A stretch of DNA of 59,356 nucleotides, filler included, from Basidioascus undulatus (lineage: Eukaryota), in assembly GCA_000826855.1 (NCBI GenBank). It is 6 parts of 6 records of this genome, joined end to end, with 100 filler letters (N's around TTAATTAATTAA, not from the genome) between each part and the next. Parts side by side here need not be neighbours in the genome. Positions count along the whole stretch, not along the records: positions 28,050 to 37,284 come from JTLS01001276.1; 5 more parts are not named here. One strand, 5' to 3'. The notes beneath the pieces are model-generated. The model was not told where the DNA came from, did no database searches, and saw only the letters and a list, made by a program, of their open reading frames with translations. The translations under genes and the position numbers were made by a program. Shown in pieces: positions 1-59,356 of the stretch. Positions within the stretch are counted from its first letter, which is position 1. Every line of letters starts with the position of its first letter.

Positions 1-1029
1 CCCCCCCCCCCCCCCCCAACGATCGCGCCTGACGATCCCCCATCTAGCTCCCTCGTTGATCCTCCCTCCGCGACTCGTCCTCACCCTCCGCACGCTCATC
101 CTCGCCGAACACACCTACCTAGACTACAACGCGTTCTTCCACCCGTCGCTCTTCCCGGCGGGCTCCCTCCACGCGCTGCGCACAAGGGACAACTCTAACG
201 ACACGCTAGCATGGTTGGACGGCGGCGTCCGCCACCCGCACGTCTATCTCGCGATGCCGAACTTCACCCGCCTCGCCCTCCAGGGGCACGACGAGCTCAA
301 CAAGCCGCCCCCCCCTACCCGCCCGGCGCGCTCGCGCGTCTGACGCACTTTGAGGGGAGCGCGCGGGCATCGTCCGCGCCTGAGCAGCAGACAGGCGAAC
401 TCCGCATGCTGGTGGTCAAGTCCTCGGGGGCCTGCTTGCCGCGGAAGGAGCTGGAGATGGCGCTGCTCCAGGGGCCGGAGGAGAGTTGGCGGAATGTGAA
501 AGGTCTGTCTATCATCAACTGACCGACTGAAATGAAACCGCCAGCATCGCAGAAGATTCTCGGGGGGCTGGGCAAGTCTGGAGAGCCTGCTTATCGATGA
601 GAGCGAGCCCGCGCGAACAATTCCTCCTCTCTCCGTATATCCCCCCTTATCCTGACCCTCATGCTGAGCCCCTCCGTCGCCCAACAAAGATGTCACCCGA
701 CTTCTTCCGCGCTGGCTTCCCGCGCCTGAAACCCCTCGGCATCGCCCTGCACGGGACCGCCATGCGACGCGGAGGAGGCACCGCGCAACGCCGCGTCGTG
801 TCCGTCGTTTGAGGTGCTCGCGTTTGCGCGCATCCAGGATCAAGATCGGCGACGCACCCTCCCGCCCGCGAAGGAGGCTGTCTGGCTTCTGGAAGCGGGG
901 AAGGAGCCGCGGTTGGTGCAGGATGCGGAGGAGAGGCGCGCTTGTGGAAGGAGCGCTTTGTTCAACGTTGGGAAACGCAGTGGACGCGAGACACGAAGCA
1001 AAGTGGGCGAAGTATGGCATTCCCTTTGA
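1..1029 (+). pseudogene. Frameshifted 3' part of an LRR/F-box-like gene (pseudogene or homopolymer errors)
   Basis: Protein-like text with LxxLxL-type repeats (LRTLILAEH, LARLTHFEG, LRMLVVKS) continues across ORFs 56-343, 211-522, 597-812 and 814-1029 in different frames; 5' end missing at contig start. Confidence 0.35.
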
Positions 1030-2324
1030 GCACTGGGATCAATTTGCTGCTCCTACCAGTTCATGTTCGTTTGGTGCTGCTTTGCCAACGCTCATGCGTT
1101 GGAAGGCCACTCTCCCCGTCCAAACCTGCGTCCACACTCCTCGTTCCTCAAACCTGTGCTCCTTTCCTTTGAAGTAACTGAGCAATTCGCCGTGATCTCT
1201 CGGCCCTTCTGTCAATCGACTCTTACAACTTCTACAACCGCACCCGCAGTGCGCCCGTCCGCCGGCGTCCCTTCCACGTCGTGATTCTTCCTCAACCATC
1301 CTTCATCCTTCCACCTTCTGTCTTCCCGCAGTGTCTCGCTTCTTCGCCGTTTTCCCCCGCTCAGGCAGAGCCTCGTCCGCAGTCGAGCAGTTGAGGCTCA
1401 GCCCAGCTTTGTCCGGAATCAACATCGCGTCGCACTTGCTCGCACCCGCTGGTCGTCTCGTCCGCGGTCCTGACTACGTGCACGCAAATCCCATGTGCGA
1501 CGTATCCATTACCCACGAGAATACTGCCGCTTACAGCGCAGCACAACAGAAAGCCACCACACCCATCTCAACCAAGCAGCATTTGAACCATCATCGGGCG
1601 AACCAATCGCGTACGAGACCAAGACGCCCAACGAAACTACGTAGTAGTGACAACAAAGCGAAATAAGATCGAGCAAGGATCGTTATGCGTCAACTCAATG
1701 TAAAAGCTAGACGCGAGAGTGCGACCGACAAGACGAGGCGAAGGAGTGAATCGCAGGACAATATGGTGCTGGCTGGCTAGCAAAGTCCATGCCCGAAGGC
1801 GAGAAGCAATACAGGCGATGTGGGGGGAGTGTGTGTTGGAAGGAAAATAAAGAAAAGTTCAAGTGCGCGATGAGGGAGTATGTGGGGCAAGATAAATGAA
1901 GAAAAGGGGTAGGGGTCGGAGGGATAATCGGCTGGCACCATGCGCTGGGCGATACAGCCCGACACCGTCCCTGGCGTCGTCGTCCTTTGGGGGGAGGGGG
2001 AGAGGACGAGCGAGTACAGAGGCGGCTAAGAGTGTCGGAGGTCGCGGGCAGGTGGGAGCACGACGAAGGGGTAGACAAGTGTAAAGACGGTGAGGAGGGG
2101 TGGAGAGACGTTGCGGCTCGACGACCGGCGCGCGGACGAAGGGAACGTCGTCTTCCGTGGGGAACAGAATCCGGTGGAGGGGACACCGGCCTGGCGTGGA
2201 GTAATCATTGAGGGGCCCGCCGGGGGCTTCTGCTGTGGAAGGCAGATGGAGATCAGTCCGAGGGCGGATCGTCAAATGTGGCGCCAGAAGGGCGTACCAG
2301 TTCAGTAGATGGACCGGGGCGCGC

Positions 2325-3379
2325 TTAGGCCGCGCTAGCATGGCAGGTGCAATCGTGCTTGTGCTGTTGACGAAGACGACGGCAACGTCAGCAAAACCGT
2401 CGACGGACGCGGAAAGACACAACTAACGAGCGCGTCGCGACGCACAAAGCCTTTACCACAGCCATGGCACGCCTTGCCACCTTCGTGAATGCTCTGCGTG
2501 GACACGGACGAGAATGTCAGCGTCAACCTCGACGGTGACGATGGTCAAGACAAAGACAAGACGAACCTGGATGTGGCGCACGAGGTCATGCTTGCGGCTG
2601 AAGCGACGCGCGCACGAGTCGTACGGACAAACGTGAGGCTTGACGCGGTCGGGGTCGTGCGTGGCCATGTGCTGTTTGAGGTTGAACTGCCTCGCAAACG
2701 CGCGCGGGCACTGCGTGCAGGCGTAGCGTCGGACGGGGCCAGGTCCCTTGCTCGGGCTCGATCCTTCGGTGGAGCTGGTCGACGGCGAGCGGTCCCGCAT
2801 GCTGTGGATCGGGACCGCGTACGGCGCGCCGGGGAGCATGGGCAGCGCCATCGCGGGCGGCGGGCTCGGCGAGAGGGACGGCGTGGGCGAGGGCGCATAG
2901 AACGCCGACTGCGGGGAGATTGTCGTGTCGTACTCGCTCATCGACGGCGGGAGCGCGCCGACGTGGACGGGCACAGACGGCGGCGGCGGTGGCACGTGCG
3001 CGGCCATGATCGCCTGGTGGTGCGCTGCGAGCTGCTTCTGGTGCTCGTGGTAGTAGAAGAGCGCGTCGGCCTCGACGAGAGCGTGGTGGGCGGTCGAGAT
3101 GGCCGAAGGGTCGTAGATCGCGGGCTGGGCGAGGACGGCCGAGTCGTATGCGCTGAAGTCGGGCTGGGGAGCATAGGCCGGCGTGGAGAAGTACGTCGGC
3201 GGGAGGGAAACCGGCTGGGTGAGGAGGATGGAGTCGCCGGACGCGGGCGCGGACGAAGCAGGCGTGGGGACGTAGTCAGGCGCGGCGGCAGCAGGGTACG
3301 GGTAGGTGGTGTACGACGCCGACGTCGAGTGGCGGAACGACGAGGGCGGCTGGGAGATGGTCTGCGCAAGAGTTGCCAT
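2325..3379 (-). CDS. C2H2 zinc-finger transcription factor (Pro/Ser-rich N-terminus, two C2H2 fingers plus a C2HC finger)
   Basis: YACTQCPRAFARQFNLKQHMATH, HVCPYDSCARRFSRKHDLVRHIQ|SIH, CHGCGKGFVRRDAL|HKHDC; two GT-AG introns; probable 5'UTR intron (donor ~3490) ending just before the ATG; TATA-like at ~3586-3592. Confidence 0.9.
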
Positions 3380-6300
3380 CTGTAGGAAGAACAAGCGGAA
3401 GACGAGGAGGAAGACGGGGGGAGGGGGAGGGAGATGGTCGTCACAAGTCTGCTCCAACAGGCCTTGCACAGCCACGTCGACGCTACTCACTGTTGGTTTT
3501 CAGTTGGTTGAACTGTTTGGTTGGTTGTGGATGTGGAAAAAAGAGAAGACGGCGGAAGGAGTGGTGTGGGTTGAGGACTGAGCGTGTTTATAGGGCGGGG
3601 GATTGAGGGGAGTGGAGTGGTGGTGGTCGAGCGCAAGAGACAAGGTAAGCAAGGGTGGGGGGATTGAGCGAAGGCGCGAGAGGACAAGTGAGGAGCCACC
3701 TTTCCTTTCTCTGCATGCCGCCCGCCCGCCCAGCGTGTGCCCCTTCCCCGCCTTCCCCGCCGCCGTCACTACCCCCTTCGCCCCATTTCTGGAAGTGTCA
3801 CAGCTTTTGGCAACGCTCGCTTTGGGCCGAAACACGTTCAAATTCAGCTTGACAGGCGCCCCTGCTGCGGAGCGGACTTTGAATTCGGGGTGCAATAGTA
3901 TCCACCCACTACAACATAAGTACAAACTTCAAACTCTACCCCCTTTTTGTCCTCGCATGCACCCCGGGACGTCATCGTGCACCGCCTCCTCAGAATCTCA
4001 ACTAAACGACAACACACACCGACGCTTGATCCCTCTGCCCGCGAAAGATGCAACTTGTCTCGTTCGAGTCCCTATCCATCCGCAAACATGAATGTACCAC
4101 CAACGCCTCAGACAAGACGGGTGTGTGTCCGCCAGCAGCAGCATCTCGAGCGTGCCTCGCCTTTTGCATCGCTTTCCTATAAAAGCGAAGGGGTTCGTGT
4201 TCGACTCAGAAAATAGCCAACTCCCCGCGTTCGGCACATCACCCTTCCCCGCATATGCCCAATTTGTGCCCAATGGCAATCGAACGCAAGCAGCTCATCA
4301 ACGTCCGTCCATGAATGACCGTCGTCCCGCCGTGCTCGCGATCTTGACTCTTTCGGCTGTTGGGATCAAGAAAGGAATATGCGTCCATTCTGAACAGTAC
4401 ACCAACTTGCACAAAACACATAGTAGAGCTTTTGCATATGGGCTGCGAAACTGGGAGAGTTGACGGTAGAAGCAGCCCTTGTCACCGTGCATCTCAACAC
4501 GCTACCTGCACACTGCGAGCACTGCGAGCACACTGCAACGCATGCGTTGAACTCTTTCTCTCCATGTCACAAACACCTCAACAATTCTTCTAGCCACTTC
4601 GCTGTGTGCTCCCAATCGCTTCAGTGACTTCCATCAGCCTCCCAACCTCCTGGATGCTCAACAAACACGTTGCACAATTCATGAGCCAACGACCGCTAGC
4701 CCTCCGACTAACGCACCCCTAGTCCTAACCTCCCCCGCGCCGCCTCGTAATCCGTGCCTTATCACTGTACAATCACCACTGACCAGCTGCTCTCTCGATC
4801 CACGCCTCGCCTGCAGGCTGCATTTCCCAATGAAAAAAAGGCACGCGCGTCGAAGGTGTACCCTCCTGATCGCGCTCCGGTTCGGTCCCGGTCACTCCGA
4901 ACGAAGCTTGTGCTCTGAGGAGGCCTCGCGGGCCCTCAGCACTGATCCCTCTACCGCTCTATTGCCGCACTCCTCACCCTGAGCATCTGAGGAGGGCCCA
5001 GCCGGGGGTCGAGCGGAGAGAGAGGAGATAACACAGTAAGGCAAGGTGGTGACATCATTTCCGCGAGGTTCTTTGACGTCGCAATGTGCAACAGCAATGT
5101 GTGTAACAGCCGCCTCATCGTGACAGAGTGGCAATGAGAAAGGGAAAGGGGAGAAAGTACATGTGGTGATGGGGAGCTGAGGGGACGTCATTCTCGTCGG
5201 GGAGCGCGTGGTGGTTGTGCACGTCGACGGAGACGAGTCGAGGAGCCCGGGCCGCGACGAGGTGCGACGCGACGCTTTGTTTGCATTTAGCGACAACAAC
5301 ACCTTTCTTTTTGTTCTGATTCAAAACGACACATCAGATAAAGAATGAAAGGCCCGCCGAGGATACTGGTCTTTTGCTGCCCGTCCGCTGTGCAGTCTGT
5401 TGCCACATGGTTCTACCTCATCCTGGACGATGTTGCTGAATCACGAACTTGCATGGGCCTGCAGACAAAAAGGACTCGTAGTGGTATGAATCAGAATGGT
5501 CCTTTCGCCCGCGTACCTGTGGCGACTGTAACTCTGAACTTCTTTCGTGGCTGCCTCGACGCGACCTCGTGCTCATGTGGCAGCCCGAAACTGCGAGCGT
5601 AACACGTTAGATATGGCTTGTTGCCTTGGACAGGAGCAAACATGGGAGTGGTTTGCCTATTGAGACTGGGGTTTTCGGAGCAGAGGCGTGACACCAGCCA
5701 CATACACGCATCGGGTCCAAGAATGAAAAAGTTTACAAGTGAGGTGACGGTGAGATGGGGTTAGTCATGCGAAGTTCTTTCTTCCACTACTGCGTGAAGT
5801 TCATTCCCGACTACTCTTTTGAATAGCATAGCTTCTTGCAGTACCAGACGGAATGCGTGCGTGTGCCATACAGCACGGACGACAGGTTCCTTGCAAGGTC
5901 CCGATAGGAAGGAATGTCAGATGTAGGACACGATTATGAATATGATCCACCCGGTTCTAGACGCGTCCTATGCCTGGGAAATAACGTGCGCAATTTGGCG
6001 TCGAGATTTGGGGTTGCCCACAGTCATTGATTGTCTTGTAGGGGTGTTTTGTTCGGACCGCTGTTCTTGACCATCTGGAGGTCGAAATTTTGGGAGGGAG
6101 ATTTTCTGCAGTTTCTAAATTCCGACTTCTTTGCGTAACAGGGCAGCAAATTTGACTGCCAACCACATTCAAGTACCGAGGTCCATCTTACCATTTCGCA
6201 ACGCGACCGGAGGCTTTTCAAGCATCGTCAACCTGCTACGCCCCCTCAGTACAGCCCTGTCGGGGTCACTATATTCAAGAATTCAGGAAGACCCTGCCGG

Positions 6301-7857
6301 CTCCGGCTCGTTGTAGCTCAACAAGCTCAGTCGAATTTGTTCATTCTCCAGTGCGACAGCGGTTGTCTGCCGGCTGTGCAGTGCTCGAAACAGGCCCCTG
6401 GCGGCCTCAAAACCACATTTGCTGATCCATGCAATTCTCGAACCAGATGAGACTGTGGTTGCACAGCCGCGACCGCGCACAAGCGTTCCGTTGCAAGGCG
6501 GCGGCGGACGCTGATTTCTTGCCTGCCGGCTGGCGGTGGCGTCGCCGACCGGCCGCCCGCGCCCGCGCCTGGCAAGGTCTACTCGTCCCGCGCGCGCTCT
6601 GGCTGCGTCTCGCACAAGTGTCACAGTCCGGCCTGGCAGGTAATATCTCAGCGAGGCTGTTCTGTGCTCGGCCCATAATGATCCTCCGTGGAGGCATTAT
6701 CGGGGGGCGAGGGAGGAGGCCAGAAGGCGCCTGCGCGAGCCTCAACGAGCGGAAGCTGCCGCGCTGCGAAGGCATCGAGGCGGACGCGTTGCTGACAGAC
6801 CGCTGTGCGAAGTGGTTCGGGAACCGTTCAGATGGGAGTACAGTCTTCTCCTGACTTTCATGCAAGCAGTTGGGCAGCAAAGTGCGGCAGCGTCCTCCCC
6901 CGGTGTGCATGCCTCGGCGTGGCCTGCAATTTCGGTGGGCTTATCTTCACTTTGCATGAGACTTCATTCTTTGGGATATGGTGCTGCAGCCTGTTCCCCA
7001 AAGGGATATCATTTGTCCGACCATGAGACGCTTGCTTCGCCAGGTAGCGCTTTGAACACTGCTCTCCGATAGAGTCAATAATGGTATCCGATAGGGTGCC
7101 CAGCCAACAAAATGTGCATACAGAACATTTATCAAACGAAACAAGACAGTGGGAGAGGGGATTAGTTTGCAATGTGACAAAGACGCAGCCGCTGAGGGCG
7201 ACTCCGAGGATCTGAGGAACGCGAAACGGCAACAGCTGCGACGAGCGGCGAGAAGGACCTTTTCTCAGGGAGGACTGAAGTTAATACCGCTCATACGTAA
7301 GGTGGAGATGAGACAATCCTTGGAAGCGAAGAGGGGACACTCTCATGTTCAGTCGGGTTCTTTCCCCTATCATGATTGCTGCGGCAGCTGGGCAGTCCTT
7401 CGCTCAGGTTCCCACCTGCCTGCCTCGGATTCTAATCCACATAAGTATCGCCATAGTTGTGCGGAACGCGCGTACGTAGTTATTCTGCATTACATACTAC
7501 CACGGGCACCCCAGTCATGGCAAACAACCTTCCTGGAGGCTCGTCAACAGGCTTTTGAGCGCAAGCGAGTGTGCGGCGTTCGCAAACAAGCAGTGTTTCC
7601 CCCGTCTGCGATAGCTACGCAGTCCACTTTCCCTCAATTCACTGACAACCCAAGGACATCCACTAAATAATCATTCACCCATCGCCACTCGCCAGTCGAG
7701 CTCGGAGCGGCTCCATGGCCCCAGCCCCGCCATAGCGACACCCACTTCCACTGCCACATGGATTTGCTCAAGTTGCGAATAAAGTCCACAAGCACACAAG
7801 GGTCTAGTTCAATACGATGTATTGCTCAATGCACACCCTCAACCACCAATCAATTCA

Positions 7858-8160
<303 letters not shown>

Positions 8161-9259
8161 CTAGCGCGGGTGGTGGCGAGTGGGAGGAGAGGTGGATGCC
8201 TGATAGGGAGGGATAGGGAGGGGTGGCAAGTCAGTTAACGCATCCACATCGCCGGTGTGTGCCCGTTATGTTCGCGATCACGGCAAGCTAGCCGGCATCT
8301 CAATGTCAGTATATCATGGCCGACGAAGCACCATAAATCGCATCCAGATCGCCATCGAGACCGTAGCCCACGCCACCCCGACCGACGTCCCCGCCACGTC
8401 CCCTTATCGCCTGAGCGCCGGAGCGCCACCGGCGCACGAAGCGCCCTAAAGGCACCACCTAACCCCACGTATTGCACGATCCGAAGCATTTGAACAAGAC
8501 TCACCAAGTGATACAAGTGTTGGTAGTGTGGAAAAGGCGAGGGCGGGGAGGATGTGGTTGATGGTCAGGAGTCATGCGGGCATGCGAGCGGGGTCATTCA
8601 GCAGCAGCAGCCGCGAGACTTGCTGACTCAGGGACCTCAAAACCTGGACTGTGAACCCGATGCTCAGAGAATCCTTGTCACGGATAATCTATCGAAAATT
8701 GAATTTTGGAAAGGTTGAGATCAGCTCAATAACACCGTCGACGTCCCTTCTTAATGCGACGATCCATCGTGGCGGTCGTGCAAGGCGAAGGCGGACGGCT
8801 GCGATAAGGCTCCCAACGTCGTCACTTGCAGCATCGTCGGGTCGACCGATTTCCTCGCTCGCCTGCTCACTATCCATATCGATAAAAGTTGTACGATAGG
8901 TCTCCTAATTGGAACTGGCTACACTAGTAATGGCGGACTGCGGTGCACGAGCGAAAGCCCGCTGCAACCCTAACCTGCAAAAGTGGGACATCGCCTCATA
9001 GCGATGCCGCCGTGGTCTTCTCGCTTGGCTCGCTGCACCTTCCACAACCTCCTCACCAAAACATGGGTAAGCCTCTTTCTCCCACCCCTTCTTTCACACC
9101 CCTCCTCCCACTCACTCCTCCTCCCCCTCAGTCGATTCTTCCCCCTCCACCCTCGGGACCTACGCAGCGATCTCCCTGACCTCCCGCGCGCCCTCCTCAT
9201 CCAGCCCGGCGCGTGAATCCCCGCCCGCGATGTTGGCAGCCTCGATGTCGAAGTTGCCT

Positions 9260-9359
9260 NNNNNNNNNNNNNNNNNNNNNNNNNNNNNNNNNNNNNNNNN
9301 NNNTTAATTAATTAANNNNNNNNNNNNNNNNNNNNNNNNNNNNNNNNNNNNNNNNNNNN
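9260..9359. other. Artificial contig-join spacer
   Basis: 44 N + TTAATTAATTAA (stops in all six frames) + 44 N. Confidence 0.99.
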
Positions 9360-9893
9360 GTTGGGGAGGGGGAGCGGGAAGAGCGTGCAAGAGCGGGGGG
9401 AGGGGGAGGAGGCGCGGGGCGGGGACGGTTCCGGAGCGAGGGGAGGAAGTCGGGGCCTAGGACGTCCTGCTCGGTCGCACCGCGCTCAGAGTCCGCCATC
9501 ATTCGTAAATAAGGGAAGATTGAGCGTCAGCGCACTCACACCAAGGAGTCTCTCATAGCTCCACAGATACCCATCCAGGTGCCCCACAGCCGCCTTGTCC
9601 CTCCCAATCAGCCGCCCAAAGCTCGCCCTCGTCCCACCGCCGAGCATGTAGTTCACCAACTTCCTGCAGTGCTCCTGCACCCGCTCCGAGAGCGTCCCGA
9701 GCTCCCACAGGACACGCTGCATCTGCTCCGGCGGCAGCGTGAGCAGCGCGGGCGTGCACTCCGTCACGGTCGTGTGCATCTTTTGGAGAAACGCTAGCGT
9801 TGAGGGGGGAGTGGCGGGGAAGGTGGATAAAGCGGTTTGGGTGTACTCCAGGGCGGCAAGGAGATCGTCGGAGGCGCGCTTGATTGACTCCAT
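9360..9893 (-). CDS. 5' part of a gene with an N-terminal helical-bundle domain (possibly MLKL/HeLo-like) and a Pro-rich linker; cut by the contig end
   Basis: MESIKRASDDLLAALEYTQTAL...VLWELGTLSERVQEHCRKL...SFGRLIGRDKAAVGHLDGYLWSYERLL; GTGAGT donor at ~9539; next exon Pro-rich. Confidence 0.55.
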
Positions 9894-11399
9894 GGCGAGG
9901 GTGGGGGAATTCGAGTTGGTCGGAAGTTGGAGGGGAGGGATTGATGAGCGGTTGCGCTCAGCGAACGAAGAGAGATATTTGCAGAGAATGCGAGATCGAG
10001 TAGGCGATGGCAATGGGAGAGCGAAGAGGGAACGAGAGACGGAGAGAGTGACCAGGAGATAGGAGCCGCGAGCGAATGACGATCAGCCCCAGGACCACGG
10101 CGACCAGACAATCACGGCCAGAATACACGTGCATGAGTACCCTGGTAGCTATGAAAGCCTCCACAAGAACAGGGAACTTGATGCTTAGCAGGACCGCGAA
10201 TTCGAGGCGATGGATCGACAGTGAGCGATAGAGCCATATCCAGCATGTCTTTCAATGAGCGTGCGACACAAGGCGGTTAAGAGGATTGCACAATCATGAG
10301 CAGTCGGATGGACTGGTCAGTGAGAGGATGAACGGGAGCAGTCGAGAAGATGGAAGATCGGCGTCAAGAGGCGGGCCGCTTGTCATAGCGCTAGTAGGCG
10401 GTGCCTGGACGGTGCTGTACAATAGATAGGGTTGGATTGAGAGCACTCTTTTCAATTATTTTCACCAAAAAAACTTTGCCGCAGTCGTGCAAAGCCCGTG
10501 CTGGACGGTGTGAGGGTACCAGCACTGGTTCGATCAAGTTTTACAAACACTGAGATTTTGATGCTGAAACTGAGCGATGAGCTGAAATTCGCTAACCATC
10601 AGTTTCAGTACATGATAAGCCTCCATGATTTCTGTGTCGCACTAATCTCTATATCGGAGAGTTTTCACAGAGCTTTGCACTCCGAAATCTGATAATGGCG
10701 CTAGCGTGAGATTGTCAATTTCACTCCTCAAGTTCCCACTTTGAAAAACAGATACCACTCCCCGTTCATTCCCGGGCTGATTCGCTCCGGATCGATCGCA
10801 AGAGGCTACAGAGTCACGGTGGAGCGTCCTTCCACAGCAGGTCAGCGGAGTCGCTGGAGCCGCGTAGACGAACAATTCACGCTCACACATTATATTTTGG
10901 TACGACATATTCTGTACAAGAGACTGCAGGCACAGCGTCGGACGTCTACAGTTAGAAAGTCTGGGAGTTTGGGTCCGCGGCCGGACACCGCGGCGGCGGC
11001 GGCACAGGCGTTTTCCTTCTTTCGCTCCACCCTCTCATTGCCACGTCTTCAGGCCTACAGGACGACCTCGAAGCAGCACTCCCCCTGGCTCTTTGGAGTG
11101 GCTCTTCCCTTGAGCGTCTTCCTTTCAATATGAGCAGTACGAGCTTGCATGTTATCTGCTCGTTGACCACGACGCTGAAAAGTCACCCCACAGAGCTCCT
11201 CCGTACATTCACTCGCCCGCACCAGGCGAAGGTCTTTCAGGCCTCTGGGCCCGCATGGCAACTTACAGCCTTCACTACCTTCACGACTCCGTCGTCTGTT
11301 CGCATCCGTGACCTGAAGGCGCTGTCGGTCCCCAGCGCCTACATTCGCAACTTCAGCTTGACACCAGAAAAATTGCCTACCTGGCCCCCGATAACCTTC

Positions 11400-11958
11400 C
11401 AAAACATCTGGACAGATATACCTCTGGGGGAGTATTGGACGAGGACCTCGAGATGCTCGTAGACGCGGAGGATCGTTATCACCGGGCCCGTGGAGAGCAT
11501 TACTTTACGTATCTTGGTGAGTTTTGTCACTAGCATGGAACTTTCTAGAAGTAACTGATTTCAATGAACCTCTCCGCTACATGCCAGGATCCTCTCGAGC
11601 GTCCCGCCCACATCTCTGTGCGTCCGCTGGACCCTCAAGTCGGGTTCTCTCGCTACGAGATTGCAAGGGCCGTTTGCCACGCCTATGAGTATATCTATAA
11701 GGTGCGAGTTTCTGAAACAACAGTCCATTCAATCGACCATCGCTTGTCGTTACGTATGGCTTATTCCAGTGAGTGCTGCCTCACGTCGAACGACAGACAA
11801 CAACCGCGGCTATCACTGGGAGGCAAGTAAAGTCCCACCGTAGGCGGTTGACGGGCATATATGGAATTTGGGGCGGTTACTAAATCGGGGACCTCCTGCT
11901 TCATTGTGTGGAATACAACCCGAAGACTGGATGCTGGGATGTGTTGGTGTACAGCTAG
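11400..11958 (+). pseudogene. Intron-containing pseudogene of an uncharacterised 'GFxRxE..Y..IY / YGIWG..IxDL' family
   Basis: Rebuilt: LVDAED/IVITGPVESITLRIL|DPLERPAHISVRPLDPQVGFSRYEIARAVCHAYEYIYK|VERQTT...GIYGIWGGY*IGDLLLHCVEYNPKTGCWDVLVYS*; donors at 11517 and 11702; frameshift and an in-frame stop. Confidence 0.55.
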
Positions 11959-12334
11959 TTGGGTGCAAGGTATTTAGATTCACGCCCGAAGTCTTGGTCT
12001 GCGCCTGAACCTCGGAAACGGTACAGGCCCGCGGAGCTCGTAGTTCTCTTTAGGGGAGGTTGACGCGGGTTGGAAGAATTCGGGGAGATCTGCGAGTCCT
12101 ATGCCTGCCACACGCTGTGCATCGATAACAATCCACACAATGCACGTGTAGGTCCAGTGCTTTACTTTCGTTTGGCTCGATCACCCGTAAGTAGGACACT
12201 AGTGTTTTTTATGGGCCTGGATGAGAAACGGAAGTCACATCGACAAGCTCATGGCAACGACAGTCACCCATTTCGAAGCTCAGACGCCTTGCGCGCCGTC
12301 ACTCACACTCTCCGCCCAGCTTCATCATCCCTCA

Positions 12335-13861
12335 ATGAGTTCTCTCATACTTCTCTACGGTCTGGAAGGGACCTACGCAGTCCCGAGAGTGTGTCTCGCC
12401 GCGGACTACAAGGCGAGTCGTGTACACCTCATGTTGAATGCTGCCGACAGTCTGTTAACTGCCCCTCCGCTTGCAGGCCGCTCTGACTTACCTCGCGAGC
12501 CTTGCTGAAGCGGACATCTCTCCAAACCACCTCGGGCTGAAGGCGACCTTCACTGGCTTTCGCGACGGTGCCTGGGTCACCCGCGAGGCCTGGCCGAGCG
12601 TGCGCCAGAGCGCGCGCAGTCTGCGCCTTGCTATCCTCGACCAGCACCGACTGGAGGGTCTGAAGCGAAGCAGCGAGGAACCTGATGTGCAAGTGACGAA
12701 AAGAGGTGGGTCACTAGTAGCACCATACCTAGCATGTTGTCGGTTCATTTTGGACGGCCGTGTTGCAGCGGCTGTATCCCTCAACCTCACCACCCTCTCC
12801 GGCTCAACGCTTCCCCTGCGCGTGGGGCGGGACATAACGATCGCCTCCCTCAAGTCCCTCTCGTCCGAGCTAGACGGCCTTCCCCTGCCCCCGGTCTGCG
12901 AGCAGCGCCTTGTCCACGCCGGCCGGCCACTCCTCTCCGAGCACCTCACCCTCGCCGACAGCGGGCTTCCCGACGGAAGCGCACTGGACACTGCGCTGGT
13001 TCGGCGCGCACAGAAGCCCGTGATATACCTCTACCCTCCGCGGGACACAGAAGTCAAGGTCCAGCTGAATCTGTCGAACGAGTGGAGATTCTCGGCGCTT
13101 TACCCACGCCCGGCGAGGAGGACGAAGGCTGAGCCGGGCGGTAAGGGGGAGAGCGTCGAATGGGAGGTGAGGGCGAGTAAGGATGGGACGATCAGGGACA
13201 AGAAGGGTTTGGAGGCGGCGTATCTCTTTTGGGAAGCCGAGTACGTTGCCTCTCTGACATCAACATTCGTTTCCCACTCGGATTGACGCTTCGGCGAGCC
13301 TTCACAGGTCGCTGCCAACTCGCCTAGAAAGCCCCCCGGCCAGCCCCGTCACCGAGTCACTCCCTTTCAACCCAGCTTTCCCGCAGCGGCATCTCACGCC
13401 AGCGAACGGAGTTCGAGTCGCTGCGGGCGATGTCCCGTCCTATCTCGACCGCGTTCTACAGTCGCTCGGGCTGCACCTCGAAGCTCGGACATCGTTCATC
13501 ACGTTCGTGATCTCCTCCGTAAACTAAAAACCCTCCACTGAATCATTTGGTTTTATTCAGATGCTGGCTCCCCAACATCCAAAAGTACGCGCACGTCGCG
13601 CTCACCTTCCTTCCGTCGCGCGTGCTCGCCCCCGCCGCAGCGCTCTCCGTCTCGCCGGACGCGGCCATCCTGCGGGTTTTCATCCTCTTCTCAGGTGTCG
13701 AGGAGGGACAAGTGGGGGTGGACGACCCGCTCTTCCAGGGGTGGAAGACGCCGGAGGAGCGCGAGGTGGATTGGAAGCGCGTCATTGGAGGGGACGCGGA
13801 CAGGATGCGGGATGAGAGCGTTTTTAGGATTGTTGAGTGGGGTGGGATGGAGGTGGCATAG
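12335..13861 (+). CDS. Ubiquitin-like domain fused to a KPVIYLYP-type domain of unknown function
   Basis: Ubl: LNLTTLSGSTLPLRV..TIASLK..EQRLVHAGRPL..TLADSGL; then KPVIYLYPP, YLFWEAE, LGLHLEARTSFIT|CWLP, RVFILFSG, FRIVEWGGMEV*; several introns, the first with a GC donor at 12413; start inferred. Confidence 0.85.
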
Positions 13862-15065
13862 GTTGTTTTTGAAAGTCATATTACTGTAGCATTTCTTTAC
13901 ACTCGGAGGCGGGGCGCTCCTTCGGCTAATTTCTGCCGTGGCTCCTCGACGGTCACGGTAGTACGATTGTCGGTTGCGTACTTGCACTCGGAGTGTTCAT
14001 CATGAACTGGTTTGAGTAATCAAGTATAGCTTTTTGTGGTAAGCGAATGCTGGTTATTCGTCCCAAAAACCTCTCGACGGCAAGCGTGTGCGCGAACACC
14101 AAAGTCGAGCCACTGCGGTTGACCTTCAGCTTTGCCCGTCAACACAATTTCCACTACATGAGCTACCTGGCAAGGTTCCAGACAAGACGGATTCAAATTT
14201 GGGTATCCTAGCACAAGAAGTTCCCACCCCCCGTGCGGTCGTACTCTCCTGCAGCATTCCCCCCTACAACTCAGACACCATCCGCAGCAGTCATCCCAGC
14301 ACCGGCAGCACCACCAGCTGTAGTATTTGTCGTCTTCCTCTAATATAACAGGATTTAATTCAGCAGGGCCAGGGGGTTACTGCTGAGAACGCGGTTACGA
14401 CTGACCAACGTCGATCGCGTAGTCAGAGAGGAGAGTGCCTGGTGGGAGGTTGGGGCGGTTCGTCGTGCTGCTCCTGAGGGATAGAAGAAAATGAGTACAA
14501 AGATTACGTTATGTAAAGAGAAGGAATAGGATAAAAAGCTCGATGCTCGAAGGTACGCCTACATTTGTGCTGATGGATCGGGGGGAGTGCTAGCCGTCGG
14601 CGCGGAAATTGCTGCTTCTGGGGAGTAATATGGGGAGGTCGTGGCGGACATGTCGTTTCGCGTCGTAAGAGCTCGGACCTATGGAGCAGGAGAAGATCAG
14701 GAGAGCGTAAAAGGCGAAGAACAGGTTGCTATCAGTCGCGTTCTCGTGCTCTCAGTCGTTCGACGTAGCAGTCGGACCCAACACTTACCACTTCCACCGG
14801 CTCGCCTCGCACAAATCGCCCTACGCAGGCGGCCAGTCTAGTGACGATGAGGAAGATGGGAACCAGTTCCTGTGCCTCCAATTTGTTCTGGCCAAGCGTG
14901 TCTGTGCGTGCAGACCGCATGCTGTGCGGTCTAGCGCGGCTGTCACCCTAAGCCGTGAACGCGTCAACGCGCCTAACTCGCACGCTCCCCCATCTTCGAC
15001 TCCTCATCGTCCCCCCCTTGGCTCTCCGCTTCACCATCCTCCATACCTTCCTTGTTCTTCCCGCA

Positions 15066-15745
15066 ATGGCCTCCCCAGCCCCTTCCCCACCCTCACATCC
15101 CCCAGCGCCCGACCCCACCGCGCGCGCAGCGAACGCGCAGAAGTTCACGCTCGAGCTCGAGTTTGTCCAGGCGCTCGCGAACCCGTGGTACCTCCACACG
15201 CTGGCGCATCAGGTGCGGGGTGCGTTACTGGCCGGGCGGGGAGGGGATCAATGAATGAGTACAGGAAGGTAAAGGTGCGATGCTGAGATTGCGGATGGGG
15301 CGGGGAGACGCAGGGATACTTTGAGGATGAGGCGTTTCTGGAGTATCTGAAGTACTTGGAGTACTGGAGACAGTGCGTTTCTTCTTCTTTTCTGTGCATT
15401 GCGATTGGCTCTGACGTTGGTGTGGAACCAGACCACAATACGCCCGCTTCATCCTCTACCCGCACGCGCTGCATCACCTCGAGCTCCTGCAGCACGCGCC
15501 CTTCCGAGAGGCGCTCACGCACCCGGACCTTGTGCAGAGCTTGCATGAGAAGCAGTACTACGCTTGGGCGAAGGGGTGCGTCGGTGGTTCTCTTCCCAGG
15601 GGCGGGCGGAGGGATGAGACTGACGAGGCGAGTGCGCTGGGAATGCAGGCGCAGAGCGGACGAGCCGGGCGAAGGGGCGGGGAAGAAAGAGGAGGAAGGG
15701 GCGGGGGCGACGGCAGGCGGGATACCGGGTGCGGGAGGAGGGTGA
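15066..15745 (+). CDS. MED31: Mediator subunit 31 (Soh1)
   Basis: KFTLELEFVQALANPWYLHTLAHQ|GYFEDEAFLEYLKYLEYWRQ|PQYARFILYPHALHHLELLQHAPFREAL; three introns. Confidence 0.95.
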
Positions 15746-16827
15746 GAATCAGACAAGCTTTTGCGCAGTTAACATTGCCCGGTGTCGGGAGTTGCGGCAA
15801 GTGCGCTGATCGCCACGATCGACTTGTCGCTAAGCTGCCCTTCTCAACGCCACAGCTTCGAACTGATGATCCAGCAACCCTCATCCCACTTCGCCTTCTC
15901 TCCGAAGCGCCATTCGGGCTTCTCACTCCCGGGCTCGTTGGTGCCGCGCACTCATCATCATGATCGACTTTCCTAGCCCACTTCCTTTACTGGTCTCCAC
16001 TCTCCTCCGCTTTCGAGCTCTCTCAATGCCACAGCTTCCATTACGCCGACCCTGCCGCCCTCGTCCCACTTCGCCTCCTATTCAAGGCTTCCGTGGAACT
16101 TCGCAATCCCGCGCGCTCGCACACGCTCATGGTGTGCTACCGCTTTTCCTCTCCGGCGTAGGGTGAAAGCGCGATAGTACCCTTGACTCCCTTTCCAGTC
16201 ACTACCGCTCACTGGTCTCACTGCAGCTTCCTATTGCTCCCCTCGCACTTGCGTTCAAGCGACGCCCCTGCGCCTAGATTGTTCGAAGTACCTTCGATGA
16301 GTCCAAACCTTTCAGTGTCCGCTTTCTGGGCGCATCGGCGCACTGCTAGCGGTGCCCGCTGCGCGTTCTTGATGGTGTGCTCAACTGCCTTCCACGGCAT
16401 CAGCGCGTTGGTCTTCACTCCTTGTGAGGCGTGAGGGGGATGCGCGAAATTCAGGCAGGGCTTTCTTGTGCAGCTGCATCAGGATTTCAGTGGAGAAACG
16501 AAAGGCGACTGGACGCACTTGGTCGAGCGAGGGGATTGGGTGAGGTTCGCGACTAAGCATGTCCGTCTTCGCCCAGGAGGGGTTGGTACCTATCAATATG
16601 AGAATGGTGCCTTCGCGTGTCCAGGGAGGCTTCCGTGGAGGGAAAGTGCGGGCGCACTAGACCAGGTTGGCTCTACTCAGTTGCGAGACTGAGCCGCCGT
16701 GACCTGCAGGAATTAGTCTCCGGCTTGATTCCAGCTTGAACGACGGAGAGAGCTAAGCGGCCAGAGAAGGAAGCAAAAACGGAAGACTTGAGCGAGCCAA
16801 ATTTGGGAGGACAAAAGCAAAATGGAA

Positions 16828-16900
16828 AGCCCCACGCGGGGGTCGAACCCGCAGCCTTGAGATTAAGAGTCTCACGCTCTACCGATTGAGCTAGCGAGGC
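16828..16900 (-). tRNA. tRNA-Lys(CTT)
   Basis: GCCTCGCTAGCTCAATCGGTAGAGCGTGAGACT-CTT-AATCTCAAGGCTGCGGGTTCGACCCCCGCGTGGGGCT; cloverleaf with A and B boxes, T-runs downstream. Confidence 0.95.
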
Positions 16901-18612
16901 GTTGGCGCGAAATCCGCGAAGATTCAAGTCGTGCTAGTCGTGCTCAATAGTGCCCGTGTTGGTTGGGTGCACGTCCATGAGCAGTCTCTCGGGTGATGCA
17001 ATGTGCATTATATGACTATATAAATGCACAAAGGTGAGCTTCGTGCTGTTCGCGAGCGTCATACAAAGGCTTTTGACGAACGGAGGGGTGTGTTCCGTTT
17101 GGCAATTTGCGCTGAGACTCGCAATTCGTTGCGAGTGATTTCCACTTTTGGTCCAGCCCTATCGGAGCTACATAATTGATTACTAGAAGTGGTGGACACA
17201 AGAAACAGTCAAGTAATTCATATGCACCTCAGCATGTTCTTCGCGCGAAGACCGACGATGCACAGCGCGTGGCATCGGCGTGGCAGGCACAGAACACGCA
17301 GGACTCCGCGAATTCTGCCCACCCGCACCAACCTTTTCGCCGTGTATTCCGTCGTCCGCCCACGGTTTAGCGACATTGGGTGGGCCCTTTCGATCGGTAT
17401 GGTAGTTGTCTGCTCTTCGACCTAAGCCAGTGCCCAGGAATGAGCAACCCCGCCCGTCTCCTCCTCCTCTGAATTCGGCCTCCGCATCGTACGCCGCTGC
17501 AACCTCGGTTTGACCCGGGCGCGTAGAGCACGGTGGGTTCCGCTTCGGGGTCGCCGCTTTTGGGAGGGGTGGAGAGGGCCGGGGTGGGGTGGAGAGGGGT
17601 GGAGGAGGAGGAATATGGGTGAGTTGGGAAGGGAGAAGAAGGGGAGAAAGGGGATGGCGGAGGCGTGGAAGGGGAAGGGGCGGGGAAACGTTAAACGTTC
17701 GGGTAACTTGGGATACAATAGTGTGTATGATTGCATATTTGCACCTCTGTGGTTCTACGTGGCTGCTTCCCGGACTTGTGCGCAGAAGAAGTCTTGCAGC
17801 TTTCGCAATGACAAGTTAGCGACGCTGCGGCGGATGCTTTCCCTGTAGGAAATCTTTGGGAGATCTTGCCGTAGAAAACTTTTAATGAGAATTTCTGGTC
17901 AGTCCTATCACAGAAATCACTGCAACTCGACGTAGAAATCGGACGACCACTTCGCAACAGCCACCGGCATCGCGGCGCACCCTACGGAATACAATTCCTA
18001 TTCATGAACGTCAATATCATAAGCCGTGAATGTCCCCGAGCACAACGGTTCAAAGAATTCCTTGCGCAGAGACGGCCTGACTCTGGGTACTCCTCCAACC
18101 TTTGTGAATGCGACCGATGCTGGTTGGATGTCCGAGTATGTTTGCTGCACGCTGTGACACGGGATGTCTGTGTTCTTGGGAAATGTATCGGGGTTTATTT
18201 GCTCAATAAAAATCAAGGGGTTGTGCAACATCATGATATGCGGAGGGGATACACTCGATGTAACGGGTCGGAGGTGTTCAAAAGGGCGTGGCTGTGTTCT
18301 CTCTCTCCGATGCGGTGTGCTCCGCAGATCTAACTGTTCCATTCCAATGGAAGTCACGGCGCTCTCAAGTGCAGTCCGGACGAGCCACCTCTTGGAACAA
18401 TTACAAGTAGGGTATGACCATCATTTTCAGACGTCAAAGGTGTAGTACTGTCCATTGTGACGAGAGTGCCTACCCGTCCACTCGTACCATAATGCAGAGC
18501 ACGCACTTTATTTTGAACCACCATGTTTATTCGGTACTGGCTTGTCTGGTCATACGGTCAGCATTAGCCAGGAAACTCTCAGGACGGCGAGAGAGGCTTT
18601 GGGGGCAGTGGC

Positions 18613-18712
18613 NNNNNNNNNNNNNNNNNNNNNNNNNNNNNNNNNNNNNNNNNNNNTTAATTAATTAANNNNNNNNNNNNNNNNNNNNNNNNNNNNNNNN
18701 NNNNNNNNNNNN
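18613..18712. other. Artificial contig-join spacer
   Basis: N44-TTAATTAATTAA-N44. Confidence 0.99.
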
Positions 18713-19350
18713 CTCGAACCTGGCATGACCCCTCCGTTCAGCCCGCTATACTCCCTATCCGAGCCTGAACTCAAGGAGCTCTCGACATGGATCCAGGAGA
18801 ACCTCTCGAAGGGGTTCATCCGCGCCTCGAAATCCCCTGCTGGCGCCCCAATCTTGTTTGTCAAGAAGAAGGATGGCTCGCTCCGTCTCTCTGTTGACTA
18901 CCGTGGCCTCAACCGCATCACCGTCAAGAACCGCTACCCCCTTCCCCTTGGAAATCCTCGACCAGATCTGCGGCGCCAAAACCTTCACCAAGCTCGACCT
19001 CCGTGGCGCTTATAACCTCCTCCGTATCAAGTCCGGTGACGAATGGAAGACTGCCTTCCGCACCCACTACGGCCACTTCGAATGCCTCGTCATGCCCTTC
19101 GGTCTCACCAATGCTCCAGCTTCATTCCAGCACCTCATGAACGACATCTCCGTGACATTCTCGACACCTTCGTCCTCGTCTACCTTGATGACATCCTCGT
19201 CTTCTCCCACGACCCAACCCAACATGAAGAACATGTCCGTGAAATACTCCGCTGCCTCATCGCCGATGGGCTCTATGCCAAGGCGGAGAAATGTGAGTTC
19301 TCCAAGGCCTCAACCGAGTTCCTCGGCTTCATCATCACCGCTGACGGCAC
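18713..19350 (+). mobile_element. Ty3/gypsy LTR-retrotransposon reverse transcriptase remnant
   Basis: [84 protein letters not shown]; two frameshifts; ends before RNase H. Confidence 0.95.
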
Positions 19351-21255
19351 AGTGTCTGAGATCTAGCTGAGGGTTCTGTTGTGCCCCCTGGCAACGAAGC
19401 AGCAGGCATCAGCCCTGAGTATGCAGAAAACTGCTGGGGAAAATGAACAGGTACGTACCACCCCAAGCGTTCTATGGCAGGTGATTTAATGTAATGTGAA
19501 GTGCAAGATAGTGCGAAGTCAGCCAGGAAGTTGAGATGATGATAGTGAAGCGCAAGTGGTGAAATATCAAGCTACTACTGGTTGTGATGCAGTCACCACA
19601 CTGGGGCACAGCTCCTTACAGGAATTGCATATGCTGCCATTTTGCACTCATGACTTTCACACTGGCCTCCTTCTTCCGATATGATGCTCCGCAGATAACA
19701 TGCTGGAACAGCTGCGGCAGCACTGCACTGGTGCTATGGATACACATTTTCTGTAACATGGTCAGCACTGCGAGCCAGTTGCAAAGTGTCCCTCAGTTTC
19801 CTTTGAGACAGTCTCCCTTTCTCTTGCCTCTCCTTTGAAGTAGCTCCCCTTATCTTGCCTATCTTTGTTCTTGCCTACCTTTGTCCCAAAGTTCTATGTA
19901 AGTCTCTCATTCCCCTCTGGTTCGAAGGACAGCCTCAGCAGCCTTAGCCAATGTTCTAGCCCAGTTCTCACTCCCTAACCTCCCAATACACTGCATCGAC
20001 CCCGATACCCTGAATTGCACTGTGCCTACACACCACACTGTGCAACAGTTTCCTTCTTGTCCATGAACAATGCTTTGGGTGCATTTCACCAACTCATCAT
20101 ACACGGAGGGACTGCCAAAGAAATCAAACGGTATGAGGGAACATAAGATTTTTATACAAGCTAGATTTCCTCTCAAACAGTCCTCAGATGCCGCTGGGAT
20201 GCAGTGACATCCAGGTGTAGTCTGTCAATCGCACCTATGCAAAGTGAAAATATCCCGTCTCCATGCTACCATTTCCTATCAGTACCTGTATGATATGCAG
20301 AACATTACATCATTCACAGGCGGTCCAGTTATCCAAAAACTATGGCAGAAGAGTGCAGGAAGCTGTGACACACAGCATTGCCCACCAAACACCCTGGCTT
20401 TGCCACTGATGTGCTTCGGAAGTGACTTCATGGGTACTTACAATCTGCCGGACATCCAACGAACGTCCATGGAGGCCGTACACTGTCCATGGACTTCGTG
20501 AAATGCTATAACGCGAATACTAATTTATACTAAACTACACTCTTGGCTATGAAGAATGCCAAAAACAAGAACACAGAAGGTTTGAGGCATGAAAATCTAA
20601 ACAGCTTCCACGTCTAGGCTGCAAGACGTGACTTCCGTTCAGCTTGAGCAAGCCTGGGTTGATTGATTTCCTAAATGATCGTCGAGGGTAGCAAGGCGAA
20701 GGGAAAATTCAAGGCGATACTACTTTGCCGGCGCCTTGATGGAGGGTGCATCGCCGACCCGCCGCGTCGTCCCTTGTCAATTACCCCGCTCGCCTTTCGT
20801 GCTCCTCCCTTGTCATAATGTAAGGAGACAGCCGCAACGAGGATAGATTCCGAAACAACCTTCACATTTTCCCCATCTGTCCCGCTGGGCTTGCGTTTCG
20901 CTTGTCCGGCAGCTAACTTTTAGCACCTACTTGGCCGCCTCACATGAATATCCGCATGGGTGAGCAGCTCCCCCTTCGCCCGTCCCCCTGTTCCAGCATC
21001 CGCGCTGCATCATAATGATTTCGAAGTCTCGTCATTGATCCGAGTTTCGGTGCTGCAGAAACGGTTACGCCTTTGTTTACTATTGCTATATCCCCACCGG
21101 ATGCAGTCTCCACCGGATGCAGTTTGACATAGACTGTTGTGTATAGCCACAGTGGGTAGTGTCCCACGAAGATCCGCATCCCGTCCCTTCAGGTCCTTGT
21201 CCTCCTATATTAACCTCTCGTCTCCGCTTGCTACTATCTGCAGCACCCTTTCACA

Positions 21256-24200
21256 ATGAACTCCTTCGACCGCTCCAATGTTGCCCCGCTCTTCGTCCGC
21301 CAACTCATCGCCTCCCGCCCCTTGCCCACACTGCAGCACATCCTCCATCATCCTTTCTCCGCCGTTTACTCCGCCTACCACGCCCTCGAGACCCGCCTCC
21401 CTGTCCCGCACCTCCCTATTCTGTCTGCTCTCGCGGCCGAATCACCCGCCGCCCCCGACGGCCTTACCGACACCGAAGCTAAGGCCGCTGCCGAGTCGTA
21501 CCCGAATGTGGACATCACGGACGGGACAAGGCTCGCCGATGGGCTCGTCGCGGACCTGAAGAACGCGGGCGTGTATAAGACGGTCGAGGCGGTGAGCAGA
21601 ATGGCCAGCGGAGAGTCCGCGTTGACATTTGAGCGGGCGAATGTTGACACAATGAATTTCTGTCTATGCTTGAAGGTCGCAGGTATCCTGCAGATCCTTC
21701 TTCAGGGAGGCGTCATTTACGACCGGCGCATGCAAGTTGAAGACATCATTACGCTCCTCTACTCCCTTGGCTCCAGATCGGTGCGCATTCTCCGTTCAGC
21801 CTCTGACAAAGGCTTCTCTTTGATACCGCGCTCAGCTCTCTTTCGCACCTCCAGGAAATGGGCCAACTTGTCTCCGCCCTGCTCATCAAGACCCTCTGGG
21901 ACGGTTTTCCCCACCCGCCGCGCTCCTTCCTGGGCACCCTACATCCAAACAATCACATCACCGCGGATGGCGCGTACGTGGTCGGCGGCATTTTCCAGAA
22001 TCTGGGAAAGGCAGGCAACCCGTACGCGAGGACAGTCGCACCTATGAACATCAAGCCGGCGAGGGCATTCCCTAGTCCCGGGGAGATCTGTGAGTTGCTC
22101 AGTTTACTCGAACCAACAACCGCGTCTGGACTAGAGTAGCATACTCATTCATATTCTTGCCCTTAAACGATACTGATTGTGGCTAATTTCACAGATGACA
22201 CGATCCTTGCCCGAGGGATCCTCTCGCCAGACGGACCACGTTTGCGCAGGCTTGCGCTCGAGTCGAACGACAAGAAATATATCCAGTCACTTGAGGAGCA
22301 GCTTTTTACGCCTCACCCATCGGGCGTGAGCTCGTTGTTGGGTTCGTTCGCAACTATCATCATTCGTGCGTGGTTCTTTCTTCCCCGCTCCTCCTATTCT
22401 GCTGGTTAATATCTGATGGCGCATGACAGATGACCTGTTCTGGACGAAGGAAAGCGAGGAGCGAAGCGTCAATCTCGCAAGCAGCTACCTCGACCTCTCC
22501 CCGCTGTACGGGCATAATGAAGAACAGCTCGGGAGCGTGCGGACATTTCAGGATGGCATGATTCTTCCCGATGTCTATGCCGACTGGCGACTCAACCTTA
22601 TGGTTCCGAGTGTGGCCACGCTGCTGCTCCTCTTCAGCCGGAATCATAACTACGTGGCCAAGACGCTTGTGGAGATCAATGAAGGTGGCCGCTTCACCAA
22701 GCCGGATCGCAGCCGCTACGAGTCGAGTGAGACCTACGACAAAGCGTACAAGGCATACGACGACAGCGTCTTTTTGACAGCCAGGCTCATTAACGTCGGG
22801 TACTATGTTTCGATTATCTTGCGTGAGTTGGCCTCCGTCACCCGCCCGAAATGAGGCTGTCGGCTAACATCCGCTGGCAGACGACTACCTTCGCTCAATC
22901 TTAAACGTCAACACCGCCGATTCGGCATGGAGCCTGGACCCCCTCGTTGACGTTGTGCACATCATTTGTTGTCTACGAGCCATAGGATGAGGATTGTGCT
23001 AACGAATGTCTTTCACCTTTGGCAGCCCACGCTGCCCGGAGGCGAGAAAACGCCTAAAGGCGTTGGAAATGCCAACAGCGCTGAATTCAATCTCATTTAC
23101 CGGTGGCACACAATGATCTCCAAGGAGGACAGCAAATGGGCATGGGACAATGTGTGTTCCCCGCGGAGCTCCACACTGGCGGCCTTTCCCTCTGACTTGA
23201 TTGGGTTTGCCCTCCAGTTTGAGGGTATAATTGAGCGCACGATGAGCCAGATCGAAGAGCCCGACCCCACCAAGGATTGGACTCTTCCCAAGTGGACGCG
23301 CCAGGGCTGCGTCATTTATCGCGAGGACTCAAGCAAGGTCCGCCCCGACACCGTGAGTCCTCTTTTCCCAAAGTCCCACGTTCGTAATTTTTTAAGGGTG
23401 TGACTGAAACATCTCGTCTTTGGTGTTGTGCGTGGCTCAGCTTACGATCGCCGAGTTTCGGGTCTGCTTCTCGCGGCTCCACGACGCGCTCCCTACCAAG
23501 CTCGTTGATGGCAAGCCTACACCCGATCCTCCAGATTCGAGTTTGACCCCAGTCTCGCCAAGCGCGGCAAGGACGGAAAGTTTGACGACGACGATTTGAC
23601 TGAGATCCTCGTGAATGGCGTTGAGTGGGTTGCGGGCGCATTTGGGCCGGGCAACATCCCCTGGGCGGTAGGTAACGTTCTCTTTCCCGGTGCATGGTAT
23701 GCACTTAAGTCTTCACGGTATAGCTGCGCACAATCGAGATGCTCGGCATTGAACAGGGCAGATACTGGAATATGTGTTCGCTTAACGAGTTTCGCAAATT
23801 CATCAGCGTGATTCCGCTCTATGCTCATATTCGGCGGTTCCAGACCTGCTGACGTTCTGGCCACCTCAGACGAATGAGTACAAGTCATTCAAGGATGTCA
23901 ACCCCAACCCAAAGGTCCAAGAGGCTCTCGAGGGTTGGTATGCCCACCCCGACTTCTGCGAGCTTTACCCCGGGCTGCTTGCCGAAGCATCTAAGGTCAA
24001 TAGTCCTCTCAACCATCAAGAGCAGAGTCAGTGCCACTAATTCTTGTGTATTTGATGATAAAGCCTTCCCAACAAGGATCGGGTCTCTGTCCAGGATACA
24101 GCGTCTCGCGAGGAATCTTGATGGACGCTGTCGCGCGAGTGATCGTCTTACGTCCTTCATGCTCTCCCTAGCTGATCATCTTCACGTTGTGCAGTCTCGT

Positions 24201-26306
24201 TCGCGGTGACAGGATGCTGGGTATGCTTTTCCGAAACTGCGGGTGGATGCTTTTTTTATTTTTTGACCATGTATCTCGCTGCTTCAGCAAGCTACCAAAA
24301 CCCTGCAGCCATGACAGCTCACTTTTACGCCGACATGGTTCGTTCCTTTGTACCTAGCTCCTTGGGGGACCCAATTTTGCTGATGTCCGTCAAGGCGTTG
24401 AAGACGCACGATGCCGAGGTCACTGACTACTGCTCATTAGCTGGTATAGTCAGGTTACTCGCTGACAATCTTCAATGCTAGGTCTCGTGGGGCAACATGT
24501 GGCCGAAGCTCGTTCTTCGTCACCTTTCCGCCAACTTCAAGCCCAACTCAATCTACGCACACTTTCTGTTCAATAGTGAGTGTCACTATAATAATAGGCC
24601 AGGCGCCATTTGATTATGACCCAACTTTTTCCTCAGTCCCTTCGGTAACGCGCGCCAATGTCGAAAAGTTCAAACCTGGCATGTACGATTTCAGCCGGCC
24701 CACCAGGATCCAGCGACAGACTATCACCGACTACAACCTGTGCTGTCGCATCCTGAACAACCACACTAGGTTTAACACGACATACGAGGGAAGGATGCGC
24801 GAGATTTCGCAGGGTTACGGCTTTTTCTTGGCTTGGGACAACCCAATCAAGCATGATGGTGACCGCAACAGCTTCGAGCACGCTATGAAGGGCTCGAAGG
24901 AGTTTTTACACAGGATCGAGGAGTGAGTCTGATCGGTTACCATACTTTTGTCTTTGAATAACATACGCAGCGCAGGTTCTACATCTCGGAGACACGCAAA
25001 CTTATCAAGAAGAAGGCCATCAGGGTGCAGCCCTCGGCTGCCTCTAGCAAAGGCTCTTTCCGTATCAACATCTCGCACGAGGTGACATCAGTCTTTCCCA
25101 TCACATACGTATTTTATCTTATTTGTCCCATTCTCAGGTGCTGAACATCGTGCCTGTTCATTTTGTCAACGAGTGGTTCCTCGCCTCGCTCAAAACGGAC
25201 TCGTCCAGTCGTGCGCTGTTCACCGAGCAGGAGTTGTATGCCCTCCTCTCCACCCTCTTTGTCTACCTCTTCTTCGACCAGAACGTCAAGACAAGAACAC
25301 TGGCACTTAAGAGCGCTGAAGCACTGAATCGCGCTCTCGAGGTGGCTGTGGACTGCGTACGGTAAGCTGGATCTGCCTTTGGTTGGATGACTTGCGTTCA
25401 TAGTGCTGTTCAGCATTGGTGAGACTCCGATCATTGGCAACGCTGCAGCGGCGGTCATAAGCCCCGCGCATGCCAAGACCCAGGGCTGGAAACTCGTCAA
25501 GAAGCTCATCAACCTTGGATGGGACAACAAAAGGCAAGTCGCGGCATTCTATTTACCCCAACTGGCGCTCACCATCTCCGGTGTGGCAGGATCGTCGCCA
25601 ACCTACTTGGATGCTCGATCGGAGCTGTCCCCACAACTGGCGAGGCCGCGTCAGTTGCTCTAGACTTCTATCTCCCGGGCAGGAGAGGCGAGCTGGCAAG
25701 CGAGAACAAGCAGAGAGTTGTGGACCACCTTTTTTCCTTGGCACAAAACGGCATCCCCTCAAGCCATACGTTCAAGCATGCCTTCCTCGAGGCCGTGCGC
25801 CTTGAGCCACCCAATGTCTGCTCCGGAATCTTCCGCAAAGTTGGAAACGGAGATGAGGTTCTCCTGGCTACTGCCCAGGCGATGAGGGACTCCAACTACT
25901 TCCCCAGACCCCTTGACGTGGGTCCATTGCTGCCTCCGTGCTCACCTTGTTGTTACTAATCATGTATTTCTTTCAGATCGACCTAAACCGGCCAGAGGAG
26001 CACTACTTGAACTTTGGGCACGGGATGCACACGTGCTATGGTCAGGACATCAACAAAGTCGGAATGACGGCTATGCTGCAGGAGGTCATGGCATTGAAAG
26101 GCGGTGCGTAAAAGCTCCTCAGCTTGAGTGCACACAGAAGCTCAGTCACGCTCTCCACAGTACATCGCTCTCCAGGCGAAAGCGGCCAACTTAGGTTCAT
26201 TAAGGACCCAGCTCTGGGCGCCAAGGCGTACATCACGGCAACCAACAGCCTTGCTCCTTTCCCAACTCACTTCAGCATCGATTTTGACGAGCTGCCGCAG
26301 TATTAG
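21256..26306 (+). CDS. Ppo/linoleate diol synthase-type fatty-acid dioxygenase (heme peroxidase) fused to cytochrome P450; many exons
   Basis: FATIII|HDLF (distal His), SSYLDLSPLYG, LFSRNHNYVA, FLTARLINVG, SAEFNLIYRWH (catalytic Tyr, proximal His), DGKFDDDDL; P450 EAVRLEPP (ExxR) and FGHGMHTCYG (heme Cys). Confidence 0.93.
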
Positions 26307-26512
26307 TGTAGTAGGTTAGGCTATAAGGAACAATACGACCATTGTATATATATGCTCTTCCGCTCGTCCTTACCCGCCAAGATCTGGCGTGAATGGCCAA
26401 AATGTGGAGATAAAGCGTGTCCCAACGTGTTCATTCCCTTCTCATCAGCTTCCTGCAGTCCGACCAGCGGTCTTCACGTTTAGGTTTAGGCGTTAAGAGC
26501 TCTGCATGCGAT

Positions 26513-26600
26513 GCCGCTAATGGGCAACAAGAGGGGTAGAGTACAGGAGCGAGAAGGACCGCTAATGGGCAACAGGTGGGGATACAGGAGCGGGAAGGGG
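26513..26600 (+). repeat. Imperfect tandem duplication (~45 bp) at the 3' end of the LINE remnant
   Basis: ccgctaatgggcaaca...tacaggagcg.gaagg occurs twice. Confidence 0.75.
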
Positions 26601-26639
26601 CCAGGCCAGCACCAAAACCACGTGGGCGAAAGCTTTACA

Positions 26640-27230
26640 CCAGAAGGAGAAGAATAGACTATGTAGGGATGAGACGGTGTTTGGATGCTTGACGGAGGGT
26701 GGATTCGATGGCGCGGAGGATGGGGATGGCGGTGTGGGGTGCAGCGTTGAGGAGGCGGTCGATGAGGTTGATGCCGGGAATGGTGTGGTCATTGCCGAGG
26801 GTGATTGGGGTGTCGGGGAGCGTGGCAGCGATGGCGGTGTTGACGCAGGCAGTATGGGTTCGGCGGAAGGGGCGACCGCAGAGCAGGTCCGGCCTTGCGC
26901 CGTCTTGCCTCTACGCCAGCGGAGCGCGACGGTGAGGTCGGAGGGAGGAAGGGAGAGGATGGGGTCGACTAGGGAAGGTGTGTGGCGGATGTAGCGGCCG
27001 AGTGTGCCGACATTGGCCTCGGCAGAGAGCCAGTGCCGGCGACGGCTACGGAGGAAGAGCTGGACAAGGGACTTGAGTGCGAGCGGGTCACCACTGACCT
27101 TGGCCCTGAGCGCTGTGCGTGCCTCTTTTGCAAGCGGCAATGCGAGGAGGCGGCGGACAGGCTCGTCTGGGAAGGGGGGTGGGTGTCTCGTCAAACGACG
27201 GATGGGGTTAGTCGGTGCAGCGTGCACAAG
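26640..27230 (-). mobile_element. 3' fragment of a non-LTR (LINE-like) retrotransposon ORF with a C-terminal Cys/His knuckle
   Basis: VDPILSLP..ALRWRRG..TC/(frameshift)CGRPFRRTHTAC...NLIDRLLN, resembling C-termini of fungal non-LTR RT proteins. Confidence 0.55.
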
Positions 27231-27339
27231 ACAGTGCGCATACAGACCCAGAGCAAGGTGCTCTAGGCGCTAGCGAGGGGGAAGCCTGTTAGTGCTGCTG
27301 TGATCTTGGCCTCCTGCAGGTATACCATTGACCAAAGTG

Positions 27340-27844
27340 CTGTGGGTGGGAGGGGGGTCGGGTGCTGAACCTGTACACGCGCATGCAGCTCCTCAAACCT
27401 CAAACAGGCCGCCTTCTCCTGCGCGACTACGGCCGACACGACCTCGCGCAGCTGCGAATGAAGAAGCATCGGCTGCTACCCGAGAACTTCTACTACCGGG
27501 GCGACGGGACGCGTGATCTACTTCTTCGCGCTCCCTCTCAGTCTCACCTTTCTCATTTCCCGTCACGGACACTGACACCTTCGCACTCATTGCCCCTGTG
27601 CAGACGAACTCCGCTCAACATTCACCGGTGCAGACCTGTTCGACGTCGAGGACCTGAGCACCGACCGCCGGCTGCTCGTGAACCGCAAGCTCGAGTTGAA
27701 GATGTATCGCGTGTGGCAACAGGGCGTGCTCCGGAGAAGTGGGATGGCCGTCGAGGAGGTGAAAGGAGGAAGGAGGAGGACGTTATAGGGGAGGGTGAGA
27801 GGCGGGAAGAGGACGATGGGGGGAGGATAGAGCTGACAGGTTGA
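27340..27844 (+). pseudogene. C-terminal fragment of a tRNA m3C methyltransferase (Trm140/METTL2-like)
   Basis: [41 protein letters not shown](+1 frameshift)-[24 protein letters not shown]; no N-terminal SAM-binding half present. Confidence 0.8.
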
Positions 27845-27949
27845 TGCATCTCTTTTCGCACACTAGGCTCGTCCCCGAGGGCTTGCAAGTACAGGTGAGG
27901 AGCATATGCATGACAGAGGTATCATTTCTATCCCACGTCCGGTAAACAA

Positions 27950-28049
27950 NNNNNNNNNNNNNNNNNNNNNNNNNNNNNNNNNNNNNNNNNNNNTTAATTA
28001 ATTAANNNNNNNNNNNNNNNNNNNNNNNNNNNNNNNNNNNNNNNNNNNN
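27950..28049. other. Artificial contig-join spacer
   Basis: N44-TTAATTAATTAA-N44. Confidence 0.99.
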
Positions 28050-28125
28050 TAGTATAGTGGCTAGTATATCCGCTTGTCATTCAACCTGACCGCGGGCGAC
28101 CCGGGTTCAATTCCCGGCCAGAGAG
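28050..28125 (+). tRNA. tRNA-Asp(GTC) with ~11-nt intron; 5' acceptor strand lost at contig start
   Basis: TAGTATAGTGGCTAGTATATCCGCTT-GTC-A[ttcaacctgac]CGCGGGCGACCCGGGTTCAATTCCCGGCCAGAGAG followed by TTTTT. Confidence 0.88.
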
Positions 28126-29087
28126 CATCTTTTTACTTGTCTTTTTTCACTCGACAAGTGCTCGATGCCTTACCACGATGTTTCGGCTGTGTCTTCGCAT
28201 GTGTCGGGAACGCTAGAGGCCTCGTGGTGTGGGGACGCACTTCTCCGAATGCCTAACCTTACCCAAGCCGCTGTTCACGGCTGCGCCTGGCTTAACAAGC
28301 AACAGCTGAGCGGCCTCTTTGAGATTCGTGACTGACGCACCTGCGCTGCGCCAAATCATCCTAAGATTCAATGTGGACACGGCGCTCCGTGACTACAACA
28401 AGACTTCTCGGAGATCGTGACTAGTGCGTTACCTAAGGTCGTCTAAGCCAATGTAGTTGTCATCGCACATACTAAGCTGAAAGAAGGCTGACGTTTCCTC
28501 GATTGCATCGTTGATGGAACACTGTGGGAGCTGAAGGAGTAGGTGGACGTGGAGTTCTCTTTCGAACGCTTTTGACTGTTCCCTTCGTTCTATAGCGCTG
28601 CTTGAATGTACCCAATGCAGACCGTAGCCTGTAGGGCTGGACTGCTGACCCGTCGCTGCACCGCACAGCCGTTTCCGCGCTTCACCCAAATCGAGAGTAC
28701 TTCCAGGCTCGACGTGCTCAATCTGCATCTGTTTCATGATTTTCGCATTCAAGAGATCCACATCAACAACACTGTTTCAGTCTTCGTGTGAAGTGTACTA
28801 TCACGTGTAAGACGCCTTCCACCGCTGATCCGCTGATCCCGTCCGCGTGGTCCTGTCATCTTCCATCCACCGCCGTTATCTCCGCCCGATTCGACGCCAT
28901 GCCCAACGACGAGCACGCATCTTCCCTCGAAATTCTCATCAAGCTTTTCACCTTCTCGCCACTCAAACCCCCTCGGACAAGCTCCCTTGACCACTGACAT
29001 CCTCGTACACTCGATCGATGTCAATCATCCTCTCATCATCTTCCTCGTTCTCGAATTCCGCATCCTCCACCACACCACCTTCCAGCG

Positions 29088-30572
29088 TGCCGCCCACCCC
29101 ACCTCGCTCAAGCGTCCCTCTTCCGAAAATTCTTATCCTCGGCCCGCTCTCCTCTTCTGCGAACGTCCAGTCCCTCCTCGGCGCCCTGCGCAGACTCTGC
29201 GAGCCACACACCGTCCCCTTCGGTCCCACGCGCGCCGACACAGCGCGCAACATCGCGCATGCGGTGGAGGAGGAGGGCCCATTCCTTGCGTGCTTGCTGA
29301 GCGCTGCTCGGAGCATATCGCACAGCTTGTCCCGACGGACGCGGAGCTGCTGGGCCCGCTGAAGCCGGCGTGCCGGTTCTTTACGGGGCCAGGAGCGGGT
29401 GCGTTGAGGTTCCTGAGGGAAAGGGCTGAACGAATGAGAACTGATGGTAGGCGGGGGCACAGGTTACGACAAGTTTGATTGTGCTTGGGCGGAATCTTTC
29501 GGGGCGTCGTATGCGAACTCGCCCTCAGCAGTCGTGCGTCTTCCTTGCCCTCGCCCCCGCTCCCGCTCCCTTCGCGCCTTCTTCCCCCTTCCCTTTGACG
29601 CCTCCCTACCCTCTTCAGACGGAACCAACAGCCACCGCCACTGTCCTCCTCATCCTCTCTATCCTGCGAAACCACGTCCCGAACGATGCTGCTGTCCGCG
29701 CGGGGTACTGGAAGGAAGGCGAGGTGCTCGGCCGCGAGCCGCGCGGACTTGTGCTTGGGCTGGTTGGATTCGGGGCGATCGCGTGGGTGCGTGTGGATTG
29801 CGAAGTAGGGGGTGGAAAGTGGGCAGGAGGCTGATTGCGTTGTGGGCGGAGCAGGTAGTTGCGGAACGCTTGGCAGTGTTCGGGATGGAGGTACATTACC
29901 ACTCTCGCCGGAAAGTTCCTGGGACGGGTGCGCTGCTCCACCCTTTTCTTCTTTCAGCCGTCTCACTCTTCCTCTCCATATCATCTTCCTTCCTAGACGT
30001 CCTCAACTACATGTATCACCCAACGCTCTCCTCTCTGCTCTCCCAGACAGACGTCCTTTCCCTCCACTGCCCCCTCACGCCCTCAACGCACCACCTTATC
30101 GGAGCCCCCGAGCTCGTGCAGCTCAAGCCGGGCAGTTTCGTGGTCAACACCAGTCGGGGGGGCGGTAGGTCTATCCTTTCTCTTTCCCGCCTTTCCTGCC
30201 TTACGCATTGCGTCGCTTACTCTTGCGCGAGCAGTGCTGGATGAGCAAGCGCTCCTCGAAGCGCTGGATACGGTGCACATCGCGCGAGCCGGTCCGCCTT
30301 TCCCCCACCGCCTCCCCACATCTCCACTCACCCTTTCTCTTCTCCCAGGGCTCGACGTCTACCCCACCGAGCCTCCGCTCCACCCCTCCCCCCTCCTCTC
30401 CCACCCGCGCATCACCCACTCCCCACACTCAGGCGCGTCCGTCGAGGGCCTGGCAGCGGCGATGGATGCGGAGATGCTGGGGAACGTGAAGGAGTTCTTG
30501 GAGCTTGATCGGAAGGACAATTTGTTGGGTCCTGTGAGGAATATCGTTGCGGGCCCGTTGAGGGAGGGTTGA
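29088..30572 (+). CDS. D-isomer-specific 2-hydroxyacid dehydrogenase (glyoxylate reductase-like)
   Basis: GA|GYDKFD, YANSPSAV|TEPTA, LGLVGFGAIA (NAD-binding), DVLSLHCPLTPSTHHLIG, VVNTSRG, GLDVYPTEP, SPHSG; several introns; start codon uncertain. Confidence 0.88.
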
Positions 30573-31371
30573 GGCGGGCGGGAGGGGCGCAGGGGAGTTG
30601 GTGTAGAGGTTGCTGGATTTGGAGTTTTTTTTGCGTGCTTGGAGAGCGTTTTCGCATTATTGCTGTTTCTTCCTTCTCAGATTTGGGACGGATGGTAACA
30701 TCGATGTTTTCCAGATCCCAGAGTGCCAGCAGCTGGGCATCCGGCGTGACCCCGCCCCTCGATCATCTTCTCGAACTTTCCTCGACCCTTCCTTTCTGAA
30801 TAACGTCTTGTGCAATAAAACCTTTGTTACCTCCGCGGGGCCGGACGCTTTACGAATGTGCAGCCGCCGGGAGGCCGCCGCATGTGACGCGCTGTCTTCC
30901 TGCGTGGCACAGCCGCGATAGCCGCGGTGATGTATACTACGCGTCTGAAAATGGAGCTCGCATTCATGTCTTGCTCTAGCACTCAGCACGTACTTCAGCC
31001 AGAGTTCTGTTACGGAATAGCATCTTGCGGCGACGATGGTGACTGCAATACAAGTTCACACTCCGAGGGCAGAACCTCACCCACCACAGGCCGAGGGAGA
31101 GCCTTCAAGCTTGTCGAGCATCTCGTTCCCCTCCGCGCCGTGTTCTTCCGGAAGGGTTCCGGAAGGGCGACAGCTTTCTCCCTCAACGACCTGGGTGCGA
31201 GTGCGGGTGGAGGACCCGATGAGCCAGTCGACCGAGGCGTGCTCATGAGCGGGCGCGCGGAGTTTATCGCACTTGCTACGTGCTGCACGACCGGGTTCAT
31301 GGCCGGTTGGGTCAGTCGCTTCGACTCTTCTTTAAGCACGAGGTAAGCTTAACCATTTTTTTGTTTCCAAA

Positions 31372-32055
31372 ACAGAGCGACGCCAGTACCGGACCTATTC
31401 TTCCGAGACTGCAGGATGTTTACGATGTACGATGTGCGTCGCGGCAGTAGCGTTGACGTCCACGAAGATACTGATTTCACTCCCCCCCCTTCTTCTCCCT
31501 TGCCGTACAGCTGTCAATTGTTGTAGTTTCAATTCTCTTCATCTCCAACTTTATCGGTGTGGGCTCTGCCTGACTCGAGAGCTAGCCAGTCAGTCAAAGC
31601 TGACTCGCAGCACGTTGCCAGGCTTCCTCATCGCTGCGCTCTGCAACGTCTGGCTAACTGACCGGTTCGGATTCGGCAAAGTGCGCAATAACTTGCCTGG
31701 TTCTGATTTATCGCACCTTTGATAACCCTCGACTCATGCACATGCGCAGGTCATAGTGGCCGCCTGCGCGATGCAGCTCCTCTCTTACAGCCTCATGTGC
31801 TGGGCGCCGCCCTTCGCGCTTCTCTCCTCGGCTACGCCCTAAACGGTTCTCGATCGGCCTCCAGGACGCACAGTCAAACACGTTTCTTTCCGGCCTCCCA
31901 AACGCGCCGACAAAACTCGGCTGGCTACACGCCATCTACGGTGCGCCTTTCCTTGCTCATACGCGCCCTCTTGCTCTTGTCTGGCACACGAGTTGGGGCG
32001 TTCTGTGCCCCACGTGCGGCCACCCACTTTGCGCATATGTCGCGCTGGTCGTCAG
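31372..32055 (+). pseudogene. Decayed N-terminal half of an MFS transporter (FucP/Bsc6-like)
   Basis: SDASTGPILPRLQ, GFLIAALCNVWLTDRFGFGK, IGLQDAQSNTF..LGWLHAIYG|VGAFCAP; frameshifts; broken off at ~32055. Confidence 0.7.
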
Positions 32056-32400
32056 GACCTTGAGCTCAGCCATGTGAGCAATGGTCTTGTCCTTGGCCGC
32101 GAGCTGCTTCAGGAGCATCTGCCACTCGCTGTGGTCTGGTCGGGTGGCCAACTCTGCTTGGAGTAAGAAGCAGTGTCCCCTGAGGGACTGGTTCTGCTCA
32201 GAGAAGGCTTTTATGTTCTCCAGCGGGTGCAGGCTGCGACTAGGGTGGTCAGGTCGGCTGGAGTCGAGAGAGGGTGGGTAGTGGGGGTGGGAGTGGTGCG
32301 ATTCGGAAGCGGAGGTGATTGAGCGGGAGCGTAAGGGGAAAGTCGGGGTTTTGACGACGATGAGCGCTGGTTATCTGAGGGGCGTTGGGAAACATGGTTC
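32055..32400 (-). mobile_element. Possible retroelement gag/ORF1 coiled-coil fragment
   Basis: Pro/Thr-rich run then frameshifted ENIKAFSEQNQSLRGHCFLLQAELATRPDHSEWQMLLKQLAAKDKTIAHMAELK; no diagnostic motif. Confidence 0.3.
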
Positions 32401-32957
32401 TGCGTGGTGGGGTAACGACCCGTGTCGTATAGAGCGACCAGTGACCTCAGGTTTGTCCTGAAACAGGAAATTCGATGCGCCAGCGGCCTTATATGTACAT
32501 TTCTCGGTTTGTCTTTTCCGCCACCCTCAGTTACCTGAAGAGGCTTTCCATCGCTCGCCACTTGTGCATGAAGGCGGGCGGTAAGCCATCTGAGGAAGGG
32601 GTCTCGGCCTTCAGGACGTCCATGGAAGTGCCTATTGTTTTCCTCCCTGTATAAGTCTATCCCATAGCGGCTAAGATCCAGACCCGGCGTGTAGCAGGGC
32701 TGCATTTTCCCCGCAATGCATCGCAACACTCGGCGCTTCACAACCGGCCTGTGCTGCGTTTCCTATCCATCGCTCTCAACCAACCGGGCCGATTTCAGAA
32801 CCAGTGAGTGAGAAGTCAATGACCCGGTTCCCAGCACCTTTGTACAACGCTCACTTCGATTCAAACTGAACCTGCCCTCGACGCCTGCATGGCACCCTAT
32901 GACGCCTTCGACTGTACAAGCATTGGCCCGGGACAGCCTCACCTTCCTACCTGTACA

Positions 32958-33845
32958 TCATATCGCAGCCCGCACCAAGCCCGCACGCACCCAAATACCG
33001 TCGTACAGGGCGCATGCTCGGGCAGTCCCCGCGACCGAGGTCGCGTCGTACAGTGACGGGGCTCCGTGAGGGTGTGAGGGTCGTGGGTTCTCGCACGCCT
33101 CCCTCCCTGAGCACATCTCAAAGTACTGGCCGAGGGTCACCCGGTTGAGCACAGCAGAGGTGGACATTACCATGTCAAACCTCACGGGCTGCTCATTGTC
33201 GTCCACTGTGAAGGGCATATCGTGTTCTGGCCATATCCGAAGCACACCCTTCTGTCCGTGAGGGGTGGAGATCTTGTCGCCAGTGACCGGAAGCCCATAC
33301 CTCTCCACCTCTACCCTCACGTCACCTGCGGCCGTTGTGGACTTTGAGACTACAATGCCGTCGCACTCCTCCAGCGACACAGTGTCCTCCCCTACGTGTC
33401 TCACTAGCGATGACCTCTGCTCACGTCTGCGAGGGTAGCACTTCCACCACGGGTGCTCGGTCATGCGTACCCTTCCCCCTACCTCGGGACACGGCTCACT
33501 TGCCATGAGGATGTGGGTACTTCGTGAAGTGTACGAGAAGAGGCCTCTGTCTATGGCTGCCTGGGAGACCATGACCGCGTCCTCGTAGTTGTCGCCGTAG
33601 CTCGCCAGACACATGACGAGGTCCTCCCCCGGTGGGCACTGCACCAGGCCTATCTCTGGGTCGTCAGGCATATCCTTCATCAGCTTCTCGCCCATCGTCG
33701 TGTAGGTGAGCGGCTTGGACACATGAACCGGAGCTATGAGGGAGGATGCCACCTGGTGAGGAGCACACACCGCCTGGGGGCCCTGCACCGCTGCAAGTAA
33801 AGTCCTAGGGGGTCTGTCTGAAGTGAGGAACGGAATGAGGCTGAA
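32958..33845 (-). CDS. Highly divergent two-barrel RNA polymerase second-largest (RPB2/beta) subunit fragment, intronless; probably of viral or mobile-element origin
   Basis: Frame open from the stop at 33846-33848: SLIPFLTSDRPPRTLLAAVQGPQAV (~[26 protein letters not shown]), PGEDLVMCLASYGDNYEDAVMVSQAAIDRGLF (~GYNQEDS..NQSSIDRGLF), GDKISTPHGQKGV (~GDKFASRHGQKG), HDMPFT, DMVMSTSAVLNRVTLGQYFE (~DLIINPHAIPSRMT), LYDG. Confidence 0.9.
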   Translation of the reverse strand, partial: FSLIPFLTSDRPPRTLLAAVQGPQAVCAPHQVASSLIAPVHVSKPLTYTTMGEKLMKDMPDDPEIGLVQCPPGEDLVMCLASYGDNYEDAVMVSQAAIDRGLFSYTSRSTHILMASEPCPEVGGRVRMTEHPWWKCYPRRREQRSSLVRHVGEDTVSLEECDGIVVSKSTTAAGDVRVEVERYGLPVTGDKISTPHGQKGVLRIWPEHDMPFTVDDNEQPVRFDMVMSTSAVLNRVTLGQYFEMCSGREACENPRPSHPHGAPSLYDATSVAGTARACALYDGIWVRAGLVRAAI

Positions 33846-34719
33846 TCAAGGGGAGGAGATTTTTGGTGATTATTCCTCAGGTCTTGGTGGAATCCACGGT
33901 TTTGACCCTCCAAATTCGAGAACGTTGGTGAAGTCTGGGTTGAGACGGACGGGGTGGAGGGGTGAGGAACCGACCGACGGCCTCGACGGGAACAATGTAC
34001 GATGGGGAGATTGAAAATGACTTTATAGTGATTCTCTAGGATGGCATGGCAAGAGTGTCAATCTGGCTAGCGGGCTCTATTAGTTTGATAGGCGCACCAA
34101 GCTGTAGGAGCTAGAGGGTTCGTGGAACATAGAAGCTTGCGCTGAGTGCGATGATATGATTGCTTTGTGAGGTCCTGCTGCAGTTGTACTCCCATCTACT
34201 CTGCATTCTAGGCTTCCGTTCAGGCCCAGTGCATTCCGAGGAAGGGTAGTCAGTGGGGAACCGAACGTCAGTCCACGCCTAGCGATGGGTGTGCTCTCCT
34301 CCTCTACCAAAGTTATAGCATCTGAAGTGCTCAATAGGCTGTAATATTCATTTCCACTCTGATTTATTCACCTTTTTACCACCTCACAGCTTGCACGGAC
34401 TGCAAGGGTGCATGCGTCCTGGCGCTGCCGCCGAATGGCCCCCACCTTCCTGCGAAGGTGTTGCTACACAACAACTAATCTAAACTGATACGATACAGCT
34501 CATAGGAGCAAAGATATATGAGAAAATGAGGTAGCTAAGAGAAAATGAAGGAGGGAGTTTGTGTCATCTTTTGACCGACTGCATCCGCATCCGATCGTCT
34601 TCTGATTGTCAACGGTCCTCATTGGAATCAGCGTCTTCTCTCCTCTTCATCCCTTTAATCTACCACACATGATTTCTTGGGTATTGGGCACTCTCCCGCA
34701 CATGCTCTCCTGCCTATTG

Positions 34720-35300
34720 ATGAGCAGGGTGTCTTCCGGAACCGGAAGTACCGCCAACCCCCATGCCCCGCGGCCGAAGGACGACGAACACCTTTCTCCC
34801 GACCCCTTCGAGGAGGAGCTGGCCGCACATCAAGCCGTCATGAAGCACTTGCAAGTCCTTCTAGAGTGCGCGGCGGCTGAGGAAAAGCGGTGGACCCGCT
34901 GAAGGCGGAGAACAAGCTCGAGGCAGAGAGGCAGGCGCAGCGGAGGACCAGAAGCTCGCTGCGGAATACACCAAAGTAGCCGCGCAGTAGGGTCGGATGC
35001 CTGATGAGTAAACGCCCTGACGCCGCGCCAGCGGGAGCGGACGCAGGTCCGCGAGGTCGAGGCGGTCTCCATGGCTAGGAGACCGCAGATCCACCTGGCG
35101 GAAAGGCTGCGGGGGAACTGGAGCGCGCGACGTCCAATCTCGAGGAGACTGGAAGAGCTCGGCAGAAGGACGCGTGAGATTGAGGAAGAGCGGCGCGTCC
35201 TCGAGGACGAGGGGCAGGCCCGTGAGAGGACGGAGCGCATTGCGGACAAGGGGGTGAAGGACTTTATCGATGAATACGGAAGGTTGCGCGAAAGAGCCAA
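34720..35300 (+). pseudogene. Decayed coiled-coil gene, copy 1
   Basis: EELAAHQAVMKHLQVLLECAAAEEKR, then stops/frameshifts, then LEELGRRTREIEEERRVLEDE; DNA similar to 36975-37140. Confidence 0.55.
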
Positions 35301-35436
35301 GGTAGGTGTTCGCTGTTCGTTCAGAATCCAAAGCAGACCAATGCCTGCTGAAAACCGCTTCGAAACAGGCGTGGCAACCCAGCCGACTGCTGCAAGCTGA
35401 CCCTTCAACGTGGTCGCTTAGCTAAATGGGGTTTCT

Positions 35437-36189
35437 GTGGACTCAAAGAACCTGTGCAGGAAAAGACATTTGTGTGCATCGAAAGAATGTGGACAGCGCC
35501 TCGCGTTGTTACTCGGGGTGCGAGATGCGCCCTATTGGGCGCCCTTACTTTGTGGGTGGCGTGGTGGGGAGAGTGCACAACTGGGGGGTTGTGCGGACAT
35601 GGATGCACTTGGAAAACTCGAAGCGTGGGCGCACCCGGACGTCGCACTTATCCCACTAGGGTCACGTCTCACGGCAGGGACTGGCAAGTCAGTGGTGGTC
35701 ACGTACGACCCCTTGCTGGTGAACTCGAGCAGCGACGTGGCCGCCTTCGACAGTGTTGTGGCAGCGAAGTGGCACGCGAGTGCACTGCTGCCTCCAGGGA
35801 TGACTCCGGGCGAGCTTTGCAGGCTCGTCCTCGCCTGCGGTGGCTACTCGTTGAGGTCCTCCAACTTCCCTAAGGTCGAAGATTCCGTAATAGTGGCCGC
35901 ATGGAGGAAGATAGGCACACTCAGTAAGGTGCTGGCGACCCATGGCCAGTGGATCGAGACGAGTGCCCAGCTCCGTACCGAAACCGGCTTCATGCAGTCG
36001 TTAGGCATCGACGCAGCCCCTTGGTTCCCGGACGCGCCCCTCCTCGCCCGGGATCTAGACTGGCCCGCGGAGGAGATTTTGAAGAACGACGCCCCAATGA
36101 CGGCACACGGGGGAGGGGTATCATATACGCACATGGGGGGGTTAATGAAACTGCAGTCCCTGAAGGACGAGTCAAGTATCGATGTCTAA
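35437..36189 (+). CDS. Orphan intronless ORF (~250 aa), possibly viral
   Basis: Stop-free, globular-looking ORF with no introns, unlike host genes here; converges on another intronless ORF ~90 nt away. Confidence 0.5.
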   Translation: MDSKNLCRKRHLCASKECGQRLALLLGVRDAPYWAPLLCGWRGGESAQLGGCADMDALGKLEAWAHPDVALIPLGSRLTAGTGKSVVVTYDPLLVNSSSDVAAFDSVVAAKWHASALLPPGMTPGELCRLVLACGGYSLRSSNFPKVEDSVIVAAWRKIGTLSKVLATHGQWIETSAQLRTETGFMQSLGIDAAPWFPDAPLLARDLDWPAEEILKNDAPMTAHGGGVSYTHMGGLMKLQSLKDESSIDV

Positions 36190-36275
36190 AACTGGCAGGC
36201 TCCCCACAAACGCCCCGCTTCCCTGGCTCGAGAGCGCGGCCCGTATTGCAGATGCGAGGGCGGAGTATAACTCCG

Positions 36276-36550
36276 TCATTCCCGAGGGCTTGCCGTTAAA
36301 CTGGAGGTTCCTGATCGGCGACATCCCGAGGTAACTGTAGTCCGCGTCACCTTGCGAGATCTGACGAGGTGCCAGCCCCTCTTGCTAGCCGACTGTGTGT
36401 CGAACGTGTACCCTGCGGGTAGGTAGCGTGCGAGGATCTTAAGGCTGTCTATCCCAAGGTAGCAGAGAACTGGATCGTATCCCTCGTACAGGAGCCAGAA
36501 GGTAAGCTTGGAGCCCCTTATGTTGAGGAACATTACGGTGTCACTCGGGT
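36276..36550 (-). CDS. Orphan ORF fragment (5'-truncated), possibly viral
   Basis: MFLNIRGSKLTFWLLYEGYDPVLCYLGIDSLKILARYLPAGYTFDTQSASKRGWHL; intronless, convergent with 35437-36189. Confidence 0.4.
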
Positions 36551-36899
36551 GGCCCGTTGTCAGCCCACGGTCTGTACAATCTCCGGGGACAGCCCTCCGC
36601 CCGTTCTTCCGGCGTTGCTGCTACACATCAGTCAGTCCAAACTGATGCCCAGCTCCGTCTCTTGACCTACGAACTGAGAGAAGAAGGTGGCATAGCGCAC
36701 AGTGACCATGGGCTCCTGTCATTTGTGGATTGTTTGTATTTGAAGTTGGACCCGCATCCGCTCGCCTTCCGACTCCCAACGATGATACCAGCATCTTCTC
36801 TCCCTTCCATACCAACCACTGCCTCACATGCTTTCCTACATACTAGGAACCCTCGCGCACATGCTGTCCTGCTGGCTGTTGAGCTGTATGTCACCTGGA

Positions 36900-37284
36900 C
36901 TTGGAAACACTGAAGAAATCTGCGCAGAGAGTTGAATCGAAGCGCTGCAGCGTAGGTGCCCCTGCCCCCCCCCAGGAGGCGCTGGCCGAGCCAGAAGCCG
37001 CTGTTACGCAGGCCTACATCCTTCTAAAATGCGCGGAGGCAGAACAAAAGCTGTCGAACGGAACTCGGCACGCTGTGGGAGCTCGCGGCCGAGCGGCAGG
37101 CGCTCGCGGCTGAGGACCAGCAGCTCGCGGGTGAGTACCGCAGGTTAGCTGTGACGCCGCTGTGCGCGGCATCTGGACACGTTCGACTCCGAAGAGCAGC
37201 TGCTCGAAAAAGACGAGCATCGTGACGTGCCGAGCCTCCTGAAAAAGAAAAGGTGGGCTTAAGGGTGAGCAGCCGGAACTTTGT
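36900..37284 (+). pseudogene. Decayed coiled-coil gene, copy 2
   Basis: EALAEPEAAVTQAYILLKCAEAEQKL, frameshift, ELAAERQALAAEDQQLAGEY; paralogous to copy 1. Confidence 0.55.
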
Positions 37285-37384
37285 NNNNNNNNNNNNNNNN
37301 NNNNNNNNNNNNNNNNNNNNNNNNNNNNTTAATTAATTAANNNNNNNNNNNNNNNNNNNNNNNNNNNNNNNNNNNNNNNNNNNN
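37285..37384. other. Artificial contig-join spacer
   Basis: N44-TTAATTAATTAA-N44. Confidence 0.99.
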
Positions 37385-38563
37385 CCCCAGTCCACCCCCT
37401 CTCCCTCCACCCCTACCCTCAACCTCGACCAATACTTCGCTCAGGCGCTCGTCGTCCTCTTTGACCCGTCCACTGTGCGTCGCCTCTCCCTCTCCCACCA
37501 TCCTTGCTCTCTCTCTTCCCTTCCTTTGCCTCGCATTTGAAAGCTAACGCTTTTGAGCACCCAGTCACCCACCCCACTCCTCGACGCCCTCCCACCCGAC
37601 TTCGAACCAGAAGTGATGCTCGCCGTCTCGCTCCCCCCCTCTTTTTCGTCCTCATCCTCATCTGCCCCCACCCCCGACGCGCTCGACGACCTCCTCGGCT
37701 CGCACGGGTTCGAGTATGTCGACCTATCTAGGGCGAGTGGTCCGCCCTCGGACGCAGAGGACGATGCCGGGGAGGGTAGAGGTACGTCGTTCTTTCCCAT
37801 CCACCCACATCCCAGCTTTCCTTCCCACTGCAAGGCCCGGACGCTGATTCTTTGGTCTCTTTACGACGATGGGAACAGCCACAGGCGGTATCTCCCGAAT
37901 CAAAGACGCCCTCCAAACCGTCCTCTGGCCGAACATGGTCCGGGTCTCCTCCACCTCCACCGCCTCCTCTTCCATCTCCACCTTCTCCCTCCGCACCTCT
38001 TCTTCCTCCGCACCCACCACGTCCGATGCCGACGAAGCAGACCTCCTCGAGTCGTGGCTCAACAGCGAGGATGCGTTCGTCCCCCCCCGCTCCACCACCA
38101 CCAGTACCACCTCTGCCCACGCATTCGAAGACGACTTCGTACCTCGCGCGAACAACGGCAGTACAAGGAGTGGAGATGGGGTGCCCAGCTTTGGGGGTGC
38201 GGGTGCGGATCGGGCGGGGGATTTGTCGGCGCTGTTTGCGCAGTTGAGTACGATGCGGGACCAGGTGCGTCTGTCTCCCTGTTCCCCCGCCTCTCCCCTT
38301 TCTGTTCCCCCGCCTCTCCCCTTTCGTTTTCCTTCCCCTTTATCTTTCTCAAACCGCGACCGACAACCGACGGACTCCCAACACTCTGCGCGCCTGCACA
38401 GGTCCGTGGCATAGAAGACTTCGACGAGCGCCGGCGCGTCGCGGGGCGCGTCGCGCTGGCGCTCGCTGCGGGGTTGGGGCTGGGGGTGGATGAGGATGAG
38501 GCTGGGCTGGTTGAGGGGGAGGGGGACGAGGATTGGGGGAAGTTTGAGGGTGGGGGGCAATGA
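37385..38563 (+). CDS. IRC6: Alpha/gamma-adaptin-binding protein p34 (Irc6/AAGAB family), 5'-truncated
   Basis: LGSHGFEYVDL, GGISRIKDALQTVLWPNM, DLSALFAQLSTMRDQ|VRGIEDFDERRRVAGRVALAL; introns. Confidence 0.8.
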
Positions 38564-39583
38564 GGATTGATTTGGCGGAATAGGAGGAGATTGATGCAGG
38601 ACTGTTGATGCGGATGGAAGATTGAATCTGATCTGAAGTGTTTGGGCGAAACGGGCAATGGCTTTCTGGGATGATTTGGGCCCCAGAGGACGCGTGCAGG
38701 TGTGCTAGTGCGAGGGCCTCCTGACGCATTGACTTTGCATTGACAAGCCATGCTGCTGTTTTTTACCGTCGAGGCGTGCGCTCGCACCTCCCAGAAGCTT
38801 AAGGTTGGCTGAAATTCAATGGTGAAGATTCCTTCGCTGCCAATCCATAAGTCTTGAGACAGGTTACATGCAGGGAAGAGCCCAAAGCACTTCGCCGTGG
38901 GGCAGTAACGGTGCCTCCCCTTGCCGGCGTCCTTTTGTGTAAGTTGATATTCAACAGCCTTGCTTCACTGCGTTATGACCCTTGGGGGGTTCGGCCCCAG
39001 ACAAGGCGTAGCTAAGAAGCTGTCCGTATGACGTTTAGTATCCCGTTTCGTAGAACGCGAAGGAAAGAGGAGACTTCAGCAGAGCTCATACCGGGCAACG
39101 AAAGAGTTCTAACGAGTATGTTCAATAGGTGTAATTTTCCAAGAGCCATCCGTCAGATGAGGAGCAGTAGGGTCTCACAGAGACGTCCCCCGAAGGCCGA
39201 CTCGTCCTGCTCGATCGGCCCGGGCTTCGTGTGCTACGCAGTGCGCAGCCTTTTATTGTAGCACTGTGTTAAAGAGCCCAAAAAACACATGGGACTCCCC
39301 ATAATATCCTCTCCGTTTCGGAGCACTTGGAGCAGCGTTTAGTAGACGGCGTCACAGCGCAGTGTAACTTATTCGACTGTTAGCTTCTCGGGCTTGGAGA
39401 AGCTGGTTATACGTGTACCAACGTGTACGGTCTGTTAGGTATCAACAGGCCAGCGATAATCCAGCAAGTAACGATGACCATATCAGATGGGTCCACAGGT
39501 ATAAAGACCAGAGGCAGAATCACATTTTCTTGAACACACACACTCGCTACACCAGCAACTGCATCCGCCTCCAGCAATGAATT

Positions 39584-40386
39584 ATGTCCCGCTTCGCAAC
39601 TACTCTCACTTTCGGCCTCGCGGCGCTGTCTGGCGTTCAGGCCGCCACGCTACCTCTCCGGGAGGGCTCAAACGGGACTTTTCTGCGTGCACGCGACGAC
39701 GTGAGTGAGTACTTGTCCGGCTGTTCGTGCGCAATTTGGTGCGTGTACTCACGGTGTCACTCGGTGCTTGCAGATTTGCCACATGTACAGGAGTGGTCCT
39801 GCCAGCACAATAGCATAAACTTGGGCAAAGTCCCCAAGGGTGATCTCTTGTGTGTGGAACCAACGTACTATAGTTTGTCGGGCTGCGACGATTGCCGCAA
39901 TAACCCCGACGCGAAAACCAAGAACGGTGAGACTGGCATTCTGCAACCGTTCTGCCTTATAAACCAGTCACGCCTCCGCCTCTGAATTTTTGACCGTTTG
40001 CTACCACAGGATAGATATGCTACATTGGGTGAGTCGAGCTGTCTCCAAGTCTTCACCTGCAGCCGTAAAGACTGACCGCGTTGCGTTGTTGTTCCATTCG
40101 ATAGTCAGGGCCCCGAGGGCGGCGGCGGGCTCGAAATCGAGAGCCCTTGCCCGCGGGAACCCCCGCCGGGAAGAACCCAGACGGCACCGACGCGCTGGCT
40201 GCCCAGACACTGAATGTATGTCCGCCGTGATGCCTCGATTCGGGAAGCAACCCTCTTGACAGTGGCGACTGACGGTGCTTGTTCCAGGATTACTGCCGCA
40301 TTGCCGGCGCAGGCGATGCATTCGGTTGGATCACGTACGGCGCTTGGTATGTTGCCAACCCGAACGTCAATGGCAGTAACGAGTAA
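39584..40386 (+). CDS. Small secreted cysteine-rich protein (five exons)
   Basis: Signal peptide MSRFATTLTFGLAALSGVQA; exons splice in frame: WSCQHNSINLGKVPKGDLLCVEPTYYSLSGCDDCRNNPD...DALAAQTLN|DYCRIAGAGDAFGWITYGAWYVANPNVNGSNE*; TATAAA at ~39500. Confidence 0.75.
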
Positions 40387-43300
40387 GTGTGAATAGCAAT
40401 ATCAAGGAAAAGCGTTGTGCAGTTCTCACCATTTTCCTCTGTCGTCAGGGCCGCTGTCAAGGGATTGTGCGACGCGTTCACACTAGGTCTCTGCTCGTAA
40501 GTCTCAGCCCCCCTAAGTTTAGAAATAGGGCCGCTGAAAATGACTGTTACATAATTTCATTGCGGACGGCGGCGCGCCTTCCGGCAGCGGTTGATTGAAC
40601 CCCTCGAGCGGGAAGGAGTGTCGAGCAACTGTTTTGCCTTGGTCACAGTCTTTTTATTTTGTAGAAGAACTTTTTCCTTATTTCCCAACCCATAACATGA
40701 ATTGTATCTCAGCTTTGCATGCAACGCCGCTAGTGGGTTGTGAGGGTGAAAAGGAGCGCGTTGCTTTGGAGGACGCTTATGGCTCGCTCACAGCCCAAGC
40801 CTCCTCAATGTGACTCCAGATCGAGCCACCAGAAACTCCCATGCTATTTCGAGTGGTAACTAGTCACCTTGAGCGGGTTCCAGTAAATAAACATCGAGTC
40901 AATTAAGCCTCTGACTTCCCAAATATCAGGTTGAATGAAGGGAGCGGCAAGTGCGAAACAAGGGGATTTGGGAGTGATCACACTGACCAACTCGGAGTGA
41001 GACCGAGAGGGGTTAAAAAAAACCAATCCGCCCAAAGCAAAAGGATGAATGTAGGGCAGCTGCACAGACTGTCCATCCTGGGATGGTTCCTGGGTCTTAA
41101 ACAGACCAAGATGGGCTGTACCCTTCAGGGAGCGCAAACAGGAGATGTGAGATGGCATGGGCATATTTGTAGGACGCGGTCGTGATATCCCAGAGGGGAT
41201 TGCAGCACCTCAACTGCAAGAAGTGAGTGGGCATAAGCTGTGATGCTTGAACTAGGGATCTCAACAGGTACCGGACATTCCGCCCCGCTGGGTTCGCACG
41301 GGTCGACGAGTCTCATTTTGACAGGCCCGACTCGACCTGTGCAGCACGGGTTTGGCCAAACCCGACTCTCTGTGACCCGTACCAGCCAGTGACTACGGGG
41401 TGTTCCAGCTGTGGGACTTTCTAAATTATCAAATTTCAAATTTGAGGGGAATGGGGCCATCGCTGGCGCGCGGCAAGTTTCGATTCCCTTTTTCTGGTAA
41501 CCTGGAAGCGTCATGGATGCATCGCAAGAATTGTTTGGAGTTGGGGTGGTTACCAGCGCATGGGGGCATGAGAGCACTGCTAGAAGCTTCCAATGGGACT
41601 GAGGCTGGGAAGAGCTGTCCAGAATGCCGCAAGGCTGACACTGGTCACCGGCATCCCTTCCATGAGAATGCATTCAATGCCAGCAAATGAGCTGTGCTCA
41701 TGTTCATTCTGTCCCATCTTCTATGATCCATTGGTCCACATTAAGAGCAGAAGATGTTCTGAGTGACAGTGAGCTGGTTGAGCAGCAAGAGTCTGTAGCG
41801 CCTTCACTGCCTTACCGCATTACAGGAAACCCGATGGGCTCCTCTGACACATGTTGATAGTATATGTACGGAAGAAACTGGTATCCTTTCAAAAATTGCT
41901 ACCAGAAAACTCATTTCATACCAACGAACTACAAGGCCTGCACAGTAGACAAGCAAGAGAAGCAAACAATCACTCAACACAGTTGGGCTGTGTCAGTGAT
42001 CATGTTGCATCTGACAATCAATTCATGTAATCCAGACCTTTTGTTGTGGCTGAATGTGTTTTTTGGAGGCTTTGTGACATCTTGAATGTTCAGACCAGCA
42101 TCAGCTGCACATCAGCTGCACCATTTTCTGTGGGTCCTTCTCGCGTCTTCTTCTAGCACTCAATATGCATGCCTGCCCTTCCTCACCCTCCTCTTCAACT
42201 CCAACAAGGCCCAAACAAACCATGGTACTCTTAATCATGCAGTTCTCCACCCCACTCCTCCCACCCCTGTTTCTCCAACCCAGTCTCTCCTTTCTGAGCA
42301 CAGCCGCAATCTCCCTCCTGTCAATGAACACAATCAAATGCATTTCTCTCCTATTGTCTCCTTCCAACGCAATAGGCTCTCACCTACCACCACCACTACC
42401 ACTTTCCCATCAACCTGATCTCTGTAAGCTACACTGCTTCTTGCCATAAAAATTCCTCTCTGCGTCCGAAAGCCAGCGAAGAAAGATTGAATGCATGAGC
42501 AAAGGTAAAGCCGAAAGGGAAAGAAAGACTAACCAAGCCTACGCAACTGAAAGGCAAGAATTCACAATGCATGTGAACTGCTGACGCACACGGAAGCCAA
42601 TTCAGGGGAATCGGGAAATTTGAGTGAAAGGCTTGACTGCAAAGGACACTAGAGCCTTGACCAAGTAAAAACTAATAAAATTTATAAGTATTTCAGAACA
42701 GTATATCCAATTCCGTCTCCCTGAGGCTTCAAAACAACCTGAGTCTCAATCTGTGGCACGCAGCTTAATGAAGACAATTCAGTGTGCGTCCTACCATCTG
42801 TTCAGATAGCTTTTCAGGATTATATTCAATAACTGGGTGTACATGTCAAGGTCAGGGACTTTTTAGATTCAGAAAGATAGGCAGTCTCACGAGTCTTGTC
42901 ACTTTCGTAAAGAAAACTCTTATAACACAACCGTACTTTCATGACAGCACTAGCGGCTTAAGCAGTCCTACAGAGACATCAGTCGAGAATATTTATCAAT
43001 AACAGTGGGACAGTAACAGTCAATTGGCTGAGCAGTCAGTTGAGTCGAGATTGAGCATGCTGGCAAACTGATGAAGGCAATGGCAGTCACAGTCCTGAGA
43101 GCACACAGATAGCTTCGAGATAATTCAATGTATTGTTCCACTAACTATTCGGGTACAGAACATAGATGTAAGGTTAGAGATATGAGCTAAAGAAGTGAGT
43201 GGCAAACTGCTAGTACTCTCTCCTCTGCTGAGCCCCAGGAAAGGCTGCTTCCTTTATGCAAAATTGGCCTCCACTCCTGACTAGATCACATTCCTCACAT

Positions 43301-43694
43301 TCCCTCCAAGATTCTACATTATGTAATTTTTCAGTCATACCAAGAGAAAGAGAGGTTACCAGGCCAGTTCCGAGAGCCCAGCTGACCTGTTGCCTGAGAG
43401 TCCACAGATTTCGCTTTCCCAGTTCTTTTCCGCCTGAAATTCCGTAGGTCTTGTAATGTTGTGTTAAAATACAGTTTGAAATAGCCTACAACCAGTTCTA
43501 AGTTTGGAGTAAGACAATGAGTTATGAAGATACAGGCAATTTCATCCTGAATTTGCCACAGTGCCCAGCTGAGACACAGCGCATCATCGTGGTGGAGCTG
43601 TTTTCTGAGGTTTCTGCCCTTCCTTGCCACAATACTGAAAGTAAAAGTAATATATTCGAATCAGATACAAAATAATTTGTAGAGATACTCTAAT

Positions 43695-44060
43695 TAGGGG
43701 GCTAGAAACTTACAGGCGCCACAGTGTAGACCAGCCGCAGACCAGGTGTGGGAAGCAGGGAAGTCCCGGAAAAGGAAGTGAGGAGGTGAGAACCCTGAAA
43801 AAGGAACAAGTAAGTATAAAAGCGCTGGAAAAAGGAGCACAGCCTTGGAAAAGGAAGCGCAGACTTGGAAAAGGAAGCACAAGTTGGGTGCAGAGATAGG
43901 GAAGCACAAGTCTGGTGCAAAGAAAGCACCAGTGGGCACAAGCAACTCGACTGCAGGTGGGTGCAAGCGACTGCAGGTGGGTGCAAGCGACTGCAGGTGG
44001 GTGCAAGCGACTGCAGGTGAGTGAAAGTGACTACAGGTGGGTGCCAGCAACTAGCCCCTA
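43695..44060. mobile_element. MITE-like element (~366 bp)
   Basis: Ends TAGGGGGCTAG ... CTAGCCCCTA (inverted, possible TA target duplication); non-coding, internally repetitive. Confidence 0.6.
43948..44047 (+). repeat. 20-bp tandem repeat, 5 copies
   Basis: (cgactgcaggtgggtgcaag) three perfect plus two decayed copies; GGAAAAGGAAGC-like units upstream at 43787-43905. Confidence 0.92.
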
Positions 44061-44431
44061 CAGGTGGGCACATGCAGGTACTCAGCAGGTATAAAGAAAC
44101 ACCACCCTCCTTTCACTGACTCCCACCTTACCAGCACCTTGCCCTGCAGTAAGGCAGGTGCAGAGTTCACTGTGTGCTCCTTAGTCTCCCAATGGACAAG
44201 TGTGATAATGGACAATATGAAGTGCCTTTCCAAGCCTGGAATGCTTCCCATAGTAGTTTTCTGAACCCTTGGACTTCCTACTTGTGCAATTAATGAGTAT
44301 TTGTGGTTCAAATGCCTGCATCTGCAGGGCACTGGCCAGCATCAATATTTTGCCCAGGTAAGCTGTGTGCAATGCTTACTGGTTCAGTGAACTTCCTTTG
44401 TTGTTTTCACGCACTCCTTCGTAGAAGATGT

Positions 44432-44690
44432 CAAGATCATCATAGCCTTTCTGTCAAACAATCCCTCAAGTTAACCATTCAGAAGTTGAAGTAGCTCAAT
44501 GGGCAACCTTCAATCATCATTACTGGGAAGGGCAAGCATTCAGCAAATGGGTGAAAGATCAAGTCTGCAATTATGAAGCTTTTGCAGAGGTGAGCCACTT
44601 TTGGGATTAATACATAGTATATCAAGGCTGACTTGGATGTGATAGTATGGGTGGTGGTAGATCCTACAAATGAGGGTCACCTGATTGTCC
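44432..44690 (+). pseudogene. Smr (small MutS-related) domain pseudogene
   Basis: DHHSLSVKQSL (~DLHGLxVxEA)...K*LNGQPSIIITGKGKHSANG*KIKSAIMKLLQ|..DPTNEGHLIV; two in-frame stops; retains an intron. Confidence 0.7.
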
Positions 44691-45109
44691 CTGGGTCAAA
44701 TAGCCACATTTGGGTGGTGAGGAGCTTGAGTGAACCTGTCTGACAAACTAAGTTTTGCAATGCATGCATTTTTTCCCATAAACTTGTAATGCTTGCACAG
44801 GTGTTAGGTGTGCCTGCTTGAGGTGCGTGTGAGCTGAGTGGGAGACCTAGTGTCATGAAGAGCCACTTTTGCCTAATTAGACATTGTTTGAAACCAATGT
44901 GGACAGAGCCAACTGAGATCTTGTGTGGCCATGAGTAAGGTACAATGAGTAGAGTAGGACAGGGCAGTCACTGAAGCTGAGTCTCCATAGCAATACACTG
45001 GAGAAAGGGTAGGGAAGGGAGGCAGGCAGTTTGCGGGAGTACTGCCGAACATTGAGAGGGGCCTTTGGGCCAACTGGAAGCAAAGAAAGGGGTAATGTAA
45101 AAAAAAGAA

Positions 45110-45181
45110 TAGCTTGATCTGGTTTCGATCCAGAGACCTGTGGGTTATGAGCCCACCGCGCTTCCCCTGCGCCATCAAGCT
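45110..45181 (-). tRNA. Initiator tRNA-Met(CAT)
   Basis: AGCTTGATGGCGCAGGGGAAGCGCGGTGGGCT-CAT-AACCCACAGGTCTCTGGATCGAAACCAGATCAAGCTA; A1:U72 pair, GGG/CCC anticodon stem, ATCG T-loop; T-run terminator. Confidence 0.95.
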
Positions 45182-45626
45182 GTATTCATTTTAATGTGCG
45201 CTACATTCATATCAAAACTGTTTGGTTCATCTGGAAAGTTACCATTTCCTTACGCTGTGAGCCTTAAGCGGGTCATAGAGCAAGTCCTGAGTGGCTTGAG
45301 CAACTGACATCTTGAAGGACCGGCTCAAAGCAAGCGCGGCCCGGTCTCTCCTCAACTACGTCAGCTTGAGCTATGATCACTTCCGAGAGAAGCAGCAAAA
45401 GTCCCGGCCCGGCACGAAGTGGGAGTGGTAGCTCAACATGATGTACTCAAGTCGAGTCATCCCCCGGGAAGGTGGGAAGGACCTCAACTCTGCCTCAACC
45501 AGCCCGCGAGCCTGCGGAAAGCCCGCAGAGTAGCTCAATGACATGCAATGAATGCAATACTCCAACCCCTCCGCCTCTATCTCCATCAACCCTTAACGCC
45601 CAAAACCCCGCACGTTCCCCTCCCCT

Positions 45627-46613
45627 CTATCGTCGCCCATCCCCCCTTCCCGCACGTTCCAACCGCTCATCCGGAAGTTCCCAAGCCGGCCTGTACTGGG
45701 CTCTTCCCCGCTCTCCCTCTCGTTCTCCTGCTGTTGCTCCTGATGCGTTGGAGCCTTGGGATAATGCGGTGGGTGGTGGGAGGGCTGCTGACGGAGCGGG
45801 AGGGGCGGGGGAGACGGAGATGGTGACGGAGGTGGGGGGAGAGGGCACGGAGGGGGACGGGGAGGAAGAGGAGGAGGGGATGAGCAGCGCGGGGTTTGGG
45901 TGGGTGTTGTAGATTGATCCGAGGGAGGTGTATCTTCGGATGGAGGATGGGTCAGAGAGGGAGACGGAAAGTGGGAAAGAGGGGGGAGGGGAGAGCGAGG
46001 GGAGAAGGGGGAATGGGAGATGGGAGACACGCACCCTTGGTCATACAGCGAGCAATAGGGCACGCGCAGGCGAAGGAGGAACGCCCATATGTCTGCGTAG
46101 GACCAGTCGAGGATGGGGTGCACGCGGAGGAAGGGCGGCCAGTCGGCCGTGGTGGGATTCGTCGTCGACAAGGTTGCTGACCATTCTCTCCTCATATCAG
46201 TCCCCTTCCTTCCAAGAGCGCGGAGTTGGGAGAGAGGGACTGAGGAGCGTGGAAAGGGAGGACGAGGAAGAGACAAGAAGGAAGGGCAGCGCACCTCCAT
46301 GCGGGTCCCCCCTCCTAGTCCCAACTAGTACCGCACGCATGCCCCTCCCCTCCCCCCGCTCATCCAAATAGTCCCTCAGTGCATCCTTCATGGGCTCCGG
46401 CCTGCGGGCCAGATCCAGCATATAGCGCGCCGTGGACGCGCGCACGAAGTCCTCGACTTCTGGGAAGGGCGACGGGCAGGTGATGTAAATCGCGCGCGTG
46501 GGGGGCGGGAGCGCGAGGCGGTGCTTTGCGGCTAGAAAGAGGTGCGCTAGGACAGTACCTTTGGAGGAGGGGTTGAGATTGTGGGTGGACATGGGAGGAC
46601 CCAAGGAGCGGTT
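45627..46613 (-). CDS. FAD1: FAD synthetase (PAPS-reductase family), 5'-truncated
   Basis: [85 protein letters not shown]. Confidence 0.93.
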
Positions 46614-46713
46614 NNNNNNNNNNNNNNNNNNNNNNNNNNNNNNNNNNNNNNNNNNNNTTAATTAATTAANNNNNNNNNNNNNNNNNNNNNNNNNNNNNNN
46701 NNNNNNNNNNNNN
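46614..46713. other. Artificial contig-join spacer
   Basis: N44-TTAATTAATTAA-N44. Confidence 0.99.
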
Positions 46714-46842
46714 GTCTCCTTCCCTTCCCCTGCTTTACCCCCCTTTGCTGACCTGTTGGGACTCTCCACGCACCCAAGCCCACACGCAGCCAGCAAGCCA
46801 GACCCAAGCGCACCGATTGGCAACCAACCCAGGCAATAATCC

Positions 46843-47248
46843 TCATCGATCCTTCTTCCCCTCCCGCTCCGTCTCCTCCTTCACCTCTCCCTCTCCGGCC
46901 CCCGCAGGCGCCTCCCGCGCAGCATCCTCTTCCCTCTCCCTCTTCACCTTCTCCAGCTCCGCCACAAACCTACCTCCCCACTCCTCATCAGCCCCCGACC
47001 CATCTCCTCCTACATTACACAAGCAATCACAGATAGAAGAGGAAGAGAGCGACGCACCAACTCACACTCCCCCACAGCGCCCCCGCAACAGCCATGAGCG
47101 CCAGGACGTGCAGCTGTCCCTGCGTGCCGCGCGTGAGGACCGCGAGCGCGCCGAGGACACTGAGCAGCCCAGCGAAGGAGAGGTGCAGCCCTTTGACGAG
47201 CGGCGGCGTGGGGCCAGGGGTGAAGACGGAGGTGAGGAGGCCGGACAT
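46843..47248 (-). CDS. PKR1: ER V-ATPase assembly factor Pkr1
   Basis: SVFTPGPTPPLV..LHLSFAGLL..HVLALMAVAGALWGSVSW|FVAELEKVK..; two TM helices and a charged tail. Confidence 0.85.
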
Positions 47249-47457
47249 TTGGGTGCGGATGATGGGGAGAGGGGAAGGGAGAAGACGCGCGCTGGCTGAG
47301 GCTCCGAGGCTCGAGGCGGGGTGTAACAGGGGAATGATTCCACGCGGGCACGCAAGCCAAATGTAGATGGGACGGTGGGTTGGGAGAGTACAACAAAGTA
47401 TAATGATGCTATGGAAATGCGAAAAGTAACAATGAAGCAGGACACGTCCGTCCGACA

Positions 47458-48410
47458 TTATACGACACCCCCGCCCGCCTTGCCCTTGCCCTTCCCCACG
47501 CCCTTCCCCACGCTCTTCCCGCCCTCGAACCACGTCTTCGTCTGCTTAGCGCTCTCCACGCCCGTAGCGAACACTGCCCCTCCCACCGCCGGGTCAGCCG
47601 AACGCAAGGGGCGAGGAAGAGCGGAGGAAGGGGCAAGGCGACGCACACGCCCGCTCGTCCTCGTCCATCCCCTCCCTGAACTCCGTTCCCGCCCCACCAG
47701 CCGCATGCGCCGCCGTAGACCCGGCATGTACAGCCTGGTCAAACACCTCCGGGAGGCGGCCCTTGAACGCCTGGTTGCCCCGTTTGCTTCAGTTCCCCCT
47801 GGAAGAGCAAGCAAGGAGGGGGGGAAGGGGAACCCACAGTGCGCATGCTCCCGAGCAAGCTCTCCGCGCCCGCGTCCTCCAAAAGCCCCGCCATCCGGCT
47901 CCCGAACGCGTACCACCATGCGTTCAACTGGCCGAGCCGCACGGACTGCGGCGCGGCGTCGAGCGCGTTGCGCACGCGCGGGGAGAACGGCGCCGGCATC
48001 GAGAGCGTCAGGAAGTCGTACTCCCTGGATCAGGTGGTTAGGGCGCGTCAATTGGATGGATGGGGTAGGAGGGGGGTGAGGAGGGGACGGACGCGAGTGC
48101 GAGTGTCGAGCATAGCCAGAAGGGGAGCTCGAGCTTCGTGCCCGCCTTAAGCTACATCACACCCCATCCACTTGTCAGCCTCCTGCCTCCCGCCCGCCTC
48201 CAAATAACAATGATAAAGTAGAATGCACATCTTCCTCCGTTCCGCCCTCGAGCCATCCCAGGCCAGGCACATCAAGCTGGAACTCAGCGGGGATTTTCTG
48301 ACGGGAGGATGGCGCGTGAGATAGTCTTAAGGGAGAAGGGAGATTGGGAGGAGAACTACTTGGTTGTCGGCGAGGATGGAGTCAATTGAATAGTACGCGG
48401 AGGGGTCCAT
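47458..48410 (-). CDS. PSF3: GINS complex subunit Psf3
   Basis: YYSIDSILADNQ|KIPAEFQLDVPGLGWLEG|..GTKLELPLWL|..PAPFSPRVRNALDAAPQSVRL..WWYAFG..|AFKGRL..GMDEDER. Confidence 0.92.
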
Positions 48411-49112
48411 CGCTGGTGGGTATGCTGGCGGTGTGGGAGAGACAGAAGTTGGCAAGCGAAAAAGAAGATGGAGGAAGAGGGAAAGAGGGAAGACGCGTTC
48501 CCGGCGCGTCGGCGACACGTCCCCAATTCTTTCGCGTCAGAGCCTGCTGGCGCGTTTCGTGGCCCCCCCAAAGCAGCCTCAACGCACACATGTAAATGTG
48601 TTGCACACAGTATGGAATGGATTAATGGTCTTTTACCAGAACTCTGCCTAAGGTAAAGCCTCCTGCCCAGCCAACACCAACACTTGCGTTTCAATGACCG
48701 CTTCAATTTCACCCAAGTGCCGAAGGACAGGGTGTGCCTTGCAACTAGATGAGTGCCCCATGGCTCATATTGGTATCGGGTGACACTAACAGCAGCCTGC
48801 CTCGTCTACGGACAACACCCCGCTCTCGTTGTTACCCAGCCGAAGTCCCGTCAGCAGCACAGATTCTCGTCATGCGTACTCCCCCTCTGATGGTTTCCGA
48901 CCACTCTGAGAAAATCCAAAAAGCTGTAGCAGGGATTTCTGAGAGTCACTTTCCTGGATGTGGGACTTCTCATCTTCTAAAGGCATCTCTCGTAGCCCAG
49001 CGAACGAGATCCTTGCAGGTCTAAGCGATAGTGTGTATAACCAAAATACCAAAGAAACGATCTATACCCCAACTAAAGTGTCTTCTAACCCCTGCACCTC
49101 GTTGCTCCGCGA

Positions 49113-51392
49113 TCACCGCCCGTCCTGGATCGTGTCCGCCGTCCAGCGGGCATACGCCACGCGCGAAGCCGCACGCCCGCGCTTCCCATACTTGATCACG
49201 ATCAGGGAGGTCGCGAAGAGCGCCATCGTGATGAACGCGAACTGGATGTTGGCATCTTGGAGCCCTTCGCGATTGATCCTGGGAAGGAGAGGGAAGTACG
49301 CATAAGGAAAGGTGGACCGACAGCGCTCAACTGCGACTGTGCTCTTACCAGGGCATCACCGCGTAGCCGAAGCCGAAGGAGATGGTGCACCGGATGACGT
49401 TCATCGTCATGAGCGTTTCGCCGGCAAGCTCTTTGTACCTGTGAGAAAACCGGCCGACTGTGAGCACGGTGGGCTGTGGCAGCAGGACTGCGAAACGCAC
49501 GTGTCGTTCACGTAGTTGATGACCGAAGTGCCGATGGCGCTCATGCAGAAACCTATAGAGGTTAAAAGAGTCATAAACGTCACATACTGTGCTAGTGTTA
49601 AAATTGACTGACCAAGCATCGCAAGGCCAAAGCACAGGCCGACCCAGTGCACTCCGTGCGATGCGCCTACTCCCCAGAGGATGAAACCAGCGGGAGGGAT
49701 GATGCAGCATGCGATGGCCGGCCAGAGGCGGTGCTCAGGCTCATAGACGCCCTTGTTCCGCCGCGTGATCCAGAGCGCGATCTTGTCGGATGCGTCGCCG
49801 GACCACCAGGCTCTGTGAAACGGGGTTCAGTGGGTGGCAATGAAGACCGAATGGCGTTAAAACCAACATACCCAACAGCACATCCAATGGTCGGGGCGAT
49901 GTACGTCAGCCCCACTGCCCAGGACTTGAAGCTGTACGGCGGACTCGAAAGGACGACCGACGTCGTCGCGTTAAGGGCGTTGAGCGCGCAGATGCCGACG
50001 CCGTGGATGAACGCCGCCCAGACGATGAGCGGAAAGGAAGGGACGATCGCGAGCGGGCGCCACATCGTCTTGACGAACTCATTCGGCTTGTCGGCGATGT
50101 AGATAAAGGGCAAGAGCTTCTGGAGGTAGGCCCGCGGCTTGACATGGGGGCGCTCCCCCAGCTCCGAGGGGGCGATGCTCGAGGCCTTTTCGACGTCGCT
50201 GCTGCCGGACGGGGTAGCGGGCGCAGGCGCGGCGGAGATGGATGGCCTGTGGAACATCGTTTCTTCCAGGAAGAAAAAGCACCACACGAAGCCGAACGCG
50301 TCGATGATGGCGGTGATGAACTATCATCGAAGCAGGACAAGGGTAAGAACGGTTGGCCTTCGGCGAGAGACTGCTGCGAAAGTCACCATGACCCATTGCC
50401 ATCCCCAACGGGCATCGATGAAGCCGGCGGCGATCGGAGCAATGTACGCGCCTGTGAAACGGAGGAAAGATGAGTCTCTGCCGTTGAAAAATGAGTGTAG
50501 TTCTGACCTCCGCTCAAAGCCAGCGCCCAGATTCCAAGATGCCGCCCGCGCTGATGCTGTGGGGGACGGATAGGGTGAGTAAGTCATGGACCTCCACAGG
50601 CAATAGGCGGCCTAAGACGTACCACGAAGTGCAGGTCATTCACCGACACCTGCGGCAGAGTCTCGATCGGGGACCCGAAGAAGCCCAGCAAGATACGCTG
50701 GGCGATCCAAGTGCCTCGCGTCGTCGAGTACGCTGTCCTGCAGCATAGTAGCCACACATCCAGCGGTTAGCATACCGCGGAGGGACTCTTAAGAATTGGC
50801 AGGTCACCCACCACACCGAGATAGGCGTCAGAAGGAGGAGCGAGAGGAGGTAAACGCCCCGGCGTCCGAAGGTGAGTCCGACGGGTTGCCAGAATAAGCA
50901 GCCCCAGCCGCTAGTGGATTACTGCGTCAGGTTCGGAGGGGCGGGATGAGATGGAAGGAAACGAACAAGAACAGAAGCATGATCCCACTGCCGCTGACGA
51001 TGTCGTCGATCGTCAAACCCGTGTCCCTGGAAATGTCGACCGTGACGGAGTAGACCTGCACACCGCGCACTCAGCGATATATGCTTGCTCGCTTACCACA
51101 GGACACAGAACGGGAAACATACCGCTGCACTCGTCCATCCGGCAATGAAGGTGTATCTGGTATGCAGCTGTCAGTAATCTCCGGACAGAGCAATGAAAGC
51201 ATCATGAACAAGGCAGGCTCACAAGTGAACCGACCATATAGCCAGCGCCCTCCTCTTCGCACTCCAGTTCAACGGATCCTCCGGATCCAACGAGGGTGCG
51301 GGGACCAGGACGACGTCTTCTTGGTCCCTGCCATGCTGGACTTTGAGCGTCCCCTCCGAATCAACGAGCTGGACGGTGCCGGGGACGTCCAT
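49113..51392 (-). CDS. MFS transporter (Hol1/DHA1-like), many exons
   Basis: VPGTVQLVD..VVLVPAPSLDPEDPLNWS, GWGCLFWQPVGLTFGRRGVYL, FFLEETMFHR, MHWVG, GFGYAVMPW; start approximate. Confidence 0.88.
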
Positions 51393-52289
51393 CTCCCAAG
51401 GGGTGGGTGGTGAGAGCGCTCTGCAAAGGAGCCGAGCGCATCTTCCCGAGGATTTTTCAGGAGAGCGCAGTCGCTTGAGTGCAGATGGTCATCGAACATG
51501 AGGCGTTGTCAAAGTCTATCAAGGGCATAATACGCGAGACTAGCATGCACGTATGATTGTCCAGTTGTACAGGCCGCTCGGCCGATTTGATACGAAGTCG
51601 AAGCAAAGGTTCAAGCAAGTTCAAGGCCAGACCCTGCTGTCTCACCCCAGCGGAGGCATATCCTTCGACGAAGCAACGCCTTCCTTGCCTCTTCTCTTCA
51701 AGCCCGTTCTCGTTCTCACAATGCACATCTGTGTCACACTGACACTCAAAATGTAGAAGGTCTGCGACGAATGCCAACAGCGATTCTGATGCCCGCCAGC
51801 TGGTGCCCCGAGGTCCCTCGGCTCTCCTCTCGGGAACCTGCTACGCCCTCATCCAGCCTCAAATGACTACACTTCAGGTACTCGGAAAGTTACTGTGAGT
51901 TGTAAATTGTGGAATTTGTCAAGAATTTGTTGTGCAATATCCAGCAGTTCTCTAATTGGGTTGGGGACGTGTAGCGAGCAGTCGTTCCCGTAATCGAGCT
52001 CTTTCCGCTTTACATTGTCCATATCCTCGCCAATTTGTGCTTCTCTCAACATCAAATCACTTTGACACTATCGTGCTGCACAAATCTTGCACTGCCGTAC
52101 CTCCGAGCACCGGTTGGGTCTTCGCCAAGGTCGCCTGTCCCCAGCCTGCCCCAATGCACACTCACAGCGGGGCGAATTCAGCTATTGCAGGCAACGATCA
52201 GAAAATGTCACTTCATGGAAAAATTTCTATGGATGTCCAGGAAAATCAAAAAGAAGAAGTCGGTTTAGAAGCGGACGGTTGACAGCCGT

Positions 52290-54217
52290 TTACGCCTTCT
52301 CGTTGGTGACGACGTAGCGGTAACGGGCCTGTCAAGAAATGGGAGAATCACAAGTCAAACAGGCGCACATCCGAGAAGTGCTTCCTTCCAAGGGTAATGT
52401 AGAGAACAGCGCACCTTGCCCGCGTCCAAGTCCTTCACAGTCTGAGCGACAGTCTCCATCGGGCGGACCTCAACCCAGGGCTTGACACCCTTGGCCGCCG
52501 CGAGCTCGAACATTTCCCGCAACTCCTTGACGCTTCCGATCAGGGAGCCCCCCAGGCTAACGCCTTTGTATACCAAGTCGTCAGCACCGAAAGCCGAGAG
52601 CGGTTTCTCGGGCAGGCCGACGAGGACGAGCTTGCCGCGCGGCCGAAGAAGCGACAAGTAGAACTCGACGGGGAGTTCAGCTTGGAAAGAAGTGCCTGAG
52701 GGAGATAAAGGGGATACATTTAGCTTGTGACTACTTGAGCTGATTCAAAACCGGAAGTCGCGCACAGAGGATGGTGTCGAACATGCAGCTGTACTTCTCC
52801 TTGGCCTCCTCATGGTTGGAGACGATGAGAAAGTTCTCCTGTAGGCGCGCCCACGAGTGAGAATGGAGGAAGGTGTATTGATACAGACTGAGCTATGTTA
52901 CCTCCGGGATGCCCATCTTGGTAGCGTCTGCCTTCTTGCTGGCAGAGTGCGAGAGCGCGTAAGTGTCGGCGCCGAGCGCGACGGACCACTGCAGCGCGAG
53001 GTGGCCAAGGCCACCAATGCCGACGATACCGCTAGAGGAGTTGCACGTCAGCTCGAGGATATTCGACACAAACACCTGCGAAGGGCATAAGAAATACGTA
53101 CACAGTGGAGTTGGGCCCGACGTTCTCGTCTGCGGGGACCAAATACAGCAGAGATCAGCACAGCACGGACAGCTTCAAGTGCGAAGTCGCCGCTCACTCT
53201 TCAGGGGGGAGTAGGTCGTAACACCCGCGCAGAGCAGGGGAGCGGCCACCTGCAGAACAAGAAGTGGGTCAGTCGTTGGGCTTCAGGACTATATCTGTAA
53301 TCTACGTACCTCCGAGGGCATGCCTTCGGGGATGGGGATCGCGAAATGAGCCTTGCCACGGAAGCTGTAAGTATGAGTGACGAGGTCAGGTGGTATCTTG
53401 AAACAGTAAGCCTTCGCGCAGGACGTACTAGTTGGCGTAACCACCTTGTGAGATGGAGCCGTCCTCCCACTTGCCCTGGTAGGTGCCGAGCATACCCTGC
53501 ACGCTGCAGTACTGCTCGTAGCCAAGATCGCACTGGCTGCAACTGCGACAGGAGCCAGCCTGCACACACCACCGTCAGCGACAGTTTTCACTGGGCTCAA
53601 TTGGGACGGACCTGAGCGCCAAAGCCGACACGGTCGCCAACCTTGATGTGCGTGACGTTCGAGCCGACCCGAGTGGCGATGCCGACAATTTCGTGGCCGA
53701 CAATGGCAGGATACTGAGTCTCGCACCAGCCTGTAATGTACCGGGATCTCCAGCTCAAAGGCTAGACCCAATCTCGAGCGGATAAAAAATCGCACCACTA
53801 CGAAGAGTGTGCAGGTCGCTGAGGATGGGGCATGGCATTCAGATGAGCATCGTCACCTTCGTAGCAGGACGAAATGAGCAACGCACGTGCCACAGACACC
53901 GCAGCAGATAATCTGAGTGAGAAAATGATGAGACGCACCCAAACAAACACTCAAAACGTTCTCACCTTCACGTCGACATCGTCCTCGGACCATTTCTCTG
54001 GCGATGGGAAGCTGCGTTAGAGCCTGTGTAAAAACTCTTCCACCTGCGCCTCGAGACCTGCTAGGAGAGTAAGACCTAGGCGAAACGGTGAGTGTGAGCA
54101 GTTGATAATTGGGTAGTTAGGTAACAGCAGAACATACCAAGGCTTGAGCTCGTTCCATTCTTCTTTGTTGAAGGCAGCGTAGCCGGTGAACTGTTCAGGA
54201 GAAGACGGGGTAGACAT
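52290..54217 (-). CDS. NADP-dependent zinc alcohol dehydrogenase (Adh6/cinnamyl alcohol dehydrogenase-like)
   Basis: CGVCG..DLH, IVGHEIVG, GDRVGFGAQ, structural Zn Cys cluster, APLLCAGVTTYSPL, GIVGIGGLGHLALQW, GGSLIGS, RYRYVV*. Confidence 0.93.
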
Positions 54218-55023
54218 CTTTGTCCTCTAGTATTGAGTGTGGTGGTGGAAAGAGAGAAGCGAACGAAGAAGAGAAAGGAGACGAGGAAGTCACCCGCGAA
54301 CCCGCATCTTTCTTATGCCGCAACAAGCCGCAACGCACGTACTCGATGCTCGCTCAGTGGATGCCTGCTTCATAACAGCATCGGCCCCCTTCCCCACATA
54401 CCTTCCCCAGGGCAACACGGAAAATGGGGCGTATTTTGAGCACACAGGACTGTGCTGTTCCAGTTGCCGTGCTGTTTCAGTTCGCGAGGGTGCAGGCCGC
54501 GGGCGCAACCGAAGCACCTCCACACTTGCAAGGGTGTTTGATTTTTCGGACCTCCGCCGGAGAGATAGTGTTGTAAAACGAAGCTGTTCATGGGAAAGAA
54601 ACAGGTAATCGTTACTTGGGCGACTCTTGTCCAGCGGCGGTGGACATGCAAGTCGTGGTTTGCCAAGGTACGGCGTTTGATTCCAGCGGGCACGCAAGGA
54701 CCTGCTTCAACCTTATCTTCCGTCAGCGCCACCGGCATCGAAGAGAATCAGACAAGGGCCGGCCGTGTTCAACGAGAATAAATCAGCACGAACCATCGCA
54801 AGGCGTCCGGATTCTACACGGATGTGAGCAAACGCGAGCGCGTTTCGTAGAGAAGGTGCGAGCGGTGCTGAGGCCTAGGGGTGCGGCGGGTCTTGCGTTC
54901 AGCTAAGAGCAGCTAACGTATCTCAGGCGCAGTCATGTAAGCACACAACTTATCACAACCACAAGAAATACAGATTTCCAAAACGTCCTTCAATTTTCGT
55001 GCTCCCTCGCTCCCTCTTCACAG

Positions 55024-55615
55024 GCATCGTTGTGCAGAACAGTGAGCGCCTCAACGCTACGTACGGTGACACTTACTTCACCGCCGGCAGAATGCTCTTA
55101 CTGAGAAGGTGAAGGCCAGTGGCGTGAACCTCACTCACCCTAGGGTCCAGCAGAAGGAGGGGTACGCGTGGGTTAACATCACTCTCAAGCGCCTCGCCGC
55201 CCGTCAGGGTGCGATCCCCACCGAGTGCACGTGGAGCACCATCAACTCGCAGGGTGATGTGTATAACATCAAGCTTCGCGACGTGCTCGTTAACGCTGAC
55301 GGGAAGAGCTTGGTCTGTGCCATCCTCAGTGAGGTCCGGGTAAAGTGCACTGGTGAGCCTGTCTCTGGCACTAACGAGGGAGACTGGACCTTCAGCTTCA
55401 CTCTCAACTCCGCGCTTCTCACGGGCACCTCAGATGTGAAGGGTCCTGATGCCCCCAACCAGGGTGCGTCGAGCGCCGGTGCCAGCCGCCGTCTCGTTGC
55501 CAGCGCCGAGGTCCTCGCATTCGCAGGTATTACTGACTCCGGCCACCAGGAGCCTGAGCTCGAGTATGAGCCCGAGCTTGAGGATGAGGCCCCCGTTGGT
55601 AGACGAGGAAACTGA
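55024..55615 (+). CDS. Orphan intronless beta-rich ORF with an acidic C-terminal tail (frameshift near 5' end)
   Basis: ORF 55109-55615 with alternating hydrophobic strands (YAWVNITL, LVCAILSEVRVKC, WTFSFTL) ending EPELEYEPELEDE. Confidence 0.45.
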
Positions 55616-55750
55616 GAGCGTCTTCTGAGAGCTCCCTGGTGACCCTGGGGAGCTCCACTACCCTGTCAGGTCTGAGAGAACGCGTAAGAGGCTGATTGAG
55701 TCCCGGATGAGACGGATGAATCCCAAGTCGCGGGCCGGAGAGCGCCGCCT

Positions 55751-55908
55751 TTACAGACGTCCTACTGACTCGAGGGTGAGAGCGAGCTCCTCGAGGGTCG
55801 GCCTGTCCTCGGGCCTCTCTTTTCTGCAGGCATTGAAGATCTCCGCGAGTGGACCCTCCAGTTCTACCGGCGCAAAGGGCTCGGGTAGTTGCGCTTCTGA
55901 GCACGGGG
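55751..55908 (-). pseudogene. Protein kinase C-terminal (subdomain XI) fragment
   Basis: LEGPLAEIFNACRKERPEDRPTLEELALTL* fits CxxxxPxxRPT; cut off by a poly-T run at 55909-55933. Confidence 0.5.
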
Positions 55909-56667
55909 GTTTTTTTTTTTTTTTTTTTTTTTTGCTTTTGAAGGCATAATACAGGTGGGTGTCCAATACCTCATCGGTCTGCCTATCTGCTCATGGAATT
56001 CGGACTATCCATATTCTATTGACAACCATGTCTACAAACGTCGTTACCGCCAGTTATGGTAGACGTGTCCTCCTGGCTCTCGCTCGGTCAAAGAAATGCT
56101 CCTTCCAGCAATTCATCTTTCCAAGGACTCTTCCTGCCTGTATGCTGGCAAAGCACAATATTCCTGCACTCATACAAATTAAACGGCAGGTTCACGCGCT
56201 GCGAAGGTGTGTTGGAAGCTGAAGGGATGCGACAAATCTCTCGTAGAGCCGCGTCCAATCACACCGTTCGCATTATTCATCCTTCTCCCCCAACATCGTT
56301 GTCTTCCGCATCCGGCAGCGCATCTCCGTTCTTATCAGCGCCTAACCGGCTACTCTGGAGTCTTTCCAGAGCAGATTGAACACAGTTTCGAATCTCATAG
56401 CACTCAACCGTCACTAATATAACGCTCGCGGACATGTTCGCCCACTCTATGATGACGTGCTTGCCATCCCTGCTCGCGAGCTGACTGCTCATCACGAATA
56501 CAATCCGTCGTAGGCTTCAGCTGAATTTCGGCGCTAGCCTAGCCCGATTGTCTCCGTCCATACCCTCATCGCCGTCTAGCTTGAATGACACCATTCTCCA
56601 TATCGCGCACCTCATGAGCATTCGTTGCACTGCCGCCTTCGGTGGTACTTCTTCTCGGACATCTACT

Positions 56668-56718
56668 TCGACCTACTCTCCTCAGCTATCGATCGACCTA
56701 CTCTCCTCAGCTATCGAC
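56668..56718 (+). repeat. 25-bp direct duplication upstream of the monooxygenase
   Basis: tcgacctactctcctcagctatcga x2. Confidence 0.9.
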
Positions 56719-56771
56719 CGAAGCCGTCCAGCTCCCTAGACCTTACCAGCATACCTCACGTTTCGCCCTCT

Positions 56772-59139
56772 ATGTCCGCTCCGAATGCGCCAACGACGAA
56801 TGGGAACGCCGCCCCTCGTCGGCCTCTCATCTTCAATGCCTTCGACATGACCTGCGCGGGACATCAGTCTCCTGGGTTGTGGAAACTCCCTGGGGACCGC
56901 GCGCCTGAGTTCGGGACGCTGAAGTACTGGACCGACCTGGCGCAGCTTCTTGAGCGGGGAAAGTTCAACGCACTCTTGTACGTTCTCCACTCGCTCACAT
57001 GTGCGACGATCGAGGCGTAGCTGATGCGATGCGGTGGGTTGGTTGGGGATCTGGATGAGTTAGTATAGCGGATGTGGTGGGCGGTTACGATGTCTACAAC
57101 GGGAACCTTGACGGCGCCTTGCGCACTGGCACGGTAGGCTTTTCCCCCCTGCTCTTGCACGAGGACTTTCAAGCTTAGCGGCTTGACTTGCTTCAGCAAT
57201 TTGCCGTCAACGACCCATCCCTCGCGGTCTCCGCCATGGCGGCTGTGTGCGTTCTTACCCCTCTGATTCACAGTGACAGGATCTGCTTCCTAACTCCGGC
57301 TTGCCTTTCAGAACCAAGAACCTTGCCTTCGGAATCACGCAGTCGGTCACATATGAGGTCCATCTGCCGTCCACCCTGTACCCCCGCCCTTCTGCCCGCG
57401 TCCTCTTTCCCTGACCCTTGTCCACAGGCGCCATTCACTGTTGCTCGCCGCTTCTCGACTCTCGACCACCTTACCGAAGGACGCGTTGCGATCAACATCG
57501 TCACGTCATACCTGGACTCTGCCGCGCGCAACTACGGGCTGGCTCAGCAGCTCCCGCATGCGGAGAGATACAAGCGGGCGGAGGAGTACCAGCAGGCGAG
57601 ATCACCCTGTTTCCCTTCGAAAGCGTTGTGCTGAAGGTTTGCCGCTTCAGGTCCTGTATAAGCTGTGGGAATCAAGCTGGCGCGACGACGCCAAGATGCT
57701 CGATGCTGAGCGCGACCTCTACTATAACCCTGAATTGGTGCGGGTGGTCAACCACAAGGGAGAATGTGAGAGTCTGTTCTGTTTAATCCTTGCAAAATGC
57801 AAAGCCGGCTGACACACCCAATCTGGCACCGCAGACTTCTCGGTTTCGGGGCCGCACATTGTCGAGCCTTCGCCGCAGCGCACGCCGCTCATCTTCCAAG
57901 CCGGTAAGCATGAATTTACTTGGCTGCCTTCTCCGCCTATCACCCACCGGCCCGTCGCCCATTGAAACTCTACGCGCAGGCACTTCCGGCCCCGGTATGG
58001 CCTTCGCGACCCGGCACGCCGAAGCTATCTTCGTCTCCGCGCACGACCCTGTCTTCATTCGCAAGAAGGTCGACCAGATCCGCGCGGATGCCGCGAACCT
58101 CGGGCGTGACCCGCGCAGCGTCAAGGTCATCACCCTGCTTACGCCTATCATCGGGCGGACCGAGGAGTGCGTTTTGAAGTTGGTGATAGCACGCAGACGA
58201 GGAGGTATTCACGCTATGCGAACCTTGACAGAGAGGCTCAGGAGAAGTTGAAGACATACAAGAAGCTGGCGAGCACGGAGGGTGCGCTGGTGCTATTTGG
58301 AGGGTACGCCGCCAATGCTGTGGTCGGCTTGCATTCTTGGAACTGACGGACGTTCTTCAATAAAGCTGGACCGGACTGGATCTCGGACCGTTCGGGGATG
58401 ATGAGGAGCTGTGAGGACATAACGACGGTATTGCTCATTTGTGCTCTGCAGCTCACAGACGAGTTCTGCAGCCGCTTCGTCGAGTCCAACGCTGTCAAGA
58501 GCGCGGTCGAAACCTTTGCCCGGTAGGTACTTCCATTCCTCTCAAATCACATCTTCGTTGTAGTTACTCAACCAGCGAGGTTGCTTTGTAGCACCGACCC
58601 CTCCGTTCCGAAATGGACGAAGCGCGCCGTAGCGGAGCACATTGCGTGAGTGTCACATCAACTATGTGCATTGTGATTCGAGAATGAGCTAAATCTGCAC
58701 ACTTCAGCATCGGTGGCATGGGTGTGAACATTGTGGGCACGCCTAAGCAAGTGGCAGACGAGCTGGAGCGCTGGGTTGAAGCGGGAGACGTAGACGGTAC
58801 GTGGCCGTACAGTCAAGCGTGAAAGAGGCATATTGAGCTGATGGATCTCAATACAAACATCCAGGCTTTAACTTCGCATATTGCAGCAGTCTGGGCTCCT
58901 TCACTGACATCGTCGACCTTCTCTTCCCTGAGCTCGAGCGTCGCGGTCTCAAATGGGGCGATTATCCTGCGACGGAGAACGGGACGCCGCTCACTGCAAG
59001 GGAGAGCTACCTTGGCGTCGGGCAGAAGCGGCTGAGGGACGACCACCCTGCGAGCAGGTTCAAATGGAATGTCGGAGAGGAAAGGAGCGCGCCCGTTGAG
59101 AAGGGAGTTCCCGAAGGACAGCAGAAGGCGCAGCCGTAG
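56772..59139 (+). CDS. Luciferase-like flavin monooxygenase, NtaA/DszA/SnaA family
   Basis: FNAFDM..GHQSPGLW, YWTDLAQLLERGKFNA, ARRFSTLDHLTEGRVAINIVTSYLDSAARN, LYKLWESSW, PSPQRTPLIFQAG|TSGPGMAFATRHAEAIF, VGTPKQVADELERW; many introns including GC-AG at 57596-57650. Confidence 0.95.
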
Positions 59140-59356
59140 AGTACCGAGTATCATGACAGACAAAGAACTAGAAAAACATTCGATCAGACATCATCCGCAC
59201 TCGAGTCATTCGCACTTGAGTCTTCGTTTGCTCCGGGCGGATGCGTCGGTTTTTGTCAGGACTTGACTAGTAAGACAGACCGCAGCGGGGACTACCAGCA
59301 GGGTTGGTGTCAAGATGCAAGATGGATGAAGAAAGGGCAAGGAGTAGAGGACAAGG

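Follow-up and report, generated by a model that had tools for sequence, protein, structure and literature searches.

A fragment of a reduced RPB2-like gene in a nuclear chromosome of Basidioascus undulatus is probably a recent insertion from a resident virus- or plasmid-like DNA element

Cytosolic linear plasmids, or virus-like elements (VLEs), of yeasts and early-diverging fungi (pGKL2-type helper plasmids) are compact, have terminal inverted repeats and, as far as is known, lack a capsid. In those parts of two accounts on which we draw (PMC6211774, PMC13348850), they are described as encoding a reduced two-barrel RNA polymerase (RNAP) with shortened beta spacers, a capping enzyme and a helicase, and fragments of them have been captured in nuclear genomes. 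Their RNAP is unique and is defined by a beta-beta' fusion of 974 aa together with a 132-aa subunit, while their DNA polymerase is protein-primed and fused to the terminal protein (PMC6211774, PMC13348850). Gong et al. (2020) reported a second kind of system, the 'fundsalphaviruses', as broken viral RNAP inserts in the nuclear genomes of early-diverging fungi (PMC7017919). As described in the sections of that paper used here, these inserts were found by means of PolB, occur in non-Dikarya phyla, and have full RPB1, RPB2 and RPB5 proteins that group with those of Nucleocytoviricota (NCLDVs).

We analysed a stretch of 59,356 nucleotides, filler included, from Basidioascus undulatus (assembly GCA_000826855.1; hereafter the window), in which a frame at 32958..33845 had been proposed to encode part of a non-cellular RPB2. 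This stop-to-stop frame lies on the minus strand, is intron-free and comprises 295 codons; a TGA (33846-33848) precedes it, a second stop (32958-32960) closes it, and its first Met is residue 51. Its length alone is unremarkable, as 6 of the 284 stop-to-stop frames of at least 90 aa in the whole window reach 295 aa, and its significance lies instead in homology. The ED pair and the lysines of GDK...HGQKG are catalytic motifs of RNAPs, and in the fragment these motifs of the RPB2/beta superfamily occur in the right order, the ED pair (within YEDA, residue 87) preceding GDK (189) and HGQKG (196). The other motifs are TSDRPPR (residue 8), QGPQA (21), DRGLF (99), STS (228) and LNRVT (233). The spacer from RGLF to GDK is 85 residues, to which archaeal subunit B adds roughly 40 more; in the alignment, query residues 65-109 and 161-251 correspond to chain residues 713-758 and 851-938. 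The original prediction of about 290 stop-free codons, a set of named RPB2 motifs and an 85-residue spacer was therefore accurate in each respect. Pfam PF00562 (Rpb2 domain 6) matches the fragment with 68.8 bits, above its cut-off of 23.4 (E 6.3e-19), and 73 distinct PDB sequences match the frame at E <= 0.01, with RNAP second-largest subunits throughout the matches listed.

The fragment belongs to a family of reduced RPB2-like proteins of about 800 to 860 aa, to which it is 38-45% identical (42-45% for the best members), as compared with 27-30% for canonical RPB2s. The family is large, comprising at least 166 clusters when grouped at 50% identity (E <= 1e-30), and includes named proteins of Aspergillus hancockii, Hirsutella minnesotensis and a Circinaria calcarea MAG. 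Pfam recognised Rpb2 domain 6 in all of 24 members and domain 7 (PF04560) in 19, with no other Rpb2 domains. Despite this reduction, an AlphaFold model of a family protein (pLDDT 73) can be aligned to subunit B of archaea and eukaryotes over 730 to 1060 columns (E about 1e-27), and its best viral structural matches are NCLDV RPB2s (E 2e-28); the family subunit as modelled is complete as a whole. The window holds a part of such a subunit. A profile of the family matches the fragment with an E value of 5e-93 over positions 408-666 of 830 only, so that the fragment is indeed cut at both ends, as had been claimed; positions 1-407 have no match in the window, and no extra piece was found at E < 0.1 in six frames. 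Likewise, this fragment was the sole site in the window matched by 34 family proteins in tblastn. The N-terminal lobes, domain 7 and zinc ribbon of a complete subunit are missing from it.

Two trees (85 and 44 rows) contain a branch with 100% SH-aLRT support that parts the fragment and the family from 11 to 16 NCLDV and cellular RPB2 rows. Cellular Pol I, II and III are sparsely sampled here, by three rows: a named fungal RPA2, a red-algal protein and a protein without a name. The position of the fragment within the family differs between the trees. The smaller tree places it as sister to clade A (support 96); in the 85-row tree, it lies outside clade A and is basal in the family, beside the long branch that leads to the canonical RPB2s (support 92, not starred). 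The fragment and family fall outside a clade made up of 13 NCLDV-type rows and the cellular rows. An RPB2-superfamily sequence within a nuclear chromosome could be a decayed paralogue of the second-largest subunit of host Pol I, II or III. We consider this scarcely credible: the identities given above favour the element family, the separating branch occurs in both trees (with those three cellular rows), the fragment is intron-less in an intron-dense region, and a near-identical copy continues as an element-type gene. Hence, the prediction of a non-cellular RPB2 is upheld both by identity (38-45% to the reduced family and at most 30% to canonical RPB2s) and by phylogeny, the fragment not nesting within cellular RPA2, RPB2 or RPC2 as represented by three rows.

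The contigs that carry relatives of the fragment are compact, lack introns and reach about 40 kb. Family contigs of 20 to 39 kb carry element genes alone, without host-like flanks in the parts examined, and the G+C content of family contigs ranges from 0.31 to 0.56. We examined the gene content of four loci of 18 to 22 kb each (about 79 kb in total, all partial records), in which ORFs are dense on both strands. A reduced RPB1-like protein of about 655 aa with the metal-binding DFDGD motif is encoded by two of these loci (L082 and L086), in both cases as an ORF separate from the RPB2-like one. All four loci encode a protein that combines a TFIIS ribbon with capping-enzyme-like motifs (KxDG and a methyltransferase motif), three encode a D5-like helicase, and RNase H and NADAR are also encoded on family contigs. 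A PolB of the PF00136 type, matching RNA/DNA-primed PolBs, was detected in one of the four loci (L086), most of the records being partial. A putative UDG-fold protein is present in all four. Its assignment rests on a low-confidence model (pLDDT 42.5) and on matches with Z scores of 6 to 8: UDG-superfamily enzymes occupy 12 of the best 14 rows of the fold search (Z 6.2-8.3), and the profile of this protein had no PDB match at E <= 1. Pfam searches of these partial records, in which many ORFs are unassigned, recognised no capsid protein (including the double jelly-roll major capsid protein), no packaging ATPase (including the A32 type) and no integrase or transposase, and no terminal repeat was recognised in the 79 kb. 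There were no convincing shared upstream motifs across the four loci. Divergent ORFs of L086 had no match to the clusters in hhalign, and an Atlas search with one ORF of this locus (12006-13187) gave no usable match. Atlas look-alikes of another element gene form clusters of 56 to 214 members, which are commonest in Basidiomycota or Ascomycota. In a metagenome contig, another relic adjoins a DUF6699 gene.

How does this family compare with the described systems? As judged from the available descriptions of VLEs, the yeast linear plasmids are an analogue of the family and not the family itself. VLEs have a beta-beta' fusion, whereas the RPB2-like and RPB1-like proteins of the family are encoded by separate genes; the VLE polymerase is protein-primed, whereas the one PolB seen in the family is of the PF00136 type; and the VLE helicase belongs to superfamily II, whereas that of the family is D5-like. 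The likeness to Nucleocytoviricota takes in separate RPB1 and RPB2, a TFIIS-type ribbon, capping motifs, a D5-like helicase, a putative UDG, RNase H and a PF00136-type PolB. However, NCLDV RPB2s have about 1100 to 1250 aa and all of the Pfam Rpb2 domains, whereas the family proteins have about 835 aa, and domains 6 and 7 are the only ones recognised in them. A search of IMG/VR returned no family member and only NCLDV RPB2s, at 21-29% identity, and the family lies outside the clade of NCLDV and cellular proteins. Unlike NCLDVs, the family has contigs of at most about 40 kb, and the major capsid protein and A32 ATPase are not recognised in its partial loci. In comparison with the 'fundsalphaviruses', as these are presented in the sections consulted, the family stands as a reduced lineage of its own, associated with records from Ascomycota and Basidiomycota. 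The LEF-8 of baculoviruses and nudiviruses is similar in being a reduced beta-like subunit (about 850 to 900 aa) with no obvious motifs other than the C-terminal catalytic ones. Nevertheless, none of 24 family members had a match to the Pfam LEF-8 model at E <= 0.01, and structural matches of LEF-8 to the family model (1e-10 to 1e-11) are far weaker than those of NCLDV and cellular subunits (1e-28). A search of main texts in non-subscription journals yielded neither an account of the family nor a mention of HIM_11634, BBP40_010724 or Q9187_001231.

The borders of the insert were defined with contigs from three sequencing runs (X1, X2 and X3), of which X1 and X2 come from two studies and X1 and X3 from the same sample. 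The integrated fragment is 848 bp long (32998..33845, minus strand) and, besides its matches to the family profile and in tblastn, has counterparts in X2 and X3 with an identity of about 94%, on contigs that match no other part of the window. It corresponds to approximately codons 414-696 out of the ~840 in the gene and thus contains the hybrid-binding and active-site region. At the right junction, the TGA at 33846..33848 (minus strand) lies directly upstream of the fragment and marks the beginning of host DNA, loose ends at 33845 occur in X2 and X3, and the N-terminal ~410 codons of the gene are absent. The left junction (32997..32998) lies within the Gly codon of an LYDG motif, as the frame of the loose end was read by eye, with loose ends at 32998 in all three runs; here the gene has lost its C-terminal ~140 codons, those for Rpb2 domain 7 and the zinc ribbon among them. 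As likeness to the long copy starts at 32998, the final ~13 codons of the 295-codon frame (32958-32997) are host-side sequence that is in frame by chance. Because the N-terminal half and the C-terminal clamp and zinc ribbon are absent, the fragment cannot make a polymerase subunit.

A chimeric contig or a contaminant had been named as a possible source of such a sequence, and the middle of the insert is indeed found in short contigs in both DNA-like runs. This fragmentation is explained by the existence of a similar copy. Moreover, contigs of both X1 and X2 bridge the two host-insert borders (31400-33114 or 31400-33123 on one side and 33693-35400 on the other) with 0 to 1 differences; examples are X1 records 1 (31400-33123) and 8 (33693-35400) and X2 records 9 and 15. 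As two studies agree in this way, the insert is real, and an assembly artefact or contamination is extremely improbable. The locus, therefore, is a truncated foreign fragment with host flanks in independent data and without its neighbour genes. There were no notable flanking direct or inverted repeats and no tandem repeats (30500-36500 and 30000-37000), and no other element genes were found in the window. A tblastn search with 296 element ORFs gave one weak extra match, of L087 7936-8850 to 34337-34441 (E 0.004), which recurred in phmmer on a small target set; we treat it as chance because the L084 homologue has no match there. An ORF of L082 (2133-3050) matches 36175-36384 with an E value of 0.0018, also on a small target set. 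L089 and L090 have no DNA likeness to the window.

The insert lies on the 3' side of a spliced host gene. Joints in X3 contigs (records 17-20) define a plus-strand transcript region at 31400..33061 that skips 31434-31510, 31556-31620, 31681-31749 and 32804-32920; three of these four skips have GT..AG borders as written, and the fourth fits after a one-base shift of the cut. The last piece of this transcript (32921-33061) reaches 64 bases into the insert, in antisense orientation. The nearest recognisable upstream host gene encodes a D-2-hydroxyacid dehydrogenase (29438..30569, plus strand; PF02826, 1e-16 and 1.1e-05) and is split over two frames. The description of the host genes here as intron-dense is thus apt, with four skips within 1.5 kb beside the insert and host Pfam domains in the window split over several frames.

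A longer copy, approximately 94% identical to the fragment, runs past both of its ends in contigs of X2 and X3. The X2 contigs match the window only at 32998-33845, with 4 to 17 differences each, and then diverge. In X3, a contig of 2666 nt matches at its positions 1374-2221, which is the location predicted by a gene of about 840 codons. This contig sits among spliced, RNA-like contigs, a run that is RNA-like by its four spliced joints alone and is not recorded as RNA. The 39 differences listed are all transitions, without direction, and 31 of them are synonymous changes at third positions (binomial p 4e-9). The divergence therefore built up while the gene lineage was functional, rather than through decay or RIP, and the excess of synonymous changes shows that the long-copy lineage is under selection. 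Since a copy with about 94% identity, complete at both of the fragment ends, is present in the same runs, the insertion is recent, as was originally suggested, and the fuller copy that was to be sought in the reads exists. The persistence of this copy also explains the open frame, which would be due to youth.

It could be argued that the longer copies are themselves chromosomal, being those of a large transposon or provirus-like integrating element of which the window holds one broken copy. The longer variant in X1, a different variant, has a depth of 44-48, about that of its flanks (44-49), and consequently a high-copy episome is not uniform across the runs. Short pieces at nuclear depth with loose ends at 33229, 33483 and 33784, the relic beside the DUF6699 gene and the lack of any observed terminal structures of the family also fit with such an element. 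Conversely, the long-copy contigs in X2 have depths of 356-523 against 14.6-19.5 for the flanks (18- to 36-fold), although contig depth is not a copy number. The 20-39 kb contigs without host-like flanks in the parts examined, their wide range of G+C content, the absence of a Pfam-recognised integrase or transposase and the excess of synonymous changes, which points to selection on the long-copy lineage, also speak against a chromosomal element. On balance, we regard this explanation as unlikely. It is far less probable still that the host has adopted the fragment as a useful peptide or RNA, and has kept the frame open for that reason. There are 295 stop-free codons, and a spliced host transcript overlaps the 3' end of the fragment. 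However, that transcript is antisense, both of the halves required for a polymerase subunit are absent, a stop lies directly upstream with the first Met 50 residues into the frame, and no window-identical contig covers 33062-33692 in X3. Additionally, a divergence of 6% from a live copy is enough to explain the open frame.

We conclude that the fragment is probably a recent nuclear insertion, a dead piece of the RPB2-like gene of a resident virus- or plasmid-like DNA element. The original reading as a relic of an RNAP-encoding element is supported by the family grouping, the replication and transcription genes of the family, the bridged junctions and the long copy. The donor would be a compact double-stranded DNA element, of a kind whose contigs reach about 40 kb, and a piece of its RPB2 gene may have been joined into the nuclear chromosome in a manner akin to the capture of organelle, plasmid or virus DNA at chromosome breaks. 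Its gene set of RNAP subunits, capping-like and replication proteins corresponds to what would be needed for expression outside host Pol II, which is consistent with an extrachromosomal, presumably cytoplasmic, life and with transcription by the donor's own enzymes.

In summary, the fragment points to a large, apparently undescribed family of presumably self-transcribing DNA elements. There is perhaps an even chance that B. undulatus and many Ascomycota and Basidiomycota carry active, self-transcribing dsDNA replicons of about 20 to 40 kb with a minimal NCLDV-like core (PolB, D5-like helicase, UDG, reduced two-subunit RNAP and capping enzyme), which would represent a deep lineage, so far undescribed, placed between giant viruses and elements of the yeast killer-plasmid type; the fragment in the window would then be the recent nuclear relic of a replicon that still resides in the organism and is transcribed there. 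In that case, filamentous Dikarya would have yielded their first replicons of this kind. Live replicons would add to the mobilome or virome known from the best-studied fungi, would provide a new reduced two-barrel RNA polymerase for study and would bear on the relationship between yeast linear plasmids and giant viruses. The insert, together with its resident donor, offers a ready test case for the entry of such DNA into fungal chromosomes.

The RPB2 fragment named in the original prediction is confirmed. On the minus strand, 295 codons lie between stops at 32958..33845, where about 290 stop-free codons had been claimed, and the named RPB2 motifs are all found in this frame in the expected order, with a measured RGLF-to-GDK spacer of 85 residues. 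The length of the frame alone is unremarkable, because 6 of the 284 ORFs of at least 90 aa in this G+C-rich window reach at least 295 aa; the weight rests on homology. The frame matches Pfam Rpb2 domain 6 (E 6.3e-19); comparison with the PDB gives 73 distinct sequences with E ≤ 0.01, led by archaeal RNA polymerase subunit B (1.7e-12). In the PDB alignments two conserved blocks lie about 40 residues nearer each other than in archaeal subunit B, supporting the remark that the spacer is shortened.

Searches with the fragment returned one relative among proteins of similar length and 52 among longer proteins (E ≤ 1e-3). Thirty-three of the latter (P0002-P0034; 630-864 aa, 33-44% identity, E 1.7e-62 to 8.9e-24) contain only Rpb2 domains 6 and, sometimes, 7, and represent what we call the reduced RPB2-like family; the next relatives begin at E 1.4e-11 and are canonical subunits in which five to seven Rpb2 domains are recognised, mostly at least about 1000 aa long. 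When 1.84 billion representatives were searched with a profile built from 24 family members (A1), 166 clusters scored E ≤ 1e-30, and all 150 clusters among the matches listed had E ≤ 5.8e-34. The named members, all annotated as hypothetical proteins, come from Aspergillus hancockii, Hirsutella minnesotensis and a Circinaria calcarea MAG; their contigs measure 12-26 kb. By tblastn, 34 family proteins all match the window only at ~33845-33036, via residues ~414-694. The profile is matched at positions 408-666 of 830 (E 5e-93) and by no other window frame at E < 0.1; hence the window carries just the middle third of the gene, as expected of a piece predicted to be cut at both ends.

Pfam recognises only the C-terminal half of these proteins. 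An AlphaFold model from A1 (mean pLDDT 73, pTM 0.71) aligns with archaeal subunit B and eukaryotic RPB2, RPC2 and RPA2 over 730-1060 columns (E about 1e-27), with pithovirus-like, mimivirid, poxvirus and ascovirus RPB2s (E 2e-28 to 3e-26) and with baculovirus LEF-8 proteins (E about 1e-10). The family is thus a complete yet shortened second-largest subunit, with a modelled fold that scores nearer to the NCLDV and cellular subunits than to LEF-8.

Two trees were built from family profile position 400 onward, with rows picked by greedy identity filtering from 269 candidates covering positions 450-650 and the others left out. One (85 rows; IQ-TREE quick, PMSF) combined 66 rows of the family with 13 of NCLDV type, taken from IMG/VR, from metagenome loci and in one case from a representative sequence, and with three others, namely a named fungal RPA2, a red-algal protein and one further canonical protein; the second (44 rows) used LG+G4. 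In the 85-row tree a branch of length 1.9 with 100% SH-aLRT splits the 16 canonical rows from the family and the fragment, which excludes membership of the fragment in the cellular/NCLDV clade. This exclusion is settled at the level of these alignments, in which cellular Pol I/II/III are thinly sampled. Placement inside the family differs between the trees: the fragment lies at the family base beside the long canonical branch in the 85-row tree (support 92, not starred) and as sister to five members (P0003, P0023, L082, P0055 and P0056; support 96) in the 44-row tree. RPB2 homologues of only 912-928 aa, namely L001 (IMG/VR, 51.7-kb contig), L092 (92.7-kb contig) and P0193, branch off first within the canonical clade (support 99); they match the family profile from about position 238 and could represent an intermediate degree of reduction, carried on larger viral contigs.

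The surroundings are eukaryotic nuclear DNA with split housekeeping genes; host genes encode a 2-hydroxyacid dehydrogenase, Med31, a ubiquitin-like protein, PAPS reductase, Pkr1 and a zinc-finger protein. A reverse-transcriptase domain left by a retroelement (PF00078, 7e-12; 213-aa frame, 18729-19367, plus strand) lies 14 kb from the insert. Window positions 42001-45000 have a G+C of 0.44-0.46, against 0.56 for the whole window, with no Pfam match in the ORFs tested. The stretch is present in three public sequencing runs, X1 and X2 from two studies and X1 and X3 from one sample. Contigs of X1 and X2 cross each border between host DNA and insert, covering 31400-33123 or 31400-33114 on one side and 33693-35400 on the other with 0-1 differences; as these come from two studies, an assembly artefact at the junctions is ruled out. 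In the neighbouring host gene the X3 contigs (15.7 Mb) omit four segments, each 65-117 bases long; GT..AG borders three of them directly, and the fourth once the cut is moved by one base. Spliced RNA would give this pattern, which bears out the description of host genes as intron-dense.

A longer copy of the gene exists in the same organism. In X2, contigs at depth 356-523 (flanks 14.6-19.5; the depth of a contig does not equal copy number) resemble the window only over 32998-33845, each with 4-17 differences, and part from it beyond both ends. A 2666-nt X3 contig (depth 132) matches the same interval at its positions 1374-2221 with 51 differences (6%), which is where the match should lie if the ~840-codon gene is whole on this contig. 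On reading by eye, the 30 letters that follow at either end remain open in frame and fit the family consensus (LYDG then xTG on one side, an FS.xF..LIP stretch on the other). If X3 is spliced RNA, the long copy is transcribed. We infer that it is a free replicon, and likewise its copy number. Of the 39 differences listed between the window and the long copy, 31 are synonymous at third positions and 8 change residues (binomial p 4e-9); the two diverged while the protein was under selection, presumably within the lineage of the element. All 39 are transitions, in equal numbers in each direction, and so do not indicate repeat-induced point mutation. As predicted, the insertion is recent: the nuclear piece is a young fossil, and its open frame needs no other explanation. 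X1 contains a third long-copy variant at about flank depth and not the X2/X3 variant, so that X1 and X3 differ in this respect despite sharing a sample. Short X1 and X2 pieces at nuclear depth match parts of the insert and then diverge (loose ends at 33229, 33483 and 33784); partial-match contigs around 33229, 33483-33647 and 33784 include one of 2708 nt and one of 854 nt with a 3-base deletion at 33536. The genome probably contains other pieces of this gene at further sites.

No family member was found in IMG/VR; JGI metagenomes yielded eight loci (L081-L088). The four long ones (18-22 kb out of 20-32-kb contigs, G+C 0.31-0.50) have tightly packed ORFs on both strands. All four encode the RPB2-like protein, a ~730-aa protein with an N-terminal TFIIS-type zinc ribbon, an invariant KxDGE and a GxGxG methyltransferase-like motif, and a 525-639-aa protein with a predicted UDG-fold N-terminal domain. 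A D5-like P-loop helicase is encoded in three of the four, NADAR and RNase H domains likewise in three of the four, and in two an RPB1-like protein of about 655 aa with an invariant DFDGD (PF00623; RPB1 chains to 4.9e-14; alignment). L086 also has a 741-aa family-B polymerase of PF00136 type. From its KxDGE and GxGxG motifs we take the ~730-aa protein to be a putative capping enzyme. In L082 (9677-11914), L084 (16001-18136) and L086 (48-2249) the zinc ribbon is fused N-terminally to the guanylyltransferase (KxDG) and methyltransferase-like motifs; we know of no virus with such a fusion of transcript-cleavage and capping modules. NADAR and RNase H form one protein in L084 (350-1342) and two in L082 (316-1479, 13473-14543). 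For the UDG-fold protein, modelled with low confidence (pLDDT 42.5), 12 of 14 top structural matches are uracil-DNA glycosylase superfamily members (Z 6.2-8.3), including mimivirus UNG and vaccinia D4; its sequence profile had no match in the PDB. Another shared protein, of 388-447 aa, resembles Atlas clusters that have 56-214 members and are most frequent in Basidiomycota or Ascomycota; its resemblance to Gad2/poly(A)-polymerase-type nucleotidyltransferases of giant viruses is weaker, and both serve only as leads. ORFs of the examined loci yielded no recognisable capsid protein, packaging ATPase, integrase or transposase, and the other element genes had no match in the window. Two metagenome contigs, 92-95% alike, carry a short family frame with an internal gap (L089 3044-3673, adjoining a DUF6699 gene, PF20415, 2e-27; L090 249-776); they have no DNA likeness to the window, and the frame appears to be a further nuclear relic, from another fungus.

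In function, the nearest analogues are the cytosolic linear plasmids of yeasts, Mucoromycota and Zoopagomycota, which form no particles and encode a reduced RNA polymerase of their own together with a capping enzyme and a helicase (PMC6211774, PMC13348850). The elements nevertheless differ from them in the plasmids' defining beta-beta' fusion polymerase, protein-primed polymerase fused to a terminal protein and superfamily II helicase. As a set, the genes recall an NCLDV core reduced to a minimum, yet capsid genes were not seen and the RPB2-like protein falls outside the NCLDV RPB2s. The endogenous NCLDV-like elements reported from early-diverging fungi have a full-size RPB2 that groups with NCLDVs (PMC7017919). 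No published description of the family was found in literature coverage lying mostly outside subscription journals.

In summary, family grouping, the element genes of relatives and the bridged junctions support the proposed relic of an undescribed DNA element. The fragment reads best as a nuclear relic of a self-transcribing, probably extrachromosomal DNA element; it is itself inert, while the near-identical longer copy in the same organism is probably active. What gives the fragment value is the record of a recent nuclear capture, whose source is a family of polymerase-encoding DNA elements that appears undescribed and is associated with Dikarya fungi.
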